Positions 1 to 64,000 of a DNA stretch of 64,000 nucleotides are shown here, piece after piece. Every line of letters starts with the position of its first letter. The first letter of the stretch is position 1. The notes beneath the pieces were generated by a model that saw only the letters and a list, made by a program, of their open reading frames with translations, was not told the DNA's origin and ran no database searches. The DNA is from an uncultured Bacteroidales bacterium (GTDB lineage Bacteria > Bacteroidota > Bacteroidia > Bacteroidales > G3-4614), in assembly GCA_949297125.1 (NCBI GenBank), contig CASFRS010000027.1, positions 1,812-65,811 of the forward strand, given 5' to 3'. A program made the translations under genes and the position numbers.

Positions 1-1889
1 CGCATCAGGAGAATTTCGCAACACCCGGAGAGAAACTGCGCGAAAAACTGAAACTCTTCGAGACCGCCGGTACGGTAATATATAATGCCGATGAAAAGGA
101 CGTTGCGGAAGCCATGGCCGCGTACAGCGGGAAGAAGCGGCTGGCCGGGTGGTCGCGCAGCAATGCGGCTGCGCCGGTATATGTTTCCCGCGTAGAGAAA
201 AAGAGCGATAGAACCGCCATAACGGTAGAGTATTCCGGTGAAAGCGTTTCATTCGAGATACCGTTTATAGAAGAGGCATCGGTAGTGAACGCCATACACT
301 GCGCCGTACTGATGTTGCTTTTGCATATCCCCGCCGACAGGATTTCCGCACGCATGCCGCACCTCGAACCAGTGGCCATGCGGCTTGAGGTGAAAGAGGG
401 AAAGAACGGGTGCACTATAATAAACGACACATACAATTCCGATATAAACTCGCTTGCAATCGCCCTCGATTTCCTCTCCCGCAGGGATACGTCGAAAGAG
501 ATGCCGCGGCGGGTGATACTCTCCGATATCCTGCAGTCCGCCTCCGACGATACGGCTCTCTATACGCAGGTTGCCGAAATGTTGTCGCGCAGCGGAGTCG
601 CGCATTTTGTAGGGATAGGCGAAAGACTTTATGCCAACCGCAGGCTTTTCCCCGCGGGGAGCGAGTTCTATACATCCGCGCGCGACTATATGGCATCGGG
701 AAGCACGGAACGGTACAGCGGCGAGTTGATACTTGTAAAAGGGGCGCGCAGCTTCATGTTCGATGAAATAAGCGATGCACTGTCGCTGAAGCGGCATGAA
801 ACAATACTTGAAATAGACCTCGATGCGCTTCTTGCCAACTACAACCATTACAGACAGAAACTTGAAAGCACAACCCGTATGATATGCATGGTGAAGGCTT
901 TCGGGTACGGGGCCGGTTCGTACGAACTTGCCAAGACGCTGCAGGATGCAGGGTGCGACTACGTTGCGGTGGCTGTGGCCGATGAAGGCGCCGAACTGCG
1001 CAAGGCCGGTATAACCATGCCGATAATGGTGATGAATCCCGAAATGGGGGCGTTCGATACCCTTTTCCGTTACAACCTCGAACCCGAGGTGTACAGTTTC
1101 AGGCTGTTGCAGGCATTGTCGCGGGCAGCCGAAGCGCAAGGAATAACCCGTTTTCCCGTACACATAAAGATAGACAGCGGGATGCACCGTCTCGGGTTTA
1201 CAAAGACCGACATCCCCGAACTTGCCCGGCGTCTTTCCGGCAACGCGGCATTGCTCCCGCGGTCGGTATTCTCGCATCTTGCCGGAAGCGACGACCCCAT
1301 GCTCGATGACTTTACCATGCAGCAGATAGAACTGTTTGCCGATTGTGCGGCAGAATTGCAGAAGAGCGTTCCCGTACCGATATTCCGCCATATACTGAAT
1401 ACGGCGGGCATATCGCGCTTCACCCGCTACCAGTACGAAGGGGTGCGGCTCGGCATTGGCCTATACGGCGTAGCTCCCTGCGACGGCGAAACGGGGCTGA
1501 GGTGTGTCTCCTCGCTGAAAAGCACCATATTGCAGATAAAGGAACTCCCTGCCGATGAAACGGTAGGATACGGCAGGAAGGGAAAACTTTTCCGACCCTC
1601 CCGCATAGCTGCGGTTCCGATAGGATACGCCGACGGTCTCGACCGGCATCTTGGCAACCGCAAGGGGGAGATGTTCGTAAACGGGAAACGCGCCCCGATA
1701 GTAGGCAATATCTGTATGGATGTTACAATGATTGATGTTACCGGCATAGAATGCGCCGAAGGGGATACGGTCGAGATATTCGGGCGGAACATACCTGTCG
1801 GGGAGCTGGCCGGGAAACTCGGGACAATACCGTACGAAATACTCACATCGGTGTCATCGCGCGTAAAGCGCGTGTATTACCGCGAATAG
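1..1889 (+). CDS. alr: Bifunctional MurF / alanine racemase (5' truncated by window edge)
   Basis: Frame is open from the window start (HQENF..EKLREKLKLF). MurF motifs INDTYNSD and ILVKGAR are followed by alanine racemase motifs MVKAFGYG (PLP Lys), HIKIDSGMHRLG, PIGYADG and GTIPYEILT. Confidence 0.95.
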   Translation, partial: HQENFATPGEKLREKLKLFETAGTVIYNADEKDVAEAMAAYSGKKRLAGWSRSNAAAPVYVSRVEKKSDRTAITVEYSGESVSFEIPFIEEASVVNAIHCAVLMLLLHIPADRISARMPHLEPVAMRLEVKEGKNGCTIINDTYNSDINSLAIALDFLSRRDTSKEMPRRVILSDILQSASDDTALYTQVAEMLSRSGVAHFVGIGERLYANRRLFPAGSEFYTSARDYMASGSTERYSGELILVKGARSFMFDEISDALSLKRHETILEIDLDALLANYNHYRQKLESTTRMICMVKAFGYGAGSYELAKTLQDAGCDYVAVAVADEGAELRKAGITMPIMVMNPEMGAFDTLFRYNLEPEVYSFRLLQALSRAAEAQGITRFPVHIKIDSGMHRLGFTKTDIPELARRLSGNAALLPRSVFSHLAGSDDPMLDDFTMQQIELFADCAAELQKSVPVPIFRHILNTAGISRFTRYQYEGVRLGIGLYGVAPCDGETGLRCVSSLKSTILQIKELPADETVGYGRKGKLFRPSRIAAVPIGYADGLDRHLGNRKGEMFVNGKRAPIVGNICMDVTMIDVTGIECAEGDTVEIFGRNIPVGELAGKLGTIPYEILTSVSSRVKRVYYRE

Positions 1890-1898
1890 CAGCAGGAC

Positions 1899-2891
1899 AT
1901 GGCGGAAGAGATTGCCGGTACAGACAACCTCCGGGCCCTTATGAATGAACTGGGGAAGAAATGCGAGCCGTTCCTGTTCCTTATAGACTATCGCATGGAG
2001 AAGGGGGTTGTGCTCCCCCTGGCCGACATGCCGGGCAGCGGGCTGGCATGCTGTATAGGTGAGAAGAGTTACGGGTCGCTCCCCGAATATGGCGCAATAC
2101 GTACGGAGATAAATATCGAACCGGTCGCCATGGCCGAATATGCTGCGGCGTTCGGCAATGTGGCGGATAAAATAAGGCGGGGCGATTCGTATCTGGTAAA
2201 CCTTACGTTCAGGACGCCGATAGGGCGGCATGTGGACATGGCACACGTTTTCAGGCACGCTTCTGCTCCGTACCGTTTCCTGTGGCCCGACAGGTTCGTC
2301 TTCTTCTCCCCCGAAAGTTTTGTAAGGATAGATGCCGGCGGCACCATAAGGTCGTACCCGATGAAAGGGACGGCCGACGCCTCGCTCCCTGACGCAGAGA
2401 ACCGGTTGCTGTCGGATTACAAGGAGAGGTGCGAGCACAATACGATAGTGGACCTTATCAGGAACGACCTGTCGGCGGTGGCGGATAACGTAAGGGTCGG
2501 CCGTTTCCGGTATATTGAAAAGATAAGGACGCATAGAGGGGAACTGCTCCAGAGCAGTTCCGAAGTCTCCGGCCGCCTGCCGCACGGGTGGCGGAACAGG
2601 CTGGGCGACATAATCTTCGCCCTGCTGCCGGCCGGGAGCATAAGCGGCGCACCCAAACGGCGTACTGTTGAAATAATAGAGGAGAGCGAGACCGCCCCTC
2701 GCGGCTACTATACCGGAGTAATGGGCGTTTATGAAAACGGCGGGCTGGAGAGTTGCGTGGCGATACGCTTTATTGAAAAGGATGCCTCGGGGGAGTACTA
2801 TTATCGCAGCGGCGGAGGGATAACTTCGTGCAGCATAATGGAGAACGAGTATGAAGAAATGCTTGGCAAGATATATGTGCCGATTGTTTGA
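1899..2891 (+). CDS. pabB: Aminodeoxychorismate synthase component I
   Basis: Chorismate-binding motifs SPESF, PMKGT, KERCEHNTIVDLIRNDL, PAGSISGAPK, SGGGIT. Confidence 0.92.
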   Translation: MAEEIAGTDNLRALMNELGKKCEPFLFLIDYRMEKGVVLPLADMPGSGLACCIGEKSYGSLPEYGAIRTEINIEPVAMAEYAAAFGNVADKIRRGDSYLVNLTFRTPIGRHVDMAHVFRHASAPYRFLWPDRFVFFSPESFVRIDAGGTIRSYPMKGTADASLPDAENRLLSDYKERCEHNTIVDLIRNDLSAVADNVRVGRFRYIEKIRTHRGELLQSSSEVSGRLPHGWRNRLGDIIFALLPAGSISGAPKRRTVEIIEESETAPRGYYTGVMGVYENGGLESCVAIRFIEKDASGEYYYRSGGGITSCSIMENEYEEMLGKIYVPIV

Positions 2892-3453
2892 AACCATACG
2901 CATAGAGAACGGCGGGGCCGTTTCGCTCTGTTGGCATCAGCGGAGGGTGGCGGAGGTTTCCGCGGTTGAACTGGCCCCGTATATATCGCGGCTGTTCCTG
3001 CCGGCAGAAGGGGTGTACAAGTTGCGTATCGATTACGATGCCCGGAACGGTATAACGGGAAGCACCCTGCGGGAATATGCGGCTAGGCCGGTAAGGACGC
3101 TGAAGAAGGTGCGCTGCGATACTGTATCGTATCCACGCAAGTATGCCGTGCGGGATGTGCTGGACGAACTTCGCGCCATGCGCGGCGGTTGCGACGACGT
3201 GCTGATAATAAAGGATGGCTGTGTTACGGACGTTTCGTATGCCAATATCCTGTTTTCGGAAAACGGGAAATGGTATACGCCCGATACCCCGCTGTTGCCG
3301 GGTACATGCAGGGCGCGGCTGTTGTCCGAAGGCGCGGTATGCGAGAGGAGGATAACAGAGGCGGATATATGCTTGTACGATATGGCGATGCTGGTAAATG
3401 CCATGCTCCCTTTCGATGAGGCGCGCGCCTTCCCCGTTTCGGGGATTATCTGA
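2875..3453 (+). CDS. pabC: 4-amino-4-deoxychorismate lyase (aminotransferase class IV)
   Basis: LFETIRI start and DTPLLPGTCRARLL motif; overlaps the pabB end; ATG at 2875 chosen. Confidence 0.85.
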   Translation: MCRLFETIRIENGGAVSLCWHQRRVAEVSAVELAPYISRLFLPAEGVYKLRIDYDARNGITGSTLREYAARPVRTLKKVRCDTVSYPRKYAVRDVLDELRAMRGGCDDVLIIKDGCVTDVSYANILFSENGKWYTPDTPLLPGTCRARLLSEGAVCERRITEADICLYDMAMLVNAMLPFDEARAFPVSGII

Positions 3454-4447
3454 AAGTGGTCCTGCGCTTGAGGTAGTAGTCCGTTACTATATTCCGCCGC
3501 GATTCGGGCAGCATGTTCATTATATTCCTTTCCGGCTGGCAGGAATACCTGCCTTTCTCCCTTTCAAAATCGCGGTGGGCCTTCCATACGGCCTTTACTC
3601 CGGCAAAATCCAGTTTTGCGGCAAACATTGCGGCAGCAGCACCGTCCAGCAGTTTCCTCCGCCTTATTATGCAGCGCCCCTCCTTCAACGGCAGGTTTTT
3701 ATAGAGCATGAAAAGGTTGTTCCTGAAATTCAGGTATGTTTTCCGGGGATTTCCGGCCGCGAGCGTGCCTCCCCCCACATGGTACACGGTACTTTGCGGC
3801 ACGGTGCAGACCTTTTTCCCGAGCAGGTTGAGCCTCCAGCAGAGGTCTATTTCTTCCATGTGCGCAAAGAAACCGGTATCCAGGCCTCCCGCTTTTATAT
3901 AGTCGGCCCGCCGTACGAGCATCGCAGCCCCCGATACCCAGAATACCTGCTTTACTTCTCCGTCGTACTGTCCGAAGTCCTGCTCAACCGTGCCGAATAT
4001 CCTGCCCCGGCAGAACGGATATCCGTTGCGGTCGAGATATCCGCCCGCCGCCCCGGCATATTCAAAACGCCCTTTGTCGGCATAAGCCTTTATCTTCGGC
4101 TGGCATGCGGCAATGTCTTTGTCCTTCTCCATCGTTTCCAGCATTGGCGAAAGCCAGTTGCCGGTAACCTCAACGTCGGAGTTGAGCAGCAGTATGTATT
4201 CGTAGTCCCGCAACTTCTCTACGGCAAGGTTGTACCCCCCTGCATACCCGTAGTTCCTGTCGTAAAGGAGGCGTATGACGGAAGGGTATTCCTCTCCGAG
4301 CCATTCGGCCGAGCCGTCGGTCGAACCGTTGTCGGCGACAACCACGTCGGCCAGCCCGGCATCCGAATGCCTGACAACGGACGGCAGGAACTTCTGCATC
4401 AGTTCCCGTCCGTTCCAGTTCATGATTACAACGGCAATCTTTTTCAT
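3446..4447 (-). CDS. Glycosyltransferase family 2
   Basis: VIMNWNG, ADNGSTDGS, NYGYAGGYN, LLNSDVEV, HMEEIDLCWR; ATGA overlap with the upstream acyltransferase. Confidence 0.92.
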   Translation of the reverse strand: MKKIAVVIMNWNGRELMQKFLPSVVRHSDAGLADVVVADNGSTDGSAEWLGEEYPSVIRLLYDRNYGYAGGYNLAVEKLRDYEYILLLNSDVEVTGNWLSPMLETMEKDKDIAACQPKIKAYADKGRFEYAGAAGGYLDRNGYPFCRGRIFGTVEQDFGQYDGEVKQVFWVSGAAMLVRRADYIKAGGLDTGFFAHMEEIDLCWRLNLLGKKVCTVPQSTVYHVGGGTLAAGNPRKTYLNFRNNLFMLYKNLPLKEGRCIIRRRKLLDGAAAAMFAAKLDFAGVKAVWKAHRDFEREKGRYSCQPERNIMNMLPESRRNIVTDYYLKRRTTFR

Positions 4448-5349
4448 CGGTCGAGACGTTTGTGTTTCCACCTGTTATGTGTCCACAGCCAGTATTCCGG
4501 TGCCCGCTCAATGGTTTTTTCCATGCGGCGCACATATATTTCGGTCAGTTCAAAGTCCTTGTATTCGGCAGGATTCTTGGTGATAAGGTCGAAAACTATC
4601 TTGTAGTACCCCCTTTTCACTTTTATGACGTCCGTATAGATAAGCGTACATTTCAGTTTCTTGGCAATCCTTTCTATCCCTGTCAGGACGGGCGTGTCCT
4701 TGTGGTTCAGGAATTCGGTCCAGTAGTAGATGTTGGCGCGCGAAGGCGTCTGGTCGGCCATAAACCCTATCACCGCAGGGATATTGTCCCTTTTGTAGCG
4801 GATCATTTCGCGCAGGACATCCCGTTTTGGGATGTTTACCGTACCGAAGCGTGAGCGGAGTTTCAGGAAGAAAGCATCGAACCATTTGTTGTTAAGGGGC
4901 CGGTAAACTTCTCCCAATGCGGCATTTTCAGGAGCATCGAGCCAAATCTTTATGGACGGGATGTATTCCCAGTTTCCGAAGTGCCCGAGCATCAGGATAA
5001 CCTGCTCGCGGTTGTCGACCGATTCCTGAAGCAATCCGATATTGACCATTTCAAACCGTTTCCTTACGCTTTTGTCCGAAACGTGCAGCAACTTGACCGT
5101 CTCTACCGCATAATCGCACAAGTGCCGGTAAAAAGCCTTCTCCATGCGCTTTATCTCGCTGTCGCTCTTGTCGGGAAACGATGCCCGCATGTTCTCGAAT
5201 ACCAGCTTGCGGCGGTACTTGACAATATAGAACAGCGGGAAAAACAGCAGGTCCGACAGAATGTAAAGGATTCTGAACGGGAGCATTGCCAGCAGCAGCA
5301 GAAGCGCATACAACGGAGCGTACAATATGTTTTCCTTGTTGGGTTTCAT
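4444..5349 (-). CDS. Lipid A biosynthesis (LpxL/HtrB-family) acyltransferase
   Basis: GHFGNWE, ADQTP, PEYWLWTHNRWK motifs; N-terminal TM helix. Confidence 0.9.
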   Translation of the reverse strand: MKPNKENILYAPLYALLLLLAMLPFRILYILSDLLFFPLFYIVKYRRKLVFENMRASFPDKSDSEIKRMEKAFYRHLCDYAVETVKLLHVSDKSVRKRFEMVNIGLLQESVDNREQVILMLGHFGNWEYIPSIKIWLDAPENAALGEVYRPLNNKWFDAFFLKLRSRFGTVNIPKRDVLREMIRYKRDNIPAVIGFMADQTPSRANIYYWTEFLNHKDTPVLTGIERIAKKLKCTLIYTDVIKVKRGYYKIVFDLITKNPAEYKDFELTEIYVRRMEKTIERAPEYWLWTHNRWKHKRLDR

Positions 5350-5352
5350 AAT

Positions 5353-6678
5353 TCAGACAAGCAGTTCTCCTACGGTAAGGGCGGTGCGGTTTTCGTTGAA
5401 ATCGCCGAGGCGGACCATTGCGGTACGGTTTACAAGCGATTTGTCATACGGAAGTTCCACGCGGATGTAATTGTCGGTAAATCCGTGCATCGGGGCCCCT
5501 TTTGCCGGTTTCTCGAACAGGACCTCCCGCGTTTTCCCGCGTTGCGAGGAGTAGAAACCGAGCCGCTTCGATTCGGAGAGTTTCAACATCAAATCGCATC
5601 TTTCGTTTTTTACATCGGGCGGTACAACCGGGCCGATATCGAGGGCTTTCGTCCCCGGACGTTCCGAATAGGTGAAAACATGGAGTTGCGATATGTCGAG
5701 CATCTCGGCCGTAGCGTAGCTTTCGGCAAAAAGCCTGTCCGTCTCGCCCCGCATGCCTACTATAATATCCACACCTATGAAGGCGTCGGGCATAACGCTC
5801 TTTATCTTCTCTATCTTGTCGCAGAAAAGAGCCTTGTCGTAATGCCTGCGCATGATTTTCAGCATCTCGTCGCTGCCCGATTGCAGCGGTATATGGAAAT
5901 GGGGGGCTATCCGTTCCGATTTTGCGATGAATCCGATAAGTTCGTCCGAAAGCAGGTCGGGTTCTATCGATGAAATCCTGAACCTTTCTATGCCGGCTAC
6001 AGCGTCGAGAGCCTTTATGAGGTCCGTGAAACTCTCCCCCGTACTTTTACCGAAGTCGCCAATGTTCACGCCGGTCAGGACAATCTCCTTCCCCCCTTCT
6101 GCTGCGACCCCCTCGGCCTGTTTTACGATTGAGCCGATAGAACCGTTGCGGCTTCGGCCCCTTGCCAGGGGAATTGTGCAGTATGAGCAGAAGTAGTCGC
6201 ACCCGTCCTGCACTTTCAGAAAATACCTTGTCCGGTCGTCCCTTGAACAGGAAGGGACGAAGTTCCTTATATCCTTGAACTGCGATGTCTCGACATGAAC
6301 CGACTCCCGATTGTTGAAGAACTCCTCTATCTTTTCTGCAACAGAGCCTTTCTCGGCAGTGCCGAGCACAAGGTTTACGCCGTCTATTTCCGTGATATCG
6401 CCCGGTTTGAGCTGGGCATAGCATCCTGTAACCACGATATATGCGCCGGGATTCTGCCGGATGATGCGGCGGATTGCCTGACGGCTTTTCTTGTCGGCTA
6501 TTTCGGTAACCGAGCAGCTGTTTATTACGCATATGTCGGCCTTCTCTCCCGGGCGGACCTTGCGGATACCCATATCGGCGAGGCTCCGGCCGATAGCGGA
6601 AGTCTCGGCAAAGTTCAGTTTGCACCCTAATGTGTAAAAGGCGGCTTTCTTGTCTTTGAACAGCGCCGGATCGGTCAT
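5353..6678 (-). CDS. mtaB: tRNA t6A37 methylthiotransferase MtaB (radical SAM)
   Basis: TLGCKLNFAET, NSCSVT, KVQDGCDYFCSYCTIP (CxxxCxxC), HFHIPLQSGSD, LHVFTYSERPGT. Confidence 0.95.
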   Translation of the reverse strand: MTDPALFKDKKAAFYTLGCKLNFAETSAIGRSLADMGIRKVRPGEKADICVINSCSVTEIADKKSRQAIRRIIRQNPGAYIVVTGCYAQLKPGDITEIDGVNLVLGTAEKGSVAEKIEEFFNNRESVHVETSQFKDIRNFVPSCSRDDRTRYFLKVQDGCDYFCSYCTIPLARGRSRNGSIGSIVKQAEGVAAEGGKEIVLTGVNIGDFGKSTGESFTDLIKALDAVAGIERFRISSIEPDLLSDELIGFIAKSERIAPHFHIPLQSGSDEMLKIMRRHYDKALFCDKIEKIKSVMPDAFIGVDIIVGMRGETDRLFAESYATAEMLDISQLHVFTYSERPGTKALDIGPVVPPDVKNERCDLMLKLSESKRLGFYSSQRGKTREVLFEKPAKGAPMHGFTDNYIRVELPYDKSLVNRTAMVRLGDFNENRTALTVGELLV

Positions 6679-6993
6679 CTTAAAAACATGAAGTTAACAA
6701 AGTGCGAAGATAATATATAGGAGAGGCAAAAACAAATCCATATCCACCCTTTGTTTGACCTCTCTTCCATTCCTTACAGGTAAACTTCCCTCCCCCGTAA
6801 TATTGGAATGGTATACAGTTGCGCCCTTTTGACCCCGTACTTCCGGCCCTTGCAATGATGAAGGGAGAATATCCCCTGCCGCCGCTTGGAAAGGCGTCGG
6901 TTTCACCGGTTGTAAAACGCAGTCGTTACGAAACAGCGGGCGAAACGGATTCCTGCCATTGTTGCGATAAGCACCGGCGTGCAAGCCCTTTTG

Positions 6994-8013
6994 TCATAAC
7001 TGCAAGGTCTCTTTTAAATGCTTGTAATCACGTTTCATCTCATCGGTGTTGCTGACCACCCTTTGCCTCGGCATAAAGGAGAATTCGTCTTCATAATTGC
7101 CCTTGATGCAGTTCTCTATAATACATGATTGCAGTTTGTTGTATGTGGCCAGCCGGTAGTCGTCCCATGAGCCGTAACACTCCCGGTCAAACCAGTCTGT
7201 TTCAGTTATGCATATTTCCAGCAATCCAAGATAGAGGGCGCTCGCCAGCTGGCACCTGTCGCACCACCCGTACAGATTCGGGTTCTTCTTGCTGAAACCG
7301 CCGGGAATAACGGAAACCTTGACTATGTCTTTATCCGACACACGGTAGTCCTGCGTGAAAAGTATCTGGTTCTCCAACCGGATGATTGTGGGTACATCTT
7401 CGTAATGGAGCTTAATCTCCGTTTCGTAATCCAGAAGGAACCTTTCCAGCCCTATCCTCGTCATATTGAAATCTGTGGTCCAGTCGGAAAGGAAAGAACT
7501 GTAAGACCTCCTCCCGACAGATATCCCGTAAGGCGTGTTGCAACTGAACGGTTTCAGGAACTTGAATGAAAAGCGTTCAATCTCTATTTCGGTTTCTTTT
7601 ATCTGTGAATAGTTCCCCGGGATGGACAAATCTTTCAGCCCGGCCATTATATTCTCTGCCGTAACTTTCCCGAACGCCCTGTATGCGGTCCGTTCCCCTT
7701 GCAAGACGGCGCCGCACAGTTCTCCGAGAGCCTGAAGTGCGGACCCGATGAAATCTTCTCTGTCGAAAGCCGTCCTGTACAGGCCTCTCGCATCGTCGTT
7801 GAAACACCCGTATACCTTATCCGGGAATATCAGGAAATATGCGCTTATTCCTTTGCCGAAATAATTTTTCCTGGAGCAATCCCAAAAAATATTGTACAGC
7901 GAAAAAGGATTGACGGCAATATCTCTTCCGCCCAGCCCGAGCCATATTGCCGGTAATCCCGTCTCTTTGTCTGTCCTGAATTCAAAATACTTTTTCCCTT
8001 TCATCTTCCTCAA
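6994..8013 (-). CDS. Hypothetical protein
   Basis: 339-aa ORF overlapping the upstream gene on the same strand; no motif recognised; start could be ATG at 8004. Confidence 0.75.
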   Translation of the reverse strand: MRKMKGKKYFEFRTDKETGLPAIWLGLGGRDIAVNPFSLYNIFWDCSRKNYFGKGISAYFLIFPDKVYGCFNDDARGLYRTAFDREDFIGSALQALGELCGAVLQGERTAYRAFGKVTAENIMAGLKDLSIPGNYSQIKETEIEIERFSFKFLKPFSCNTPYGISVGRRSYSSFLSDWTTDFNMTRIGLERFLLDYETEIKLHYEDVPTIIRLENQILFTQDYRVSDKDIVKVSVIPGGFSKKNPNLYGWCDRCQLASALYLGLLEICITETDWFDRECYGSWDDYRLATYNKLQSCIIENCIKGNYEDEFSFMPRQRVVSNTDEMKRDYKHLKETLQL

Positions 8014-8926
8014 GCGGTTCTATTATTGCGTCTTCAAGTTCTACAATATACCCTTTCAGGTTTTTCCTGTTTTTGCCGTCAGCGTCAATGTCGCATTCCC
8101 AGCCGTCGGCGTGTTGCAGTTCTTCCGTCCAGGTCGCCTTGTCGTGATACCCGATACGCGGTTTGCCTCCGCAAAATCCATATTCGGCAAATATCCGTGT
8201 TACGGTACCGGTCAAACCGTGGGTTTCGTCTCCATGGTGCTCTTCTTCCATGTCGATGATTATTCCGTGTGCGTTTTTGTAATTTTGCGGCATTATGCAA
8301 CACCATTCCACCGTTTCCCCAACGGAAAAGTCCAGACCGCAGCATTGCAGTTGCCATGCTTCATAATAGACTGTGCACCGCTCCATTATTGTCTTTTCCG
8401 TTATTTTGCGGCGGGAAATCATTTTTTGAAGGCAAACTGTTTCTTCGAGAATATCTGTGCAGCATGAACGGTTGCTCCGTATCCCTTCGCAGTAGTTCGC
8501 TATGCGGAGCAGCGCCGTCAGCGGAAATTCCGAGCCGTCCTGCCACGAACACCGGTAGCCCTCCAGTCCGAAAGCATTCAGGACCCTGAACCCTTCATCG
8601 GCAACGACCCGGACAAAATCCCCGAGCAAAACCTCCCCGTGCCGGTCTGTGCCGCAAACACCGCAATCTGAAATGCAGATATCGAGTCTGTCCCTGCCGG
8701 CAAGGTTAAGTTCGATATACAGCGTGCCGGGCTCTTTCTCCCACCGGAGACAGTATTGTTCCGCCCCGTCCGTTAAACCTGCACATGCATCTATCAGCGA
8801 AGCCATCGGGTTTGCTCCGATATAGCTGGCATTAAAGTGCAGGCTTTTTCCGTTTAAGGACAAGCCCGCGTTGCACCATCCGGATGACATATCGTGTATG
8901 CGAAATTTGAAAACCCCTTTTTCCAT
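7982..8926 (-). CDS. Hypothetical protein with C-terminal DUF6578-like segment
   Basis: 314-aa ATG ORF; segment VYYEAWQLQCCGLDFSVGETVEW...EEHH resembles the DUF6578 pattern (from recall). Confidence 0.7.
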   Translation of the reverse strand: MEKGVFKFRIHDMSSGWCNAGLSLNGKSLHFNASYIGANPMASLIDACAGLTDGAEQYCLRWEKEPGTLYIELNLAGRDRLDICISDCGVCGTDRHGEVLLGDFVRVVADEGFRVLNAFGLEGYRCSWQDGSEFPLTALLRIANYCEGIRSNRSCCTDILEETVCLQKMISRRKITEKTIMERCTVYYEAWQLQCCGLDFSVGETVEWCCIMPQNYKNAHGIIIDMEEEHHGDETHGLTGTVTRIFAEYGFCGGKPRIGYHDKATWTEELQHADGWECDIDADGKNRKNLKGYIVELEDAIIEPLEEDEREKVF

Positions 8927-8968
8927 GCTGTAATATACTGAATTATACGGTCGGTCGCAATTTGATTC

Positions 8969-9133
8969 TTATGCCCCCTCCCTGCCATTTACATTCCGGA
9001 TAATACTGCAAATCTGCTCCGGCGCTTTCAATGCAATACGCGACATGCCGCAATTATGTGCGGCTATGGTTTCTCCGGCAACCTCTATGTCGCGGATAGA
9101 GAATTCTTCTTGGAAATTTTTAACCGTTCTCAT
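8969..9133 (-). CDS. Small hypothetical ORF (54 aa, MRTVKNFQEEFSIRDIEVAGE...)
   Basis: Translated manually; below the ORF-track cut-off; about 45 nt downstream of TACTTTTG (-7 box, 9179-9186 minus) and directly upstream of 7982-8926. Confidence 0.4.
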   Translation of the reverse strand: MRTVKNFQEEFSIRDIEVAGETIAAHNCGMSRIALKAPEQICSIIRNVNGREGA

Positions 9134-9425
9134 TGTCTGTCAGAATTAAGAAAGTGGTTTGTCCTGGATATATGCGCACAAAAGTAATTGCCGGATATGC
9201 AAAATGTTCGCACATGTACGGAAGAAACTTTGCTGTGGAAATAGTTATATTTGTGTGTAAAATGAACCATGGCAAGATGAAAAAGTTTTTGACAGCGCTC
9301 TCTTTGATAACCGTTCTGCCGGTTTCGCAGTATGTATACGGGCGGTACGCGGCACCGGCAACACTGAAAAACGATATAAGGTATTATATTCCCATTAAAA
9401 AAAGTTGTCGTGTAAAAAAATAGAT

Positions 9426-9433
9426 TATATTTG
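9426..9433 (+). promoter_or_regulatory. Bacteroidetes sigmaA -7 element TATATTTG for fadD
   Basis: Matches TAnnTTTG about 40 nt upstream of ATG 9472. Confidence 0.65.
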
Positions 9434-9471
9434 CATTCGGCATATGTAAATTCTGCAAATGTTTTTCCGTT

Positions 9472-11145
9472 ATGATAGATAAAAACTTTATAAAGCTTTA
9501 CGAGGAGAGTTTCAAGGAGAATTGGGAATTGCCGGCGCTTACCGATTACAATACGGCAAAGACGCTGACTTACGGCGAGGTGGCGGAAAAGGTGGCGCGA
9601 CTCCATATCCTGTTCCGCTTGTGCCAGTTGCGGAAAGGCGACAAGATATCCCTTGTAGGGCGCAACAACTCCAACTGGGTGGTTTCCTATATGGCCGTAG
9701 TAACGTACGGGGCCATAATAGTCCCCATACTGCAGGATTTCAACAGCAATGACATATCGCATATCATACGCCATTCCGAGTCGTCCATGCTGTTCGTCAG
9801 CGACCATATATGGGAAAATCTCGACATAGACGCCCTACCCGGGCTGAGAGCCGTCATCTCGTTGAACGATTTCAGCTGTTATTACCAGCGCGGCGGCGAG
9901 AGCGTGATGGCGTATCTCAACGGACTGGACGACCTTTTCACTAAAAACTACCCCACGGGTTTTACGCGCGACGACATAAAATATGCCGATCTTTCCAACG
10001 ACAAGGTCATAGAGATAAACTATACGTCCGGTACGACAGGGTACAGCAAAGGCGTTATGCTTACCGGCAACAACCTTGCCGGTAACGTTACTTTCGGCAT
10101 GAATACCGAATTGCATTACAAGGGGAGCAAGGCGTTGTCGTTCCTTCCCCTGGCGCACGCCTACGGATGCGCGTTCGACATGCTTACGACGCTGGCCGTG
10201 GGGTCGCACGTAACGCTTCTCGGCAAATTGCCGTCGCCGAAAGTATTGCTGAAGGCCCTTGCCGATGTAAAGCCCAACCTGATAGTGTGCGTGCCCCTCA
10301 TATTTGAAAAAATATACCGCAAACAGGTCTTGCCGCAACTGAGCGAGACCCCGTTGCGCTGGGCCGTAACGCTTCCGGTACTGAATACGCGCATTTACGA
10401 CAAGATAAGGAAGAAACTTGTCGATGCCCTGGGCGGACGCTTCGAACAGGTCATAATAGGCGGGGCACCGTTGAACCCCGAGGTAGAGCAGTTTTTCAGG
10501 AAAATAAAATTCCCGTTTACGGTAGGTTACGGCATGACCGAGTGCGCACCGCTGATAAGCTATTCCCCGTGGAAGGAGTTCATTCCCCGCTCGTCGGGAG
10601 AAGTGCTGAAAGGGATAATGGACGTGAAAATCGAATCGGAAGACCCTTACCTGATACCGGGCGAAATATGTGTCAGGGGAGAGAACGTAATGAAGGGGTA
10701 TTACAAAAACGACAAGGCCACGCGCGAGGTTATAGACGATGAAGGGTGGCTGCATACCGGCGATATGGGAATAATAGACAAGGACAAGAACATTTTCATA
10801 AAGGGACGCTACAAGAATATGATTCTCGGGCCGAGCGGGCAGAACATATACCCCGAGGAGATAGAGTCGAAGTTGAACAACATGCCGTTTGTCAATGAAA
10901 GCATTGTGGTTGAAAAGGACGGAAAACTTGTGGCTTTGGTCTACCCGGATTTCGAGGCAGCCGACAAATGCGGGATTGCTCCCCCCGAACTCGAAGCGGC
11001 CATGGAGGAGATACGGGTTAACCTCAACAAGGAAGTAGCCCCGTATGAAAGCATTGCGAAGATATACATATACCCGACGGAGTTCGAGAAAACGCCCAAG
11101 AGGAGCATAAAAAGGTATTTATATGCAAATTTTTCTCCCCTTTAG
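9472..11145 (+). CDS. fadD: Long-chain fatty acid--CoA ligase
   Basis: AMP-binding motif YTSGTTGYSKG, GYGMTE, WLHTGD, SGQNIYPEEIE. Confidence 0.93.
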   Translation: MIDKNFIKLYEESFKENWELPALTDYNTAKTLTYGEVAEKVARLHILFRLCQLRKGDKISLVGRNNSNWVVSYMAVVTYGAIIVPILQDFNSNDISHIIRHSESSMLFVSDHIWENLDIDALPGLRAVISLNDFSCYYQRGGESVMAYLNGLDDLFTKNYPTGFTRDDIKYADLSNDKVIEINYTSGTTGYSKGVMLTGNNLAGNVTFGMNTELHYKGSKALSFLPLAHAYGCAFDMLTTLAVGSHVTLLGKLPSPKVLLKALADVKPNLIVCVPLIFEKIYRKQVLPQLSETPLRWAVTLPVLNTRIYDKIRKKLVDALGGRFEQVIIGGAPLNPEVEQFFRKIKFPFTVGYGMTECAPLISYSPWKEFIPRSSGEVLKGIMDVKIESEDPYLIPGEICVRGENVMKGYYKNDKATREVIDDEGWLHTGDMGIIDKDKNIFIKGRYKNMILGPSGQNIYPEEIESKLNNMPFVNESIVVEKDGKLVALVYPDFEAADKCGIAPPELEAAMEEIRVNLNKEVAPYESIAKIYIYPTEFEKTPKRSIKRYLYANFSPL

Positions 11146-11218
11146 AGCATAAATTCAGAAAAATCAACTTTTTTCAAAAAAAAAAGCTACATGGTGTGTC
11201 ATATATAAAAAATTTGTC

Positions 11219-11226
11219 TACCTTTG
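11219..11226 (+). promoter_or_regulatory. sigmaA -7 element TACCTTTG for small lipoprotein
   Basis: Consensus TAnnTTTG followed by an AT-rich leader to ATG 11285. Confidence 0.7.
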
Positions 11227-11284
11227 TTGCGCTTTTAGAGGAAGCAATAAATTTATTGTTTTTAAAATTGTAAAATTAAAGGAA

Positions 11285-11464
11285 ATGAAAAAGTTAGTTT
11301 TGTTTTTCGCAGTTGCATTTGCAATGTCGTTTGCAGCTTGCACAAAACCTGCTGCTGAAGAAGCTACAGTAGAAGAAGCTGTTGTAGAAGAAGTAGTAGT
11401 AGATAGCGCAGCTGTTGATAGCGTAGTAGATAGCGCAGCTGTTGATACTGCTGTTGTAGAATAA
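11285..11464 (+). CDS. Small acidic Ala/Val/Glu-rich lipoprotein (59 aa; PG1828-like)
   Basis: Manual translation MKKLVLFFAVAFAMSFAACTKPAAEEATVEEAVVEEVVVDSAAVDSVVDSAAVDTAVVE*. It has lipobox FAAC, its own promoter and terminators, and strongly biased GCT/GTA/GAA codons. Confidence 0.88.
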   Translation: MKKLVLFFAVAFAMSFAACTKPAAEEATVEEAVVEEVVVDSAAVDSVVDSAAVDTAVVE

Positions 11465-11491
11465 TCCGGCAGGAGGTTCTAAAAGAAAAAG

Positions 11492-11549
11492 AAGAGCGAC
11501 ACAATGTGCCGCTTTTTTTATCGGTAACCGGCCAATGGCCGGTTTTTTT
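11492..11549 (+). terminator. Two tandem intrinsic terminators after the small lipoprotein
   Basis: GCGACAC-AAT-GTGCCGC-T7 and AACCGGCC-AAT-GGCCGG-T7. Confidence 0.75.
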
Positions 11550-11633
11550 GTCTTTGTAGGATACGGATGCCGTATTGCACGTAAGCCGTTACGGCTTGCT
11601 GCAAGCATATAGGGTATGTCGGGCAGGGGGGGT

Positions 11634-11660
11634 AAAAAAACAGCCGGGAGAACCGGCCTG
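11634..11660 (-). terminator. Intrinsic terminator downstream of tRNA-Ser
   Basis: Minus strand CAGGCCGG-TTCTC-CCGGCTG-TTTTTTT. Confidence 0.6.
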
Positions 11661-11683
11661 AAACAGATTACGAAAAAATTTTG

Positions 11684-11771
11684 CGGAATGAGGGGGATTC
11701 GAACCCCCGAACCGGTTTTGCCGATTACACGCTTTCCAGGCGTGCCTCTTCAGCCACTCGAGCACCATTCC
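11684..11771 (-). tRNA. tRNA-Ser(GGA)
   Basis: Reverse complement GGAATGGTGCTCGAGTGGCTGAAGAGGCACGCCTGGAAAGCGTG...GGGGGTTCGAATCCCCCTCATTCCG. Anticodon arm CACGC-CT-GGA-AA-GCGTG, long variable arm, T-loop TTCGAAT. CCA is not encoded; promoter TACCTTTG at 11879-11886. Confidence 0.97.
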
Positions 11772-12000
11772 CTCTGTCGGTAAAAGTCCCGTCCGGTTTG
11801 CCGCCGGGCCCTTTCTGTATAAGCAGCAGGCTGTTCTGCAGGAAGCGGAAAAGCCATAACCGAAACCTTTACGGCTGGCAAAGGTAATACAAAGAAAAAT
11901 ATTGGCAAAGAAAAAAAGCAGATAGCCGATAAAAAAATACTCCGCCCAAAAGGGGGGGGCGGCATTGCGTTCCGGCAAAACAGGCGATAAAGATGCAGCT

Positions 12001-12032
12001 GTTGAAAAATATCCGCAAAAACCCTATATTTG
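12001..12032 (+). promoter_or_regulatory. sigmaA promoter for fucosidase (GTTG-N20-TATATTTG)
   Basis: -7 box 12025-12032 with a -33-like element 20 nt upstream. Confidence 0.6.
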
Positions 12033-12144
12033 TCATAAAATGGCTGACGTAAGTCGTGCCCGGCATAATCCGCGCGGGATTCAGGGCCTTGTCCGTTAGT
12101 CGCCGTTTGCATGTAAATAGCGGCAATCCATAAAACGACACGAT

Positions 12145-14283
12145 ATGACGATGAAGAAAATGAAAAGAGCGTTAGGCTGCATGCTGGCGGCGCTGGCCGC
12201 AGTGCCGCTTACCGCAGTGGCGGGAGAAGCCCCGCCCGAACCGCTTTACCCGTTGCCCAACCAGAGGCAGATGTATTACCTGCATAACCCCAATGCCGCA
12301 TTTATCCATTACGGAATGAATACGTATACCAATGCGGAGTGGGGGAGCGGCTTTGAAGAAGCATTGCTTTTCGACCCCCCGTGCGACACTATTGATACCG
12401 ACCAATGGGTGTCGCTGCTTAAGGAGTGCGGGTTTGACAGGGTAATCCTTACGTGCAAGCATCACGACGGTTTTTGCCTCTGGCCCTCGCAGGCCAACAG
12501 GGAAGCCCCGCATACCATAGCGCAGACCACATACCAGAACGGGCAGGGCGACTTGCTGGAACAACTGTCGCAGTCGTGTACCAAATACGGTCTGGACATG
12601 GGGGTGTACCTCTCGCCGTGGGATGCATACGAAGAACATGTGGGCGGCCACTATAACAATGCCCTGTATAACGACTTCTACAACGAGCAGCTGATAGAGG
12701 TGCTAAGCAAATACGGCCGTTACAACCCCGAAACCGGTCGCCGCGAGATAGTGGAAATATGGCTGGACGGGGCAACCGGTACCAATTCGCCGCCCGTATA
12801 CGACTTCGACCGTTTTACCGAGACGATGCGCAAGTACCAGCCGTCGGCTTTTATCTGGATAGATGCGTTGCCCGGTTTTATAGACTGCGTATCGGGCGAC
12901 ACCTGCAAGGTGGACGGTGCGTGGGCTATGAACGAAGCGGGACAGGCCCCCTATCCGTGCTGGAACAAGATGTCGCTCGACGGCAAAACCGCCAATGACT
13001 GCAAGAACCGTCCCGAGGGCGACTACTTCCTGCTTCTCGAAGCCGACGTGTCGGTACGCAGCGGGTGGTTTTACGGCGACGGCAGCAACCTGAAGAGTGC
13101 GGAAGACCTTTTCAACGAACGCTACATGAAATCGATAGGACGGGGAATACCGTTGATTCTCAACGTCCCTCCCGACAAGAACGGGGTGATAACCGACGAA
13201 TATGCCGCAACGTTGCGCAAATATCGCGGATACATCGATTCCACCTTTGCCGTATCGCTTATTCCTGCCGAGAGCAAGGCCTTTTCGCCCGACGGCAGCA
13301 GGGGGGACAATTATCTGCCCCGGAACGTGCTCGACGGCAACTACGACACCTACTGGTGCATGCCGGGCGAAGCCACGGCCGGCAGTATAGAGGTAGCCTT
13401 CGGGCGGGAGGTGGAGTTCGATATAGTGGAGTTACAGGAATACATACCGCTCGGACAAAGAATATCCGGATGGAAAGTCGAGGTGAAAAGCGGGGGGAGC
13501 TGGCACCCCTTTGCGGTCGGCTCGACCATAGGTTACCGCTATCTGGCAAAAGGGAATCCCGTATCGGCAACAGGGTTGCGCCTGACAGTAACATCATCCC
13601 TTGCATTGCCGCTGATAAACTCTATTGCCGTTTACAAAACGTGCGAAGGCGTATCGGGCGGCATGGTAGGCAAGGCCGGGGACAACAACCTGATAGTCAT
13701 GCGGGAAGAATTTGTCTCGGCCTCTGAAAAGGATTCGGCGGTAAACGTAACGGTAGAACTGCACAACCCGGTTTCCGACAAGGTGGCGGTAAATATCGCC
13801 ACGTTGCCCGGTACAGGAGTACAAGGCAAGGTCTATCGCGACAAAAGCGACGTGATAGTATTCGAGTCGGGAGAAACCAGCAAAACTTTCAGCGTAGGGC
13901 TTATAGACAATTCCAATAACGAAGGCGGCAAGGATTTTTACGTAGTGCTCTCCTCCCCGTCCGAAGGGGCAGTGATAGGAGCGCAGAATATGACGAGGGT
14001 TTGGGTGGACGACGATGAAAATCCCGGACGCGAATATGAAATCTCCATAACAACCGCGGGCAAGGCAGAAGGTAAAGTGGCATTTTCTGCGGCAGAAGGA
14101 GGGAAAAACTGGAACAGGTTGAAAACTAATGTCCCCGTACAGGTAATAGCCATACCGTCCGACGGATATGTATTCGACAAATGGATCGATTCAAGGAGCG
14201 GGGAGAAAATCTCCGATACCCCCCGCTTCGTATACGAAGAGTTCGAGGATATAACACTCAAGGCTCTTTTCAGAAAAGAATAG
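12145..14283 (+). CDS. Alpha-L-fucosidase GH29 with F5/8-type C (CBM32-like), Calx-beta and InlB-B-repeat-like domains
   Basis: Signal peptide; AFIHYGMNTY, LTCKHHDGFCLWPS, GVYLSPWD, EIWLDGA, EADVSVRSGWFY, ILNVPP; LQEYIPLGQRI (F5/8C); FESGETSKTFSVGLID...DDD (Calx-beta); AIPSDGYVFDKW. Confidence 0.93.
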   Translation: MTMKKMKRALGCMLAALAAVPLTAVAGEAPPEPLYPLPNQRQMYYLHNPNAAFIHYGMNTYTNAEWGSGFEEALLFDPPCDTIDTDQWVSLLKECGFDRVILTCKHHDGFCLWPSQANREAPHTIAQTTYQNGQGDLLEQLSQSCTKYGLDMGVYLSPWDAYEEHVGGHYNNALYNDFYNEQLIEVLSKYGRYNPETGRREIVEIWLDGATGTNSPPVYDFDRFTETMRKYQPSAFIWIDALPGFIDCVSGDTCKVDGAWAMNEAGQAPYPCWNKMSLDGKTANDCKNRPEGDYFLLLEADVSVRSGWFYGDGSNLKSAEDLFNERYMKSIGRGIPLILNVPPDKNGVITDEYAATLRKYRGYIDSTFAVSLIPAESKAFSPDGSRGDNYLPRNVLDGNYDTYWCMPGEATAGSIEVAFGREVEFDIVELQEYIPLGQRISGWKVEVKSGGSWHPFAVGSTIGYRYLAKGNPVSATGLRLTVTSSLALPLINSIAVYKTCEGVSGGMVGKAGDNNLIVMREEFVSASEKDSAVNVTVELHNPVSDKVAVNIATLPGTGVQGKVYRDKSDVIVFESGETSKTFSVGLIDNSNNEGGKDFYVVLSSPSEGAVIGAQNMTRVWVDDDENPGREYEISITTAGKAEGKVAFSAAEGGKNWNRLKTNVPVQVIAIPSDGYVFDKWIDSRSGEKISDTPRFVYEEFEDITLKALFRKE

Positions 14284-14308
14284 AGTTGCGCAACTGCGCA
14301 GTATCCAG

Positions 14309-14359
14309 AAACAGCCGGGAGGGTGTGCCGGAATAAACCGCACACCCTCCCGGCTGTTT
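14309..14359. terminator. Bidirectional terminator, perfect 20-bp stem
   Basis: AAACAGCCGGGAGGGTGTGC ... GCACACCCTCCCGGCTGTTT. Confidence 0.8.
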
Positions 14360-14502
14360 ATATTTGTTATGCAGGCATTGTAACCGGTATGATAAAACGG
14401 AAAGGCAGAAACGCCTTTGTTTTTTTACCTGCCCGCGTCTTCCTGCTGTTCTTGAATCGGTTTTGTTACAAGTGTAAATATGATAATTATTAATGTTTAA
14501 AA

Positions 14503-14718
14503 TGTATCTCTTAATAAGAGAAACACTCTTCGGCGGGCAAAGGTAAGCAAAACATCTAATAATTACAAATTTATTATAAACGATATTTTTCCGCAATTTC
14601 TGCTATTGTAAAGCAATATCCCGGAAATATTAGAGGACAGCACACTGTTGCTGCTGTTAATTATTTGTTATAAAAGGTGTTATGTTTTATTGTGTTTCTC
14701 TTAATAAGAGAAACACAA
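14503..14718. promoter_or_regulatory. Two copies of palindromic operator-like site TCTCTTA-A-TAAGAGA
   Basis: 20-bp identity TCTCTTAATAAGAGAAACAC at 14507-14526 and 14697-14716; the second is a perfect 14-1-14 inverted repeat (14690-14718). Confidence 0.6.
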
Positions 14719-14784
14719 GATATGTGCAATTGTGGATATAACCTTAACCTATATAGTAGTGTCAATTAAAATTTTTGATTGTTT

Positions 14785-15804
14785 ATGAAGAAAAGTTTTA
14801 CAAAAGTTTTGTTGGCGGCAGCAATGTTTTGTGTGTCGTCTGGCGCGTCAGCGTACGATTTTGAAGCGGGCGGGATTCATTACAATATTACGTCCGAAGC
14901 CGATAAAACCGTAGAGGTAACGTCCGGAGGGAATGGCTATGTCGGGGATGTTTCAATCCCCGCAACTGTGGAGAACGGGGGGACGATATACACCGTAACA
15001 GAGATAGGGAATTTCGCTTTTTCCTCTTGCAGCAGCCTCGTCTCTATTGATATTCCCGACGGAGTCAAGTCGATAGAGGTGGATGCTTTTTACAATTGCA
15101 TCAGCCTTGAGTCTGTAACGCTCGGCAGCGGATTAGAAACAATAGGCGATTATGCTTTTGAGTATTGCGAAAACCTTAAATCGATAAATATCCCCGACGG
15201 GGTAGTCTCGATAGGCGATTATGCTTTTGACGGATGCAGCAGCCTTACCTCCATCGATATTCCCGACGGAGTTGTTTCGTTAGGAGAAGGCGCTTTTTCC
15301 GGTTGCATCAGCCTCGAGTCGGTAACGCTCGGCAGCGAAGTAGAAACAATCGGCGATTATGCTTTTCACAATTGCAGCAATCTTGTAGAAATAAACTCCC
15401 TTGCAACTCTCCCCCCTGTATGCGCCATTATTGCCGGGGTATCCGTTTCATCTTGTTTTTCCGGTGTCGATAAAACTGCCTGTACGCTAAAAGTACCGGA
15501 AGGGACGGCCGACGATTACAGGGCAGCCGACGTCTGGAAAGAGTCCTTCAATATAGCGGAGACCGATTTTGCCGGAATCGGGGAGATTGCGGCCGATGCT
15601 GCGGCTGCCGCAAAGGTATACGCAGCCGCAGGGCGCATAGTTGTCGAAAACGCTGCGGCAGGTACGCCGATAGTCGTCTATACCGCCGACGGTGTACAGG
15701 TATACGGCGGTACGGCCTCCGACGGCCGAACAGAGATTCCCGCGCAGGCAGGGAAACTCTATATTGTAAGGTGTGGCAACGCGGCGTACAAAACGGCGAT
15801 GTAG
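14785..15804 (+). CDS. BspA-like leucine-rich-repeat (LRR_5/TpLRR) surface protein with T9SS-CTD-like C-terminus
   Basis: Signal peptide ending ASA-YDF; 23-aa repeats C..L.SI.IPDGV.SIG..AF; C-terminal GRIVVE..PIVVYTADG..GKLYIVRCGNAAYK. Confidence 0.9.
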   Translation: MKKSFTKVLLAAAMFCVSSGASAYDFEAGGIHYNITSEADKTVEVTSGGNGYVGDVSIPATVENGGTIYTVTEIGNFAFSSCSSLVSIDIPDGVKSIEVDAFYNCISLESVTLGSGLETIGDYAFEYCENLKSINIPDGVVSIGDYAFDGCSSLTSIDIPDGVVSLGEGAFSGCISLESVTLGSEVETIGDYAFHNCSNLVEINSLATLPPVCAIIAGVSVSSCFSGVDKTACTLKVPEGTADDYRAADVWKESFNIAETDFAGIGEIAADAAAAAKVYAAAGRIVVENAAAGTPIVVYTADGVQVYGGTASDGRTEIPAQAGKLYIVRCGNAAYKTAM

Positions 15805-15884
15805 CAGGCGGTATATAATGGCATGATTCTGCTTGAAAACAACAAGAATATTAACCAGAATTATTAACCTGAACTGTTTTTATT

Positions 15885-16247
15885 ATGAGAAGTTTTAAAT
15901 CTGTTCTGTTCGTAATTTTTGTTGCGGCGCTTACCGTCAATCTTGCCGGGTGCAAGGATGACGACGACGATAAAGCCGCATCTGAAAAAATAGCCGGTAC
16001 ATGGTACTGCGAGGGTTTTCCCGAAGACATAATGGTATTCAATGCCGACGGGACGGGAGCATATATACGTGCCGATGAAGGAATAAACGATGCATTTACC
16101 TTTTCGTTGGATGAAAAAGCCGGGACTTTGAGCATCCTGTGGAGCGACGGCGAGGCAGAAAGTTGGCCCGTTTCCATAGACGGCAACCGTATGTACCTAT
16201 ACGAATCGGACGGTATAGAGCCTGCCGAGGTATATGTGCGCGGATGA
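15885..16247 (+). CDS. Lipoprotein, lipocalin-like domain
   Basis: Lipobox LAGC followed by KDDDDD (acidic export-signal-like); IAGTW; FNADGTG. Confidence 0.8.
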   Translation: MRSFKSVLFVIFVAALTVNLAGCKDDDDDKAASEKIAGTWYCEGFPEDIMVFNADGTGAYIRADEGINDAFTFSLDEKAGTLSILWSDGEAESWPVSIDGNRMYLYESDGIEPAEVYVRG

Positions 16248-16277
16248 CAATCCCGCGCCGATCAGGAGATTTTCAGA

Positions 16278-16311
16278 CAGGAGGGCCTCGCGATATTGCG
16301 AGGCCCTCCTG
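16278..16311. terminator. Hairpin terminator between convergent operons
   Basis: CAGGAGGGCCTCGCG-ATAT-TGCGAGGCCCTCCTG. Confidence 0.7.
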
Positions 16312-16367
16312 CTATTGTAAGGATGATTGATATTACTGGTCTTTAGTGCTTTAGTACGCAGGCTTTT

Positions 16368-17675
16368 TTACTGCCTTTCCAGAAGGAACTGTTTCAGCCG
16401 GCCGAACATGGGCGGGATAACAACGCTCTGTTTCTCGCCGCGCATAAAGGCTTGCAGTTTCTCGGGTATTTCAATCTTTTCCCCTGTAACCCCTTCAACA
16501 GTGTCGAGGAACTTGGCCGGGTGCGCCGTTTCGAGGAAGAACCCTTTCTCGCCCGGCTGCAACATCTCTTCCAACGCCCTGAATCCGCAAGCCCCGTGCG
16601 GGTCGAGCAGGTATCTGTGGTTGCGGTAAGCCCTGTCTATGGTCTCGCGTATCTGGTCGTCGTTGTACGATACGCCGCTTATGTCTGCGCAAATCGCCTC
16701 GTGCGAGCCTTTGTACAGGTCCAGAATCCTTGCAAAGTTGCTCGGGTCGCCGACATCCATGGCGTTAGCTATCGTGGCGACAGACGGCCTCGGACGGTAT
16801 TCGCCCGTATTCAGATATTCGAGGAACACGTCGTTGCGGTTGTTTGCGGCAATAAAGCGTTTGATGGGAAGCCCCATCTTCTTGCCGAAAAGCCCGGCTG
16901 TTATGTTGCCGAAGTTCCCGCTCGGTACGCAGCATACCACGTTGTCGGCATTGCCGGCCTTTGCCATTTGGGCGTATGCGTAGAAGTAGTAGAATGCCTG
17001 CGGCAGGAAACGTGCAACGTTTATCGAGTTGGCCGAGGTCAGTTTCATGGCGGCATTCAGTTCCTTGTCCATGAATGCCGACTTGACAAGGGCCTGGCAG
17101 TCGTCGAAAGTCCCCTCTACCTCTATTGCCGTTATGTTCTGCCCGAGGGTTGTGAACTGTTTCTCCTGAATTTCGGTAACCTTTTTGTGCGGGTAAAGGA
17201 CGTAAACCTTTATGCCCGGTACTCCGAGGAATCCGTTGGCTACCGCGCTTCCCGTGTCGCCCGATGTGGCTACGAGCACGTTGACCTCCTTCTTGTCGCT
17301 CGACTGTGCGATGAAATGCCCCAGCAGCCGCGCCATAAAGCGCGCACCCACATCCTTGAACGCCAGTGTGGGCCCGTGGAACAGTTCAAGGGAGTAGATA
17401 TTCTCCGTTACCTGTACCAGAGGGGTGTCGAACGACAGGGTGTCGTAAACTATCTTGCGCAGTGTCTCGGGCTCTACATCTTCACCGAAGAACTCTTCCG
17501 CTACGGTAAATGCAATCTCCCTGAACGGCATTTCGGCTATATGGTTGAAAAAAGGCTTGGGCAGCAGTTTTATCCTTTCCGGCATGTAAAGCCCCTTGTC
17601 GGGGGCAAGCCCCCTTACTACGGCTTCGGCCAGTGAGGCATCGGGCGCCTGTCTGTTTGTACTGTAATATCGCAT
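16368..17675 (-). CDS. thrC: Threonine synthase
   Basis: LELFHGPTLAFKD (PLP Lys), ATSGDTG, SANSINVAR, VPSGNFGN, ETAHPAKF. Confidence 0.97.
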   Translation of the reverse strand: MRYYSTNRQAPDASLAEAVVRGLAPDKGLYMPERIKLLPKPFFNHIAEMPFREIAFTVAEEFFGEDVEPETLRKIVYDTLSFDTPLVQVTENIYSLELFHGPTLAFKDVGARFMARLLGHFIAQSSDKKEVNVLVATSGDTGSAVANGFLGVPGIKVYVLYPHKKVTEIQEKQFTTLGQNITAIEVEGTFDDCQALVKSAFMDKELNAAMKLTSANSINVARFLPQAFYYFYAYAQMAKAGNADNVVCCVPSGNFGNITAGLFGKKMGLPIKRFIAANNRNDVFLEYLNTGEYRPRPSVATIANAMDVGDPSNFARILDLYKGSHEAICADISGVSYNDDQIRETIDRAYRNHRYLLDPHGACGFRALEEMLQPGEKGFFLETAHPAKFLDTVEGVTGEKIEIPEKLQAFMRGEKQSVVIPPMFGRLKQFLLERQ

Positions 17676-17687
17676 TTTCAGTTCTGT

Positions 17688-18896
17688 TTATTTTTTAAAA
17701 AGAGTTTCAATAAAATCGTGTCCGGCAATGGTCCCGTATCCGCCGTTCCGTGCGCTCGATTCGTCATAGACGGTAACGTTGTCGGGTTCCTCCCCGGGTT
17801 TCCATATCACGAACGGTACGGCATCGCTCGAGTGTGTACGGATACGGCACGGCGTGGGGTGGTCGGGAAGCAGGGCGACAGTTACATCGTCGGGAATGGA
17901 CGGCAGGGCCTCCACAAGAGGTTTCAGTATGCGGTGGTCGAGGAACTCTATAGTCTTTTTCTTCAGCATGAAATCGCCCTCATGTCCTGCCTCGTCGCTC
18001 GCTTCCACGTGCAGGAATACGAAGTCGCACTCTTTCAGGGCATTTATTGCAGCTTCTGCTTTCCCTTCGTAGTTGGTGTCGAAAAGGCCTGTCGCCCCTT
18101 CCACTTCAATCGGTTTCAGACCAGCATATACCCCTATTCCCTTGATAAGGTCTACGGCGGAAATAACCGCACCGCTCCTTATGCCGTAGAGTTCGGAAAA
18201 GGTCTTCATCTTCGGTCTGTAACCGGGCGACCACGGCCAGATACTGTTTGCCGGGTCTTTTCCCTGGCTTATCCTTTTCAGGTTTACCGGGTGTCCGGGA
18301 AGCAGCTGTTGCGAAGCCAGAATCAGTTCGTTTATTCTCTCCGCCGTCCTGACTGCTTCTTCTGCGGCCGGCTTTACCAGCAGCGGCCCGAAGGGCTGGC
18401 CGGGAACATCGTGCGGCGGCGTGCAGACCAGACGCTTGTCGCCCCCTTTAAGTTTCAGCAGGTGTCTGTACGATATCCCTGCAAAAAAGTTGGCATCTAC
18501 GCCGCCGATCTCCTTTTGCAGGAAGCCTATGAGTTCTGCGGCCTCCTCGTCCGATATGTGTCCGGCCGAGTGGTTCTTTATCTTGCCGTCCTCTATACAT
18601 ATAAGGTTGCATCGCATGGCTATCTCCCCGTCTTCGATAGGGACGCCCATGCTCGCAGCTTCCAGCGAACCCCGTCCTTCGAACACTTCGTTCAGGTCGT
18701 AGCCGAGAATGGACAGGTTGGCCACCTCGCTGCCCGGCTTGAAACCTTCCGGAACGCTTTTGAGCATCCCGCTTTTCCCTTTTGCGGCAATCATGTCCAT
18801 AACAGGCTTGTCGGCAGCCTGCAGCGGCGTTTTGCCTCCGAGTTCCTTTATCGGTTCGTCGGCCATGCCGTCTCCCAATACTATAATATATTTCAT
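17688..18896 (-). CDS. apgM: Cofactor-independent phosphoglycerate mutase family (ApgM; proposed homoserine kinase substitute)
   Basis: LGDGMAD, PGSEVANL, HVEASDEAGH, PDHPTP metalloenzyme motifs; occupies the thrB position between thrA and thrC. Confidence 0.88.
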   Translation of the reverse strand: MKYIIVLGDGMADEPIKELGGKTPLQAADKPVMDMIAAKGKSGMLKSVPEGFKPGSEVANLSILGYDLNEVFEGRGSLEAASMGVPIEDGEIAMRCNLICIEDGKIKNHSAGHISDEEAAELIGFLQKEIGGVDANFFAGISYRHLLKLKGGDKRLVCTPPHDVPGQPFGPLLVKPAAEEAVRTAERINELILASQQLLPGHPVNLKRISQGKDPANSIWPWSPGYRPKMKTFSELYGIRSGAVISAVDLIKGIGVYAGLKPIEVEGATGLFDTNYEGKAEAAINALKECDFVFLHVEASDEAGHEGDFMLKKKTIEFLDHRILKPLVEALPSIPDDVTVALLPDHPTPCRIRTHSSDAVPFVIWKPGEEPDNVTVYDESSARNGGYGTIAGHDFIETLFKK

Positions 18897-18990
18897 CGCC
18901 AAATCAAAAAAAACATATCAAACAATTGCCCCGGAAATGCAGGGCCTAACCATAATCCTCAAAAAAACAGCGCCCCTACAGTACTTGCCG

Positions 18991-21426
18991 TCAGCGGATG
19001 TTGGCAATACTGATGATGTCGGCAAATACTCCCGCTGCCGTAACCGAAGCTCCGGCCCCGTATCCTTTTATAACCATCGGGTATTCCTTGTAGCGTTCGG
19101 TGGTTATCAGTATTACGTTGTTGCTCCCCTCCAGCTGGTAGAACGGGTGCGTGGCATCTACGGCCTGCAACCCCACGCTCATCTTCCCGTTGTCCAGTGA
19201 GGCTATGAAGCGGAGACGTTTGCCCTGTGCCGCAACTTCCCTGCGTCTGGCCTCGAACTCTTCGTCCAGACCCGGAATCTTTTCCCAGAACTCGTCGAGC
19301 GAGCCGGCAAAAAGTTCGTCCGGGATGAACAGGTGTTTCTCTACGTCCGACTGCTCGGCGACATACCCCGATTCCCGGGCCAGGATAACCAGTTTGCGGA
19401 TTACGTCCTGGCCGTTCAGGTCGAGGCGCGGGTCGGGTTCGCTGTAACCCGCCTCCTTTGCCATGCGTATCGCCTTGCTCAGAGGGATTTCTTCGCTCAG
19501 CGTGCTGAATATGTAGTTCAGCGTGCCCGATACCACCGCTTCGATGCGCAGTATCTTGTCCCCGCTGTTTATCAGCCCGTTTATAGTGCTTATTATCGGA
19601 AGCCCTGCTCCCACGTTGGTTTCAAAAAGATACTTGACATCCCTTTTGCGGGCCGTCAGCTTTAGGGCGGCATAGTTCTCGTACGATGACGATGCGGCTA
19701 TCTTGTTGGCTGCCACAACCGAAACGTTATGTTCGAGCAGTTCCTTGTAGATGCTTGCAATCTCGGCGCTTGCCGTGCAGTCGACAAAAACCGAGTTGAA
19801 GATATTCATCTTTATCACTTCGTCGCGGATGGTGTCGGCCGATGCCGCAAGAGGGGAGTTTTCAAGCAGTTCGTTGTAGTTGTCGAGCGATATGCCGTCT
19901 CTGCTGAATACGCACTTGCGCGAGTTGGCCAGCCCTACTATGTTCAGTTTGAGCGATTTGTCCCTCAGGAGGTTGGGCTGTTGCTGCCTGATTTGCATAA
20001 GCAGGTCTTTCCCTACCGTACCTATGCCCGTTATGAACAGGTTAAGTTCCTGTGCGTCCGACAGGAAGAACGAGTCGTGAATGACGTTCAGTGCCTTGCG
20101 CAGGCTTCCCAGCTCTATTACGAACGATATGTTGGTCTCCGAGGCCCCCTGGGCGCAGGCTATTACGCTTATGCCGTTGCGTCCCAGAATGTTGAACAGC
20201 TTTCCGGCGATACCGGGCGTGTGTTTCATGTTCTCGCCCACTATGGCGACGGTGGCAAGGTTGTGTTCGGCCTGGGCTTCGCAGATTTCGCCCATGGCTA
20301 TTTCGCGTTCAAACTCCTTGTTCAGCACCGATACGGCAAGTTCGGCATCGGCATTCCTTACTGCAAACGATATGTTGTTTTCCGATGCCGCCTGCGAAAC
20401 GAGGAATACGCTGACTCCCGATTTTGCCAAAGCGTTGAATATGCGCGAGTTTATCCCTATTACGCCAACCATGCCCAGTCCCGAAACCGTAATGAGGCAT
20501 GTGTCGTTTATCGATGAGATGCCCTTTATGGCCTTGGCCTCCCCGTCGGGTACTTTTTCCGTTATCAGCGTACCGGGAGCTTCGGGCTTGAACGTGTTCT
20601 TTATGACGATAGGGATGTTTTTGTGGTATACGGGGTATATGGTGGGCGGGTAAATCACCTTTGCGCCGAAGTTGCACAATTCCATCGCCTCTACAAACGA
20701 CAGCCGTTTGATAACGTACGAGGTCTTTATCGTGCGCGGGTCGGCCGTCATGAAGCCGTCCACGTCCGTCCAGATTTCAAGAAGCGAGGCGTTCAGTACC
20801 GATGCAAGTATAGAGGCCGTGTAGTCCGACCCTCCGCGCCCGAGGTTGGTTACGTCGCCGTTCTTCTTGTCCGACGAGATGAACCCCGGCACTACCGACA
20901 CCTTGGGGAGTTCGGTAAACGTGGAACGGACAAGCTCGCCTGTAGTCTCGAAGTCGACAATGTTCTTCCCAAACTGGTTTACGGTTTTTATAAAACGCCG
21001 CGAATCGAAAAGGACGGCATCCTTTATGATATTGCTTATTATGAACGATGAAAGCCGTTCGCCGTAGCTTACTATAGTATCGAGGGTTTTCTGCGAGAGA
21101 TCCTTGATAAGCGATACCCCGCGCATTATGTTGCCCAGTTCCTCCAGCAGGGCGTCGGTGTTTTCCAGTACCGAGCCGCGTATTTCCGGGGCGACGGCCC
21201 TGTCGATGACATCATGGTGCCGCGAAGCGATATACTCCATTATCTCCGTGTACGCACGTTCGCCTTTTGCGGCGGTTTTTGCACATTCAATAAGCTTGTC
21301 GGTAATGCCGCCGAGTGCCGATACGACAACTATGCACTCCTCATCGCGGCTTTCAACTATGTTTTTTACGCTTTTAATACTCTCGGCAGAGCCGACCGAA
21401 GTCCCTCCGAATTTAAGTACTTTCAT
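18991..21426 (-). CDS. thrA: Bifunctional aspartokinase / homoserine dehydrogenase I
   Basis: KFGGTSVG, LGRGGSDY, WTDVDG, two ACT domains, GIGTVG, ETNVGAGLP, GYGAGASVTA. Confidence 0.97.
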   Translation of the reverse strand: MKVLKFGGTSVGSAESIKSVKNIVESRDEECIVVVSALGGITDKLIECAKTAAKGERAYTEIMEYIASRHHDVIDRAVAPEIRGSVLENTDALLEELGNIMRGVSLIKDLSQKTLDTIVSYGERLSSFIISNIIKDAVLFDSRRFIKTVNQFGKNIVDFETTGELVRSTFTELPKVSVVPGFISSDKKNGDVTNLGRGGSDYTASILASVLNASLLEIWTDVDGFMTADPRTIKTSYVIKRLSFVEAMELCNFGAKVIYPPTIYPVYHKNIPIVIKNTFKPEAPGTLITEKVPDGEAKAIKGISSINDTCLITVSGLGMVGVIGINSRIFNALAKSGVSVFLVSQAASENNISFAVRNADAELAVSVLNKEFEREIAMGEICEAQAEHNLATVAIVGENMKHTPGIAGKLFNILGRNGISVIACAQGASETNISFVIELGSLRKALNVIHDSFFLSDAQELNLFITGIGTVGKDLLMQIRQQQPNLLRDKSLKLNIVGLANSRKCVFSRDGISLDNYNELLENSPLAASADTIRDEVIKMNIFNSVFVDCTASAEIASIYKELLEHNVSVVAANKIAASSSYENYAALKLTARKRDVKYLFETNVGAGLPIISTINGLINSGDKILRIEAVVSGTLNYIFSTLSEEIPLSKAIRMAKEAGYSEPDPRLDLNGQDVIRKLVILARESGYVAEQSDVEKHLFIPDELFAGSLDEFWEKIPGLDEEFEARRREVAAQGKRLRFIASLDNGKMSVGLQAVDATHPFYQLEGSNNVILITTERYKEYPMVIKGYGAGASVTAAGVFADIISIANIR

Positions 21427-21633
21427 AAAATTTCCCGGTTTAGTTATGGGGGGAAGCGGAAGAGTCGCTGAATTCCGGATAATACTCTGCTTTTCCCCGT
21501 GTATGTTCTAAAAATGCCTGCAAATCCCGGCCTCCCCGGCAGTACAGCGGAAACCGCTTTGCAGATTCTTGAAAATATCGCCGTCTTCATCGGGAACAGG
21601 CCTGTTTCCCGTATAAGGCGGAAGACGGAAATG

Positions 21634-21663
21634 AAAAAACACGCAACCCCCTAAGGGGTGGCG
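21634..21663 (-). terminator. Attenuator terminator of thr operon leader
   Basis: Minus strand CGCCACCCC-TTAG-GGGGTTGCG-TGTTTTTT, about 210 nt upstream of the thrA ATG. Confidence 0.75.
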
Positions 21664-21710
21664 GTCTGCACGGCAGTCAAAAAGAGCGTATTAAAAAACG
21701 AGGCTCCCAT
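21651..21710 (-). CDS. Putative thr operon leader peptide MGASFFNTLFLTAVQTATP (19 aa)
   Basis: ATG..TAG read manually; four Thr codons (ACG, ACT, ACC, ACC); stop codon lies in the terminator loop. Confidence 0.7.
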   Translation of the reverse strand: MGASFFNTLFLTAVQTATP

Positions 21711-21734
21711 AGTTATCCGAATAAATTACTCTTA

Positions 21735-21928
21735 TGCAGCTTGTTTCTGCAGTTCTACGGCAAAGATAATGCAAACGGGGGCAGAGACAAACCGTAAGGT
21801 TCGGCTATGCCGAGTGCAGCTTATTTTCGCCGTTCTACGGCAAAGATAATACAAACGGGGGCAGAAACAAACCGTAAGGTTAGGCTATGCCGAGTGCAGC
21901 TTATTTTCGCCGTTCTACGGCAAAGATA
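21735..21928 (-). repeat. 80-bp tandem repeat (about 2.4 copies), each full copy carrying a TTTG-N19-TATCTTTG promoter
   Basis: GTTCTACGGCAAAGATA at 21752, 21832 and 21912; units 21752-21831 and 21832-21911 differ at 3 of 80 positions. Confidence 0.95.
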
Positions 21929-22233
21929 GTAAAAAAATGCAACACCTGCTTATATGGCGCATTATATTTTCATCCTCTCTTGTCGCTTCCGTTTTCGCCG
22001 CAACCCGCCTGGCAGGGTTCGTGCCGCAATGGAAGCCTTTTCGTGCCCCCCGCTCTCCCTTCGTCGCCGTAAAACACGGTACCGGCGGGAGGTGTGGCGG
22101 CAAGGCTGCGCCGGTATGAAAAAACAATCCGGGACGTTCGCCTGTTATTGTCGCGTACGGGTTGTTCCCTGTCCGGAATATTTGTCCATATTATAAAAAA
22201 TAAGAAAAAAACGCCTTGTATTTGAAAAAAGTG

Positions 22234-22241
22234 TATCTTTG
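22234..22241 (+). promoter_or_regulatory. sigmaA -7 element TATCTTTG, about 310 nt upstream of winged-helix gene
   Basis: Consensus TAnnTTTG after an AT-rich tract. Confidence 0.65.
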
Positions 22242-22551
22242 CATCGGTTTTTCGAAAGGGAACTTGTTCTGATTGGTGAGATTGGGCCGGAAAGGCTCAT
22301 GACTGTGCTGGAGAAAAAGTCGAATAAATCTATATGCACAACAGAATAGACGAATACGATTCTACCATTGCGGTAGGCGTTTCCTGTTTGTGCATTAGGG
22401 GTCGACTCCCTCTCCGGCGAACGGGCAAAGGCCTGCCGCTTTTTTTGCGGCAAATGCGGAAGAAGGCCCTGCATGTAACGGAACTCCTGCCGGTGTCAGG
22501 CGGGGCGGAATTTGAAAAGGCTATAACAAACATATTTAAATAATTCTGATT

Positions 22552-22767
22552 ATGGATTTACAGAGTATTGGCGAAAGCGCCGGTGTAGTATGGAACCTGT
22601 TGGCTGCCGACAATAAGAAGATGGATTATCAGGAACTCAAAGAGGCTGCCGGTCTCAATGACAAAGATCTTTCGGCTGCAATAGGATGGCTTGCCCGCGA
22701 AGGCAAACTTCAGATATCCAACGAAAAGGTTGGCCGCAAGCAGGTAATGTATATCGAACTGGCCTGA
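22552..22767 (+). CDS. Small winged helix-turn-helix protein (DUF2582-like)
   Basis: IGESAGVVWNLL...AAIGWLAREGKL pattern typical of this Bacteroidales family. Confidence 0.85.
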   Translation: MDLQSIGESAGVVWNLLAADNKKMDYQELKEAAGLNDKDLSAAIGWLAREGKLQISNEKVGRKQVMYIELA

Positions 22768-22838
22768 TATCCGGAGCGGATATAAGATGTTGATAGCGTC
22801 CGCACCTGCAAGCGGCAGGTTTCGGACAAAATGTTACA

Positions 22839-22878
22839 GCAAGGGGATGCACGGTTTTTATCTGTACATCCCCTTGCT
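22839..22878. terminator. Inverted repeat between convergent genes
   Basis: AGCAAGGGGATG ... CATCCCCTTGCT. Confidence 0.6.
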
Positions 22879-22894
22879 GTATTAATGCGCTATC

Positions 22895-23839
22895 TTACTC
22901 GCCGCCGTGCCTGCCGGCAATGTTTGCGGCTATATGGGCGAACCACCCCTTTACCGCCTTTGAGGCCGTATCGCCCAGAATAATCAGGGTTACAGCCCCG
23001 ATTACAAGTATTACCCCCGCTGTGATTTTCGGAGTTATGGTTTCGTTGAACAGCATAACACCTATAACGAGGGCGGTAACGGGTTCGAGCGCACCGAGAA
23101 CGGCCGTAACCGTAGAACCTATGCGGTGAACGGCGGCCGTCATGCAGACGAGCGATACTATGGTCGGAAAAAACGCCATGGCGAAAAGCCTCAGTCCCGC
23201 ACCTGCGGAAGGAACAGGCTGGAGCGAAGCCAGGAAGTCGAGGCGGACGGCGTAGATTATAATCCCGAACAGCAGGGCGAACAGTGTCAGTTTGGCCGTA
23301 TGCAGCCTTTTCAGGGACGACTTGTTCACCCCCACTATATAAATGGCGTAGGAGAGCGATGAGAAAAGTACCAGTACAACGCCTGTCGTCGACACCGTGC
23401 CGCTCCCGTCGCCTTCGTAAAGCAGCAGGATTCCCGACAGGGCCAGTAAAATGCAGAGGATTCCGGTGAACGAAAGGCGTTCGTGGAAAAACAGGAACAT
23501 TATCAACGCCACCAGTATCGGGTAAACGAACAGTATGGTACAGGCAAGCCCGGCATCCATATACAGGAAGCTGAGGTAGAGAAAGAGCGAGGAGGCCGAG
23601 AACAGAAGCCCCATTACGGCTGTCGGGACGATATCCTTTCGGGGCAGGGAGAGGGGCTGCCGTTGCAGTTTCAGCAATACTGCCAGCAGGACAATGGCGA
23701 ATCCGTACCGGTAGAAAAGCACCGAATCGGGATTCATCCCCTCCTCGTACAGGGGCAGGGCAAAAAGCGGGTTCAATCCGTAGAATACGGCAGAAATAAT
23801 TCCGAGGACAATCCCCTCGGTCGTGCGCGACAGTTTCAT
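22895..23839 (-). CDS. DMT/EamA family transporter
   Basis: About 10 hydrophobic helices in two EamA halves; ILFVYP and LGALEPVTA motifs; ATG 23839 (MKLSRTT) chosen. Confidence 0.9.
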   Translation of the reverse strand: MKLSRTTEGIVLGIISAVFYGLNPLFALPLYEEGMNPDSVLFYRYGFAIVLLAVLLKLQRQPLSLPRKDIVPTAVMGLLFSASSLFLYLSFLYMDAGLACTILFVYPILVALIMFLFFHERLSFTGILCILLALSGILLLYEGDGSGTVSTTGVVLVLFSSLSYAIYIVGVNKSSLKRLHTAKLTLFALLFGIIIYAVRLDFLASLQPVPSAGAGLRLFAMAFFPTIVSLVCMTAAVHRIGSTVTAVLGALEPVTALVIGVMLFNETITPKITAGVILVIGAVTLIILGDTASKAVKGWFAHIAANIAGRHGGE

Positions 23840-23985
23840 AAAACGGCAGTTCTGGTAAAACGGTTGCAATCTTGGGCAAAACCATTCTGGCCTTGCCGTA
23901 TAACGCCAATGAAGTACTTGACGGATAAATCGGGCGCAAATATAATCCGTATGAAGTATATTTACGCGTTGAAAAAATCTAAAAA

Positions 23986-24618
23986 ATGCGAGTGGACAAA
24001 GCCCTGGAAGAATATGTCGAGACAGAAATAATACCGGCGTACCGGACATTCGACCCGGCACACGGCGAAGAGCATGTACGGCAGGTCGTAGCCGGAAGCC
24101 TGCGCCTTGCAGAGAGTTACGATGTGGACTGCAATATGGTATATGCAGCAGCTGCGTATCACGATTCCGGCCTGGCGGCCGGGAGAGAAAAGCACCATAT
24201 CGAATCGGGTCGGAAGATACGCGGGGACAGGAAACTGCTGCGGTGGTTCACCCCGGAACAGATTGAGACGATAGCGCAGGCTGCCGAGGACCACCGCGCC
24301 TCATCCGCCGCCGAACCGCGCACCATATACGGAAAGATAATTGCCGAAGCCGACCGAGACATTGAACCGGAGAAGATTCTGCGGCGTACCGTGCAGTACG
24401 GGCTGTCGGCTTACCCCGCTCTCTGCCGGGAAGGACACTACGGCCGTTACAAAAAACATCTGCTTGAAAAATATGCCGAAGGAGGCTATTTGAAACTTTG
24501 GGTCCCGGAGTCGGACAATGCAGCCAAACTCGAAGCGTTGCGCAGCATAATTGCCGACGAAACGGAACTGCGCAGGCAGTTCGACCGGATATTCACGGAT
24601 GAGACCTCCCGGCCCTGA
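23986..24618 (+). CDS. HD-domain metal-dependent phosphohydrolase
   Basis: DPAHG..H, AAAYHD, EDHRAS, IAEADR. Confidence 0.88.
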   Translation: MRVDKALEEYVETEIIPAYRTFDPAHGEEHVRQVVAGSLRLAESYDVDCNMVYAAAAYHDSGLAAGREKHHIESGRKIRGDRKLLRWFTPEQIETIAQAAEDHRASSAAEPRTIYGKIIAEADRDIEPEKILRRTVQYGLSAYPALCREGHYGRYKKHLLEKYAEGGYLKLWVPESDNAAKLEALRSIIADETELRRQFDRIFTDETSRP

Positions 24619-24730
24619 ATGCTGCCGTTCTGCAAGTGAAGCGGTAAAAAAACCGCGCGAAAGATGCCTCCGCGCGGTTATCTGTAAGGAGCGTGAGGGC
24701 AAGGGGGCATTCTCCGCCCTTGCCCGTCGC

Positions 24731-25393
24731 TTATTCCTGCATGCGTCTTTTAGCCTTCATCCTTTCCCGTATCACCTCCACCACGGCAGGGAGCAGCGAA
24801 ATGACTATTATGGCGAGCAGCAGCAGCTTCAGGTGCTTCTGAACAAATGGCAGGTCGCCGAACAAATAGCCTGCAAAGCAGAAAATCCCCACCCAGAGGG
24901 CTGCCCCCACAACATTGTAGAGCATAAAGTAGTAGTAGTGCATCCTCCCCATGCCGGCCACGAACGGGGCGAAAGTGCGGACAATGGGGACGAAGCGTGC
25001 AAGGATTATGGTTTTGCCGCCGTATTTCCTGAAGAATTCGTGCGTTTTGTCGAGGTAGCTTTGCTTGAATATCTTGGAGTCGGGGTTGCGGAACAGCTTC
25101 TTTCCGAAAAAATGCCCTATCATGTAGTTGCAGGAATCGCCCAGGACGGCTGCGGCAAAAATAATCAGCGACAGATACCATATGTCCAGCGGTATTTCGG
25201 GCAGGGCGGAGATTGCGCCTGCAACAAAAAGGAGCGAGTCGCCCGGGAGGAACGGGGTTACGACAAGCCCGGTCTCGCAAAATATTATAACGAACAATAT
25301 CGCGTACGTCCACAAGTGATAGTTCTGCACCAGTTCAATCATGTGCCTGTCTATGTGCAGGACAAAGTCGACGGCGTACTGAAAAATTTCCAT
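24731..25393 (-). CDS. dedA: DedA family membrane protein
   Basis: [37 protein letters not shown]. Confidence 0.93.
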
Positions 25394-25668
25394 AAGTGTG
25401 TCGGTATGTAATAAAGATGTAGCTGTAAAGAATAATAACGGTGTTTTTCTGTAACTGTGCTATTTAGTCCGAAAACAATGCAAAAATAGCATAAACCATG
25501 ACAGATGCAAAAAGCGCAGTACAAATTCTTCAGGCAACACCCCGTTTTACGTCCGCCGCATGCCGGGTGCTGTCCGTCGTCTCCCCCGGCATGTGCCGTG
25601 CTGCCCGTTTTTTGCATGCACAAGGCAGCAATTTTGGCGCAGAGTGCGGTTGTTTTCATTAAAATTAG

Positions 25669-25676
25669 TATCTTTG
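25669..25676 (+). promoter_or_regulatory. sigmaA -7 element for pnp
   Basis: TATCTTTG 30 nt before the pnp ATG. Confidence 0.65.
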
Positions 25677-25705
25677 CCTGATTTTTAGACGAAAGAGATA
25701 AGTAT

Positions 25706-27892
25706 ATGATTAATCCGATTAAGAAGACAATCGATTTGGGTGATGGACGGACCATTACCATTGAGACAGGCAAACTGGCCAAACAAGCCGACGGAGCGGT
25801 GGAAGTACGTATGGGAAACACCATGCTGCTGGCTACCGTAGTTGCTGCCAAGGAAGCAGGCGAAGGTGTCGATTTCATGCCTTTGCAAGTAGAATATAAA
25901 GAGAAGTACGCTTCGTTCGGGAGGTTTCCCGGCGGCTTTACAAAACGCGAGGGAAGGGCTTCCGATTCCGAAATCCTGACGGCGCGTCTTGTGGACAGGG
26001 CCTTGCGTCCCCTTTTTCCCGACAACTTCCATGCAGAGACATATGTAAACATAATAATGTTTTCGGCCGACGGAAAGGATATGCCCGACGCCCTTGCCGG
26101 GCTGGCCGCTTCCGCCGCGCTTGCCGTGTCGGACATACCGTTCAACGGGCCTATTTCCGAAGTTCGCGTAGCCCGTATAGACGGAGAGTTCAAGATAAAC
26201 CCCACATTCCAGGAACTGGAGCGTGCCGACATGGACCTTATGGTCGGCGCGACTATTGAAAACATAATGATGGTAGAGGGAGAGATGGACGAGGTTTCCG
26301 AACAGGACCTCCTGGCCGCCCTGAAGACCGCACACGAAGCCATAAAGGTGCAGTGCCGCGCGCAGCTTGAACTTGCCGAAGAGGTAGGCTCTACTGTAAA
26401 GCGCGAATATTGCCACGAACAGAACGACGAGGAACTTCGCAAGGACGTGCATGAAAAGTGCTATGACAAGGCCTATGCGATAGCCGCGTCGGGCAACGCC
26501 AACAAACATGCCCGCAGCGAAGCTTTCGATGCCATACTTGAAGAATACCTCGCTGCCATGCCCGAAGAGGAGAGGGCCGAAAAGGAGGGTATGGTAAAAC
26601 GCTATTACCACGATGTGGAAAAAGAGGCCATGCGCCGTTGCATCCTCGATGAAGGGAAACGTCTCGACGGCCGCAGCACCACACAGATACGCCCCATTTG
26701 GTGCGAGGTAGACTACCTCCCGGGTCCCCACGGTTCGGCGGTATTCACCCGCGGGGAGACACAGTCGCTTACAACCGTAACGCTCGGTACGAAACTCGAT
26801 GAAAAGATAGTGGACGACGTTCTTGACCAGTCGCACCTGCGTTTCCTGCTGCACTACAACTTCCCGCCGTTCTCCACGGGCGAGGCGAAGGCTTCGCGCG
26901 GAGTGGGACGCCGCGAAATAGGGCACGGGAATCTGGCCTGCCGCGCATTGAAGCGCATGATACCCGAGAACTATCCGTACGTTGTGCGCGTAGTCTCCGA
27001 CATACTTGAATCGAACGGCTCGTCCTCCATGGCTACCGTATGTGCCGGGACCCTTGCCCTTATGGATGCCGGCGTGAAGATAAAGAAACCCGTATCGGGC
27101 ATAGCCATGGGGCTCATAACCGACAACAAGAAGTACGCCGTACTCTCCGACATCCTCGGCGATGAAGACCACCTCGGCGACATGGACTTCAAGGTAACCG
27201 GTACAAAGGACGGAATTACCGCAACCCAGATGGACATAAAGGTTGACGGCCTGCCCTACGAAATACTCGAGAAGGCCCTTATGCAGGCGCACGAAGGGCG
27301 CATGCACATACTCGGGAAGATACTCGATACCATACCCGAGCCGCGTGCCGACCTCAAGCCCCATGCCCCGCGCATAGAGACCATGCTTATCCCCAAGGAT
27401 ATGATAGGCGCGGTTATAGGCCCGGGCGGAAAGATAATACAGGGAATACAGGAAGATACCGGGGCTATTGTAACGATAGACGAAGTGGAAGAAGGCGGGC
27501 ACATAGAGATAGCGGCTCCCTGCCGTTCGTCGATAGACGCGGCGATAGCCCGCATAAAGAGCATCGTTGCAATACCCGAAGAAGGCGAAGTCTACACGGG
27601 AAAAGTAAAATCCATTCTCGCATTCGGCGCCTTTGTGGAGTTTATGCCCGGCAAGGACGGTCTGTTGCATATCTCCGAAATATCCTGGAAACGTCTTGAA
27701 ACAATAGAGGAGTCGGGTCTCAAGGAAGGCGACGAGGTAACGGTAAAACTCCTTGAAATAGACAAGAAGACCGGCAAGTACCGGTTGTCCATGAAAGCCC
27801 TCCAGCCCAAGCCGGAATGGGCCGACGACAACCGCGAACGTCCCCGCCGTGCACCGCACTCCAATAACAACCGCAACAGGGACAAAGAGTAA
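25706..27892 (+). CDS. pnp: Polyribonucleotide nucleotidyltransferase
   Basis: [46 protein letters not shown] and S1 domains. Confidence 0.98.
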
Positions 27893-27916
27893 CGGCAGAA
27901 GAGCGTTTGAATAGCA

Positions 27917-27951
27917 AAAGGCAGGGATCGGTTAGAATCCCTGCTTTTTTT
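27917..27951 (+). terminator. Intrinsic terminator of pnp
   Basis: GCAGGGAT-CGGTTAGA-ATCCCTGC-T8. Confidence 0.8.
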
Positions 27952-28089
27952 GTGTTCCCGCCGTTCCTTGCAGGCGGCATCCTTCTCTTTTCGGCGTAAA
28001 AAAACCGTACTGATGAAAGTCCTTTCAGTACGGTTCCGGCGTATTGTCCATGTGTCTGCCTGTAGATGTACGGCAAGGCTCGCGGACGG

Positions 28090-29238
28090 TTATTGCCCGT
28101 CTTCGTAGAACCATTCGTCCTCCTCGCTGAATCTTGCGCCTGTTCCGCCTCCTTCCTCTTCCGCGTCAAGCGTAAGTTCGTCCTCTTCCCGCTCGCGGTG
28201 CTTTATGTCCAGATTGCGGTGGGTTATGGAAACCGTGCGGTTTTCTTCGCTGTTCAGGACTCTCCACAGCAACTCTTTAAGTTCCCGGATGTTTTTGCCG
28301 CTGACAGCGGAAATCATTATGCAAGGAACACCCTCCGGGAGCTCCCGGCTTATCGCTTCGGTAAGTTCGTCATCGAGGATGTCGCATTTGGTTATTGCTA
28401 TTATGCGCCCTTTGTCCAAAAGGTCGGGATTGAAAGTTTCCAGTTCTTTCAGCAGAATTTCATAATCCTTCCTAATATCGTTGCTGTCGGCCGGAATCAT
28501 GAAAAGCAGGACGGAATTTCTCTCTATGTGGCGCAGGAAACGGAGTCCCAGCCCTTTTCCCTCTCCTGCGCCTTCTATTATGCCGGGTATGTCGGCCATT
28601 ACAAACGTGCGGTTGTCGCCGCACGACACAATGCCGAGGTTGGGTTCGAGCGTGGTGAACGGATAGTCGGCGATTTTGGGCCTTGCTGCCGATACGGTAC
28701 TGAGCAGCGTCGATTTCCCGGCATTGGGAAACCCTACCAGCCCTACGTCGGCCAGCAGTTTCAGCTCCATTATAACCGTCCGTTCGCGTTCCGGCTCGCC
28801 GGGTTGCGCAAATCTCGGGGTCTGGTTTGTGGCGGTCTTGAAATGCCAGTTCCCCTGGCCTCCGCGTCCCCCTTTCAGCAGAATAGTCTCTTCGCCGTCA
28901 TCGGTAACCTCGCATATGTATTCGCCTGTATCGGCATCGAAAACCACCGTCCCGCACGGAACTTCAATTACCTTGTCCTCTCCGTCGCGCCCGAAACTGC
29001 GGTTCTTGCTGCCGTTTTCGCCGTTGCCTGCAAATACGTGCCGCGAATATTTAAGGTGCAGCAGAGTCCAATAGTTCCTGTTGGCGCGCAGTATTACATG
29101 CCCCCCGCGCCCTCCGTCTCCGCCGTCGGGCCCGCCTTTGGGCATGTACTTTTCGCGTCTCAAATGAGCCGAGCCGGCGCCTCCGCGCCCCGAACGGCAA
29201 TATATCTTTACGTAATCTACAAAATTCGACTCTGCCAT
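28090..29238 (-). CDS. obgE: GTPase ObgE/CgtA
   Basis: [33 protein letters not shown]. Confidence 0.97.
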
Positions 29239-29263
29239 ATCCGAATAAGGGTTCTATGCGGGT

Positions 29264-29839
29264 TTACAGGAGGGCGATGACTTTCTTTATCTTCTCGAAA
29301 ATGTCGTCTATCGTCCCGTCGCCTACAATAGGTTTGTATTTTCCCTCCTTTATGTAATATTCCCTCAGCGGGTCGGTCTGGTTGTGGTAAACTTCAAGGC
29401 GCTTGTTGATCGTTTCCAGGTTGTCGTCGCTGCGCCCTGAAATGGCGCCCCGTTTCAGCATGCGGTCTATAAGCTCCTCCTCGGCCACTTCCAGCCCGAG
29501 TACTACCGAAATATCCATGCCTCTCTCGGCCAGCATCTTTTTCAACGCTTCGGCCTGCGGTATCGTTCTCGGGAATCCGTCGAATATTACCCCTTTCACA
29601 ATCTCGCTTTTATCGAGCGTGTCGGCGAGGATATTCACAATAAGCTCGTCGGGGAGCAACTGCCCTTTCGATATGTAGCTGTCGGCTATTTTGCCCAGTT
29701 CGCTGCCGCTTTTTATCTCTTTCCTCAGGACGTCGCCTGTGGAAATGTGCGTCAGACCGTATTTCTCGGTAAGCCGTTCGCTTTGTGTACCCTTCCCCGA
29801 ACCGGGTGCTCCGAATATTACAATATTGAGTTTTTCCAT
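29264..29839 (-). CDS. adk: Adenylate kinase
   Basis: GAPGSGKGTQ, HISTGD, FDGFPRT, GRSDDN. Confidence 0.97.
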   Translation of the reverse strand: MEKLNIVIFGAPGSGKGTQSERLTEKYGLTHISTGDVLRKEIKSGSELGKIADSYISKGQLLPDELIVNILADTLDKSEIVKGVIFDGFPRTIPQAEALKKMLAERGMDISVVLGLEVAEEELIDRMLKRGAISGRSDDNLETINKRLEVYHNQTDPLREYYIKEGKYKPIVGDGTIDDIFEKIKKVIALL

Positions 29840-29851
29840 ATAAATATAGTT

Positions 29852-30400
29852 TTACAGTTGATTGTCGTCCAAAATATAAATCTCTTTCAGTCCCCTGCCG
29901 TAACCGTCGTAGTCGAGACCGTACCCCACCACGAACAGGTTCGGTATTTCAAATGCGAGGTAATCTGTCTTCACCCGGTATTTCCTTGCGTCCGGTTTGG
30001 ATAGCAGAGCAGCTATGCGGATGCTTGCAGGCGCGGATTCTTCAAGCTCCGAAACGAACGACGACAGGGAAAGCCCCGTGTCTACGATATCTTCAACTAT
30101 AAGCAGGTTGCGCCCCTCTATTTCGCTGCGTTTAAGCATGCCGCCGATACTTACGTGGCCGGTAGAACCTGTCCCCTCGTACGATTTCAGCCTTACCGAA
30201 GTGATTTCGCACTCTGTCGAAACCTCTCTCAGCAAATCCGCGGCAAAAAACATAGCTCCCGTCATTACGCAGATGACAAGCGGGTTTGACCCTGCCATGT
30301 CCCTGTCTATTTCGGCGGCCAGCCTCTTTATTTCCTTTTTTATGGCCTCCCGGTCTATCTGTTTCTTGAAAAACTTGCCGTTAACCTTTACTCTGTCCAT
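29852..30400 (-). CDS. hpt: Hypoxanthine phosphoribosyltransferase
   Basis: LIVEDIVDTG PRPP motif, FVVGYGLDY. Confidence 0.93.
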   Translation of the reverse strand: MDRVKVNGKFFKKQIDREAIKKEIKRLAAEIDRDMAGSNPLVICVMTGAMFFAADLLREVSTECEITSVRLKSYEGTGSTGHVSIGGMLKRSEIEGRNLLIVEDIVDTGLSLSSFVSELEESAPASIRIAALLSKPDARKYRVKTDYLAFEIPNLFVVGYGLDYDGYGRGLKEIYILDDNQL

Positions 30401-30694
30401 ATAAGCGGGCGGATTACGAGTGCTAAGTTACGGCAACAGCGCGATAAGTCCAAATTAAAGGCACGTAAAAATGATGCCGGCGTTTTAATGCGCATGCTCC
30501 ATTTGCCCTGTAAGGATGCCGATACCGGGCCGTAATATCTTATGTGCCAAATGTGAGAAGCCGCTTTGCCAGCTTGCCGTAAAAAGGCGAAAAAAGAGGC
30601 CGGTGTGCGGCATGCCGGTAAAAATACTTTCTCCTCAGCAAAAAAAGCTATATATTTACACCCTTGAAGCCTTGATTGACGAATAAGACGGAAG

Positions 30695-32215
30695 ATGAAG
30701 ATTTTCAGTGCAAAAGCGAGTAAGGAACTGGATGATTATACGATAATAAAAGAGTCGGTGAGTCATCTCGATTTAATGGAGCGTGCCGCCTCGTCGGTAA
30801 CTTACGAAGTCATATCGAGGTGGCGGCGCAATACGCCGGTAGTTGTATTTGCCGGGCCGGGAAACAACGGCGGCGATGCGCTGGCCGTGGCGCGGATGCT
30901 GATAGACGAAGGGTATGCCGTAATGGTCTATCTGTTCAATACGGGCAATTCGCTGTCGCCGTGTTGCGAAAAGAATCTTGAACGCCTGAGGGATATGGGC
31001 GTGGACGTAACCGAAGTGGTCCAGACGTTCATGCCGCCCGATCTGACACGCGGCATGCTGGTTATAGACGGGCTTTTCGGTGCAGGGCTCAACCGTCCCC
31101 TTACGGGAGGGTTCGTCTCTCTTGTAAGGTACATTAACGAGTCGGAGGCCGACGTACTCTCTATCGACATGCCGTCGGGGCTCTATGGCGAGGACAACCG
31201 TTCCAATTACGGCAATACCATAATAAATGCCGACATAACCGTGTCGTTCCAATACCCCAAACTCTGCTTCATGTTCAAGGAGAACGCAAGGTATGTCGGA
31301 GAATGGCGGATAGCCGACATAGGGATTTCCCAATCGATAATAGACAAAAAGGAGACCCCGTACTATTATCTTGAGGCGGAAGAGGTATCGCGCCTGTTGG
31401 TTGCGCGGAACCGTTTTGCCGACAAGCGCGATTTCGGACACCTGCTGCTTATGGCAGGAAGCGTAGGGATGATGGGGGCGGCGGTAATGGCAGCGAAAGC
31501 AGCCCTCAGGACAGGAGCGGGACTGGTGTCGGTACATTCGGCCGGATGCGGCGAAGAGGTGTTGCAGAGCGCCGTGCCGGAAGCGATGTTCATTCCCGAT
31601 ACCAATATGAACCACATATCCAATTTCGCCGTAAAGCCTTCCCATACGGTGGTTGCGGCAGGTCCGGGGCTGGGCAGACACAAGGATACGGCCGAAGCTC
31701 TGTCGTACCTGTTGAACAAAACCACCATTCCTATGGTAATAGATGCTGACGCCCTCAATATAATAGCCGAAAACAAGGGGATGCTTTCAAGGGTGCACAA
31801 ACATTCTGTCCTGACGCCGCATTACCGCGAATTTGACCGCCTGTTCGGGGCAAGCAACACATTCTATGAACGGATGCTGAAAGGGATTGAGGCCGCGGCG
31901 CAGTACAATATCACAATAGTGCTGAAAGGGGCGAATACGGCCGTAATAACCCCCTCGCGCGAGGTCTATTTCAACAGTACGGGAAACCCCGGCATGGCTA
32001 CCGGCGGAAGCGGCGATGTCCTTACCGGCATAATTGCCGCGCTTATGGCGCAGCGCTACTCCCCGTCCGTCGCAGCCGTCCTGGGAGTGTATCTGCACGG
32101 TATGGCCGGCGACATGGCTGCAGCAGAATATTCCGAAGAGAGCATGACGGCAACCGATATCATATCCAACATTGGCGCAGCATTCAAAAAGCTGCATTCT
32201 TACAACGGAATTTGA
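30695..32215 (+). CDS. nnr: Bifunctional NAD(P)H-hydrate epimerase/dehydratase
   Basis: LMERAA, GPGNNGGD, DMPSG (YjeF-N); GPGLG, DADALN, ATGGSGDVLTG. Confidence 0.93.
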   Translation: MKIFSAKASKELDDYTIIKESVSHLDLMERAASSVTYEVISRWRRNTPVVVFAGPGNNGGDALAVARMLIDEGYAVMVYLFNTGNSLSPCCEKNLERLRDMGVDVTEVVQTFMPPDLTRGMLVIDGLFGAGLNRPLTGGFVSLVRYINESEADVLSIDMPSGLYGEDNRSNYGNTIINADITVSFQYPKLCFMFKENARYVGEWRIADIGISQSIIDKKETPYYYLEAEEVSRLLVARNRFADKRDFGHLLLMAGSVGMMGAAVMAAKAALRTGAGLVSVHSAGCGEEVLQSAVPEAMFIPDTNMNHISNFAVKPSHTVVAAGPGLGRHKDTAEALSYLLNKTTIPMVIDADALNIIAENKGMLSRVHKHSVLTPHYREFDRLFGASNTFYERMLKGIEAAAQYNITIVLKGANTAVITPSREVYFNSTGNPGMATGGSGDVLTGIIAALMAQRYSPSVAAVLGVYLHGMAGDMAAAEYSEESMTATDIISNIGAAFKKLHSYNGI

Positions 32216-32240
32216 AACAGAAGAAACATAAGTTCAGAAT

Positions 32241-33329
32241 ATGAGAAGACTGATTTTATCATTGCTGGCGGCAACAGTGCCGTTTACGGCGGCAATATCG
32301 CAGCAGGCCGCCAAGATAGTGGCAGGCAAATACAACGAATATGCCGTCTCATATCTCCTCCCGCAGACATGCGTGGATATAGAAATTGAAATAGAACATA
32401 CCGTGGCCAAGGCCGGACCGTATGCAGCCTATTCCCAAAAATACCTCGGTATACCCCCGCTGGTAACCGAAGATGTCGACACGTGGGAACTTGTCGGGGC
32501 AAAGGCCGTGCTTACGGGTATCCCCGATACGGAGGTTTATTACAATATACAGTTGAAAGGAGGAAGCGTACCGTATATATTTGTCGACAGGGAAGGTATG
32601 CTGCTGTCGGTAAACGCCGAGCCTGAACTTCCGTCGCAGTCCGGTCCGGAAGGGGAGAAAAAGGTACGTGCCAAAGAGAACGGCGAAGATGCCGATTTCT
32701 CTCCTGTCCTGACAGAGGAGATGCTCAACTCCGGTTCCGACATGAAAATGGCCGAACTTGCAGCCAAACAGATATACCGTCTGCGCGAGAGCAGGACAGA
32801 CCTTATAACCGGCGATTCCGACCAGCGCCCCGACGGAGAGGCCCTCAAGATAATGCTGAGGCAGATCGATGAACAGGAAAGGCTCCTGACGGCGATGTTT
32901 ACCGGAACGGTAAGCCGTACCCGCAAGACCGCCACCGTCAGGTGGATACCCGAAAAGGAGTGTTCCAATCTGGTTGTAGCGCGCATTTCCGAGAAAGAGG
33001 GCGTGGTGGCGGCGGATAATCTCAGCGGCCGCCCCCTGTATCTGACAATGGACAACGTAGTAAAAGGCGAAGAACCGCTCGACAGCAAGGGCAATCCCCT
33101 TGAACTACCGAAGAATGCCGTGATATACAATATCCCCGGCAAGGCCGATATAACATTGACCTACGGGGGCAGGGAACTTGACAGGCAGACGCTGGAACTT
33201 ACCCAGTTCGGGATCAAGTTCGGGCTTAACCCGTCGCTGTTCACCGACAAGAAAGCCCCCGCGTATATGATACTCTATCCGCAGACCGGGGCGGTAAAGA
33301 AAGTCGGGGAGACAGTAAAGGAACAATAG
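32241..33329 (+). CDS. DUF4831-like secreted protein
   Basis: Signal peptide; YLLPQT..AGPYAAYSQKYLG, AKQIYRLRESR, LTQFG pattern of the Bacteroidales family. Confidence 0.75.
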   Translation: MRRLILSLLAATVPFTAAISQQAAKIVAGKYNEYAVSYLLPQTCVDIEIEIEHTVAKAGPYAAYSQKYLGIPPLVTEDVDTWELVGAKAVLTGIPDTEVYYNIQLKGGSVPYIFVDREGMLLSVNAEPELPSQSGPEGEKKVRAKENGEDADFSPVLTEEMLNSGSDMKMAELAAKQIYRLRESRTDLITGDSDQRPDGEALKIMLRQIDEQERLLTAMFTGTVSRTRKTATVRWIPEKECSNLVVARISEKEGVVAADNLSGRPLYLTMDNVVKGEEPLDSKGNPLELPKNAVIYNIPGKADITLTYGGRELDRQTLELTQFGIKFGLNPSLFTDKKAPAYMILYPQTGAVKKVGETVKEQ

Positions 33330-33347
33330 AGGCGGAGGATAAAAAAT

Positions 33348-34568
33348 ATGAAACTCAGGATAACAGCCCCGGCCGCAATCAGGGGGGATATAAGCCTCCC
33401 CTTCTCAAAGAGCATAAGCAACCGTGTGCTGATGATAAACAAGTTGTGCGGTAATCCGTATCGCCCGTCCAATATAGCCGATTGCGATGATACGAAGATA
33501 ATGCAGAAAGGCGTATCGCTCGGCGGCAATATAATAGATACCGGAAGCGCCGGAACGGCAACCCGCTTTATGGCGGCCCTGCTTGCCATAACCCCGGGCG
33601 AATGGGTGCTTACCGGGTCGGCGCGGATGAAACAACGCCCCATAAAGGTGCTGGTAGAGGCCTTGAAAGAGTTGGGTGCGGATATCCGTTATGCAGGAGA
33701 AGAAGGGTTTCTCCCGCTGGAAATAAGCGGCAGGGAACTTGAAGGGGGAGAAACCGAGGTTGACGGCGGTGTCAGTTCGCAATACATATCCGCGATACTT
33801 ATGATAGCCCCCTATACGCGGCAAGGTGTAACGTTGAAGTTCAAAGGGGAAGTGATATCGCGTCCATACATACAGATGACCCTCTCCCTGATGAAGCGTT
33901 ACGGGATAACGGCCGTGATGAAGGAGAACCGGGTAGAAGTCCCGGCCGGGAAGTATGCCGGAGTTCCCTATACGGTAGAAGCCGACTGGTCGGCGGCATC
34001 GTACTGGTACGGTATATCGGCCCTGTTGCAGGATGCCGACATAATACTGGAAGGGCTCGACTACGGCAGCATACAGGGCGATTCCAAAGTGGCGTCGCTC
34101 TTCGTTCCGCTCGGAGTGGCCACCGAATACAATGACGGGTGCGTACGGCTGCGCAAATGCAATTTCGTAAAGAAAACCTATGTGGCCGACCTTGCCGATA
34201 CCCCCGATCTGGCTCAGACGATAGCCGTTACGGCTGCATTGAAAGGGTGTCCGTTTACCCTCTCCGGGGTGCAGTCGCTGAGGATAAAGGAGACCGACCG
34301 TATAGCCGCGCTCATAAACGAGCTCGGCAAGTTGGGGTATTGCCTGGAGTACGACGGCACAGCCCTTTCATGGGACGGTACGCTCAGTTGCCCTGTCGAA
34401 TCGCCCGAAATAGAGACATACGACGATCACCGCATGGCAATGGCTTTTGCCCTTGCTTCCATTACGCACGGCAATATAACCATATGCGATGCGGAAGTTG
34501 TGAGCAAATCCTACCCCGGGTTCTGGGACGACCTGCGGCAGACCGGGTTCGGTACAGAAGAAGCATAG
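33348..34568 (+). CDS. aroA: 3-phosphoshikimate 1-carboxyvinyltransferase
   Basis: SKSISNR, AGTATRF, SSQYISA, KETDRI, DDHRMAM. Confidence 0.96.
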   Translation: MKLRITAPAAIRGDISLPFSKSISNRVLMINKLCGNPYRPSNIADCDDTKIMQKGVSLGGNIIDTGSAGTATRFMAALLAITPGEWVLTGSARMKQRPIKVLVEALKELGADIRYAGEEGFLPLEISGRELEGGETEVDGGVSSQYISAILMIAPYTRQGVTLKFKGEVISRPYIQMTLSLMKRYGITAVMKENRVEVPAGKYAGVPYTVEADWSAASYWYGISALLQDADIILEGLDYGSIQGDSKVASLFVPLGVATEYNDGCVRLRKCNFVKKTYVADLADTPDLAQTIAVTAALKGCPFTLSGVQSLRIKETDRIAALINELGKLGYCLEYDGTALSWDGTLSCPVESPEIETYDDHRMAMAFALASITHGNITICDAEVVSKSYPGFWDDLRQTGFGTEEA

Positions 34569-34571
34569 ACG

Positions 34572-34988
34572 ATGTGGATACTTGTTTCGGCAATAATATT
34601 GCTGGGGATATTCGCCGCGATAGCCGGCAGGATAATGCGGGCCAAAGGGAACGCCCCTTCGGGGGAGGAGAATGACGCTTCCGCCGCAACGGAATGTTGC
34701 GGCATGCACGCGGTATGCGAGAAAGATTCCCTGCTTGCCGCAGCGGGGAAGGAGATAGAGTATTACGACGACTACGAACTGGACGAATACGGCAATACCC
34801 CGTCGTCGGAGTATTCCGACGAGGCCCTGGAGCGGTTTGAGGAAGTCTTCTATACGCTCCGCCCGGAGGATGTGCCGGGATGGGTGCGAAGCCTTTCCAT
34901 GCGGCAGATAGAGATTCCCGACAAGTTAAAGGACGAGATAATAATGATTGTTGAAGAAGAGCGTGAAAAAAAGAATACAAGCCGTTGA
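34572..34988 (+). CDS. Conserved membrane-anchored hypothetical with CCGxHxVC motif
   Basis: N-terminal TM helix; ECCGMHAVCEKDSL; acidic C-terminal domain. Confidence 0.8.
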   Translation: MWILVSAIILLGIFAAIAGRIMRAKGNAPSGEENDASAATECCGMHAVCEKDSLLAAAGKEIEYYDDYELDEYGNTPSSEYSDEALERFEEVFYTLRPEDVPGWVRSLSMRQIEIPDKLKDEIIMIVEEEREKKNTSR

Positions 34989-34994
34989 CCCGCG

Positions 34995-35795
34995 ATGAAC
35001 ATATTTGAATATCAGTTTTTCTGGAATGCGGTTATATCCGTCCTCCTGATGTCCGTAACGGCGGGCATAATAGGCACGTACGTCGTATCGCGCCGGATGC
35101 TTTTCATAACGGGGGGTATAACGCATGCTTCGTTCGGGGGGCTCGGCCTGGGGCTGTTTGCCGGATTGCCCCCTACGCTGACGGCGCTGGTATTTGCAAT
35201 ACTTTCGGCAGCAGGTGTGGAGTGGACCTCGCGCCGCGGCGCGGTACGGGAAGATTCGGCAATAGCCGTCTTCTGGTCGCTCGGCATGGCGCTCGGCATA
35301 ATTTTCGTGTTCCTGACACCGGGCTATACTCCCGGCCTGACAGGATTCCTCTTCGGCAACATCCTTACGGTAACCGTGCGCGACCTGCAGCTGTTCGCCC
35401 TCTTTACGGCCGTAACCGTATTCCTTGCGGCAATATACAACAAGACGGTGATATATACGGCTTTCGACCGCGATTTTGCCAAAGTGCGCGGTATAAACGT
35501 CCGCGCGGTAGAATACACCGTAATGCTCATACTGTCGGTGTGCGTGGTGCTCTCCATAAAGCTGATAGGCATAATGCTGCTGCTGTCGTTTCTCTCCCTG
35601 CCGCAAATGGCGGCCGAACTTTTTGTGCGCCGCTACAACGGCATAATGCTGCTTTCCGCATTGATTGCCGTAGCAGGAGGGCTTGGTGGGCTGGCAGTAT
35701 CGTTTGCAATAGACAAACCTGCCGGGGCATGCATAGTCTTTGTCCTGGCAATCTTATACATGGCCCTGCGCTGTTTTAAGAAAAGGGCACAATAA
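34995..35795 (+). CDS. Zn/Mn ABC transporter permease (ZnuB-like)
   Basis: GGITHASFGG, FLFGNIL, AFDRDFAKVRG. Confidence 0.9.
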   Translation: MNIFEYQFFWNAVISVLLMSVTAGIIGTYVVSRRMLFITGGITHASFGGLGLGLFAGLPPTLTALVFAILSAAGVEWTSRRGAVREDSAIAVFWSLGMALGIIFVFLTPGYTPGLTGFLFGNILTVTVRDLQLFALFTAVTVFLAAIYNKTVIYTAFDRDFAKVRGINVRAVEYTVMLILSVCVVLSIKLIGIMLLLSFLSLPQMAAELFVRRYNGIMLLSALIAVAGGLGGLAVSFAIDKPAGACIVFVLAILYMALRCFKKRAQ

Positions 35796-35849
35796 AGGAC
35801 TTCAATAACCGTATAATTATAGTAGGCCGGCTGACGTCCCGACATAGAC

Positions 35850-38648
35850 TTGAAAAAGAGATACATCTACATATGCGCGGTAGCGGCGCTGCTTGTCGCC
35901 GCAGTTTCGTGTTCCCCGAAAAAGAATACGAAAGCCAGTCGCTTTTATCAGGGGCTTACCACGCGCTTCAACGTCCATTTCAACGGGTACGAGTCCTATA
36001 AGGAGAATCTTAAAGGGATGCAGGACGATTATAAGGACGACTATACCCGCCTGGTGCATCTGCACCCTGTCAGTGCATACGGAAACGAAAAGGAGCCCCA
36101 GCCCTCCGGCGATTTTGAACGTTCCATAGAAAAAAGCAAAAAGGCCATACAGCTTCACTCGATAAAAAAGAAGCCTAAGCGCGATCCGAAAAAGATGAGC
36201 AACCCGAAGTACCGCGCTTTCGTCAACCGCGAAGAATTCAACCCGTACATACACAACTCGTGGATGTTGCTCGGCAAGTCGCAGTTTCATAAGGGGGCAT
36301 TCCTTGAGGCCTCTGCAACTTTTGCGTATATAATACGCCATTTCACATGGAAAGAAGACGTGGTAAGGGAAGCCCGCATATGGCTGATGCGAAGCTACCT
36401 TGAAATGGGATGGCTGTACGAGGCAGAGGATGTCTTGCATAAAATAAGGCTCGACTCCGTGCCGCCCTCGCTTAACGGGCAACTCGCCATGGCCTGTGCC
36501 GATTACCATATCCGCCGGGAAAACTATGCCGAGGCAATCCCGCACCTGAAGGCCTCCATAAATGCGCAAAAGAACAAATCGCAGAAAATACGCCAGACAT
36601 TTGCCCTGGCCCAGATATACGCCCTGGAAGGGGAGAAGCAACTCTCCTACGATACCTATGCGAAGATCTTGAAGATGAATCCCGTATACCGGACCGCGCT
36701 GAATGCCCGCATAAAGCAGACCGAAGTAATGACCGGCGGCAATATGGAGAAAGTGATAAAGGACCTGCTCAAAATGGTGAAGAGTTCCCGCAACGAAGAG
36801 TACCTCGATCAGATATATTATGCCGTCGGCAATATCTACCTGGCGCAGAAAGACACGGCAAAGGCAATAGAAAACTATATTCTGGCAAATGAAAAAAGTA
36901 CGCGCAACGGAATAGAAAAAGCGGTGAACCAGATAACGTTGGGCAACCTCTACTTCGAGCAGCAGCGGTACACCAAGGCGCAGCCGTGTTATGCCGAGGC
37001 TATTCCGCTGCTCGACGAGACGTATCCCGATTACGAACTCCTTTCGCGCCGCTCGACAGTCCTGGACGAACTCAGCATGTATGCCGAGACGGTTGAAGTG
37101 CAGGACAGCCTGCAATATGTGGCATCGTTGCCCGAAGAAGAGATAATGGCCCTGATAGAAAAAAAGATAGAAGAGATAAAGGAGGCCGAGCGGCTTCTGA
37201 AAGAAGCCGAAGAGAGGGAAGCCTACATGCAGGAGCAGCAGGCCATAGCATCGCAGTTCGCCCCCGGTTTTTCGGGTAACGCGCAAGCCCCTACGGTGGG
37301 GGTAATGCCCTCTACCAGCAACAGCTGGTACTTTTACAACCCGGCCTTGGTGTCGGCGGGAAAGACCGACTTCCAGCGCAAGTGGGGAAACAGGAAACTT
37401 GAAGACGACTGGCGTCGCCGCAACAAGGCTGCATTCTCCATGTCCGACTTTGAAGAGTACGACTATGACGCCGAAGACGAGGAACTTGCCCGGCTCGATT
37501 CGTTGGGCGTGGCCGAAAACGCTGCCGATTCTCTCGATATTCCCGTCAGCGATGAAAAGGACCCCCGGTTCTATTTGCAGCAGCTCCCCCGTACGGAGGA
37601 AGAACTTGCCCTCTCCGACGACCTTATAATGGACGGGCTTTACAATATGGGCATAATCCTCAAGAACGACCTTGAAGACTACAACGCCGCAATGGACTGC
37701 TTCAACCGCCTTGAAACGGAATACCCCGACAACCGTTACCGTTTGGAGTATTATTACAATATCTATCTGATGAACATGATGGCCGGAAATACCCTCGAAG
37801 CCGAGAACTACCGGCAAAAGATACTCTCCGGTTTCCCCGACAGCCGGTATGCGCAGGCCATGGCCGATCCAAATTATCTGGAGAATCTCCGGACAATGGA
37901 GGTGGAGCAGGATACCCTGTACCGTATGGCATACGACAGGTTCCTTGCAGGCGACAATCCCGATGTCCATAAACGGTTCGATGAATTCGTCCGGAAATAC
38001 CCGCTGTCGCGCAACATGCCCAAGTTCATGCTGATAAATGCATTGGCGTATGTAAACGAGCGGGATATAGAAAATTTCAAGTCGGCATTGCGGATGCTGC
38101 TCGAACGTTATCCCGAGGAGGAGACCTCCGAGTTGGCCACCGAAATGCTGAAAGGCCTGGCTCAAGGGAGGGAAGTTGTCTCGGGAACGGGAAAACAAGA
38201 TATCTGGACAATGCGTTTAGGCCGAGGGGGAGAAGTTGCCGAAGAGGGGGCTGCCGAAGTGGAGCTCCCGCCGTTTGAATGGGAAAACGACGTACCCTAT
38301 ATGATGATAATGGCATTCCCGTCCGATACAGTCGATGCCAATCTGGTGCTTTTCCTTGCCGCACGCTACAATTTCACGAATTTCTACATAAAGGATTTCG
38401 ATTTGCAGCTTGTATCGGGCGACGGGGTAGGTATGCTCAACATAAAGGGGTTCTCCAACCTGCGGGAGATAATGCTGTACAGGAAAAAAATAGAAGGCGC
38501 CGACGGGATGAACCTCCCCGACGGAGTCCGCAAGATAATGATAAGCGAAGATAATTACCAGTTGCTCATGAACGGGTATTCGTTTGAAGATTACCAGAAG
38601 TTCTGGGATGAAAATCTTATTTTGCAGGATGCGGAGCTATATCAGTAA
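35850..38648 (+). CDS. porW: TPR lipoprotein, T9SS component PorW/SprE
   Basis: Lipobox VSC then SPKKNTKASRFYQGLTTRFNVHFNG; KAIQLHSI; WYFYN..FQRKWGNRKLEDDWRR; TPRs; adjacent to porX; TTG start. Confidence 0.8.
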   Translation: MKKRYIYICAVAALLVAAVSCSPKKNTKASRFYQGLTTRFNVHFNGYESYKENLKGMQDDYKDDYTRLVHLHPVSAYGNEKEPQPSGDFERSIEKSKKAIQLHSIKKKPKRDPKKMSNPKYRAFVNREEFNPYIHNSWMLLGKSQFHKGAFLEASATFAYIIRHFTWKEDVVREARIWLMRSYLEMGWLYEAEDVLHKIRLDSVPPSLNGQLAMACADYHIRRENYAEAIPHLKASINAQKNKSQKIRQTFALAQIYALEGEKQLSYDTYAKILKMNPVYRTALNARIKQTEVMTGGNMEKVIKDLLKMVKSSRNEEYLDQIYYAVGNIYLAQKDTAKAIENYILANEKSTRNGIEKAVNQITLGNLYFEQQRYTKAQPCYAEAIPLLDETYPDYELLSRRSTVLDELSMYAETVEVQDSLQYVASLPEEEIMALIEKKIEEIKEAERLLKEAEEREAYMQEQQAIASQFAPGFSGNAQAPTVGVMPSTSNSWYFYNPALVSAGKTDFQRKWGNRKLEDDWRRRNKAAFSMSDFEEYDYDAEDEELARLDSLGVAENAADSLDIPVSDEKDPRFYLQQLPRTEEELALSDDLIMDGLYNMGIILKNDLEDYNAAMDCFNRLETEYPDNRYRLEYYYNIYLMNMMAGNTLEAENYRQKILSGFPDSRYAQAMADPNYLENLRTMEVEQDTLYRMAYDRFLAGDNPDVHKRFDEFVRKYPLSRNMPKFMLINALAYVNERDIENFKSALRMLLERYPEEETSELATEMLKGLAQGREVVSGTGKQDIWTMRLGRGGEVAEEGAAEVELPPFEWENDVPYMMIMAFPSDTVDANLVLFLAARYNFTNFYIKDFDLQLVSGDGVGMLNIKGFSNLREIMLYRKKIEGADGMNLPDGVRKIMISEDNYQLLMNGYSFEDYQKFWDENLILQDAELYQ

Positions 38649-38663
38649 AAACGGAGGAGCAAT

Positions 38664-40208
38664 ATGAAAAAGACATCGATACTTTGGGCGGATGACGAGA
38701 TAGACCTCCTGAAGCCCCATATCTATTTCCTTGAAGAAAAAGGATATGATGTAACCACCGTAACAAACGGTCAGGACGCAATAGACCTCTGTTCCGGACA
38801 ATCGTTCGACCTGGTCATCCTCGACGAGAACATGCCGGGGCTGAACGGGATAGAGACGCTCGGCAGGATAAAGGGCGAGCACCCCCACCTGCCCGTGATT
38901 ATGATAACCAAGAGCGAAGAGGAGAACATAATGACGCAGGCAATCGGCAGCAAGATTTCCGATTATCTGATAAAGCCGGTAAACCCCAATCAGATACTCC
39001 TGTCGATAAAGAAGAACCTGAACCGTAAAGAGATAATACAGGAAAAGGCCACGCTTGACTACCAGCAGGATTTTGCCCGTATTACCGACGAGATAAACCG
39101 CGCCGCCGATTATGCCGACTGGAGCAGGATATACACCCGTCTGGTGCATTGGGAAATGGAACTGGAGCAGGCCGAAAGTACGCTCTCCGACATGCTGGAG
39201 ATGCAGAAGATCGAGGCAAATGCCGCGTTCAGCAAATACGTCCGCAAAAACTATGAGGAGTGGGTGTCGGGAGGCGAACACCCGTTGATGAGCCACGAGC
39301 TGTTCAAGACAAAGGTATTCCCTGCACTGGATAACGGGGAAAAGGTCCTTTTCGTACTGATAGACAATTTCCGCCTCGACCAGTGGTATAAGGTAAAACC
39401 GATGCTTGCCGATTATTTCTCCGTTTCTGAAGAGATATATTACAGCATCCTTCCCACGGCCACGCAGTATGCCCGCAATGCAATATTTTCCGGCCTTATG
39501 CCCGACCAGATAGCGAAGATGTTCCCCGACCTCTGGGTGGACGAAGATGAAGAAGAGGGGAAGAACCTCAACGAGTCGCCGCTGATACAGACGCAGATTG
39601 ACCGGTACAGGAAGCGCTACACGTTTTCATATACCAAGATAAACGAGTCGTCTTTTGCAGAGAAGGTAATCCAGAACATAAAGCAACTGGCTGCGAACCA
39701 GCTGAACGTATGCGTGCTGAACTTTATAGACATGCTTTCGCACGCGCGTACCGAATCGAAGATGATACGCGAACTCGCCTCCTCCAGTGCAGCATACCGT
39801 TCTCTGACCGAATCGTGGTTCAGGCATTCCCCCACGCTGGAACTGCTCAGGCGCATGGCCGACAACGGGTACAAGATAATCCTTACCACCGACCACGGGA
39901 CGATACACGTAAGCAATCCGGTAAAGGTTGTAGGCGACCGCAATACCAACACCAACCTCCGCTACAAGGTGGGGAAGAACCTGAGTTACAATCCCAAACA
40001 GGTGTATGAAATAAAGAATCCCGGGAAATTCGGGCTTCCGTCGCCAAACGTGAGTTCAAAATACATATTTGCCGTAAACAACGATTTCTTCGCCTATCCC
40101 AACAACTACAACTACTATGTGGGGTATTACAAGGATACGTTCCAGCACGGCGGAATATCCATGGAGGAAATGATGATACCCCTTATAACGATGACAAAAA
40201 AACAATGA
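38664..40208 (+). CDS. porX: T9SS response regulator PorX (receiver + PglZ phosphodiesterase)
   Basis: [14 protein letters not shown] receiver; [34 protein letters not shown]; followed by tsaE. Confidence 0.93.
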
Positions 40209-40212
40209 CGAT

Positions 40213-40680
40213 ATGAAATGCGAAATAACAATACCCGACCTGTCCCGTATTAACGAAGCCGCCAGAGAGTTCATCGACAACATGGGCGACAATACCCTGT
40301 TTGCCTTCTACGGGAAGATGGGCGCGGGCAAGACCACCTTCATAAAGGCCGTATGCGAGGAACTCGGGGTAGCCGAAGGCGTAAACAGCCCCACGTTCGC
40401 CATAGTGAACGAATACCGGTCGGAGACAACTGGCGAGTTGATATACCATTTCGATTTTTACCGTATCAACTCGCTTCGCGAGGTCTATGACCTCGGTTAT
40501 GAAGATTATTTTTACAGCGGTGCGCTCTGCTTTATGGAGTGGCCCGAAAAAATCGCCGGTCTGCTTCCCGAAGAGTGTGTCGGGGTAACGGTAGAGGAGA
40601 TGCCCGACTCCTCGCGGCGCGTAACATGCGGGCCGCTGCACTGCCGGACAGGAGAAGCCGGGATGGGCAGCGCCGAATAA
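40213..40680 (+). CDS. tsaE: tRNA threonylcarbamoyladenosine biosynthesis ATPase TsaE
   Basis: [30 protein letters not shown]. Confidence 0.95.
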
Positions 40681-40697
40681 AAAAGCGAAGATATGCC

Positions 40698-40916
40698 ATG
40701 GCCGAGACAATAGCCGTAATACTGTTCGTAATATTGGGGATGCTGACGCTCGCCGCATCGGTATTCGACATGAAGTGGCTCTTTACGAGCGAGAGCGGGA
40801 GGTTTTTCGTAAAACTCCTGGGAAAGAGGGGGGCGCGCATATTTTACGGGGCGGTAGGGATTCTTGTCCTCTATATGGCGTATGAAGTGTCGAAAAGCAT
40901 CCCGGGTACAGGTTGA
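40698..40916 (+). CDS. Small membrane protein, Imm17-like family
   Basis: 72 aa, two TM helices, ASVFDMKWLF..LGKRGARIFYG pattern. Confidence 0.7.
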   Translation: MAETIAVILFVILGMLTLAASVFDMKWLFTSESGRFFVKLLGKRGARIFYGAVGILVLYMAYEVSKSIPGTG

Positions 40917-41024
40917 CAGAGTGGTGCGTATGCCCGGGCAGGGCGGGACTGCCGTTCTCCCTCATAAGGACAGAGCCGCGCAGGTGCGAAGAATACAGTG
41001 CGGAGAAAAAGCGGAAAGCAAAAA

Positions 41025-41585
41025 TCAAACGCAGGTGTGCTCGATGACAATCTTTATCCCCAGCCCTATCAGAATGATTCCACCGATAGCGGTGGAACAT
41101 CTTTTCCAACTTGTGCCGAACCATTTGCCGACATAGCATCCCGCCAGCGAAAAAATAAGAGTAACGGCGGCAATAACCGAAACGGCCATAACCATATCGA
41201 TTCGCATCAGCCCGAACGAAACCCCTATGGCCAAAGCATCTATGCTTGTCGCTACTCCAAGCTGTACCAGCGTCAGTGTCTTGATGGGAGAGAAACAGCC
41301 GCCCTCATCCTTTGAAAAAGCGGCTTCGTAAACCATCTTGATACCGAGTATTGCAAGCAGCCCGAAGGCAATCCAGTGGTCGTAGTCCTCAATCAGGGAG
41401 ATGAATTCCCGTCCCAGCAACCATCCGAGGACAGGCATGCCGCCTTGAAAAAAAGCCATCCATGCCGCAACTTTCAGCGCACCGGAAAACCTGAAAGGCT
41501 TCATGGCCACGCCGGCAGTAAGAGAAACGGCGAAAGTGTCCATCGACAACCCTACGGCCAAAAACAGCAATGCAACGAAACCCAT
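41025..41585 (-). CDS. mntP: Manganese efflux pump MntP
   Basis: GLSMDTFAVS, DHWIAF, ATSIDALAIG. Confidence 0.92.
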   Translation of the reverse strand: MGFVALLFLAVGLSMDTFAVSLTAGVAMKPFRFSGALKVAAWMAFFQGGMPVLGWLLGREFISLIEDYDHWIAFGLLAILGIKMVYEAAFSKDEGGCFSPIKTLTLVQLGVATSIDALAIGVSFGLMRIDMVMAVSVIAAVTLIFSLAGCYVGKWFGTSWKRCSTAIGGIILIGLGIKIVIEHTCV

Positions 41586-41591
41586 GCAGAA

Positions 41592-42836
41592 TCAACGTTT
41601 AAGGTTTCTGGCAAATTCCATTACGTTGGCGGGCGGCCTGCCGTTTGCAAGTTCGCCGGCCATAAACTCCAGATACGGCTCGGCATGTTCATAGAACATC
41701 CGCAGCCCGCTGCACAGGTAATTCAGTCCCGGTTCCCCGTCCGCCGTAACGGCAATCCTGTTCTTCGGGCACTCTCCGTTGCATAATTTCAAAAAACGGC
41801 ACTCGCGGCATTGTCCGGGCAGTTTGTTGCGTTTGTCCGCTCCGAACTTCATCTGTTTGTCCGACAGCATCATTTCCACAAAAGTCTTGTTCCGGATATT
41901 CCCCAGTTTGAACTCGGGGAAAACGAAATGGTCGCAACAATAGACATCCCCGTTATGCTCCATTACCGATGCGTGTCCGCAACTCTCGGCGTAAATGCAG
42001 ACGCCGGGGGCCTGTCCTACATAGCAGGCCAGGGCTGAATCGAACATCTGGACATAGAATTCCGCCACATCGTTCCTGACCCATTCATCGAAAATCTCGC
42101 AGTAAAAGCGCCCGTAATCTGTCGGGTCGACGCACCACGGCGGCATTTCCGCATCGCTTTGCCTGTCTCCGGGCGGAAGCAGTTCCAGTCCGTCGGGGCG
42201 GTCGCCCCATCTCTCCACGATAGGCGAGAACTGCATGTAGTGGCTTCCTATATCCTTGAAAAAGCGGTATGTTTCCAGCGGGAATTTTGCTCCGTAGTCC
42301 GAAATTACCGACAGGGTATTGAAGTCCACATCGAACCGTTGAAGCATCTCCACACCCTTCATCACCCTCGAGAAAGTGCCCCGTCCGCTCCTGTCCAGGC
42401 GGTAGCGGTCATGGATATGTTCCGGCCCGTCCAGCGATATCCCCACAAGGAATTCGTTCTCCTTGAAGAAACGGCACCATTCCTCGTTGAGGAGCAGGCC
42501 GTTGGTCTGTATGGAATTGGCAATCCTTTTGCCCCGTGCATACCTTTGCTGGTACTTCATTGCCTTGCGGAAGAAGTCTATGCCGCGCATAAGGGTCTCC
42601 CCCCCGTGCCAGGTGAAAAAGACATCGCCCCCGGGCTGGCATTCTATGTATTCGGCTACGTACCGTTCCAGAATGTCGTCCCCCATTTTGGGCGACGAGC
42701 CATGGTACAGGTTGCTTTTCTCAAGATAGTAGCAATAGATGCAATCCATATTGCAGAGCGCCCCTATGGGCTTTGCCATTACGTAAATGGGAAAGTTCAG
42801 CGGATTGAACGCAATAGTTCTCGGTTTCAAAGGCAT
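41592..42836 (-). CDS. chuR: Anaerobic sulfatase maturase (radical SAM/SPASM, anSME/ChuR)
   Basis: KPIGALCNMDCIYCYY, WHGGE, QTNG, DVYCCDH, CRECRFLKLCNGECPKNR. Confidence 0.92.
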   Translation of the reverse strand: MPLKPRTIAFNPLNFPIYVMAKPIGALCNMDCIYCYYLEKSNLYHGSSPKMGDDILERYVAEYIECQPGGDVFFTWHGGETLMRGIDFFRKAMKYQQRYARGKRIANSIQTNGLLLNEEWCRFFKENEFLVGISLDGPEHIHDRYRLDRSGRGTFSRVMKGVEMLQRFDVDFNTLSVISDYGAKFPLETYRFFKDIGSHYMQFSPIVERWGDRPDGLELLPPGDRQSDAEMPPWCVDPTDYGRFYCEIFDEWVRNDVAEFYVQMFDSALACYVGQAPGVCIYAESCGHASVMEHNGDVYCCDHFVFPEFKLGNIRNKTFVEMMLSDKQMKFGADKRNKLPGQCRECRFLKLCNGECPKNRIAVTADGEPGLNYLCSGLRMFYEHAEPYLEFMAGELANGRPPANVMEFARNLKR

Positions 42837-43025
42837 ATAAAAACAGGTGTAAAGCGGCAGGCTCGTTTTTGATGCCTGCATTATGGTCGCACAAATATAG
42901 TATAACCCGAAAAAAACTCAAAGAGGCGGCAGCCGGGTAAAGGAGAAAACAAAAAAGGTGCGGCAATCACGGCGGGAATTACTATCTTCGTAAACCGAAA
43001 AAGAAGAGAACAGAAAAGGAGCAAA

Positions 43026-43997
43026 ATGAAAAAACGAGTATTGGTAACATATAACATGTTGCGCCCGGGTTATTCCGAGTTGGAGGAAAAATACGATGTA
43101 ACATTCCCGCCGGAAGGACGCGAATCGTTTACCTACGATGAGGTGCTGGCAATGATAGGCGAATATGACGCACTGCAGTCCATGTTCAATTTCAAGGTAG
43201 ACGAGCCGCTGATGCAGGCCGGCAGGAGACTTAAGATAATATCCAATTATGCGGTGGGCTTCGACAATATCGACGTGGAAGCCGCCACACGCCTTAAAAT
43301 TCAGGTAACAAATACGCCGCATCAGGTAACGGAACCCACCGCCGATCAGGCATTGGGCCTGCTGTTGGCCGTCTCCCGCCGTATATCGGAAATGGACAGA
43401 AGGCTGCGTATTCCCGGAAACGTACATGTGGGCCTGCTCGAAAACCTCGGCCATTCCCTGTATGGGAAAACTGTCGGCATAGTGGGTATGGGCAGGATAG
43501 GGCAGGCGCTTGCCCGCCGTTGTCTGGCGTGCGGCATGAAAATAGCATACAACAACCGCCGCCGTCTCGACACCGATACCGAGGCACGGTACGGGGCACG
43601 GTATCTTCCGCTCGACGAATTGCTCTCCCTCTCCGATGTGGTTTCGGTAAATGCCCCGCTGACCCCTGAAACCTATCACATTATAGGCCGCAGGGAGTTC
43701 GCGCTGATGAAGCGCGGTGCAATACTGATAAATACGGCACGCGGCCCGCTTGTAGACGATAAGGCCCTTGTCGAGGCGTTGCAGAGCGGCCGGATAGGAG
43801 GCGCAGGGCTTGATGTTTTTGAAAACGGCGATTATCCTGCCGATGAACTGCTGTATTTCGACAATGTGGTCCTCAACCCGCATCTCGGCACGCAGACCGT
43901 AGAGGCGCGCAATGAAATGGCAAAGCAGGTTTCCGACAACATAATAAACTTCTTTGAAGGTGGGCCTGTCTATAAGGTAAACGATATCGGCCGATGA
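43026..43997 (+). CDS. D-2-hydroxyacid dehydrogenase (glyoxylate/hydroxypyruvate reductase-like)
   Basis: AVGFDNID, GMGRIG, LINTARG, GLDVFE, PHLG. Confidence 0.9.
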   Translation: MKKRVLVTYNMLRPGYSELEEKYDVTFPPEGRESFTYDEVLAMIGEYDALQSMFNFKVDEPLMQAGRRLKIISNYAVGFDNIDVEAATRLKIQVTNTPHQVTEPTADQALGLLLAVSRRISEMDRRLRIPGNVHVGLLENLGHSLYGKTVGIVGMGRIGQALARRCLACGMKIAYNNRRRLDTDTEARYGARYLPLDELLSLSDVVSVNAPLTPETYHIIGRREFALMKRGAILINTARGPLVDDKALVEALQSGRIGGAGLDVFENGDYPADELLYFDNVVLNPHLGTQTVEARNEMAKQVSDNIINFFEGGPVYKVNDIGR

Positions 43998-44741
43998 TAA
44001 AAGCCGCAGATATAAAGGCCGAAATAACGGCGTTGGCCAATCCCGAAAAAGCGCGGGTGCTCGCCCGTTTTTTCAAAACCGGCAAAGGGGAGTACGGCTA
44101 CGGCGACAGTTTTCTCGGCATTGCCGTTCCGCAGATAAGGGGTGTGGCGAAGCGGCATGCTGCGGCAATACCTCTCGATGAAATCGTCCCTTTGCTTGCC
44201 GACGGATACCATGAAATACGCCTTTTGCGCCCTGCTGCTTGCGGTTTGCAGGTATGCCGTAAAGAAAAGCCCGGACGAAGAAAAGGAGAAGATATTCCGT
44301 CTCTATACCGGCAATACACGATATATAAACAATTGGGATCTGGTCGACTTGTCCGCCCCCGGGATAGTCGGGGCGCACCTTTACGGAAAAGAGTGCGGGT
44401 TGCTGTACAGGTATGCGGCATCCGGCGATATATGGCAGCAGCGCATAGCCATGGTGTCGACCCTTGCCTTTATCCGCAGAGGGGATAATACGCATACGTT
44501 CAGCCTTGCGGAGAAACTGCTCGGGACGAAAGAGCCCCTTATACAGAAAGCTGCAGGGTGGATGCTCCGCGAAGCGGGCAAGCGCGACAGGCCCGCGCTG
44601 GAGAAGTTCCTCTCCGTACATGCATGCCGTATGCCCCGGACAATGTTGCGGTACGCAATAGAGAAGTTCTCCGAAAACGAGCGGGCATATTACATGCGGT
44701 CGGGGAAAACGTCAAGCAGGCGTTGCCCCGGACTGATATAG
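43994..44741 (+). pseudogene. DNA alkylation repair protein (AlkD-like), split by a 1-nt frameshift
   Basis: N-terminal RFFKTGKGEYG..FLGI.VP..YHEIR in frame of 43994 continues as CALLL..INNWDLVD..IQKAAGWMLRE..MPRTMLRYAIE in frame of 44142; junction CGCCTTTTGC at 44219-44228. Confidence 0.85.
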
Positions 44742-44784
44742 TAAGGAGCAACGCCTTGCATGGAGGGAATTGACAAAAAAATTT

Positions 44785-44792
44785 TATCTTTG
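44785..44792 (+). promoter_or_regulatory. sigmaA -7 element for hexuronate operon
   Basis: TATCTTTG 40 nt before kdgK. Confidence 0.65.
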
Positions 44793-44831
44793 TAACTCCG
44801 GCAGGTTATGTATACCTAAAAACAGACAGAT

Positions 44832-45872
44832 ATGATAGACAAGAAAGTTGTTACATTCGGAGAAATAATGCTGCGCCTTGCAACCCCCGGGTATCTCAGG
44901 TTCGGCCAGGCGCGTGAGTTTTCAGCCACTTTCGGCGGAGCGGAGGCCAACGTCGCTGTCTCCCTTGCCAACTACGGAGTTCCGGCGGCGTATGTTACCC
45001 GCCTTCCGGACAACGATATAGCCGCCTCCTGCGTGGCGGAACTGCGCGGGCTCGGAGTAGACACCTCCCGGATAATCTACGGCGGGGAGAGAATGGGAAT
45101 CTTCTATCTCGAAACCGGAGCCGTTGCACGCGGCAGCAAGGTGCTGTACGACCGGGCGCATTCGTCCATGTCCGGGATACGGCCCGGAATGGTAGACTGG
45201 GACAGCGTGTTCAAGGATGCCTGCTGGTTTCATTGGACCGGAATCACGCCGGCTATATCCGAAAGCGCGGCAGAGGCCTGCATCGAAGCGGTTAAGGCGG
45301 CAAAAAAGGCGGGACTTACGGTATCGTGCGACCTTAACTACCGGAAGAACCTTTGGAAGTACGGGAAGACGGCTTCTGAAATCATGCCCGGACTTGTGGA
45401 AAACAGCGATATAATCCTTGGCAACGAGGAAGATGCCGAAATGGTGTTCGGCATTCGTCCCGAAGGGTTCGATGCAAGGGCCGGGAAAGTAGAGGCCGCA
45501 TCGTTCGAGTCGGTATGCCGCCAGCTTAAAGCCCGTTTCCCGCAGGCATCCAAAATAATAATTACGTTGAGAGGGTCAATCAGCGCCAGCCACAATACAT
45601 GGAGCGGAGTTCTCTTCAACGGGGAGAATTTCATCCGCTCCAGGCAGTACGACATTACGCATATAGTCGACCGGGTAGGGGGCGGCGATGCCTTTATGGG
45701 CGGCCTTATATACGGGCTGCTCGCCTATCCTGGAGATGACGGCAAGGCTTTGGACTTTGCGGTTGCGGCCTCGTGCCTCAAACACACCGTTTACGGCGAC
45801 TTCAACCGCGTAACGGCAGGCGAGGTGGAGAAACTGATGGCCGGCGACGCATCCGGCCGCGTAGCAAGGTAA
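44832..45872 (+). CDS. kdgK: 2-dehydro-3-deoxygluconokinase
   Basis: FGEIMLRL, GGAEANVA, DLNYR, DRVGGGDAF. Confidence 0.92.
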   Translation: MIDKKVVTFGEIMLRLATPGYLRFGQAREFSATFGGAEANVAVSLANYGVPAAYVTRLPDNDIAASCVAELRGLGVDTSRIIYGGERMGIFYLETGAVARGSKVLYDRAHSSMSGIRPGMVDWDSVFKDACWFHWTGITPAISESAAEACIEAVKAAKKAGLTVSCDLNYRKNLWKYGKTASEIMPGLVENSDIILGNEEDAEMVFGIRPEGFDARAGKVEAASFESVCRQLKARFPQASKIIITLRGSISASHNTWSGVLFNGENFIRSRQYDITHIVDRVGGGDAFMGGLIYGLLAYPGDDGKALDFAVAASCLKHTVYGDFNRVTAGEVEKLMAGDASGRVAR

Positions 45873-45893
45873 AAATACGTAAACGACAGCAAT

Positions 45894-46565
45894 ATGGCCA
45901 GATTTTCAAAAATGCAGGTTCTCGGTAAAATGCTATCTACCGGAATCGTCCCCGTTTTTTACAACAGTAATCCCGAAACTGTAAAAAAAGTTCTCGGTGC
46001 ATGTTACAGGGGCGGGATAAGGGTGTTTGAATTCACCAACCGCGGCGACTTCGCCCATGAAATATTTTCCGAGGCGGTGAAATATGCCGCCACGGAGTGC
46101 CCCGAAATGATTCTCGGCGCCGGTACGGTTGTGGATGCCGGTACGGCATCGCTCTACATGCAGTGCGGGGCGTCTTTCATCGTGGGGCCTCTTTTCAATC
46201 CCGAGGTCGCCAGAACGTGCAACAGGCGTCTTGTCCCGTACATACCGGGGTGCGGTTCGGTATCTGAAATAGGTGCGGCGCAGGAAGCAGGATGCGATGT
46301 ATGCAAGATATTTCCGGCCGGCAACGTGGGCGGGCCGTCGTTCGTGAAAAACGTACTGGCGCCTATGCCGTGGTCGCAACTGATGGCTACGGGGGCTGTT
46401 TCTCCCGACAGGGAGAACCTTTCCGCGTGGTTCAGCGCCGGAGTCTCGACCGTAGGCATGGGCTCGCAGCTTATCCCCGGGAAAACCGTCGAGGCGGAAG
46501 AATGGGATAAAATAACGGAACTGTGCGCCTTTTCCCTGTCTGTAGTGGCAGAATGCCGGCAATAA
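45894..46565 (+). CDS. eda: KDPG/KHG aldolase
   Basis: FEFTNRG, GAGTV, CKIFPA, MATGAV. Confidence 0.92.
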   Translation: MARFSKMQVLGKMLSTGIVPVFYNSNPETVKKVLGACYRGGIRVFEFTNRGDFAHEIFSEAVKYAATECPEMILGAGTVVDAGTASLYMQCGASFIVGPLFNPEVARTCNRRLVPYIPGCGSVSEIGAAQEAGCDVCKIFPAGNVGGPSFVKNVLAPMPWSQLMATGAVSPDRENLSAWFSAGVSTVGMGSQLIPGKTVEAEEWDKITELCAFSLSVVAECRQ

Positions 46566-46584
46566 CCGATAACCCTTGACCAGA

Positions 46585-48015
46585 ATGAAAACTAAACTCA
46601 GATCAGACGGCAGGATGACCGGTTTCCGGTGGGTCATATGCGCCCTTCTTTTCTTCGCCCTCATGGTAAATTACCTGGACCGTCAGGTCCTGTCCCTTAC
46701 GTGGGTCGAATTCATAGCTCCTGAATTTCACTGGACAAATGACGACTACGGTACCATAGCCGGGCTGTTCTCTCTCTTTTATGCCATAGCCATGCTGTTT
46801 GCAGGGCGTTTTGTCGATTGGCTGGATACCCGCAGGGGGTATCTGTGGGCTATCGGCATATGGTCTTTCGGTGCATGTCTCCATGCCTTTTGCGGAATCG
46901 CTACCTCCGGTATTACGGCCGGAAAATGGTTCGTAGGGTTTGACGGGGCCAGGGAAGCTATCGCCGCTGTGTCCGACGTCTCCAGGGTAGTCAATGTAAG
47001 CGTCGCCCTCTTCATCCTTGCAAGGCTGGTGCTTGCTGTAGGCGAGGCCGGGAATTTCCCTGCGGCCATAAAGGCGACAGTTGAATATTTCCCCAAAAAA
47101 GACAGGGCATTCTCAACCAGCATATTCAATTCCGGCGCGACGGTCGGGGCGCTTGCAGCTCCCGTAACCATACCGTTCATAGCGGAGGCATGGGGTTGGG
47201 AAATGGCATTTATAATAATAGGGGCCCTCGGTTTCGTTTGGATGGGTTTCTGGCAGTGGCTCTACAGGAAACCCGAGGCAAATCCGAGGGTGAACAAGGC
47301 CGAGTTGGAATATATCGTACAGGATTCGGCAGAAGAACCCCGGCAGGAAAAAGGGCTTTCCTTCATGCAGTGCTTCAGGTATCGCCAGACCTGGGCCTTT
47401 GCCATAGGCAAGTTCATGACGGACGGCGTATGGTGGTTCCTGCTCTTTTGGGCACCTGCCTATTTGCAGTCGGTTTACAGTATGACTTCCACACAGGTGG
47501 CATTCCCCCTGTTTGTCCTGTATATGATAACCATGCTCTCGATAATAGGCGGCTGGCTGCCGTCGTATTTCATCGACAAAAAGAAAATGAACCCTTATGC
47601 AGGGCGGATGCGGGCAATGCTGATATTCGCGTTCTTCCCCCTTCTGGCTGTGCTGGCGCAACCCTTGGGGGCATATTCATATTGGATATCCGTTGTCATT
47701 ATCGGGATAGTAGCCGCCGCGCACCAGGCCTGGTCGGCAAATATATTCTCTACGGTCGGGGACATGTTCCCGAAAGCGGCAGTGGCTACCGTAACCGGGA
47801 TAGGGGGTATGGCAGGCGGGTTGGCCTCATTCATCTTCAATAAATGTTCGGGGCTTCTGTTTGACTATTCCGAGTCGTCCGACATGTCATTTATGGGGTT
47901 TGAAGGAATAGAGGCCGGATATTTCATCGTATTCTGCATCTGTTCCGTCCTCTATATCCTGGGGTGGGGGATAATGAAACTTCTGGTACCGCGATATAAA
48001 CTTATTGAAGTGTAA
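46585..48015 (+). CDS. exuT: MFS hexuronate transporter
   Basis: NYLDRQ, GEAGNFP, IFNSGA, AHQAWSAN; operon context. Confidence 0.88.
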   Translation: MKTKLRSDGRMTGFRWVICALLFFALMVNYLDRQVLSLTWVEFIAPEFHWTNDDYGTIAGLFSLFYAIAMLFAGRFVDWLDTRRGYLWAIGIWSFGACLHAFCGIATSGITAGKWFVGFDGAREAIAAVSDVSRVVNVSVALFILARLVLAVGEAGNFPAAIKATVEYFPKKDRAFSTSIFNSGATVGALAAPVTIPFIAEAWGWEMAFIIIGALGFVWMGFWQWLYRKPEANPRVNKAELEYIVQDSAEEPRQEKGLSFMQCFRYRQTWAFAIGKFMTDGVWWFLLFWAPAYLQSVYSMTSTQVAFPLFVLYMITMLSIIGGWLPSYFIDKKKMNPYAGRMRAMLIFAFFPLLAVLAQPLGAYSYWISVVIIGIVAAAHQAWSANIFSTVGDMFPKAAVATVTGIGGMAGGLASFIFNKCSGLLFDYSESSDMSFMGFEGIEAGYFIVFCICSVLYILGWGIMKLLVPRYKLIEV

Positions 48016-48031
48016 ATTAATACGTACAGCA

Positions 48032-48844
48032 ATGAACGATTTGTTCGATATAAACGGCAAAGTAGCCGTCATAACGGGAGGCAGCGGCGTTCTGGGCGGC
48101 GCAATGTCGGAGTATCTCGCTTCGCGGGGCGCCAAGGTGGCGATTCTTGCGCGCAACGAGGAGAAAGGCAGTGCCCTTGCAGGGAAAATCAGGTCGGAAG
48201 GGCATGATGCCATGTTCCTCCGTACGGACGTTACAGACAGGAGCATCCTTGAAGACAACTGTTCGCGGATACTTGCCTCATACGGCAAGATAGACATACT
48301 TGTAAACTGCGCCGGCGGAAACATGCCCGGCGCCACTATCCCGCCCGACAAGACCATTTTCGATATAGAAATTGAAGACTTCCGCAAAGTGGTGGACCTT
48401 AACCTCTTCGGTACGGTAATACCCACAATGGTATTTGCAAAGGCCATGCTTTCCACCGGTGGAGGGTCGATTGTGAACATTGCATCGGAGTCGGCGCTGA
48501 GGCCGCTCACGCGCGTAATGGGGTACGGTGCAGCCAAGGCCGCAGTCGTCAACTTTACGAAATATCTTGCGGGAGAGCTTGCAATCAAGTTCGGCAATAC
48601 GTTCCGGGTAAATGCAATGGCCCCCGGGTTCTTTATTACGGAACAGAACCGTACCCTGATGACCAATCCCGACGGAAGCTACTCCGACAGGGCAAAGACA
48701 ATTCTCGCACATACGCCTTTCGGACGGTTCGGCGAGGCTGACGAACTGTTGGGATCCCTCCATTATCTGGTCAGCGATGCTTCCCGTTTCGTTACAGGTA
48801 CGGTGCTTGTCATAGACGGCGGTTTCGATGCTTTTTCAATATAA
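48032..48844 (+). CDS. uxuB: SDR oxidoreductase, D-mannonate oxidoreductase (Bacillus-type UxuB)
   Basis: [35 protein letters not shown]; directly before uxuA. Confidence 0.8.
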
Positions 48845-48848
48845 CTTC

Positions 48849-50063
48849 ATGGAACGGCAGATGTATTTAGGAAAACAGACATGGCGGTGGTACGGTCCGT
48901 CCGACCCCGTATCGCTGAGCGACATAAGGCAGGCGGGAGCTGCGGGCATAGTAACCGCGCTGCACCATATCCCCAATGGCGAGGTATGGACGCAGGACGA
49001 GATTGCCGCGCGTATCGCAGTCGTGCGTGCGGCCGGACTCGAGTGGGACGTAGTGGAGAGTATCCCCGTTCATGAACATATAAAGACGCGTGAAGGCAAC
49101 TATCACCGGTACGTGGAAAATTACAAGCAGAGCATAAGGAACCTTGCCCGTTGCGGAGTATATACGGTTACATACAACTTCATGCCGGTGCTTGACTGGA
49201 CACGGACCGATCTGGCCTTCCGCATGCCCGACGGCTCGCTGGCCTTGAGGTTCGAGCGTGCCGCACTGGTGGCATTCGACGTGTTTCTCCTCAAGCGCAA
49301 GGGGGCTGAGGCCGACTATACCCCGCAGGAAATAGAGAAGGCGCGGAAGCGTCTGGAGAAGATGACCGACGGGGAAAAGGAAACCCTTGTAAGGAATATC
49401 ATAGCCGGTCTCCCCGGAGCGGAAGAGAGTTTCACGATAGAGGAGTTCAGAAGCAGGCTCGAACATTACGAAGGGGTAAGCGCTCAGCAGTTGAGGGAGA
49501 ACCTTATCGGTTTCCTGCGCGAGATAACCCCCGTGGCCGAGGAAGAAGGGGTACGCCTGGCTATCCATGCGGACGACCCTCCGTACCCTATTCTGGGGCT
49601 GCCCCGTATAATGAGTACCGAGGAGGACTTTTCGCTCCTTGCCGCTGCCGTTCCGAGTCCTGCAAACGGGTTGTGCCTTTGCACGGGGTCTTTCGGCGTG
49701 CGTGCCGACAATGATTTGCCCGGCATGATGAGAAGGCTCGGCGACAGGGTCTATTTTGCGCACTTCCGCTCCACCAGACGCGATGCAGAGGGTAATTTCC
49801 ATGAAGCCAACCACCTGGAGGGCGATGTGGACATGTATGAAGTGATGAAGGCTTTTCTTGAATTGACCGGACGCCGTCGCGAATCCATACCGTACCGCCC
49901 CGACCACGGACATCAGATGCTCGACGACTTGAAGAAAAAGACGAATCCCGGTTATTCCGGAATAGGCCGGTTGCGCGGCCTTGCCGAGCTCCGCGGGCTT
50001 GAACTCGGAATAGCGCGTTCCATGCAGGAGGGGAAAAGTATGGCCGATACAGAAAAAAGATAA
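48849..50063 (+). CDS. uxuA: Mannonate dehydratase
   Basis: [38 protein letters not shown]. Confidence 0.96.
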
Positions 50064-50077
50064 CCGATACGTTCATT

Positions 50078-51481
50078 ATGATAGATAAGAATTTCTTGCT
50101 TGAATCCGACTATGCCGTGTCGTTGTATGAACAGTTCGCCGCAGGATGCCCTATTATGGACTTCCACAATCATCTCGACCCCGAACTGATAGCGGAGGAT
50201 CACCGCTTTGAGGATATAACGGATCTGTGGCTTGGCGGCGACCACTACAAGTGGAGGGCCATGCGGGCCAACGGGGTAGACGAGCAGTTTATAACCGGCA
50301 AGGCGGCGAGCTATGCTAAGTTCGAGAAGTGGGCCGAAACGGTACAGTATGCAATGCGCAATCCGCTGTACCATTGGACGCATCTTGAACTCCTGCGTTA
50401 TTTCGGCATCTCCGGAACGCTCAACCCGTGCAGCGCGCGCCGGATATATGACCGTTGCAATGCCATGCTCCGCGAGGAGGGTTTCTCGGTAAGGGGATTG
50501 CTCGGGAAAATGAATGTCCGCGTACTTTGCACAACGGACGACCCTGCCGATGACCTGAGGTGGCACAAGGCTATTGCCGGGGATGCCGGTTTTACGGTAA
50601 AGGTACTGCCGTCGTGGCGTCCCGACAAGGTTATGGCCGTAGAAGGAGGGGAGGAATACAGAAGTTATGTCTCACGCCTGTCGGAGGCTGCCGGTATCGG
50701 GATAAGGTGTTTCCAGGACCTGATGGATGCCCTCTCTCTCCGTCAGGAATATTTTAAATCTCTCGGATGCTGCGGCGCCGACCACGGATTCCGGGATTTC
50801 CCCGACAAGGACTTTACCGATGCCGATTTGGAAACGGTTTTCAGTAAAGCCATGAAGGGAGAGAGCATATCTTCCGATGATGCGGAGACTTTCCGCAGCG
50901 GCATGATTTATCATCTGGCGAAGATGAACGCGGCGGCAGGATGGGTACAGCAGTTCCACATAGGTGCTATCAGGAACAACAACCCCCGGTATTTCCGTCA
51001 GATAGGCCCCGATGCCGGGTGCGATTCTATATCGGACGGGCGCGTGGCTTCCGGTCTGTCCCGTATTCTCGGCAAACTCGACGATGAAGGTGCTCTTGCG
51101 CGTACAATCCTTTACAACCTGAACCCGAAGGATTCGGAAACCATAATGGCCATGGCCTATAATTTCAATGACGGTTCCATCCCCGGAAAAATGCAATATG
51201 GCGCCGCATGGTGGTTCCTCGACCAGCAGGACGGTATCAGGCGTCAGATAGAGATTGTTTCGCACGGCGGTCTGTTGAGTCGGTTCGTGGGGATGCTTAC
51301 CGATTCGCGCAGCTTCCTTTCATTCCCGCGTCATGAGTATTTTCGCAGGATATTGTGCAATATCCTCGGCGATGACCTTGAAAAAGGATTGTTGCCGAAA
51401 GAAGAATATGATTTTATAGGCAATATGGTATCCGGTATCTGCTATGGCAATGCCATGAAATATTTCAACGTATCGGAATAA
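50078..51481 (+). CDS. uxaC: Glucuronate isomerase
   Basis: DFHNH, GDHYKWRAMR, NPLYHWTHLEL, TTDDP, WWFLD, GMLTDSRSFLS. Confidence 0.96.
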   Translation: MIDKNFLLESDYAVSLYEQFAAGCPIMDFHNHLDPELIAEDHRFEDITDLWLGGDHYKWRAMRANGVDEQFITGKAASYAKFEKWAETVQYAMRNPLYHWTHLELLRYFGISGTLNPCSARRIYDRCNAMLREEGFSVRGLLGKMNVRVLCTTDDPADDLRWHKAIAGDAGFTVKVLPSWRPDKVMAVEGGEEYRSYVSRLSEAAGIGIRCFQDLMDALSLRQEYFKSLGCCGADHGFRDFPDKDFTDADLETVFSKAMKGESISSDDAETFRSGMIYHLAKMNAAAGWVQQFHIGAIRNNNPRYFRQIGPDAGCDSISDGRVASGLSRILGKLDDEGALARTILYNLNPKDSETIMAMAYNFNDGSIPGKMQYGAAWWFLDQQDGIRRQIEIVSHGGLLSRFVGMLTDSRSFLSFPRHEYFRRILCNILGDDLEKGLLPKEEYDFIGNMVSGICYGNAMKYFNVSE

Positions 51482-51506
51482 TATGTCTGTCGCGGCGGTA
51501 CAGGTT

Positions 51507-52283
51507 TCAGACAGCGGCTTTCCTGCCATGCAGGAGGGCCGCTGTCTTGCTGAAAGCGGTTCTCGCGGCAAACCACAAGTGGAGCATCATTGTGGAAGCC
51601 TTTCCGTATTCGCGGCACATTACGGCATACCGTTCGCGCAGCGAAGCACGGTGGTTTTTCTCGGTCGTACCGCCCGAAAGGTAATTCACAAGGGTCATGC
51701 CGCTGTTCATGCAGACAGGACGCGGGCTTCTCTTGAGAATCCGTACGCACCAGTCGTAATCTGCCGAATATTTGAAAGCGAGGTCGTACGGCGGGGCAAT
51801 CTTCCTCCTTACCCAGAAAGCCTGGTGGCATACGGTCATTCCCATTCTGAAACTATCGAAGCGCAGTTCTTTTGGCGGCCGCAGGCGGCGCATTGCGATA
51901 AAATCCCCGTTAAGGTCTGTTATTGCCGTGTCGCCGTATAAGATATCCGGAGCCCCGGCTTTTATCATGCCGGCAGCTTTCAGCAGCGTATCGTCGGCGA
52001 AAAACGAGTCCCCGGCATTCAGGAAAATAAGATACTCTCCGCGGGCAATGCCAATCCCCTTGTTCATGGCATCGTATATGCCGCTGTCCGGTTCGCTTAC
52101 AACCCTGTCGCATCGCACGCCGCTATTTTTTACTATTTCCAGGGTCCCGTCGGAAGAAGCCCCGTCGATTATTATATACTCGTAATCCGCAAAAAGCTGT
52201 TCCCTTACGCTCTTTACGGTCCGTCCTATACAGCCGGCGGCATTGAAGCAGACTGTTATGATTGAAAAAAGCGGAGTCTCCAT
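51507..52283 (-). CDS. Glycosyltransferase family 2 (WcaE-like)
   Basis: SIITVCFN, IDGASSDGT, GIYDAMNKG, FLNAGD. Confidence 0.92.
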   Translation of the reverse strand: METPLFSIITVCFNAAGCIGRTVKSVREQLFADYEYIIIDGASSDGTLEIVKNSGVRCDRVVSEPDSGIYDAMNKGIGIARGEYLIFLNAGDSFFADDTLLKAAGMIKAGAPDILYGDTAITDLNGDFIAMRRLRPPKELRFDSFRMGMTVCHQAFWVRRKIAPPYDLAFKYSADYDWCVRILKRSPRPVCMNSGMTLVNYLSGGTTEKNHRASLRERYAVMCREYGKASTMMLHLWFAARTAFSKTAALLHGRKAAV

Positions 52284-52285
52284 GT

Positions 52286-53551
52286 TCAGTCCGTTATTCG
52301 GTTTTCCAGCAGTTCTCTGTAAAAGGCTATATGTTTATCCGCAACCGATTCGGGCGAGAAGCGGCCGGCAATGCTCTCCGAGGCATATCGTCCTGTCTCC
52401 TCCCCGCAGTTATCCAGAAGCCATTCCAGCCCGCGGGCCAGGTCGTTTATATCGGGATAAGCGGCAAGGTATCCGTTTTTCCCGTGCTCTATTATATCTC
52501 TCTGCCCGCCGTTGTCGAAAGCAAGGACAGGTGTACCGCAAGCCATGGCTTCGGCAATGACCTGCCCGAACGTCTCGTAATGCGAGGGTACGGCTGCCAC
52601 GTCGGAGGCTGCGTAAAGCGCGGCTCTCTCCTTTTCGTCATTTGTGCTCCCCGCGTAAACATGGCGGCAGGGAACCCTTTCAAGGAAATCGTCATCGTCC
52701 TTTATATTGCCGAAAAGCAGCAGCGTGATATCTTCCCTGTATTTGCAGCGCTCAATTGCATTGAACAGCATCCCGCTCCCCTTTATCGGGTCGTTGAGTT
52801 TCGCCGCCCCGAATATAACCACTCTGGCTTCCGGCAAGATACCGTATTTTCTGCGGACTTCCCCCTTGTCGAAGTTGCGGTTGTATATGCTGCAGTCTAT
52901 CGGGTTCGGAATAACCCTGCATTTGCATCCGCGGGTAATTGCACTTGCCTCGATGCGCCCCTTTATCCATTCGCTCAAGGCTACGATGCCTGTATTTTCC
53001 CCGAACATCCCTTCCTTTTGCTCCCATACCTTCGCCGCAAGGTCATGGTCCGACGGGGATGCAAGGAAGCGGCAATCGCAGCATCTTTCCGTAAAGCGCA
53101 TGCACCCGAACGAGTGGTGGCAGATAGCGGTGCAGTACCACATGTCGTGCGGCGTAACTACTATCTGTTTCCCCGAGGCGGCCAACCGTTTGATTTCCCT
53201 GACGGACAGCATCCCCTGGTTTACCCAGTGCAGGTGTATTATGTCGGCCTCCCTGACTTCCTTCAGGTTGGCAATACGCATTCCGAACCTTGCCGTGGAG
53301 ACTTCAAACAATCCGCGGCGCGACAGCTTGTTGCCGAGCCATATACCTGCACGTTCAAACAGGAATGCGCATTTGTACCTCAACCGTCGCATAAGTGAGT
53401 CGGAAAGGACGGTAACTCCGTCTCCCCCTTTTCCTTCGGCCGTTATGAAGCGTACCTTGATGCCTTTGCCCTTCAACGCTTCAAAAAGCCTCGATGCCGC
53501 AATAGCGGCGCCGCCGCCGCTTTGTCTGGTATTTACAATTGCTATTTTCAT
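52286..53551 (-). CDS. Glycosyltransferase family 4 (WcaC-like)
   Basis: GGAAIAA, IHLHWV, HDMW, ETFGQVIAEAMACGTPV. Confidence 0.92.
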   Translation of the reverse strand: MKIAIVNTRQSGGGAAIAASRLFEALKGKGIKVRFITAEGKGGDGVTVLSDSLMRRLRYKCAFLFERAGIWLGNKLSRRGLFEVSTARFGMRIANLKEVREADIIHLHWVNQGMLSVREIKRLAASGKQIVVTPHDMWYCTAICHHSFGCMRFTERCCDCRFLASPSDHDLAAKVWEQKEGMFGENTGIVALSEWIKGRIEASAITRGCKCRVIPNPIDCSIYNRNFDKGEVRRKYGILPEARVVIFGAAKLNDPIKGSGMLFNAIERCKYREDITLLLFGNIKDDDDFLERVPCRHVYAGSTNDEKERAALYAASDVAAVPSHYETFGQVIAEAMACGTPVLAFDNGGQRDIIEHGKNGYLAAYPDINDLARGLEWLLDNCGEETGRYASESIAGRFSPESVADKHIAFYRELLENRITD

Positions 53552-54453
53552 TTTGCAAACCGGGATAAAAATTCAAGAACCCTTACTCGCAGCTTGTTTG
53601 CGTATGATGTCCGCACAATATAGTTCAGGCGCAGGTTGTTCCGCGCTTCCGGATCTTCTGTCGCAGGGGTTATCAGTTTCGGTTCAAGATTCCCGGTGTA
53701 CAGCCTGACGGCGAACAGGTCGGGCGTATTGCAGTGCGTAGCCCCTTTCCCGAAACCGGTATTCACGGCAAGCGGTTTGCCCGCGTTGAGCGATACCTTG
53801 CCGTTTACGAATATGGAGGCGTTCCACCTTATGGCCCACGAGTTGTTCTTCCCCTCAATCTGTTCGCGCAGCATGCGCACGAAGTGATAACCGAGGTCGA
53901 ACCGTTTGGAGGCGCGCATCTTTTTTATCTTTTCCAGCAGTATCGTGCCGTCTGGTTCGAACAGGTCCCATCCCCGTTTCCATGTTGCCCAACCCCAACT
54001 GTCGGCAAACGATATCAGAAAATTATCGGGAAATTTCTGCGGACCTTCAAGAACGTGCGAGTTTATGTTTACCACCTCTTCCACATCCCTGTACAATACA
54101 AGGGCCTTGTTCATGAACTCGAGGAAACAGGGGGAGACCACGAGGTCGTCTTCCACCACTATGACCTTCCCGAACCGTTCCACGCTTTCGGAAACCCCCT
54201 TTATTATATTCGCGGCAAGCCCCGTATTTGCAGGGCTCTCGTGTATTTCAACCGACTTGAAGCCCTTTATGCTCCTTATATACGCCCTTACTGCGTCCAC
54301 TTCCGGCCTGTCTTTCTCTCCTTTTGCCCCGTCCGCAAAGATTACGAGCTCGCTTTTCGGGGCGAGCGGCGATTGCAGGAGCGATGCCACGCACCGTTCC
54401 GTCAGCAGCGGGCGGTTGTAGACGAAAAGCAAAACGGGGGCGAGGTTATTCAT
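53548..54453 (-). CDS. Glycosyltransferase (GT-A fold)
   Basis: APVLLFVYNRP, IVVEDD, SWGWATW. Confidence 0.88.
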   Translation of the reverse strand: MNNLAPVLLFVYNRPLLTERCVASLLQSPLAPKSELVIFADGAKGEKDRPEVDAVRAYIRSIKGFKSVEIHESPANTGLAANIIKGVSESVERFGKVIVVEDDLVVSPCFLEFMNKALVLYRDVEEVVNINSHVLEGPQKFPDNFLISFADSWGWATWKRGWDLFEPDGTILLEKIKKMRASKRFDLGYHFVRMLREQIEGKNNSWAIRWNASIFVNGKVSLNAGKPLAVNTGFGKGATHCNTPDLFAVRLYTGNLEPKLITPATEDPEARNNLRLNYIVRTSYANKLRVRVLEFLSRFAK

Positions 54454-55900
54454 GTCCGGTCAGTTTTCTGATTAACAAAGAGCGGCATTCAATTAAAATC
54501 TCCATTTTCAGCAGCGAGGCGATGCCGATATATATAATGCCGAATACCGCCAGGGATGAAAGAAGGCGTATCCACTCCCCTCCCGTTATCAGCAGGCAGA
54601 GCGCAGCGCCTCCCATGGATGCCAGGGTGAGCAGCAGATACGGCATTATGTCCGCAATGAAATCCCTTATCCTGTATCCGGTCTTTGCCGCCGAAATCAT
54701 GCATGTAGTGCACAGCGACAATAGTGTATAGGCGACCCACAGCCATATAAGCGGCATTATTCCCTGTCCCGTGCATATTATGTATCCGATACCGGCGACG
54801 AGGAATATTTTTTTCCCTATTTCCATTTTAAAGTTTATGTCCGACCTCCCTACGGTATTGAAAAGGTCGTAGTACAAAATTATGAAAGGGGAGAAACTGC
54901 CGGCAATGGAGAGCACCCTCAGTATGGGTACCGACTCTTTCCATTTTTCGGTAATAAGGCTCAATATGAGCGGTTCCGCCACGACAATCATCGCCCCCAT
55001 TATGGGGAATATGAAAAATGCCGTGGTACGTATATATTTTCCGAATACGCGCAGCAGCCGTTCCTGGTCGTTGTTTATGGACGACAGAACCGGAAAAGCC
55101 ACGCTGCGGAATATGTTGCCGATAAGGGCCGACGGTATATCCTGGAACTTGTACGCCTGCGTATAGAAGCCTACCGCACTGGCCGAAAAGCTCTTGCCAA
55201 TGATCATCGGGTATATGTTGTTGAAAACCGTGTTCAGTATTCCTGTGCCGAGCAGGTTGGAACTGTATCCGGCAAATTCGCGCAGAGACGAGAAACGGAA
55301 CGAAGCCGAAGGCTTCCAGTTGCCGTAATACCACAACAGGGTCGATTTGATAGCCGCCATTCCCACAGCCTGGACCACCAGCGCCCACACTCCTGCGCCT
55401 TCCATTGCAACCCATATTGCCGCGGCGGAAGCAACCCCCAGCGATATGTTGTTGATTCGGGCAAGGTACGTGAACTTTATTTCCTTGAACATCCGGGTCT
55501 GCTGTATCAGCCCGAAAGCCTGGAAAACTATCGCAAGGAAAAGCACACGTGAAATTTCCGTAAGTTGACCGATACCGAAAAACGAAGCTATCAGAGGTGC
55601 GCAGAAAAAGAGAATGGCGTAAAAGACCGCCGACAGTATCATGTTGAAATAGAATACCGTGGCGTAATCAGTTTCAGTCGCTCCGCGTTTACGTATAAGC
55701 GCAGAACCGAAACCACTGTCTATCAGAATATTGGAGAGCGCCGTAAAGAGTGCCAGCAGCCCCATTTTCCCGTAGTCCGACGGCATGAGGATATTTGCGA
55801 GTACAACACCCGAAACGAAGTACAGAATCTGTTGTCCGAACTTGTCGAAGAAGCTCCATATCAAGGCCTTCTCTGTCTTGGATTTCAAATTGTCGGACAT
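54446..55900 (-). CDS. wzx: Oligosaccharide flippase (Wzx/PST family)
   Basis: DYGKMG, DSGFGSALI, about 12 TM helices; ATG 55900. Confidence 0.9.
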   Translation of the reverse strand: MSDNLKSKTEKALIWSFFDKFGQQILYFVSGVVLANILMPSDYGKMGLLALFTALSNILIDSGFGSALIRKRGATETDYATVFYFNMILSAVFYAILFFCAPLIASFFGIGQLTEISRVLFLAIVFQAFGLIQQTRMFKEIKFTYLARINNISLGVASAAAIWVAMEGAGVWALVVQAVGMAAIKSTLLWYYGNWKPSASFRFSSLREFAGYSSNLLGTGILNTVFNNIYPMIIGKSFSASAVGFYTQAYKFQDIPSALIGNIFRSVAFPVLSSINNDQERLLRVFGKYIRTTAFFIFPIMGAMIVVAEPLILSLITEKWKESVPILRVLSIAGSFSPFIILYYDLFNTVGRSDINFKMEIGKKIFLVAGIGYIICTGQGIMPLIWLWVAYTLLSLCTTCMISAAKTGYRIRDFIADIMPYLLLTLASMGGAALCLLITGGEWIRLLSSLAVFGIIYIGIASLLKMEILIECRSLLIRKLTGHE

Positions 55901-56028
55901 GGTATTGTATACTTTGCGTTTAAATATGGTTCGGCCTGCAATACATATGGCAGCCGTCAGTGCCGCCGCGCGTTCAGGCAAAAAATATCCCGCCCTCTTC
56001 TCCGTTACGGGAAAAGGGCAGGAAAATA

Positions 56029-58068
56029 TTATTTGACCTCGCTGCCGGGGGTAACGTCGGCTGCGGGTGAAACCACAGCAAGCCTGCCGTCGGCATCTTC
56101 GGCGGAGAGAATCATCCCTTCCGAAAGGATGCCTTTCAGTTTGCGCGGTTCAAGATTGGCGACGAAGCAGACCTGTTTCCCTACCAGTTCCTCGGGTTCG
56201 TAGTATTTGGCTATGCCCGAGACTATGGTACGTCCCTTGAGTCCGTCATCTATTTTCAGTTGCAGGAGCTTGTCGGCTTTGGGAACCTTGCTGCATTCCG
56301 TTACCCTCCCTACGCGTATATCCAGTTTCATGAAGTCTTCAAAACCGATGTTCTCCCTTATCGGGGCGACGGACGGTTCGGCCTTCATGTTTTCCTGTTT
56401 TGTGTCGTGCAGTTTCTTTATCTGCGCCTCGATAACCGCATCGTCTATCTTCTCGAACAGCAGTTCTGCGGGTTCTACGGTATCCCCGGCCTTGAGTATG
56501 TCTATCGACCCTATCTTGTCCCATTCGGCCGATGCCATGTTCAGCAGTTTGCGGAGTTTCGCCGCGGAGAATGGGAGGAACGGCTCGAACACGATAGCGA
56601 GGTTGGCCGAGATCTGCAGTGCTATGTTCAGTATCGTAGCCACCCGGGCCATGTCGGTTTTTGCCAGCTTCCACGGCTCGGTGTCGGCAAGGTATTTGTT
56701 CCCGATGCGTGCGAGATTCATGGCCTCGCGCAGGGCATCCCTGAAACGGTAAGTGGAGAGATACCTTTCAAGTTCCTCCTTTATCGACTTGAACTCCTCA
56801 AGCACCGAGTTGTCGTAATCCGTCAGTTCCCCGCGTTGCGGGACCTTGCCGTCGAAATACTTGTGCGTAAGGACTATCGAGCGGTTTATGAAGTTCCCGA
56901 ATATGGCCACCAGCTCGTTGTTGTTGCGGGCCTGAAAATCGCGCCAAGTAAAATCGTTGTCTTTCGTCTCCGGGGCATTCGCCGTCAGCACATAGCGCAG
57001 GACATCCTGCTTCCCGGGGAAATCGGCAAGATATTCATGTAGCCATACGGCCCAGTTCCTTGAAGTGGAAATCTTGTCTCCCTCAAGGTTCAGGAACTCG
57101 TTGGCCGGGACGTTCTCGGGAAGGATAAAGCTCCCCTCTGCCTTGAGCATGGTGGGGAAAACAATGCAGTGGAAAACTATATTGTCTTTCCCTATGAAAT
57201 GGACCAGTTTGGTTTCGCTGTCCTTCCAGTAAAGTTCCCATTTGTCGGGGAGGAGTTCTTTTGTGTTGGAAATGTACCCGATAGGTGCATCGAACCATAC
57301 GTACAGCACTTTGCCTTCGGCCCCTTCTACCGGAACGGGTACGCCCCAGTCCAGGTCGCGGCTTACCGCCCTGGGTTGCAGCCCCATGTCGAGCCAGGAC
57401 TTGCATTGGCCGTAGACATTGGTTTTCCATTCCTTGTGCCCTTCCAGAATCCATTCCCGCAAGAACCCTTCGTATTTGTCCAGCGGCAGATACCAGTGCT
57501 TCGTTTCGCGCAGGACAGGTGCACTGCCGCTTATAGTGGATTTCGGGTTTATCAGGTCGGTTGCATTGAGCGACGTACCGCAGGCTTCGCACTGGTCGCC
57601 GTAGGCATGCTCGTTCTTGCAATGCGGGCAAGTACCCGTAATATATCTGTCGGCAAGGAACTGTCCGGCTTCCGTGTCGTAGTACTGTTCGGTGGTCTTT
57701 TCTATGAAAACCCCCTTATCGTAGAGTGTCCTGAAAAAGTCCGATGCCGTTTTGCGGTGAATGTCGGATGTGGTGCGGGAATAGATATCGAACGATATTC
57801 CGAACTCCTCGAACGACTTTTTGATTATTCCGTGGTATCTGTCCACAATCTCCTGAGGGGTAACCCCTTCCTTACGGGCCTTTATGGTAATGGGAACCCC
57901 GTGTTCGTCCGAACCCCCTATCATTATAACGTCTTCGCCCTTGAGCCTCAAGTATCTGGTATAAATATCGGCGGGGACGTATACGCCCGCAAGGTGGCCT
58001 ATGTGAACCGGGCCGTTTGCGTAAGGCAAAGCCGTGGTAACTAATGTGCGTTTATATTTTTTATCCAT
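56029..58068 (-). CDS. metG: Methionine--tRNA ligase
   Basis: [11 protein letters not shown], zinc knuckle, YVWFDA, KISTS, C-terminal tRNA-binding domain. Confidence 0.98.
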
Positions 58069-58103
58069 ATTGCGTTGTCCTTTTATATTGTGTCTGTTTA
58101 AAT

Positions 58104-59621
58104 CTATAGTTCATCGTTTATTTTCAGCATCTCCTCGATGTATTCGCGATTGTTGCTCAGCCGCGGTATTTTATGTTGGCCTCCCAGTTTCCCTTTTCTC
58201 CTGAGCCATTCGTCGAACACCCCTTTCCGGGCGGCTACTATCTCGGGACGGTCCAAGGCCAGTCCTTTATAACGTTTCGCCTCGTAGTCCGAATTGAGAC
58301 TTTGCAACGCGGCATCGAGTTTGTCGGCGAAGCCGTCGACCGAATCCGGCATTTTGGAGAACTCTATAAGCCACTGGTGGCGTCCCTTGTCTTTCCCCGA
58401 CATGAACACCGGGGCTGCGCTGTAATTTGCGACCTCCGCACCGGTTTCGCGGCAGGCCATTGCAATCCCCTTTTCGGCATTGTCTACCATCAGTTCCTCG
58501 CCGAATGCGTTGATAAAGTGCTTTATCCTTCCGGCAATGGTTATTTTCAGCGGGTTCACCGAAGAGACTTTTACCGTGTCGCCTATTTTGTAACGCCATA
58601 ACCCGCTGTTTGTGGTTATGACAAGGGCGTAGGTCTTCCCCGCTTCAACTTCCCAGTAGGGGAGGACGGTCGGGTTGTCGCTGTCGGCCTCGTCGACAGG
58701 GATGAACTCAAAGAAAATGCCGAGGTCGATAAGCAGCAGCATGGCGCGGTCGTCAAGGTCGTTCTGGACGGCGAAGAATCCTTCCGAGGCGTTGTACGTC
58801 TCCACGTAGTGCATCTTCGGCGATACAATCAGGTCTTTGTATTGCTGGCGGTAAGGTTCAAAACTTATGCCGCCGTGAAAAAACACCTCAAGGTTAGGCC
58901 AGACTTCATTCAGGTACTGCCTGCCGCTTTCCTGCAGAATCCGTTTTATAAGTACCAGAAACCAGGACGGCACGCCGGAGAGGTTGGTTACGTTCTCGTT
59001 GATTGACGTACGGCATATCTTCTCTATTTTCGACTCCCATTCCGACATCAACGCTATTTCCTTCGACGGAATCCTTATCAGATTGACCAGCGCGGGGATG
59101 TTCTGTATCAGTACTGCCGACAAATCGCCGCAGTGATAGTGCCCCTCCAGCTGGCTTATGCTGTGGCTTCCCCCGAGAATCAGCCCCTTGCCGCTGAAAA
59201 AGTTGCTTTCCGGATTCATCCCGAGATAGAGGGCCACGCAGTCTCCCCCGCCTTTATAGTGGCACTCTTTGCGCGCTTCGTCCGATACGGGGATGAACTT
59301 GCTTTTGTCGTTGGTCGTCCCCGACGATTTGGCGAACCATTTTATCTTCGACGGCCAGATAATGTTCTGCTCCCCTTTCAGCATCCTTTCCACATATGGC
59401 TTTACTCCTTCGTAGTCTATGACGGGGACTCTTCCGGCAAACCCCTTGTAGTCGGACGTTATTTCGCCGAACCCGTATTTTTTCCCTATTTCCGTATTCC
59501 TGGCGGCATTCAGAAGTTCTGAAAGGACTTTCCTCTGGATATCTTCTTCTCTGTCCTTATACAGCGCAATCTCTTTTTCCCTTTTGCGGAAAAGAGGTCT
59601 CAATGCATCCGTAATGTTCAT
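58104..59621 (-). CDS. GH3 auxin-responsive-promoter family protein (acyl-adenylate-forming)
   Basis: [30 protein letters not shown]. Confidence 0.9.
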
Positions 59622-59741
59622 AATCCTGCAATTTTAGTTTGCGGCAGCTTTTGCCGCCGTTTCAAACCCGGTTTATATGCAGTGCAAAATTACAATATTT
59701 TACCGTATATTGTATGTTCCAATGGGCTTAAAAGGGGGGCT

Positions 59742-60815
59742 CTATTCCGATGCGAGGAGAATTTTCCGCAGTGTTTTGCTCTTTTTGCCGTCCATGCCTA
59801 TCCGGTCGGAAAGGAAATTGTCCATCGAGCCGAATTCCCTTTCTATGAAGTTGAATGTGCAGACCAGATCCGAACGGTTGTTCCGGATTATCCTGGTTAT
59901 GCTTTCCTGCACATTGTCGCCCATACCAGATATGCGGCTTCTGATACCCCTTGAGTTGAAGTATTGGTTGGCCCATGTGTAGTCTTCGAGAATAAGGTCC
60001 TCGGGGACGCCGAGGGCGGAGAGAAGCAGGACGGATGCAAAGTCGCAATACCCTTTTCCGTACCGCGAGGTTATCACTATCGGGTAGTTCTCTTCATCTT
60101 CAAGGAGCTCGAATATTTCGGCGTATTTTTTGCAGGCATCCTCCTTTGTGAGGGAGATGAAAAAGTCCTGCATGAAGATGCGTGCGTCCCCTTTGCGGAA
60201 CTCTCCGTCGTATATTCTCTCCTCCAGCCGCGTATTGTCGAAATTGTTCATCGACAGTTTCAGGGTTTTCCTGACGTTCAGGCCGTATGGCTTTATGCGG
60301 TCGGAACTGTCGTTCGATAAGTCTATGATTGTCCTTATGCCGAGGTTGTGGAAGCGTTCCCTGTCGATGTCGCTGAGGGTGTCAAGCCTTCCCGAACGGT
60401 ATATCATGCCCCATTTCGTGTACTTGTTGTCCTCGTTGCGGTATCCTCCGAAATCCCGGAATACGTATGCGCTTTTCATGTTTGCGCCCCGTGTGCCTAC
60501 AACCCTGCTGATTTTATCGTTGAAAACTATTTTGAAGTAGAAACGGCGTTTTATGTCGGGTGTGGTTATCCTGATATAGTTCTTGTCCACGTCAGCCTCG
60601 GCTATCGGCCTGGACAGGTCGAACTTCCCGGGGTCTTCCGAAATGTAGACTTTTACATGTCCCTCTATTTTGGGGTATATGTCCCATTTTACAACGTACC
60701 CTTTGCCGGGTATCACATCGCAGGCGGCTATCATGTCTATTTCCTGATGGCTGCACGACGAAACGGCAAAGTAGGTTGCAACAGATGCCAGGTATGTTAA
60801 AATAGTACGGAACAT
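59742..60815 (-). CDS. Tyrosine-protein phosphatase family (Y_phosphatase3) lipoprotein with degenerate active site
   Basis: Lipobox VSSC; FRDFGGY, IYRSG, IRTIIDL, LLSALGV..ILEDY; P-loop reads ITSRYGKGYC. Confidence 0.82.
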   Translation of the reverse strand: MFRTILTYLASVATYFAVSSCSHQEIDMIAACDVIPGKGYVVKWDIYPKIEGHVKVYISEDPGKFDLSRPIAEADVDKNYIRITTPDIKRRFYFKIVFNDKISRVVGTRGANMKSAYVFRDFGGYRNEDNKYTKWGMIYRSGRLDTLSDIDRERFHNLGIRTIIDLSNDSSDRIKPYGLNVRKTLKLSMNNFDNTRLEERIYDGEFRKGDARIFMQDFFISLTKEDACKKYAEIFELLEDEENYPIVITSRYGKGYCDFASVLLLSALGVPEDLILEDYTWANQYFNSRGIRSRISGMGDNVQESITRIIRNNRSDLVCTFNFIEREFGSMDNFLSDRIGMDGKKSKTLRKILLASE

Positions 60816-61070
60816 GTATTGTCTCCAATTTCCTGTTTTCCGGTCTGTAAAAGGCAAATTATCTGCACGCTCTTTCCCTTTTCCGTATTCTTGTCTGATA
60901 CGGGTCTTTTTTCCCGTCGGCGTTGTGGGTCTGCCCGTGCTGTCTACGGATATCCTGTCATCTCAGGTAACCGTAATATCGCAAAGGTATTAAATAGTCG
61001 GTTATTTGCGAATACGGAATAACGGCACGGTTTGTTAAAAATAGCTTTATTGTGTTTTTGTATTATTATA

Positions 61071-62003
61071 TTATGGGAGTTTTTGTGCCATCATGTTAGC
61101 AAATGTTTTTCCTATGTAGTTTTCCCGCGAGAGACAGACTTCTTTTGAAAAGGCCGCGGCAATCCCGATTATTTCGTCCCAGAGACCGGCCTGCAAGGAG
61201 GGGAGCATGTCCCGCGTAATCCCGTTTTTTATCAAGGCGAAAATTATTCCGGCATTGAAATTGTCGCCTGCGCCTATCGTGCTTACGCACTCTGTCTTTT
61301 CTACCGGATAGTGCTTGTGGAAGTCGGGGGTATAGAGGTCTATCCCGTTTGCCCCGTCGGTGTATATCAGCGTTTTGCAATAGAAACTTATCTTGTCGCG
61401 GTAAACGTTGTCGGGATTGCTTTCTCCGAAAATATTCAGGAAGTCGTCTTTCGAGCCCCTGACTATGTCGGCGTATTCGAGGTTTTCCAGTATCGACGGC
61501 ATCATCAGGATGGCTTTCCCTGCATGCCCTTTCCTGAAGTTGGGGTCGTAAAACACAATGGTCTTGCGCTCTCTGGCATAATCGAGGAACTCGATGACCT
61601 TTTGCCTTACTTCCGGATTTACGGCGTAATACGAACTGAACAGGAATATGTCGTCGGGGTCGATGCGGGGCCATACGACGTTGAGCCTGTTTTCCGGATA
61701 TTTCCTGTAGAAAGTGTACTCTGCTTCATGCGCGTCGTTTAAAAATGCCACCGACAGGGCTGTCTGCCCGTCCGTAAACCTGTCCACGCTTTTTACCGAC
61801 AGGTTGTTTTCCTCCATGAATTCCAGAATCATCCTTCCTACGCGGTCATCGCCTATTTCCGAAATGAAGTGGGCTGGCACCCCTATCCTTCCCAGCGAAA
61901 TCATTGCGTTGAAGACCGAGCCTCCGGGAACGCCTTCAGCGTGCGCGGCATCGCGAAACACTATGTCGAAAAGCGTTTCTCCTATACCTATAACCTTTTG
62001 CAT
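61071..62003 (-). CDS. PfkB family carbohydrate kinase (fructokinase-like)
   Basis: GIGE, PGGSVFN, YDPNFR, STIGAGDNFNAG; ATG 62003. Confidence 0.9.
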   Translation of the reverse strand: MQKVIGIGETLFDIVFRDAAHAEGVPGGSVFNAMISLGRIGVPAHFISEIGDDRVGRMILEFMEENNLSVKSVDRFTDGQTALSVAFLNDAHEAEYTFYRKYPENRLNVVWPRIDPDDIFLFSSYYAVNPEVRQKVIEFLDYARERKTIVFYDPNFRKGHAGKAILMMPSILENLEYADIVRGSKDDFLNIFGESNPDNVYRDKISFYCKTLIYTDGANGIDLYTPDFHKHYPVEKTECVSTIGAGDNFNAGIIFALIKNGITRDMLPSLQAGLWDEIIGIAAAFSKEVCLSRENYIGKTFANMMAQKLP

Positions 62004-62023
62004 AAAACGCGGCGTTGAAGATG

Positions 62024-62638
62024 TTATTCCTTTATGCTGCCTTCGCGGGAGAGTTGCCCGAGATACCCTCCGTGATGCCGCAGCGCGTATTGCGATTTGT
62101 CGAAACCAATCGCTTTCATGGTCCCTACGACAAGGATGTCCCCTATGACGGTCATCATAGTGGTCGATGTGGTGGGGGTCAGTCCGAGCGGGCAAACTTC
62201 TTTGGGGCCGCCGGTATAAAGGCATATATCTGCGCTTTGGGCCAGCAGGCTCTCCGCATTCCCGGTTATGACTATGAATTTGAGTTCGGGGTACAGGCGC
62301 GAGGCAAGCGTCATAAGTTCGAGAATTTCCCTTGTCTTGCCTGAGTTGGAGATTACCAGCATCACATCGTTGCGCTGGAGGACGCCGAGGTCTCCGTGCT
62401 GCGCTTCGCTCGGGTGCAGGAATGTTGCCGGAGTTCCGGTAGAACAGAAAGTCGTGGCAATGTTCATTGCAATCTGTCCGGCTTTGCCCATGCCGCTGGT
62501 AACGAGTTTGCCTCCTTTGCGGTGAACCTGTTCCACTATAAGTCCGATAGCTTTCTCGAATTCGTCGTTTACGGGTATATTCAGAACGGCTTCAGCTTCA
62601 TGCTTTAAAATTCCGTTTATTTCATCCTTGAAATCCAT
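62024..62638 (-). CDS. kdsD: SIS-domain arabinose-5-phosphate isomerase (KdsD-like, no CBS)
   Basis: GMGKAGQIA, HPSEAQHGDLG, SNSGKT, PTTSTT, HHGGYLG. Confidence 0.8.
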   Translation of the reverse strand: MDFKDEINGILKHEAEAVLNIPVNDEFEKAIGLIVEQVHRKGGKLVTSGMGKAGQIAMNIATTFCSTGTPATFLHPSEAQHGDLGVLQRNDVMLVISNSGKTREILELMTLASRLYPELKFIVITGNAESLLAQSADICLYTGGPKEVCPLGLTPTTSTTMMTVIGDILVVGTMKAIGFDKSQYALRHHGGYLGQLSREGSIKE

Positions 62639-62647
62639 TTTTGACAA

Positions 62648-63190
62648 TTATTTATTTTCCAAATATTCAATGCAATGCTCCACCGAAGGGAATATCTTAT
62701 AATAATTAAGATACGAATCGGGGGCAAAACGCTGCTTCATCAGTTTTTTCAAAAGCGAGTCAAGGTCATCGAACACCCCTGCCGTATTACAGAAAACCAC
62801 CTCCTTGCTGTGATACCCGAGACGGCGCGAGGCGATTGCCGTAAAGGCTTCGTCAAGCGTGCCGAACCCGCCGGGCATTGCAATCAGTACGTCCGACATC
62901 CTTATAATTGTCTCTTTCCTTTCGGACAACGATGCCACGGTAACCGTTTCATCTGAGAAACTGCTTGTGAATCCTGCCTTCGCAAGCGATTCGGGGACAA
63001 CGCCCGAAACCTTGCCTCCGTTTATTTTTGCGGCGCGGGCTATGTGCTCCATCAGACCGTGCGATGTCCCTCCGAAAACAAGCCGCCGCCCGGTCTTGCC
63101 GATCCATTCGCCGAGTTTGGCCCCCTCATCGAAGAAAACGGTGTCGATATTGTCGTAAGAAGAGCAGAATACCCCGATATTCCGAATCAT
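62648..63190 (-). CDS. LOG family protein (TIGR00730-like)
   Basis: IGVFCSS, GLM, ERK, PGGFGTLDE. Confidence 0.88.
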   Translation of the reverse strand: MIRNIGVFCSSYDNIDTVFFDEGAKLGEWIGKTGRRLVFGGTSHGLMEHIARAAKINGGKVSGVVPESLAKAGFTSSFSDETVTVASLSERKETIIRMSDVLIAMPGGFGTLDEAFTAIASRRLGYHSKEVVFCNTAGVFDDLDSLLKKLMKQRFAPDSYLNYYKIFPSVEHCIEYLENK

Positions 63191-63421
63191 ATCCCAAACA
63201 AAAAACAACAAGCGAAGATATAATATTTTATCCGGATAACCTAAATTTGTCCGCACATTCTTTCGCCCTTCCACGGGGGCGGGTCCTTGTTCCTTCCGGT
63301 ACGTCCGGGCGAATCGCGTGAGGCGGTGTGGCGGTCGTTTCGGCGCAGTTTGTCCGTCCGGTTACGGGAGGAGGGGAAATAACCCGGCAATGAAAATTTG
63401 ACAGACAAGCATTTATACGAC

Positions 63422-63796
63422 ATGTTACGGAAAGATTATCTGTTGGCGCAAATAGAAGAACTGGCGAAGAAGTTTTCCCGGCTGATAGAAAAGAAGGAGG
63501 CGAATGAACCCGGCATATTGCCGGTTGCCGACGAATGTTACGGGATGCTCGGCGTCTCATCCGCGTGGTTAAAGGAGTCGGAAACTGAAGAGATAATCTC
63601 CCGCATAGGGATATGGGAACTGTTGGAGCTGCTGGTAAATATAATGCTTGAGGACGGACGCCTCAACACAGACCTCCGCAGCATGCAGAAAGCGCAGGAA
63701 ATACTATTCTATGTACAGGAAATGGACCGTACCTATTCAATGGAAAGGGTGATGACCGAAGGGCGTTTGGAGGAGATTCTTAAAACCCTGCAATAA
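63422..63796 (+). CDS. Hypothetical helical protein
   Basis: 124-aa ATG ORF (MLRKDYLLAQIEEL...) divergent from the LOG gene. Confidence 0.7.
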   Translation: MLRKDYLLAQIEELAKKFSRLIEKKEANEPGILPVADECYGMLGVSSAWLKESETEEIISRIGIWELLELLVNIMLEDGRLNTDLRSMQKAQEILFYVQEMDRTYSMERVMTEGRLEEILKTLQ

Positions 63797-63933
63797 ATGC
63801 TGCATCCGGCCGGCGGAACAAAATACACGGGCCCGCTCTCTGCAGATTGATTACTCCATATTGCATTTGTGCACAAAAAGGTGCGGCAGCGTATTAAAAA
63901 TGACAAAAAAATAACCGTATAAGTGGAAATTTG

Positions 63934-63965
63934 TTTGCCAACAACCGTATTTATAAGTACCTTTG
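63934..63965 (+). promoter_or_regulatory. Full sigmaA promoter TTTG-N20-TACCTTTG
   Basis: -33 box 63934-63937 and -7 box 63958-63965. Confidence 0.75.
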
Positions 63966-63983
63966 TCGGTCGAAAGCGAAACG

Positions 63984-64000
63984 GCGAAGGTGGAGTAATT
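63984..64000 (+). tRNA. Possible 5' end of a tRNA (Leu-like), cut by window edge
   Basis: GCGAAGG-TG-GAGT-AATT fits acceptor stem, U8 and D-arm start right after a strong promoter; only 17 nt visible. Confidence 0.35.

Follow-up and report, generated by a model that had tools for sequence, protein, structure and literature searches.

The threonine operon of the window (the whole stretch of Bacteroidales DNA that was analysed, 64,000 nt) is preceded by a short reading frame that ends in a hairpin, which raises the question of whether this frame encodes a threonine leader peptide and, if so, how a ribosome translating it would control the operon. The initial annotation had described a minus-strand uORF with the product MGASFFNTLFLTAVQTATP*, four Thr codons and no Ile codon, and had placed it between a -7 box (21761-21768) and thrA; the sequence was found as described and the coordinates agreed. 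TAnnTTTG is the consensus of the -7 box. The elements of the locus are as follows:

21768-21761, minus strand: promoter-like -7 box TATCTTTG, by sequence of the TAnnTTTG type
21710-21651, minus strand: leader uORF, 19 sense codons plus TAG
21426-18991, minus strand: thrA, aspartokinase/homoserine dehydrogenase of 811 aa with AA_kinase, ACT, and Homoserine_dh domains (Pfam)
18902-17688, minus strand: apgM-like gene, second in the operon, after thrA (Pfam)
17675-16368, minus strand: thrC, third in the operon, after the apgM-like gene (Pfam)

Read on the minus strand, the uORF starts with the ATG at 21710-21708 and stops with the TAG at 21653-21651. It sits between the TATCTTTG box and the first biosynthetic gene, from which it is separated by 224 nt, and transcription would start around 21754, some 6-7 nt past the box, if the mapped start of B. 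thetaiotaomicron thrA is a guide. The Thr codons are ACG (21689-87), ACT (21677-75), ACC (21665-63), and ACC (21659-57), with no Ile and no internal Met among the remaining ones; T16 (21665-21663) and T18 (21659-21657) are the candidate sensing codons. The peptide is only mildly Thr-rich (4/19 codons, the C-terminal end reading only T-A-T-P), and four Thr among 19 codons are by themselves weak evidence against chance. Part of the stretch was contained in 13 sequencing runs, and the RNA-library comparison covered four runs as assembled contigs, which are blind to transcription start sites, 3' ends (e.g., at 21634), and expression levels. One contig per run was unbroken from 20900 to ~21782-21789, through thrA and the leader. 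These contigs end inside a multi-copy 80-nt repeat, and missing cover upstream of ~21925 is uninformative.

The hairpin at the end of the uORF has a 5' arm CGCCACCCC (21663-21655), a TTAG loop (21654-21651), and a 3' arm GGGGTTGCG (21650-21642), followed by TG and then by T6 (21639-21634). The hairpins of the leader are listed below:

21659-21646, minus strand: P1, the core hairpin ACCCC-UUAG-GGGGU, with the core ACCCCTTAGGGGGT from the consensus scan
21667-21634, minus strand: T1, which is P1 extended by CGC/GCG and outer pairs, stem 21667-21637, dG -16.4 kcal/mol
21628-21571, minus strand: T2, composite hairpin CCGUCUUC...GAAGACGG, stem 21628-21581, tail CGAUAUUUUC
21564-21508, minus strand: T3, hairpin CUGCAAA...UUUGCAG, stem 21564-21518, tail GCAUUUUUAG

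P1 was kept in both the MFE and the centroid structures calculated for the window with RNAfold, and ACCCCTNNGGGGGT occurs once in the 2.14-Mb genome. The 5' arm of P1 is formed in the window by the last Thr codon and the Pro codon, and the stop codon lies in the loop. The last two Thr codons had been said to overlap the 5' arm of the hairpin; T18 lies in it entirely, whereas T16 contributes its last C only. Contigs from all four RNA-library runs carried ACC (Thr) at codon 17 (21662 C>T), so that the peptide ends in ...QTTTP*, and these Ala17-to-Thr strain variants lose one stem pair of P1. The T1 stem overlaps T6, with six U among the next eight nucleotides; judged from its sequence, T1 has the canonical shape of an intrinsic terminator, a G+C-rich stem-loop with a U-tract, and transcription may terminate there. 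T2 and T3, both with U-rich tails, are located between P1/T1 and thrA. The inner hairpin of T2 (21626-21604) showed three two-sided compensatory changes between genomes G000 and G001. At the place of T3, G001 has another stem, GUCCGCA...UGCGGAC (read by eye), and the T3 stem was not called by the RNAalifold run on G000/G001.

Comparison of the frame, the Thr codons, and the hairpin across Bacteroidales gave a strongly positive result. Of 48 Bacteroidales loci sampled, 20 have, upstream of thrA, a hairpin consisting of a C-run, a 4-nt loop, and a G-run, preceded by in-frame ACN (Thr) and AUN (Met/Ile) codons. The same C-run/G-run leader hairpin was present in 40 of 79 named records (Bacteroides, Phocaeicola, Parabacteroides, Barnesiella, and others), and Coprobacter also has members of the family. 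Elsewhere this hairpin precedes thrB-like and apgM-like genes. When 401 genomes were scanned, the TTAG/TTGG-loop motif gave 36 matches, 31 of them just upstream of threonine-pathway genes (27 thrA, three GHMP-kinase genes of the thrB-like type, and one apgM-like gene), and a further leader was found in front of a divergent aspartokinase gene. An ATG uORF with at least two Thr codons that ends at or just after the hairpin was present at 38 of 41 unique hairpin loci, and homologous uORFs occurred in about 39 of the 79 named records surveyed; their products include MGAFCLNTLFSTAMRITTP in G001 and MKSISLHTFFIPSAVITP in G008. A search of 48 thrA upstream regions recovered Thr-rich uORFs in 11, whereas their reverse complements yielded 1 and shuffled sequences 0.7. 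No leader was present in eight AT-rich members of the window's own genus.

Among the last six leader codons, 49% encode Thr when all 77 leaders are counted and 52% when the count is limited to 37 lineage representatives, with all four ACN codons in use. Thr-only sensing, as initially suggested, fits the window but not its relatives, in which Met accounts for 14% of the last six codons and Ile is also mixed in. A frame-locked A-C/T-N periodicity precedes the hairpin, with A at -1 in 37/37 leaders, at -4 in 31, and at -7 in 33, while the wobble positions of the leader codons hold an information content of 0.02-0.29 bits (n=37). Some leaders carry extreme Thr runs, e.g., STTTTTTTTTTTP and MTTTTTTTTPMGV. 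The stop codon is in the loop in the window, as had been claimed, but this is not a conserved feature, since it was found there in 23 of 77 leaders; the others read through the hairpin and stop 0-13 nt beyond it. The lengths of the C-run and the G-run co-vary among the 77 leaders (r = 0.52), three C being accompanied by four G in 13/13 cases. Leaders L035 and L036 keep the hairpin despite a different frame, indicating that the hairpin is constrained at the RNA level.

Since the hairpin family, the enrichment of Thr codons, and the freedom of the wobble positions extend across Bacteroidales, a Thr(/Met/Ile)-sensing leader peptide is very likely, and we are highly confident that the element of the window is, by whatever mechanism, a Thr-responsive leader peptide of the thrA/apgM-like/thrC operon. 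The threonine leader peptide of the initial annotation was thus borne out in many Bacteroidales families, in which frame, Thr codons with synonymous variation, and hairpin are conserved. The sequence comparison points to a widespread Bacteroidales family of Thr (+ Met/Ile) leader peptides, most likely not described before. It is highly improbable that the element has no regulatory role, being either a chance ORF that happens to adjoin an ordinary hairpin or the gene of a small protein with some independent function. The modest Thr content of the window peptide would suit such an explanation, and a peptide block common to Parabacteroides, Tannerellaceae, and Prevotellaceae, YYTWAL(T)MTPWGV, could hint at a role at the peptide level; however, the codon phase is conserved while wobble positions are free, the peptides are nearly all unlike between lineages apart from Thr/Met and the hairpin-encoded end, and the leader is tied to threonine-pathway genes.

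As to how the peptide would exert control, our best guess, which we put slightly below an even chance, is occlusion of the P1 5' arm by the ribosome. A ribosome translating the uORF would read the supply of charged tRNA-Thr at the last Thr codons, that is, on the 5' arm of P1. If Thr were short, it would dwell on T16/T18 (T16-T18 in the QTTTP variants) and the 5' arm would stay single-stranded, P1 would be blocked from folding behind RNA polymerase, and transcription would run on. If Thr were plentiful, the ribosome would reach the stop codon in the loop and leave, or would never catch up; P1, which in the window extends into the terminator-shaped T1 with its T6, would then fold, and transcription would pause or end at the U-rich tract. 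Translation of the uORF, stalling, and this direction of the response to Thr are what the arrangement of codons and hairpin suggests. In folding with ribosome masks, the pairing probability of P1 was 0.99 in the free leader and 0.00 with the ribosomal A-site at T16, T18, or TAG, and P1 was predicted to be lost under a footprint centred on T16 or T18 and kept under a T12 footprint. It also speaks for occlusion that T1 combines a canonical hairpin with U6 and that no other partner was detected for the freed G-run or for the downstream terminators. Against it, a ribosome at the stop codon masks P1 like a stalled one, so that occlusion would work only if RNA polymerase stayed at the U-tract until the ribosome is released; moreover, T2 and T3, if they were efficient terminators, would halt transcription whatever the ribosome does. 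The low Thr content of the window peptide and the eight congeners without a leader also count against occlusion.

A further point against occlusion is that, of 41 leaders, the window alone shows the canonical terminator shape. An extended hairpin with six U in the next eight nucleotides was found there only, five U being present in three of the other 40 leaders, and the stem extension of T1 (-9.0 kcal/mol) was the strongest among 37 leaders. The other leaders have a 5-bp hairpin (-7 to -9 kcal/mol), a spacer of ~7 nt, and then a U-rich tract, which is conserved at +8 to +14 past the G-run (~59% T vs ~35% farther downstream, n=37). The identification of the hairpin as a terminator consequently holds for the shape of T1 in the window and fails for the family, and a mechanism common to the family would not be a simple hairpin-plus-U-tract terminator. 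Flanks extending P1 to the U-tract were also considered as a family feature and rejected, since the real value (-2.72) equalled that of the swap control (-2.70). A strict scan, which did not flag T1 of the window, marked 10 of 41 leaders as having at least one hairpin-plus-U-run site past the G-run.

These downstream sites would fit attenuation by classical alternative structures, in which P1 would be the 1:2 protector/pause hairpin, its freed 3' arm or the tract after it would form a lineage-specific antiterminator, and the terminator would be T2 and/or T3 in the window and hairpins 30-90 nt downstream in other leaders. We consider this mechanism unlikely. Its pause-hairpin geometry is appropriate, a 5-bp hairpin being followed by a U-rich tract centred 8-14 nt downstream, and small protector hairpins stabilise pauses ~10 nt downstream in E. 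coli leader regions (PMC9291695); the three compensatory pairs of T2 between G000 and G001 also favour it. However, duplex tests showed that the G-run pairs no better than chance either with the next 45 nt (-3.94 vs shuffles -4.21) or with the whole leader (-6.21 vs shuffles -6.43). In equilibrium folding of ten leaders with stalling masks, the downstream terminator barely changed in seven, its formation was raised, which is the wrong direction, in two (L039 and L115), and the stem never formed in one (L120). For the window, folding of the same kind predicted both T2 (P 0.83-0.97) and T3 (P 0.41-0.96) whatever the state of the ribosome. Such equilibrium folding misses kinetic traps and would fail on E. 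coli trp too, which makes it weak evidence. In the four short leaders L034, L104, L067, and L062, where thrA begins 60-79 nt after the stop, a second strong hairpin is absent. In 11 Bacteroides leaders RNAalifold called P1 and one small hairpin and nothing more, because variation was too low. A mutually exclusive antiterminator was thus not detected by equilibrium and duplex tests, which a kinetic or lineage-specific type could escape; the initial claim that there is none agrees with these searches of complementarity and folding, weak tests as they are.

One alternative pairing did emerge, between the start of the uORF and the tract after P1:

21720-21685, minus strand: 5' strand of the candidate helix P0, the uORF initiation region with its AUG and first codons
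21645-21625, minus strand: 3' strand of candidate P0, the pyrimidine/U-rich tract UGCGUGUUUUUUCAUUUCCGU after P1, which includes the terminator U-tract of the window

The P0 duplex of the window (-12.5 kcal/mol) was the best among 24 upstreams tried against 21645-21625. Across the family, own pairs were compared with swaps, and the real mean was reached by 0/200 swaps for all leaders and by 12/5000 for 24 lineage representatives; P0 was present in about half of the lineages. This signal came from the 23-nt tract only, the test limited to the 12-nt spacer being not significant (1123/5000 permutations). In Bacteroides, the pairing ACUAUCC:GGAUAGU has one compensatory change. Since P0 beats swaps and the Bacteroides pairing shows this change, alternative pairings do exist, which counts in favour of the classical mechanism. 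They could also be accommodated in a more specific form of control that we regard as possible, if rather unlikely, namely that Thr (+ Met/Ile) supply in Bacteroidales, the main human-gut genera among them, is run by a "release-gated" single-hairpin attenuator without antiterminator. In such a switch, the sensing codons would be the 5' arm of a near-invariant C4/G5 hairpin with the stop in it or right behind it, the sole variable would be how long the ribosome covers the arm while polymerase dwells at the U-rich tract ~10 nt downstream, and pairing of the uORF start with the post-hairpin tract would allow one reading per transcript. If this were true, the same design would probably underlie Bacteroid-trp and other leaders of this phylum, which initiates translation without Shine-Dalgarno pairing.

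The rarity of a canonical intrinsic terminator at P1, absent from most family members, also brings in Rho. Ribosome-controlled Rho attenuation is an established kind of regulation (tnaC, mgtL). Here, a G-poor, C/U-rich leader would load Rho (possibly with NusG/NusA assistance), and polymerase would be detained by P1 at the U-rich tract; a ribosome on the Thr codons would block Rho as in tnaC, and a released one would leave the RNA naked. The composition is suitable. Both the 36-nt stretch leading up to the hairpin and the tract that follows it are C/U-rich and strongly depleted of G, which occurs in 1-8/37 leaders at most positions, and the short leaders carry past P1 only a long G-poor, U/C-rich stretch. 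Nevertheless, we judge Rho-dependent attenuation improbable: the uORF is bound to be poor in G, given its ACN/AUN codons; RNA downstream of a ribosome stalled ahead of the tract is no better covered than RNA from which the ribosome has been released; and Rho is unnecessary in the window because three intrinsic-terminator-shaped hairpins are present there.

Finally, the ribosome might act post-transcriptionally, its occupancy setting the stability or processing of the mRNA, or P0 might do no more than keep the uORF from being translated more than once, termination being unaffected in either case. In several lineages the uORF AUG is sequestered by the predicted P0, and in the window a long-range helix of 14 pairs is predicted between 21733-21714 and 21481-21460, which would bring the 5' end of the leader together with sequence immediately preceding thrA. 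Both observations would agree with an action of this type, which we nonetheless consider quite improbable. The two blocks of the long-range helix are conserved in G001, but this concerns two close relatives only and includes no two-sided changes; the distance from uORF stop to gene start varies from 60 to 272 nt across leaders, against direct translational coupling; and the constant spacing between P1 and the U-rich tract suggests that polymerase is the target.

The Bacteroidales thr leader had been presented as undescribed, and database and literature searches agreed, save for one uninterpreted candidate in B. thetaiotaomicron. Rfam searches of the window (21300-22200, E <= 10) returned only chance-level hits to rpfG and FuFi-1 and neither Thr_leader (RF00506) nor Bacteroid-trp (RF01692), and zero families reached the gathering score in the loci of eight relatives. 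In B. thetaiotaomicron, the primary transcription start site of BT_2403 (thrA) maps 5 nt after TACTTTTG, with a 5' UTR of 224 nt (Ryan 2020, PMC7366714, supplementary file 3; Ryan 2024, supplementary file 8), and sORF_00195 is listed as an ANNOgesic sORF candidate without interpretation (Ryan 2020, PMC7366714, supplementary file 5). This sORF is a homologue of the uORF: it encodes MKYYPHTVTSMCTMTLWG*, ends at an ACCC-UUU-GGGU hairpin, and starts 35 nt downstream of the mapped BT_2403 start site, within the 224-nt 5' UTR. The terms "threonine," "thrA," and "BT_2403" are all absent from the main text of Ryan 2020 (PMC7366714), as are "attenuat," "leader," "threonine," and "sORF" from that of the Ryan 2024 atlas. 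In Flavobacterium psychrophilum, leader-peptide attenuators have been listed for ilvE (Ile-rich) and hisG (His-rich) (PMC9723704, supplementary file 8). They resemble the thr leader in belonging to the same phylum and in encoding leader peptides upstream of amino-acid operons, whereas a thr leader is not listed among them and the hairpin motif is not common to both. A description of a Bacteroidetes thr leader was not found in the full-text literature, and older computational surveys may already list a thr candidate. Surveys by Vitreschak and colleagues in 2004 (FEMS Microbiol Lett) and by Lopatovskaya and colleagues in 2010 (Mol Biol) reportedly mention Bacteroidetes/Chlorobi attenuators.

Attenuation by leader peptides is textbook material, drawn almost wholly from Proteobacteria. 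Rfam has one such leader (trp) for Bacteroidota and transcriptome papers give only hints, and the thr family would be the second; it is easy to recognise and fronts genes that make threonine (and homoserine for methionine). In B. thetaiotaomicron, the model gut bacterium, it would make sense of an orphan sORF and of the unannotated 224-nt 5' UTR around it. Because a classical antiterminator was not detected, the architecture bears on transcription-translation coupling in a phylum that largely ignores Shine-Dalgarno sequences. The leader could also serve as an amino-acid-responsive control element for engineering gut Bacteroides and as an annotation marker for operons and pathways, e.g., by placing the apgM-like gene in the threonine pathway.

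Among known systems, the enterobacterial thr leader (thrL, RF00506) likewise has a short Thr-rich uORF, with Ile, between promoter and thrA (PMC9291695). Both are interpreted as sensors of charged tRNA that set read-through into the operon, and the mix of Thr with Ile/Met codons in relatives of the window mirrors the Thr/Ile mix of thrL. They differ in that in Bacteroidales the sensing codons make up one arm, the 5' one, of a tiny, invariant C-run/G-run hairpin, with the stop in this hairpin or just after; a 2:3 antiterminator was not detected in the Bacteroidales leader, and sequence and structure do not match. The Bacteroid-trp leader (RF01692; Weinberg 2010, PMC2864571) is from the same phylum and also has a uORF upstream of its cognate biosynthetic operon. 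In the consensus of the Rfam model its regulatory codons, UGG UGG, lie in the 5' arm of a conserved hairpin, while amino acid, operon, and hairpin are all different. In the genome of the window this model gave one match away from the thr locus, which, being sub-threshold (27.6 bits vs a cut-off of 49), is of no use as an in-genome comparison. At pyrBI (pyrL) of E. coli, a single hairpin is used: the leader ORF runs into the terminator, a close ribosome prevents its folding, and an antiterminator is absent. This is the single-hairpin design of the occlusion reading that we prefer. The signal at pyrL is UTP, sensed by way of pauses of the polymerase, where the thr leader would respond to an amino acid by stalling of the ribosome at codons; a slowed ribosome at pyrBI leads to more termination, whereas stalling on the arm of the thr leader must lead to less.

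The initial annotation had placed a threonine-containing leader uORF, ending in a hairpin, ahead of thrA. Both elements were confirmed as noted by the minus-strand sequence, a terminator scan and RNAfold, and the genes by Pfam. The features of the locus are:

21768-21761, minus strand: TATCTTTG box, read from the sequence
21710-21651, minus strand: leader uORF, ATG at 21710, 19 codons (MGASFFNTLFLTAVQTATP), TAG at 21653-21651, read from the sequence
Minus strand: inverted repeat CGCCACCCC / GGGGTTGCG with loop TTAG, read from the sequence
21659-21646, minus strand: hairpin core P1 (ACCCCTTAGGGGGT), found by a simple terminator scan
21639-21634, minus strand: six T, separated from the inverted repeat by TG
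21720-21685 with 21645-21625, minus strand: candidate helix P0, -12.5 kcal/mol
21628-21581 plus CGAUAUUUUC, minus strand: hairpin T2 with U-rich tail, predicted in every ribosome state
21564-21518 plus GCAUUUUUAG, minus strand: hairpin T3 with U-rich tail, predicted in every ribosome state
21426, minus strand: start of thrA, with an apgM-like gene and thrC behind it, all three confirmed by Pfam

The core hairpin was present in the MFE and centroid structures of RNAfold, and the extended hairpin (T1, 21667-21637) reached -16.4 kcal/mol with 6 U within the next 8 nt. The last two Thr codons had been said to overlap the 5' arm; this was right for codon 18 (T18), which lies entirely inside it, and held for codon 16 (T16) through its last base alone. 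Having four Thr among 19 codons is in itself unconvincing. The observation is taken beyond chance by the single occurrence of the 14-nt core in the 2.14-Mb genome, by the same layout in two congeners, and by RNA-library contigs from four runs (two studies), in which close strain variants carry ACC instead of GCC at codon 17, giving ...QTTTP-stop. Since this G-to-A change weakens the extended stem, the extra Thr codon was acquired at the cost of the stem.

Two of the 11 other species of the genus showed the same arrangement, the loop of the shared hairpin again holding TAG: G001 (ThrA 96% identity; leader MGAFCLNTLFSTAMRITTP) and G008 (86%; MKSISLHTFFIPSAVITP). No leader was found upstream of thrA in the eight AT-rich congeners with a recovered thrA start (L004-L011, ThrA 82-83% identity), where thrA is preceded at about 45 nt by a TATATTTG box, with only a small GCAC...GUGC hairpin between them. 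This indicated that the leader was lost or replaced inside one genus. At the G008 locus (L003), the first leader is followed in tandem by another leader-like element (MKERENRIFTQIINIGFTTS-stop), which lies about 136-73 nt ahead of thrA and ends at an AACC-UCUUA-GGUU mini-hairpin.

Other elements were observed around the window's leader. A second putative ORF, of 48 codons and contained in the leader (21590-21444, minus strand; MKTAIFSRICKAV...RLFRFPP-stop), has its AUG within the 3' arm of T2 and ends about 20 nt ahead of the thrA ATG; G001 has a putative ORF at this position, with a C-terminal part similar by eye. On the minus strand, 21733-21714 is complementary over 14 pairs to the distant segment 21481-21460 (AAGAGU plus UUCGGAUA / UAUCCGGA plus ACUCUU). 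The two blocks, one immediately before the uORF start and the other immediately before thrA, are among the best conserved between the window's genome and G001. The promoter-like box belongs to an 80-nt unit present in 2.5 tandem copies (21735-21935, both strands, 83-91% identity), which creates three consecutive TA..TTTG boxes. The genome contains 67 matches to the unit, frequently as arrays of 2-5 tandem copies, and RNA-library contigs, at a depth of 100-400 on the repeat vs 8-24 alongside, branch to many flanks. These copies make up a dispersed family of intergenic repeats that may carry promoters.

To see how widespread the leader is, 151 evenly sampled genomes of the order Bacteroidales were searched for ThrA. 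Matches at E <= 1e-100 were obtained in 55, and upstream DNA for 50; the start-codon pattern was unusable in two (L057, L068), leaving 48 usable regions, one of them (L027) with merely 52 nt. A hairpin of C-run, 4-nt loop and G-run occurred within 400 nt of thrA in 20 of the 48, at loci whose ThrA is 46% to 100% identical to the window's. The pattern ACCCCTNNGGGGGT matched in 69 of 401 genomes of the order. Among the 36 matches with a TTAG (20) or TTGG (16) loop, 27 lay 60-240 nt upstream of thrA, three before a GHMP-kinase gene (thrB-like), one before an apgM-like PhosphMutase gene and five at unrelated sites. Other loops (TTCG etc.) mostly belonged to ordinary hairpins elsewhere, and three further ones topped Thr-rich uORFs: TGCG (G135), TGTG (G365) and TATG (G241), the last (MTTTTTTTTPMGV-stop) upstream of an aspartokinase of divergent sequence (27% identity across residues 1-162, E 8e-17). 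The loci in other Bacteroidales at which this Thr leader and hairpin precede a GHMP kinase, apgM-like PhosphMutase or divergent aspartokinase gene are L090, L102/L089, L103 and L120. The apgM-like gene is reportedly a threonine-pathway enzyme according to high-throughput genetics in B. thetaiotaomicron, and the leader ahead of this and other thr genes supports that assignment.

A scan of named genome records by ThrA alignment gave 80 loci, 79 with usable upstream DNA. The hairpin pattern was present in 40, one of them (L177) a false positive; the other 39, which are credible leaders, belong to Coprobacter, Barnesiella, Parabacteroides, Tannerellaceae, Bacteroides (including B. xylanisolvens, B. 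ndongoniae and B. gallinaceum), Phocaeicola, Mediterranea and Prevotellaceae. The same scan of these 79 loci found no leader in Muribaculaceae, Rikenellaceae/Alistipes, Cryptobacteroides, Paludibacteraceae or an AT-rich Caccoplasma-titled record.

Published data on B. thetaiotaomicron (Ryan 2020, supplementary file 3; Ryan 2024, supplementary file 8) give BT_2403, a bifunctional aspartokinase/homoserine dehydrogenase, two start sites: a primary TSS that produces a 224-nt 5' UTR in each of three growth phases, and a secondary TSS just 10 nt before the gene. The ANNOgesic table (Ryan 2020) lists sORF_00195 beginning 35 nt after the primary TSS; it encodes MKYYPHTVTSMCTMTLWG-stop, ends at an ACCC-UUU-GGGU hairpin, and is a homologue of the window's uORF. 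The main text of Ryan 2020 mentions sORFs "reminiscent of leader peptides" in some long 5' UTRs and threonine nowhere, and the Ryan 2024 atlas and BtModulome paper contained nothing relevant to a thr leader. For F. psychrophilum, leader peptides were described for ilvE and hisG alone.

An ATG frame with at least two Thr, ending at or just past the hairpin, was found at 38 of 41 unique hairpin loci; L070 had no frame, and the longest frames of L028 and L109 were not Thr-rich. Upon anchoring 37 sequences at the hairpin (L028, L070, L035 and L036 left out for variant cores), a strict three-base periodicity appeared: A at -1 in all 37, at -4 in 31, -7 in 33 and -10 in 24, C or T at -3, -6 and -9, and almost no information at -2, -5, -8 and -11, as expected of ACN (Thr) codons with some AUN (Ile/Met). 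Over 77 leaders (two collections pooled, duplicates between them kept), the last six codons were 49% Thr and 14% Met, all four Thr codons occurring, and the A at -1 was a first codon base in 72; Thr made up 52% in 37 representatives at <= 62% identity. Thr runs were striking in STTTTTTTTTTTP, ITTITTTTTTTTP and HITTTTTTTPAGV, each before the stop, and in Phocaeicola the leaders abound in Met as well as Thr (e.g., ...RMWTMTTTTTMMTPRG-stop), consistent with an enzyme also feeding methionine. Under a strict Thr-rich-uORF criterion, 11 of 48 thrA upstream regions were positive, vs 1 on the reverse complement and a mean of 0.7 in shuffles. That the peptide reports Thr supply (in relatives also Met/Ile) to the thr genes is thus very probable and close to settled, and a leader without regulatory role is highly improbable. 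Parabacteroides, Tannerellaceae and Prevotellaceae leaders share a peptide block, (Y/H)(Y/T)TWAL(T)MTPWGV, with just 2-3 Thr (L136, L139, L142-L144, L150, L152-L154, L159, L160 and L166); its conservation exceeds what sensing alone would require.

The hairpin nucleotides read T-P-stop, T-P-W-G-V-stop, T-L-R-G-stop or M-P-L-Q-G-V-stop depending on lineage and frame, which argues for constraint at the RNA level. C-run and G-run lengths covary (3 C with 4 G in 13/13, 5 C with 5-6 G; r = 0.52, n = 77). A stop codon in the loop did not generalize, being found in 23 of 77 leaders, with the others 0-13 nt past the G-run. The terminator assignment stood for the window, whose hairpin has the canonical shape, and not for the other leaders: in 41, the 8 nt after the (extended) hairpin held 6 U once (the window), 5 thrice and at most 4 in the rest, and most hairpins were bare ACCCC/GGGGU of -7 to -9 kcal/mol. 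Typical terminators are reported for Bacteroidota (PMC13613805). Stem extension by the flanks was rejected as a family feature (-2.72 vs -2.70 kcal/mol in swapped flanks), that of the window (-9.0 kcal/mol) being an outlier. Conserved after the hairpin (n = 37) were U at +1 (36/37), a mixed spacer of about 7 nt and, from +8 to +14, a U-rich tract that is about 59% T (vs about 35% farther downstream) and often ends in CC.

This tract is complementary to the leader's own uORF start region (P0). Own pairs averaged -8.56 kcal/mol vs -6.92 +/- 0.36 for swapped ones (0/200 swaps as strong), and in 24 lineage representatives -8.12 vs -6.84 +/- 0.45 (12/5000); the signal was gone when the test was limited to the 12-nt spacer. 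Roughly half of the lineages show a strong P0, which often covers the AUG, and the Bacteroides version, ACUAUCC:GGAUAGU, carries a single compensatory change (U-A to C-G).

As a sign of a classical, lineage-specific antiterminator/terminator switch, a partner for the freed G-run was sought. Its complementarity to the next 45 nt or the entire leader was not above shuffles; the best partner in the window's leader is a C6 run at 21453-21448 (-11.8 kcal/mol). A hairpin plus U-run downstream of the G-run was flagged in 10 of 41 leaders, and masking by a ribosome at each Thr codon hardly altered this terminator in seven, raised it in two and found no stem in one. In the window, T2 and T3 were predicted in all ribosome states, the T2 inner hairpin having three two-sided compensatory changes vs G001. 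As these equilibrium tests would miss even the E. coli trp antiterminator, they do no more than weaken the classical switch, which is unlikely.

The simplest mechanism for the window is the one initially proposed, in which a ribosome stalled on T16 or T18 would cover the 5' arm, so that T1 could not fold and polymerase would read on. P1 was predicted with a probability of 0.99 in the free RNA and with the A-site placed at T12, dropping to 0.00 once the A-site was at T16, at T18 or at the stop codon. This exposes a logical weakness of the model, since a ribosome at the stop would mask the hairpin equally; polymerase would therefore have to wait in the U-tract until a non-stalled ribosome terminates and departs. 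Enterobacterial leaders have hairpin-stabilised pauses with a small hairpin and a U-rich tract about 10 nt on (PMC9291695), and the conserved geometry being that of such pauses, dwell at the U-tract is plausible by analogy. We tentatively favor this "release-gated occlusion", at slightly under an even chance. Rho- or Nus-assisted termination seems improbable, and post-transcriptional roles appear distinctly so.

The full-text literature search found no description of a Bacteroidetes thr leader; the older computational surveys of Vitreschak (2004) and Lopatovskaya (2010) may mention Bacteroidetes attenuators. The sole Bacteroid-trp-like site in the window's genome (G000:C22:9000-9122, minus strand; L121) scored 27.6 bits, below the cut-off of 49. 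The leader resembles thrL and Bacteroid-trp in its working, but it lies outside both Rfam families, with no covariance-model match to either at E <= 10 over 21300-22200 or at gathering score in the loci of eight relatives. It represents a new, widespread leader-peptide family with an architecture unlike the textbook four-segment attenuator: no antiterminator is detectable by complementarity and equilibrium tests, the sensing codons form an arm of a near-invariant mini-hairpin, the stop lies at this hairpin, and the start region pairs with the tract that follows it.

Follow-up and report, generated by a model that had tools for sequence, protein, structure and literature searches.

Layout of the thrA upstream region

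The window, by which we mean the whole 64-kb stretch of DNA analysed here, belongs to a genome of 2.14 Mb in 27 contigs (99.8% complete; hereafter G000), and the region of interest, examined on both strands, lies upstream of the minus-strand gene thrA. Between the gene and the repeat described below are a threonine-rich leader ORF and, after it, a G+C hairpin with a T run (~21630–21660), which by their sequence likely form a thr attenuator downstream of the repeat; short Thr-rich ORFs also occur upstream of thrA at 33 of 80 other Bacteroidales loci. This leader region is native sequence, outside the repeat, and the repeat itself occupies 21735–21928 as 2.3 head-to-tail units of 80 nt (Table 1).

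Table 1. Features of the thrA upstream region, with positions in the window
Feature	Position	Strand	Remarks
thrA (aspartokinase/homoserine dehydrogenase), gene downstream of the array	18991..21426	-	Pfam AA_kinase, ACT, Homoserine_dh
Thr-rich leader peptide ORF, 19 codons	21651..21710	-	read from sequence; conserved in the sister species G004
Terminal partial unit, 26 nt (L module)	21735..21760	-	degenerate H1 + anti-box, last letters ...AAGCTGCA
Repeat unit 2, 80 nt, 3 differences from unit 1	21761..21840	-	gene-proximal complete promoter (predicted)
Unit 2, inner parts	H2 21788-21803; -33 TTTG 21788-21791; own box 21761-21768	-	
Unit-junction local hairpin	21815..21855	-	box 21841-21848 + H1 5' arm pairs with H1 3' arm + anti-box 21821-21829
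Repeat unit 1, 80 nt	21841..21920	-	order: H1, anti-box, CTCGGCATA block, H2, spacer, own box
Unit 1, inner parts	H2 21868-21883; -33 TTTG 21868-21871; own box 21841-21848	-	from unit alignments
Putative ancestral (distal) thr -7 box TATCTTTG	21921..21928	-	repeat starts at the next base downstream, 21920

Tandem Repeats Finder (TRF) reports a single array in the thrA region, at 21735–21935, with a period of 80, 2.5 copies, 92% matches and a score of 339. The register is exact: a 17-mer stands at 21752, 21832 and 21912 and TGCAGCTT at 21735, 21815 and 21895, and the units 21752–21831 and 21832–21911 mismatch only at 21771, 21786 and 21802. The 34-nt copies at 21815 and 21895 are identical, and the copy at 21735–21768 differs from both at four positions. 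A first-pass annotation of this DNA had given the same positions, the 80-nt spacing and the three differences, all of which TRF and a sequence check reproduce exactly; its “34-nt degenerate duplication”, on the other hand, is actually a recurrent 26-nt terminal module that is present at other loci, and directly past which homology to G004, the species closest to G000, restarts at thrA.

Read in the sense of transcription, one unit (80 nt at thrA, 73–86 nt across G000) runs from a first, short hairpin (H1) through a CGAAGATAA-like “anti-box,” an invariant CTCGGCATA block, another hairpin (H2) and an invariant TCTGCNCTCG spacer to the terminal box. The -33 TTTG sits in the 3' arm of H2, which the spacer separates from the terminal box, so the unit supplies its own -33 element, as had been proposed. 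The Bacteroidetes sigma-A consensus, a -7 TAnnTTTG with a TTTG near -33 (as quoted in PMC7366714), is found in both complete units: TTTG-N19-TATCTTTG occurs exactly twice on the minus strand of the window, at 21761–21791 and 21841–21871, with 0.00 expected from 100 shuffles. The outermost box (21921–21928) is absent from these matches and therefore lacks a TTTG 19 nt upstream, and the pattern search thus bears out the annotation on both the perfect pair in each full unit and its absence at the outermost box.

From their sequence, the unit boxes would be expected to fire as promoters. One RNA-library contig (21200–21782) spans the thrA start, the entire leader, the proximal box and 14 nt beyond, which is compatible with read-through from an upstream box, though no proof of it. 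The contigs of the RNA-library run X18 have no cover at 21938–22225, where DNA runs are covered, and this gap is not taken as start-site evidence.

Dispersed copies in the genome

The near-identical copies in perfect 80-nt head-to-tail register are what a one-off replication-slippage duplication of the thr promoter would leave, but that reading is refuted by the presence of the unit at 56 other places in G000 and in other genera. As a query, the 201-nt thrA array finds 47 places in G000, a single 80-nt unit finds by BLAST 82 segments that fall into 43 arrays, and a superfamily profile search yields 107 units, grouped into 57 arrays with 1 to ~6 units each. The annotation had proposed a dispersed unit and had named a unit found only here as the outcome that would speak against it; both the 57 arrays and the BLAST-type query come out on the side of dispersal. 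Units at separate loci are 85–100% identical over 80 nt and stand before non-paralogous genes, within the limits (80% identity or more across 50 nt or longer) that are used to recognise putative mobile promoters (PMPs; see below). Part of this similarity within G000 could reflect gene conversion rather than recent movement. Six arrays reach contig ends, and in contigs from sequencing runs the summed word depth over the array is 20–60 times that of its flanks.

The arrays have a marked relationship to the genes that follow them. With genes called by a simple, crude codon-usage model, 52 of 54 arrays point the same way as the gene that follows (three contig-end arrays without a downstream gene being left out of the 57), mostly 20–200 nt before the start codon, and the exact end of ~38 of the 57 arrays is a strict TAnnTTTG followed by unique sequence. 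A Pfam match (E ≤ 1e-5) was obtained for 48 of 51 downstream ORFs, these being 51 of the 52, with thrA scanned separately, and their functions are unrelated: amidase, glycosylase, fucosidase, prolidase, GMP synthase, gyrase/topoisomerase subunits, dehydroquinase, DNA polymerase III tau, TonB receptors, ETF, YchF, acetolactate synthase, HtrA and a sigma-54 activator. At long-flank loci in other genomes, a sense ORF starts 10–147 nt past the array in 12 of 12 cases and is at least 130 aa long in 11; for named records with flanks of 200 nt, testing all six frames for openness does not discriminate, both strands being open in 50 of 80.

Three subfamilies are distinguished in G000: A (80–81 nt, the thrA type), B (84–86 nt) and C (73–76 nt, with an 80-nt variant at G000:C4:40538). 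Mixed stacks occur at one promoter, with C units and then one A unit at G000:C10:8234-8677, C7:19-328 and C2:20731-20991. The terminal box is a consensus sigma-A -7 element (TAnnTTTG) in most lineages and deviates from TAnnTTTG in some, as seen when 84 units from ~80 named loci are lined up; the box variant tracks lineage, being TAACTTTG in records titled Prevotella and TATCTTTG in G000 and Alistipes. In B and C arrays the gene-proximal box is perfect, and each internal box is a base short. Because the terminal box deviates in some lineages and the internal boxes of B and C are imperfect, promoter function is not universal among the units, and for the same reasons the primary conserved feature is the inverted repeat ending in CTTTG, with promoter quality apparently selected in a position-dependent manner.

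Insertion point relative to the resident promoter

The insertion point could be located by comparison with one sister species, G004, at six loci where coding DNA is ~78–88% identical: thrA, dnaX (G000:C7:14414), the fucosidase gene (C1:97458), a nagB-like gene (C10:26252), the ETF gene (C8:101958) and the tsaB-like side of C4:40538. At all six, G004 is without the repeat and has kept the upstream region and the box, and the first base of the G000 repeat is the base after ...TTTG of the native box. At thrA, a MAFFT alignment places the G004 box TACCTTTG 2–3 nt before the shared leader; its counterpart in G000 appears to be the distal box 21921–21928, from a by-eye reading of short shared motifs in an upstream stretch that MAFFT leaves unaligned. 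On its yicC side the C4 locus allows two placements, a whole-unit insertion fitting either before or after the box.

The two ends of the inserted DNA behave differently. The left junction lies right after ...CTTTG at 6/6 loci, and the right ends are heterogeneous, varying in phase among four classes: past ...GCAT with no final box (the nagB-like locus); past a box (the commonest); box plus 26 nt, ending ...GCTGC(A) (thrA, dnaX, ETF, tsaB-like and also C2:20877); and box plus 45–50 nt (C1:88563, C3:71262). A box with the 26-nt L module also occurs in isolation, as at G000:C8:119483-119517, and such solo modules could be loss footprints left by recombination between 26-nt direct repeats.

These comparisons demonstrate that the element adjoins the predicted resident -7 box on its 3' side in sense orientation and, since it sits there in sense, that the gene keeps a complete predicted -33/-7 promoter at the 3' end of the element. 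The association with sigma-A promoters that had been suggested thus holds, both in the co-orientation of 52/54 arrays and in the start right after the ancestral -7 box at 6/6 loci. What probably does not hold is the proposed duplication of the target -7 region: a box is present at both ends of the element, in the manner of an 8-nt duplication, but the 3' copy covaries with the internal anti-box and is non-TAnnTTTG in some lineages, and hence probably belongs to the element, and the 3' ends vary.

A covarying stem of box and anti-box

The box and the anti-box form a conserved, covarying stem. Across the same 84 units, substitutions at the four variable positions of the terminal box go along with changes in a complementary word ~55 nt upstream: GTAACTTTG is matched by GAAGTTAC in Prevotella records, GTATCTTTG by AGATAC in Alistipes records, TTATCTTTG by CGAAGATAA in G000 and GCGACTTTG by GAAGTCGC in one MAG. 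In an alignment-free count, 57 of 142 units have the exact reverse complement of the first 7 nt of their own box within the 30 nt preceding CTCGGCATA, and 112 have one matching at 6/7 or better; control windows from other box classes give means of 3.5 (maximum 10) and 35 (maximum 52), respectively.

Over a 110-sequence alignment, the 9-bp box:anti-box helix is 84.2% paired, with 5/9 pairs changed on both sides; pair 15-96, for example, is A-U in 63 sequences, U-A in 28, C-G in 3 and G-C in 3. The covariation score of the whole 12-pair structure is 0.194 vs 0.101 for shuffled alignments, none of 500 shuffles attaining 0.194, and slid controls score 0.044–0.134. A second stem, TGC:GCA (columns 21–23 with 90–92), is not supported, being just 50.6% paired. 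Within an array, the box before it is an equally possible partner for the anti-box, across H1, and this local box–H1–anti-box hairpin has a mean z of −3.43 over 88 distinct fragments (z ≤ −2 in 70/88); the one at the thrA unit junction has an MFE of −11.9 kcal/mol and z −2.53. H2 was assessed alignment-free, as the MAFFT alignment is non-structural there: it is a palindrome in nearly all of its 38 distinct versions, which differ greatly in sequence, with a mean z of −1.69 and no strand bias.

The local hairpin is the more stable on the sense strand in 64 fragments and on the antisense strand in 23. Pair 11-100, which faces the third T of TTTG, is a G.U in 65 sequences against an A-U in 3, from which we infer that the conserved G.T wobble would keep the sense-strand stem and spoil a consensus -7 box on the antisense strand.

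These features lend themselves to a second reading, in which the unit is chiefly a structured 5'-leader or small-RNA module selected at the RNA level, its promoter likeness secondary and its copies spread by ordinary recombination. Since the insertion falls past the -7 box and ahead of the expected start site, the units would be transcribed from the native promoter, and transcripts from the resident box would begin with the unit hairpins, which might stabilise or process the mRNA. Beyond the covariation of the stems, the retained G.U and the greater stability of the sense strand, the 2.4 units at G000:C4:40538-40696, whose internal boxes are all the non-consensus TGCCTTTG, can on this reading only be leader, and the RNA contig through thrA and its leader does extend upstream of the proximal box. 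Against this, Rfam is empty at E ≤ 1, H2 is without strand asymmetry, and the two window units folded whole are unexceptional (z −1.65 and −0.70). A leader module would moreover have no reason to end exactly on a spaced -33/-7 pair, and its arrival at 57 unrelated promoters would go unexplained. As the chief account it seems rather unlikely to us, although it is compatible with, and not exclusive of, the reading as a promoter-carrying repeat element that we prefer.

Distribution among Bacteroidales and other strains

The subfamily-A unit is nearly species-specific, occurring in 3 of 41 genomes searched, G000 included. A wider pattern, consisting of CTCGGCATA, a gap, TCTGCNCTCG, a gap and CTTTG, is patchily distributed: it matches 14 of the 401 Bacteroidales genomes, from 8 of the 236 genera, with 41 matches in G000 and 1–10 in each other positive genome; the same pattern written backwards has no match in any of them. 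G004 itself contains 20 or more C-like units. Among named records, the wide pattern is found in at least 121 stretches, and the titles among the matches listed include Alistipes, Prevotella/Prevotellaceae, Barnesiella, Muribaculaceae, Bacteroidaceae and several Candidatus genera. The annotation had placed similar sequences in Prevotella/Bacteroides intergenic regions, and related copies do exist in Prevotella, Alistipes, Barnesiella and other Bacteroidales. The module pattern has no match in 2.9 million viral contigs.

At thrA itself, the unit is absent from the upstream regions of all 80 other Bacteroidales loci (57–70% ThrA identity), the positive control giving 95 matches in G000. Because no unit is found at any of these 80 loci, the insertion at thrA is lineage-specific. 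Within the lineage, two independent chicken-gut DNA runs (X5, X6) contain flank contigs ~98% identical to the window (9–13 differences per 500–600 nt), which enter the thrA array from both sides, up to 21800 and from 21900. Since these diverged contigs run into it from both flanks, the array is, judged from the contig sequences, present in other strains; Logan contigs, built on 31-letter words, break inside the array, so X5 and X6 speak for its presence and not for its copy number. The sequencing runs that contain the window are chicken-gut or faecal metagenomes. The best match to the ThrA N-terminus among metagenome contigs is 70% identical.

The two blocks CTCGGCATA and TCTGCNCTCG do not vary among 110 units of many genera, unlike the remainder of the unit, and each holds TGCNCTCG-like words, spaced about three turns of the helix, as might be expected of a conserved architecture recognised by a DNA-binding protein, for instance a nucleoid protein or a global regulator. 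The repeat would then be a regulon signature and not mobile DNA. This is difficult to reconcile with a presence or absence that differs between sister species at 6/6 loci, with tandem copy numbers from 1 to ~6, with the lack of a common function among the downstream genes and with the absence of the module from all 80 of the other thrA upstream regions. The covariation of the stem, too, favours base pairing over sequence recognition for the box and anti-box, and altogether we find the DNA-binding reading quite improbable.

Search for an enzyme and a known family

Three kinds of transposase domain were searched for, namely Y1, Y2 and TnpB-type. Pfam Y1_Tnp, which covers the TnpA of IS200/IS605 and RAYTs, matches in none of six carrier genomes (G000 and five others, one of them a single contig), and its control matched in 6 of 14 reference genomes; Y2_Tnp gives no match, yet its control also matched nowhere, and a TnpB-type domain gives one match, below the cut-off. 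No longer, gene-carrying version of the element was seen, Rfam gives 0 matches at E ≤ 1 over window positions 18000–26000, and the openly available literature searched yielded no description of such a repeat family. The annotation, too, had known of no named family or mobilising enzyme, and the family is apparently undescribed and unnamed. Other classes considered for the arrays and dropped are CRISPR (no spacers), a regulon (heterogeneous downstream genes) and coding repeats (the arrays are intergenic).

The subterminal hairpins of the unit, its precise left junction 3' of ...CTTTG, a word repeated at its own 3' end, and the strand-specific wobbles in its stems would also suit a relative of the HUH transposases, either a REP/REPIN with a RAYT or an IS200/IS605-derived palindrome inserting 3' of a short target. 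The Y1 gene or TnpA that such elements use in trans is missing from 6/6 carriers under a search whose control was positive, the pattern is missing from the viral contigs, and the right ends are non-uniform, which together leave this kinship disfavoured and highly improbable.

Origin of the arrays

The reading that we consider fairly probable is that a Bacteroidales repeat element, non-autonomous, palindromic and promoter-carrying, has stacked locally to give the thrA array. New copies would arise through a strand-specific event at the box, for which two routes can be envisaged. A hairpin-recognising recombinase or nuclease might act with a logic like that of integrons or HUH enzymes; alternatively, replication might switch template between promoters, primed by the 8–9-nt box homology, aided by the hairpin and resolved at microhomology. 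Both routes are compatible with a precise 5' junction at an 8–9-nt word that recurs at the element's 3' end, with the variable 3' end and with units in perfect register as n plus a fraction. Arrays would then lengthen when a copy re-inserts at the regenerated box or through unequal recombination. The variable 3' ends would be untidy for a site-specific transposase, and we count them against this explanation, as we do the failure to find a mobilising enzyme or a gene-carrying version and the imperfect boxes of some units.

A more specific version, “promoter-homing,” is speculative and to our minds has a low probability. The 5' anti-box would pair with the -7 box of any sigma-A promoter in its melted or single-stranded state, and the element would be joined in the stem right after ...TTTG by a hairpin-specific enzyme or by the replisome, akin to the joining of an integron cassette at attI, any housekeeping promoter thus being a potential landing site. 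Each insertion would bring a fresh terminal box, making the process self-healing and repeatable, and this would account for the head-to-tail stacks.

Relation to known systems

The PMP class is the nearest concept, and Correia elements, REP/REPINs and BrickBuilt are the nearest defined elements. PMPs are an operational class, delimited by an identity of 80% or more across 50 nt or longer at −150 to −50 (Nijveen, Matus-Garcia and van Passel 2012, PMC3575422), and in that paper REP/REPIN are listed among promoter-bearing mobile elements. PMPs share with the present family the near-identical non-coding DNA before unrelated genes, within a genome and across genera, with neither an established route of mobilisation nor an Rfam match, and differ from it in that the present family has a defined unit anatomy and insertion point, just past the -7 box, with tandem stacking and a hairpin that covaries.

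Correia elements of Neisseria are longer and of MITE type, first described at 204 bp, with sigma-70-like promoters in either orientation (PMC10969869). As described there, they too are small non-coding repeats with inverted ends, mostly lying before genes, that carry promoters and form RNA hairpins affecting transcripts, and the units here do have a 7–9-bp inverted repeat, formed by box and anti-box, corresponding to the terminal inverted repeats of MITEs. Compared in size, arrangement and orientation, however, the element here is only 73–86 nt long, stacked head-to-tail and in sense only (52/54), and its inverted repeat is the -7 box itself. BrickBuilt, a MITE from Porphyromonas gingivalis, has 23-nt bricks, a long leader and tail, IS5-like inverted ends and bidirectional promoters, and its authors discuss a possible mobile promoter (PMC4596501). 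BrickBuilt is likewise a Bacteroidales intergenic repeat with internal tandem units, and has promoter activity where ours is predicted; the present element differs in its ~80-nt unit (73–86 nt in G000, in place of 23-nt bricks), which has neither leader nor tail, in the lack of recognised IS-like ends and in its fixed orientation.

By their covarying, imperfect palindromes, many and clustered, the units conform to the general pattern of REP/REPINs, and they part from it in having no RAYT or Y1 gene in 6/6 carriers, in their head-to-tail units and in being bound to promoters. REP/REPINs and BIMEs are short, non-coding imperfect palindromes with covarying structure, clustered and in many copies per genome, which alternate in orientation, lie at gene ends and go with a RAYT. 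Integron attC sites are folded single-strand hairpins, conserved in structure over sequence, with the crossover in the stem, directional insertion by a promoter and cassettes placed head-to-tail, and a genome has one such platform, with intI and attI. The likeness to our family lies in the structure-conserved hairpins, the directional insertion at a promoter and the head-to-tail stacking, and the difference in the 57 separate promoters that here serve as targets and in the lack of a linked integrase.

Implications

The interpretation offered by the first-pass annotation stands in part: a dispersed, promoter-linked element with its own -33 box is retained, and the duplicated target and the 34-nt duplication are not. 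Right in outline, that idea would be better put as a palindromic, promoter-regenerating repeat family across Bacteroidales, and the covarying stem of box and anti-box is a new structural point beyond it. One caution concerns surveys of Bacteroidales promoter motifs and comparative analyses of 5'-UTRs, which a single repeat family can dominate. If our reading is true, the family would also account for some of the assembly breaks in MAGs of these taxa, given the six arrays at contig ends in G000, and would offer compact natural promoter cassettes with graded copy number for engineering in Bacteroides, Prevotella and Alistipes. It would present a concrete, dissectable case of the “mobile promoter,” a phenomenon long suspected, with a defined insertion point and a testable structure. 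The promoters of thrA, dnaX, guaA, the gyrase/topoisomerase genes and htrA would have been rebuilt from a common spreading cassette, and a sizeable share of the housekeeping promoters in some gut Bacteroidales would not have been inherited vertically.

Leader and outward-facing box at thrA

The leader that separates the repeat array from thrA has threonine codons close to the 3′ end of its 19-codon ORF and, judged from its sequence, looks like a threonine attenuator; after the ORF come a G+C hairpin and a T run. It is also kept in the sister species G004, as seen on comparison of the thrA loci. Short threonine-rich ORFs lie upstream of thrA at 33 of 80 other Bacteroidales loci, several of them terminating in ...TPRG or ...TTTTTTTPAGV. 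Rfam gave no match for the thr leader region (window 18000–26000, E ≤ 1).

On the far side of the array, one RNA-library contig starts at 22255, just past the outward-facing TATCTTTG box. The region at 22255–22400 may be a small-RNA or small-protein gene; its short ORFs had no match in Pfam.

Features in the window and in its own genome (G000; C, contig)
Feature	Position	Strand	Remark
19-codon ORF, then G+C hairpin and T run	window 21630–21710	minus	between repeat and thrA
Consensus TATCTTTG box	window 22234–22241	plus	directed away from thrA
Degenerate tandem repeat	window 15142–15284 (G000:C27:16953–17095)
Degenerate tandem repeat	G000:C10:58948–60066
Degenerate tandem repeat	G000:C11:917–1238
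Repeat-family array	G000:C27:2–218		contig end
Repeat-family array	G000:C18:1–230		contig end
Repeat-family array	G000:C7:19–328		contig end
Repeat-family array	G000:C11:15032–15264		contig end
Repeat-family array	G000:C4:128233–128381		contig end
Repeat-family array	G000:C16:13860–14015		contig end

Repeat arrays in the genome and at corresponding loci

Contig ends in G000 are occupied by six repeat-family arrays, and the repeat therefore breaks the assembly. The degenerate repeats on C27, C10, and C11, with periods of 69 and 138 nt and ≈67–78% matching, were assumed to be coding repeats. Outside the window, G000:C3:89686–90643 holds 13.5 tandem copies with a period of 66 (68% matches), and its mix of conserved and variable parts resembles a CRISPR array.

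Repeat matches also occur in records of non-Bacteroidales title: a typical unit inside one titled Oscillibacter, a Firmicute (locus L209), may be a binning contaminant, and a pattern match inside one titled proteobacterium (L158) looks like chance.

At G000:C4:40144–40696, arrays stand back to back, one for each of two divergent promoters (yicC-like and tsaB-like) and each of a different subfamily; the spacer measures 722 nt, compared with 297 nt in G004. Arrays of differing subfamilies also stand at the same gene in both species (G000:C23:76721–76890 and G004 locus L025:1415–1760), a correspondence called by reading the likeness of the genes' 5′ ends, and this pattern could reflect an insertion hot spot or the turnover of an old array.
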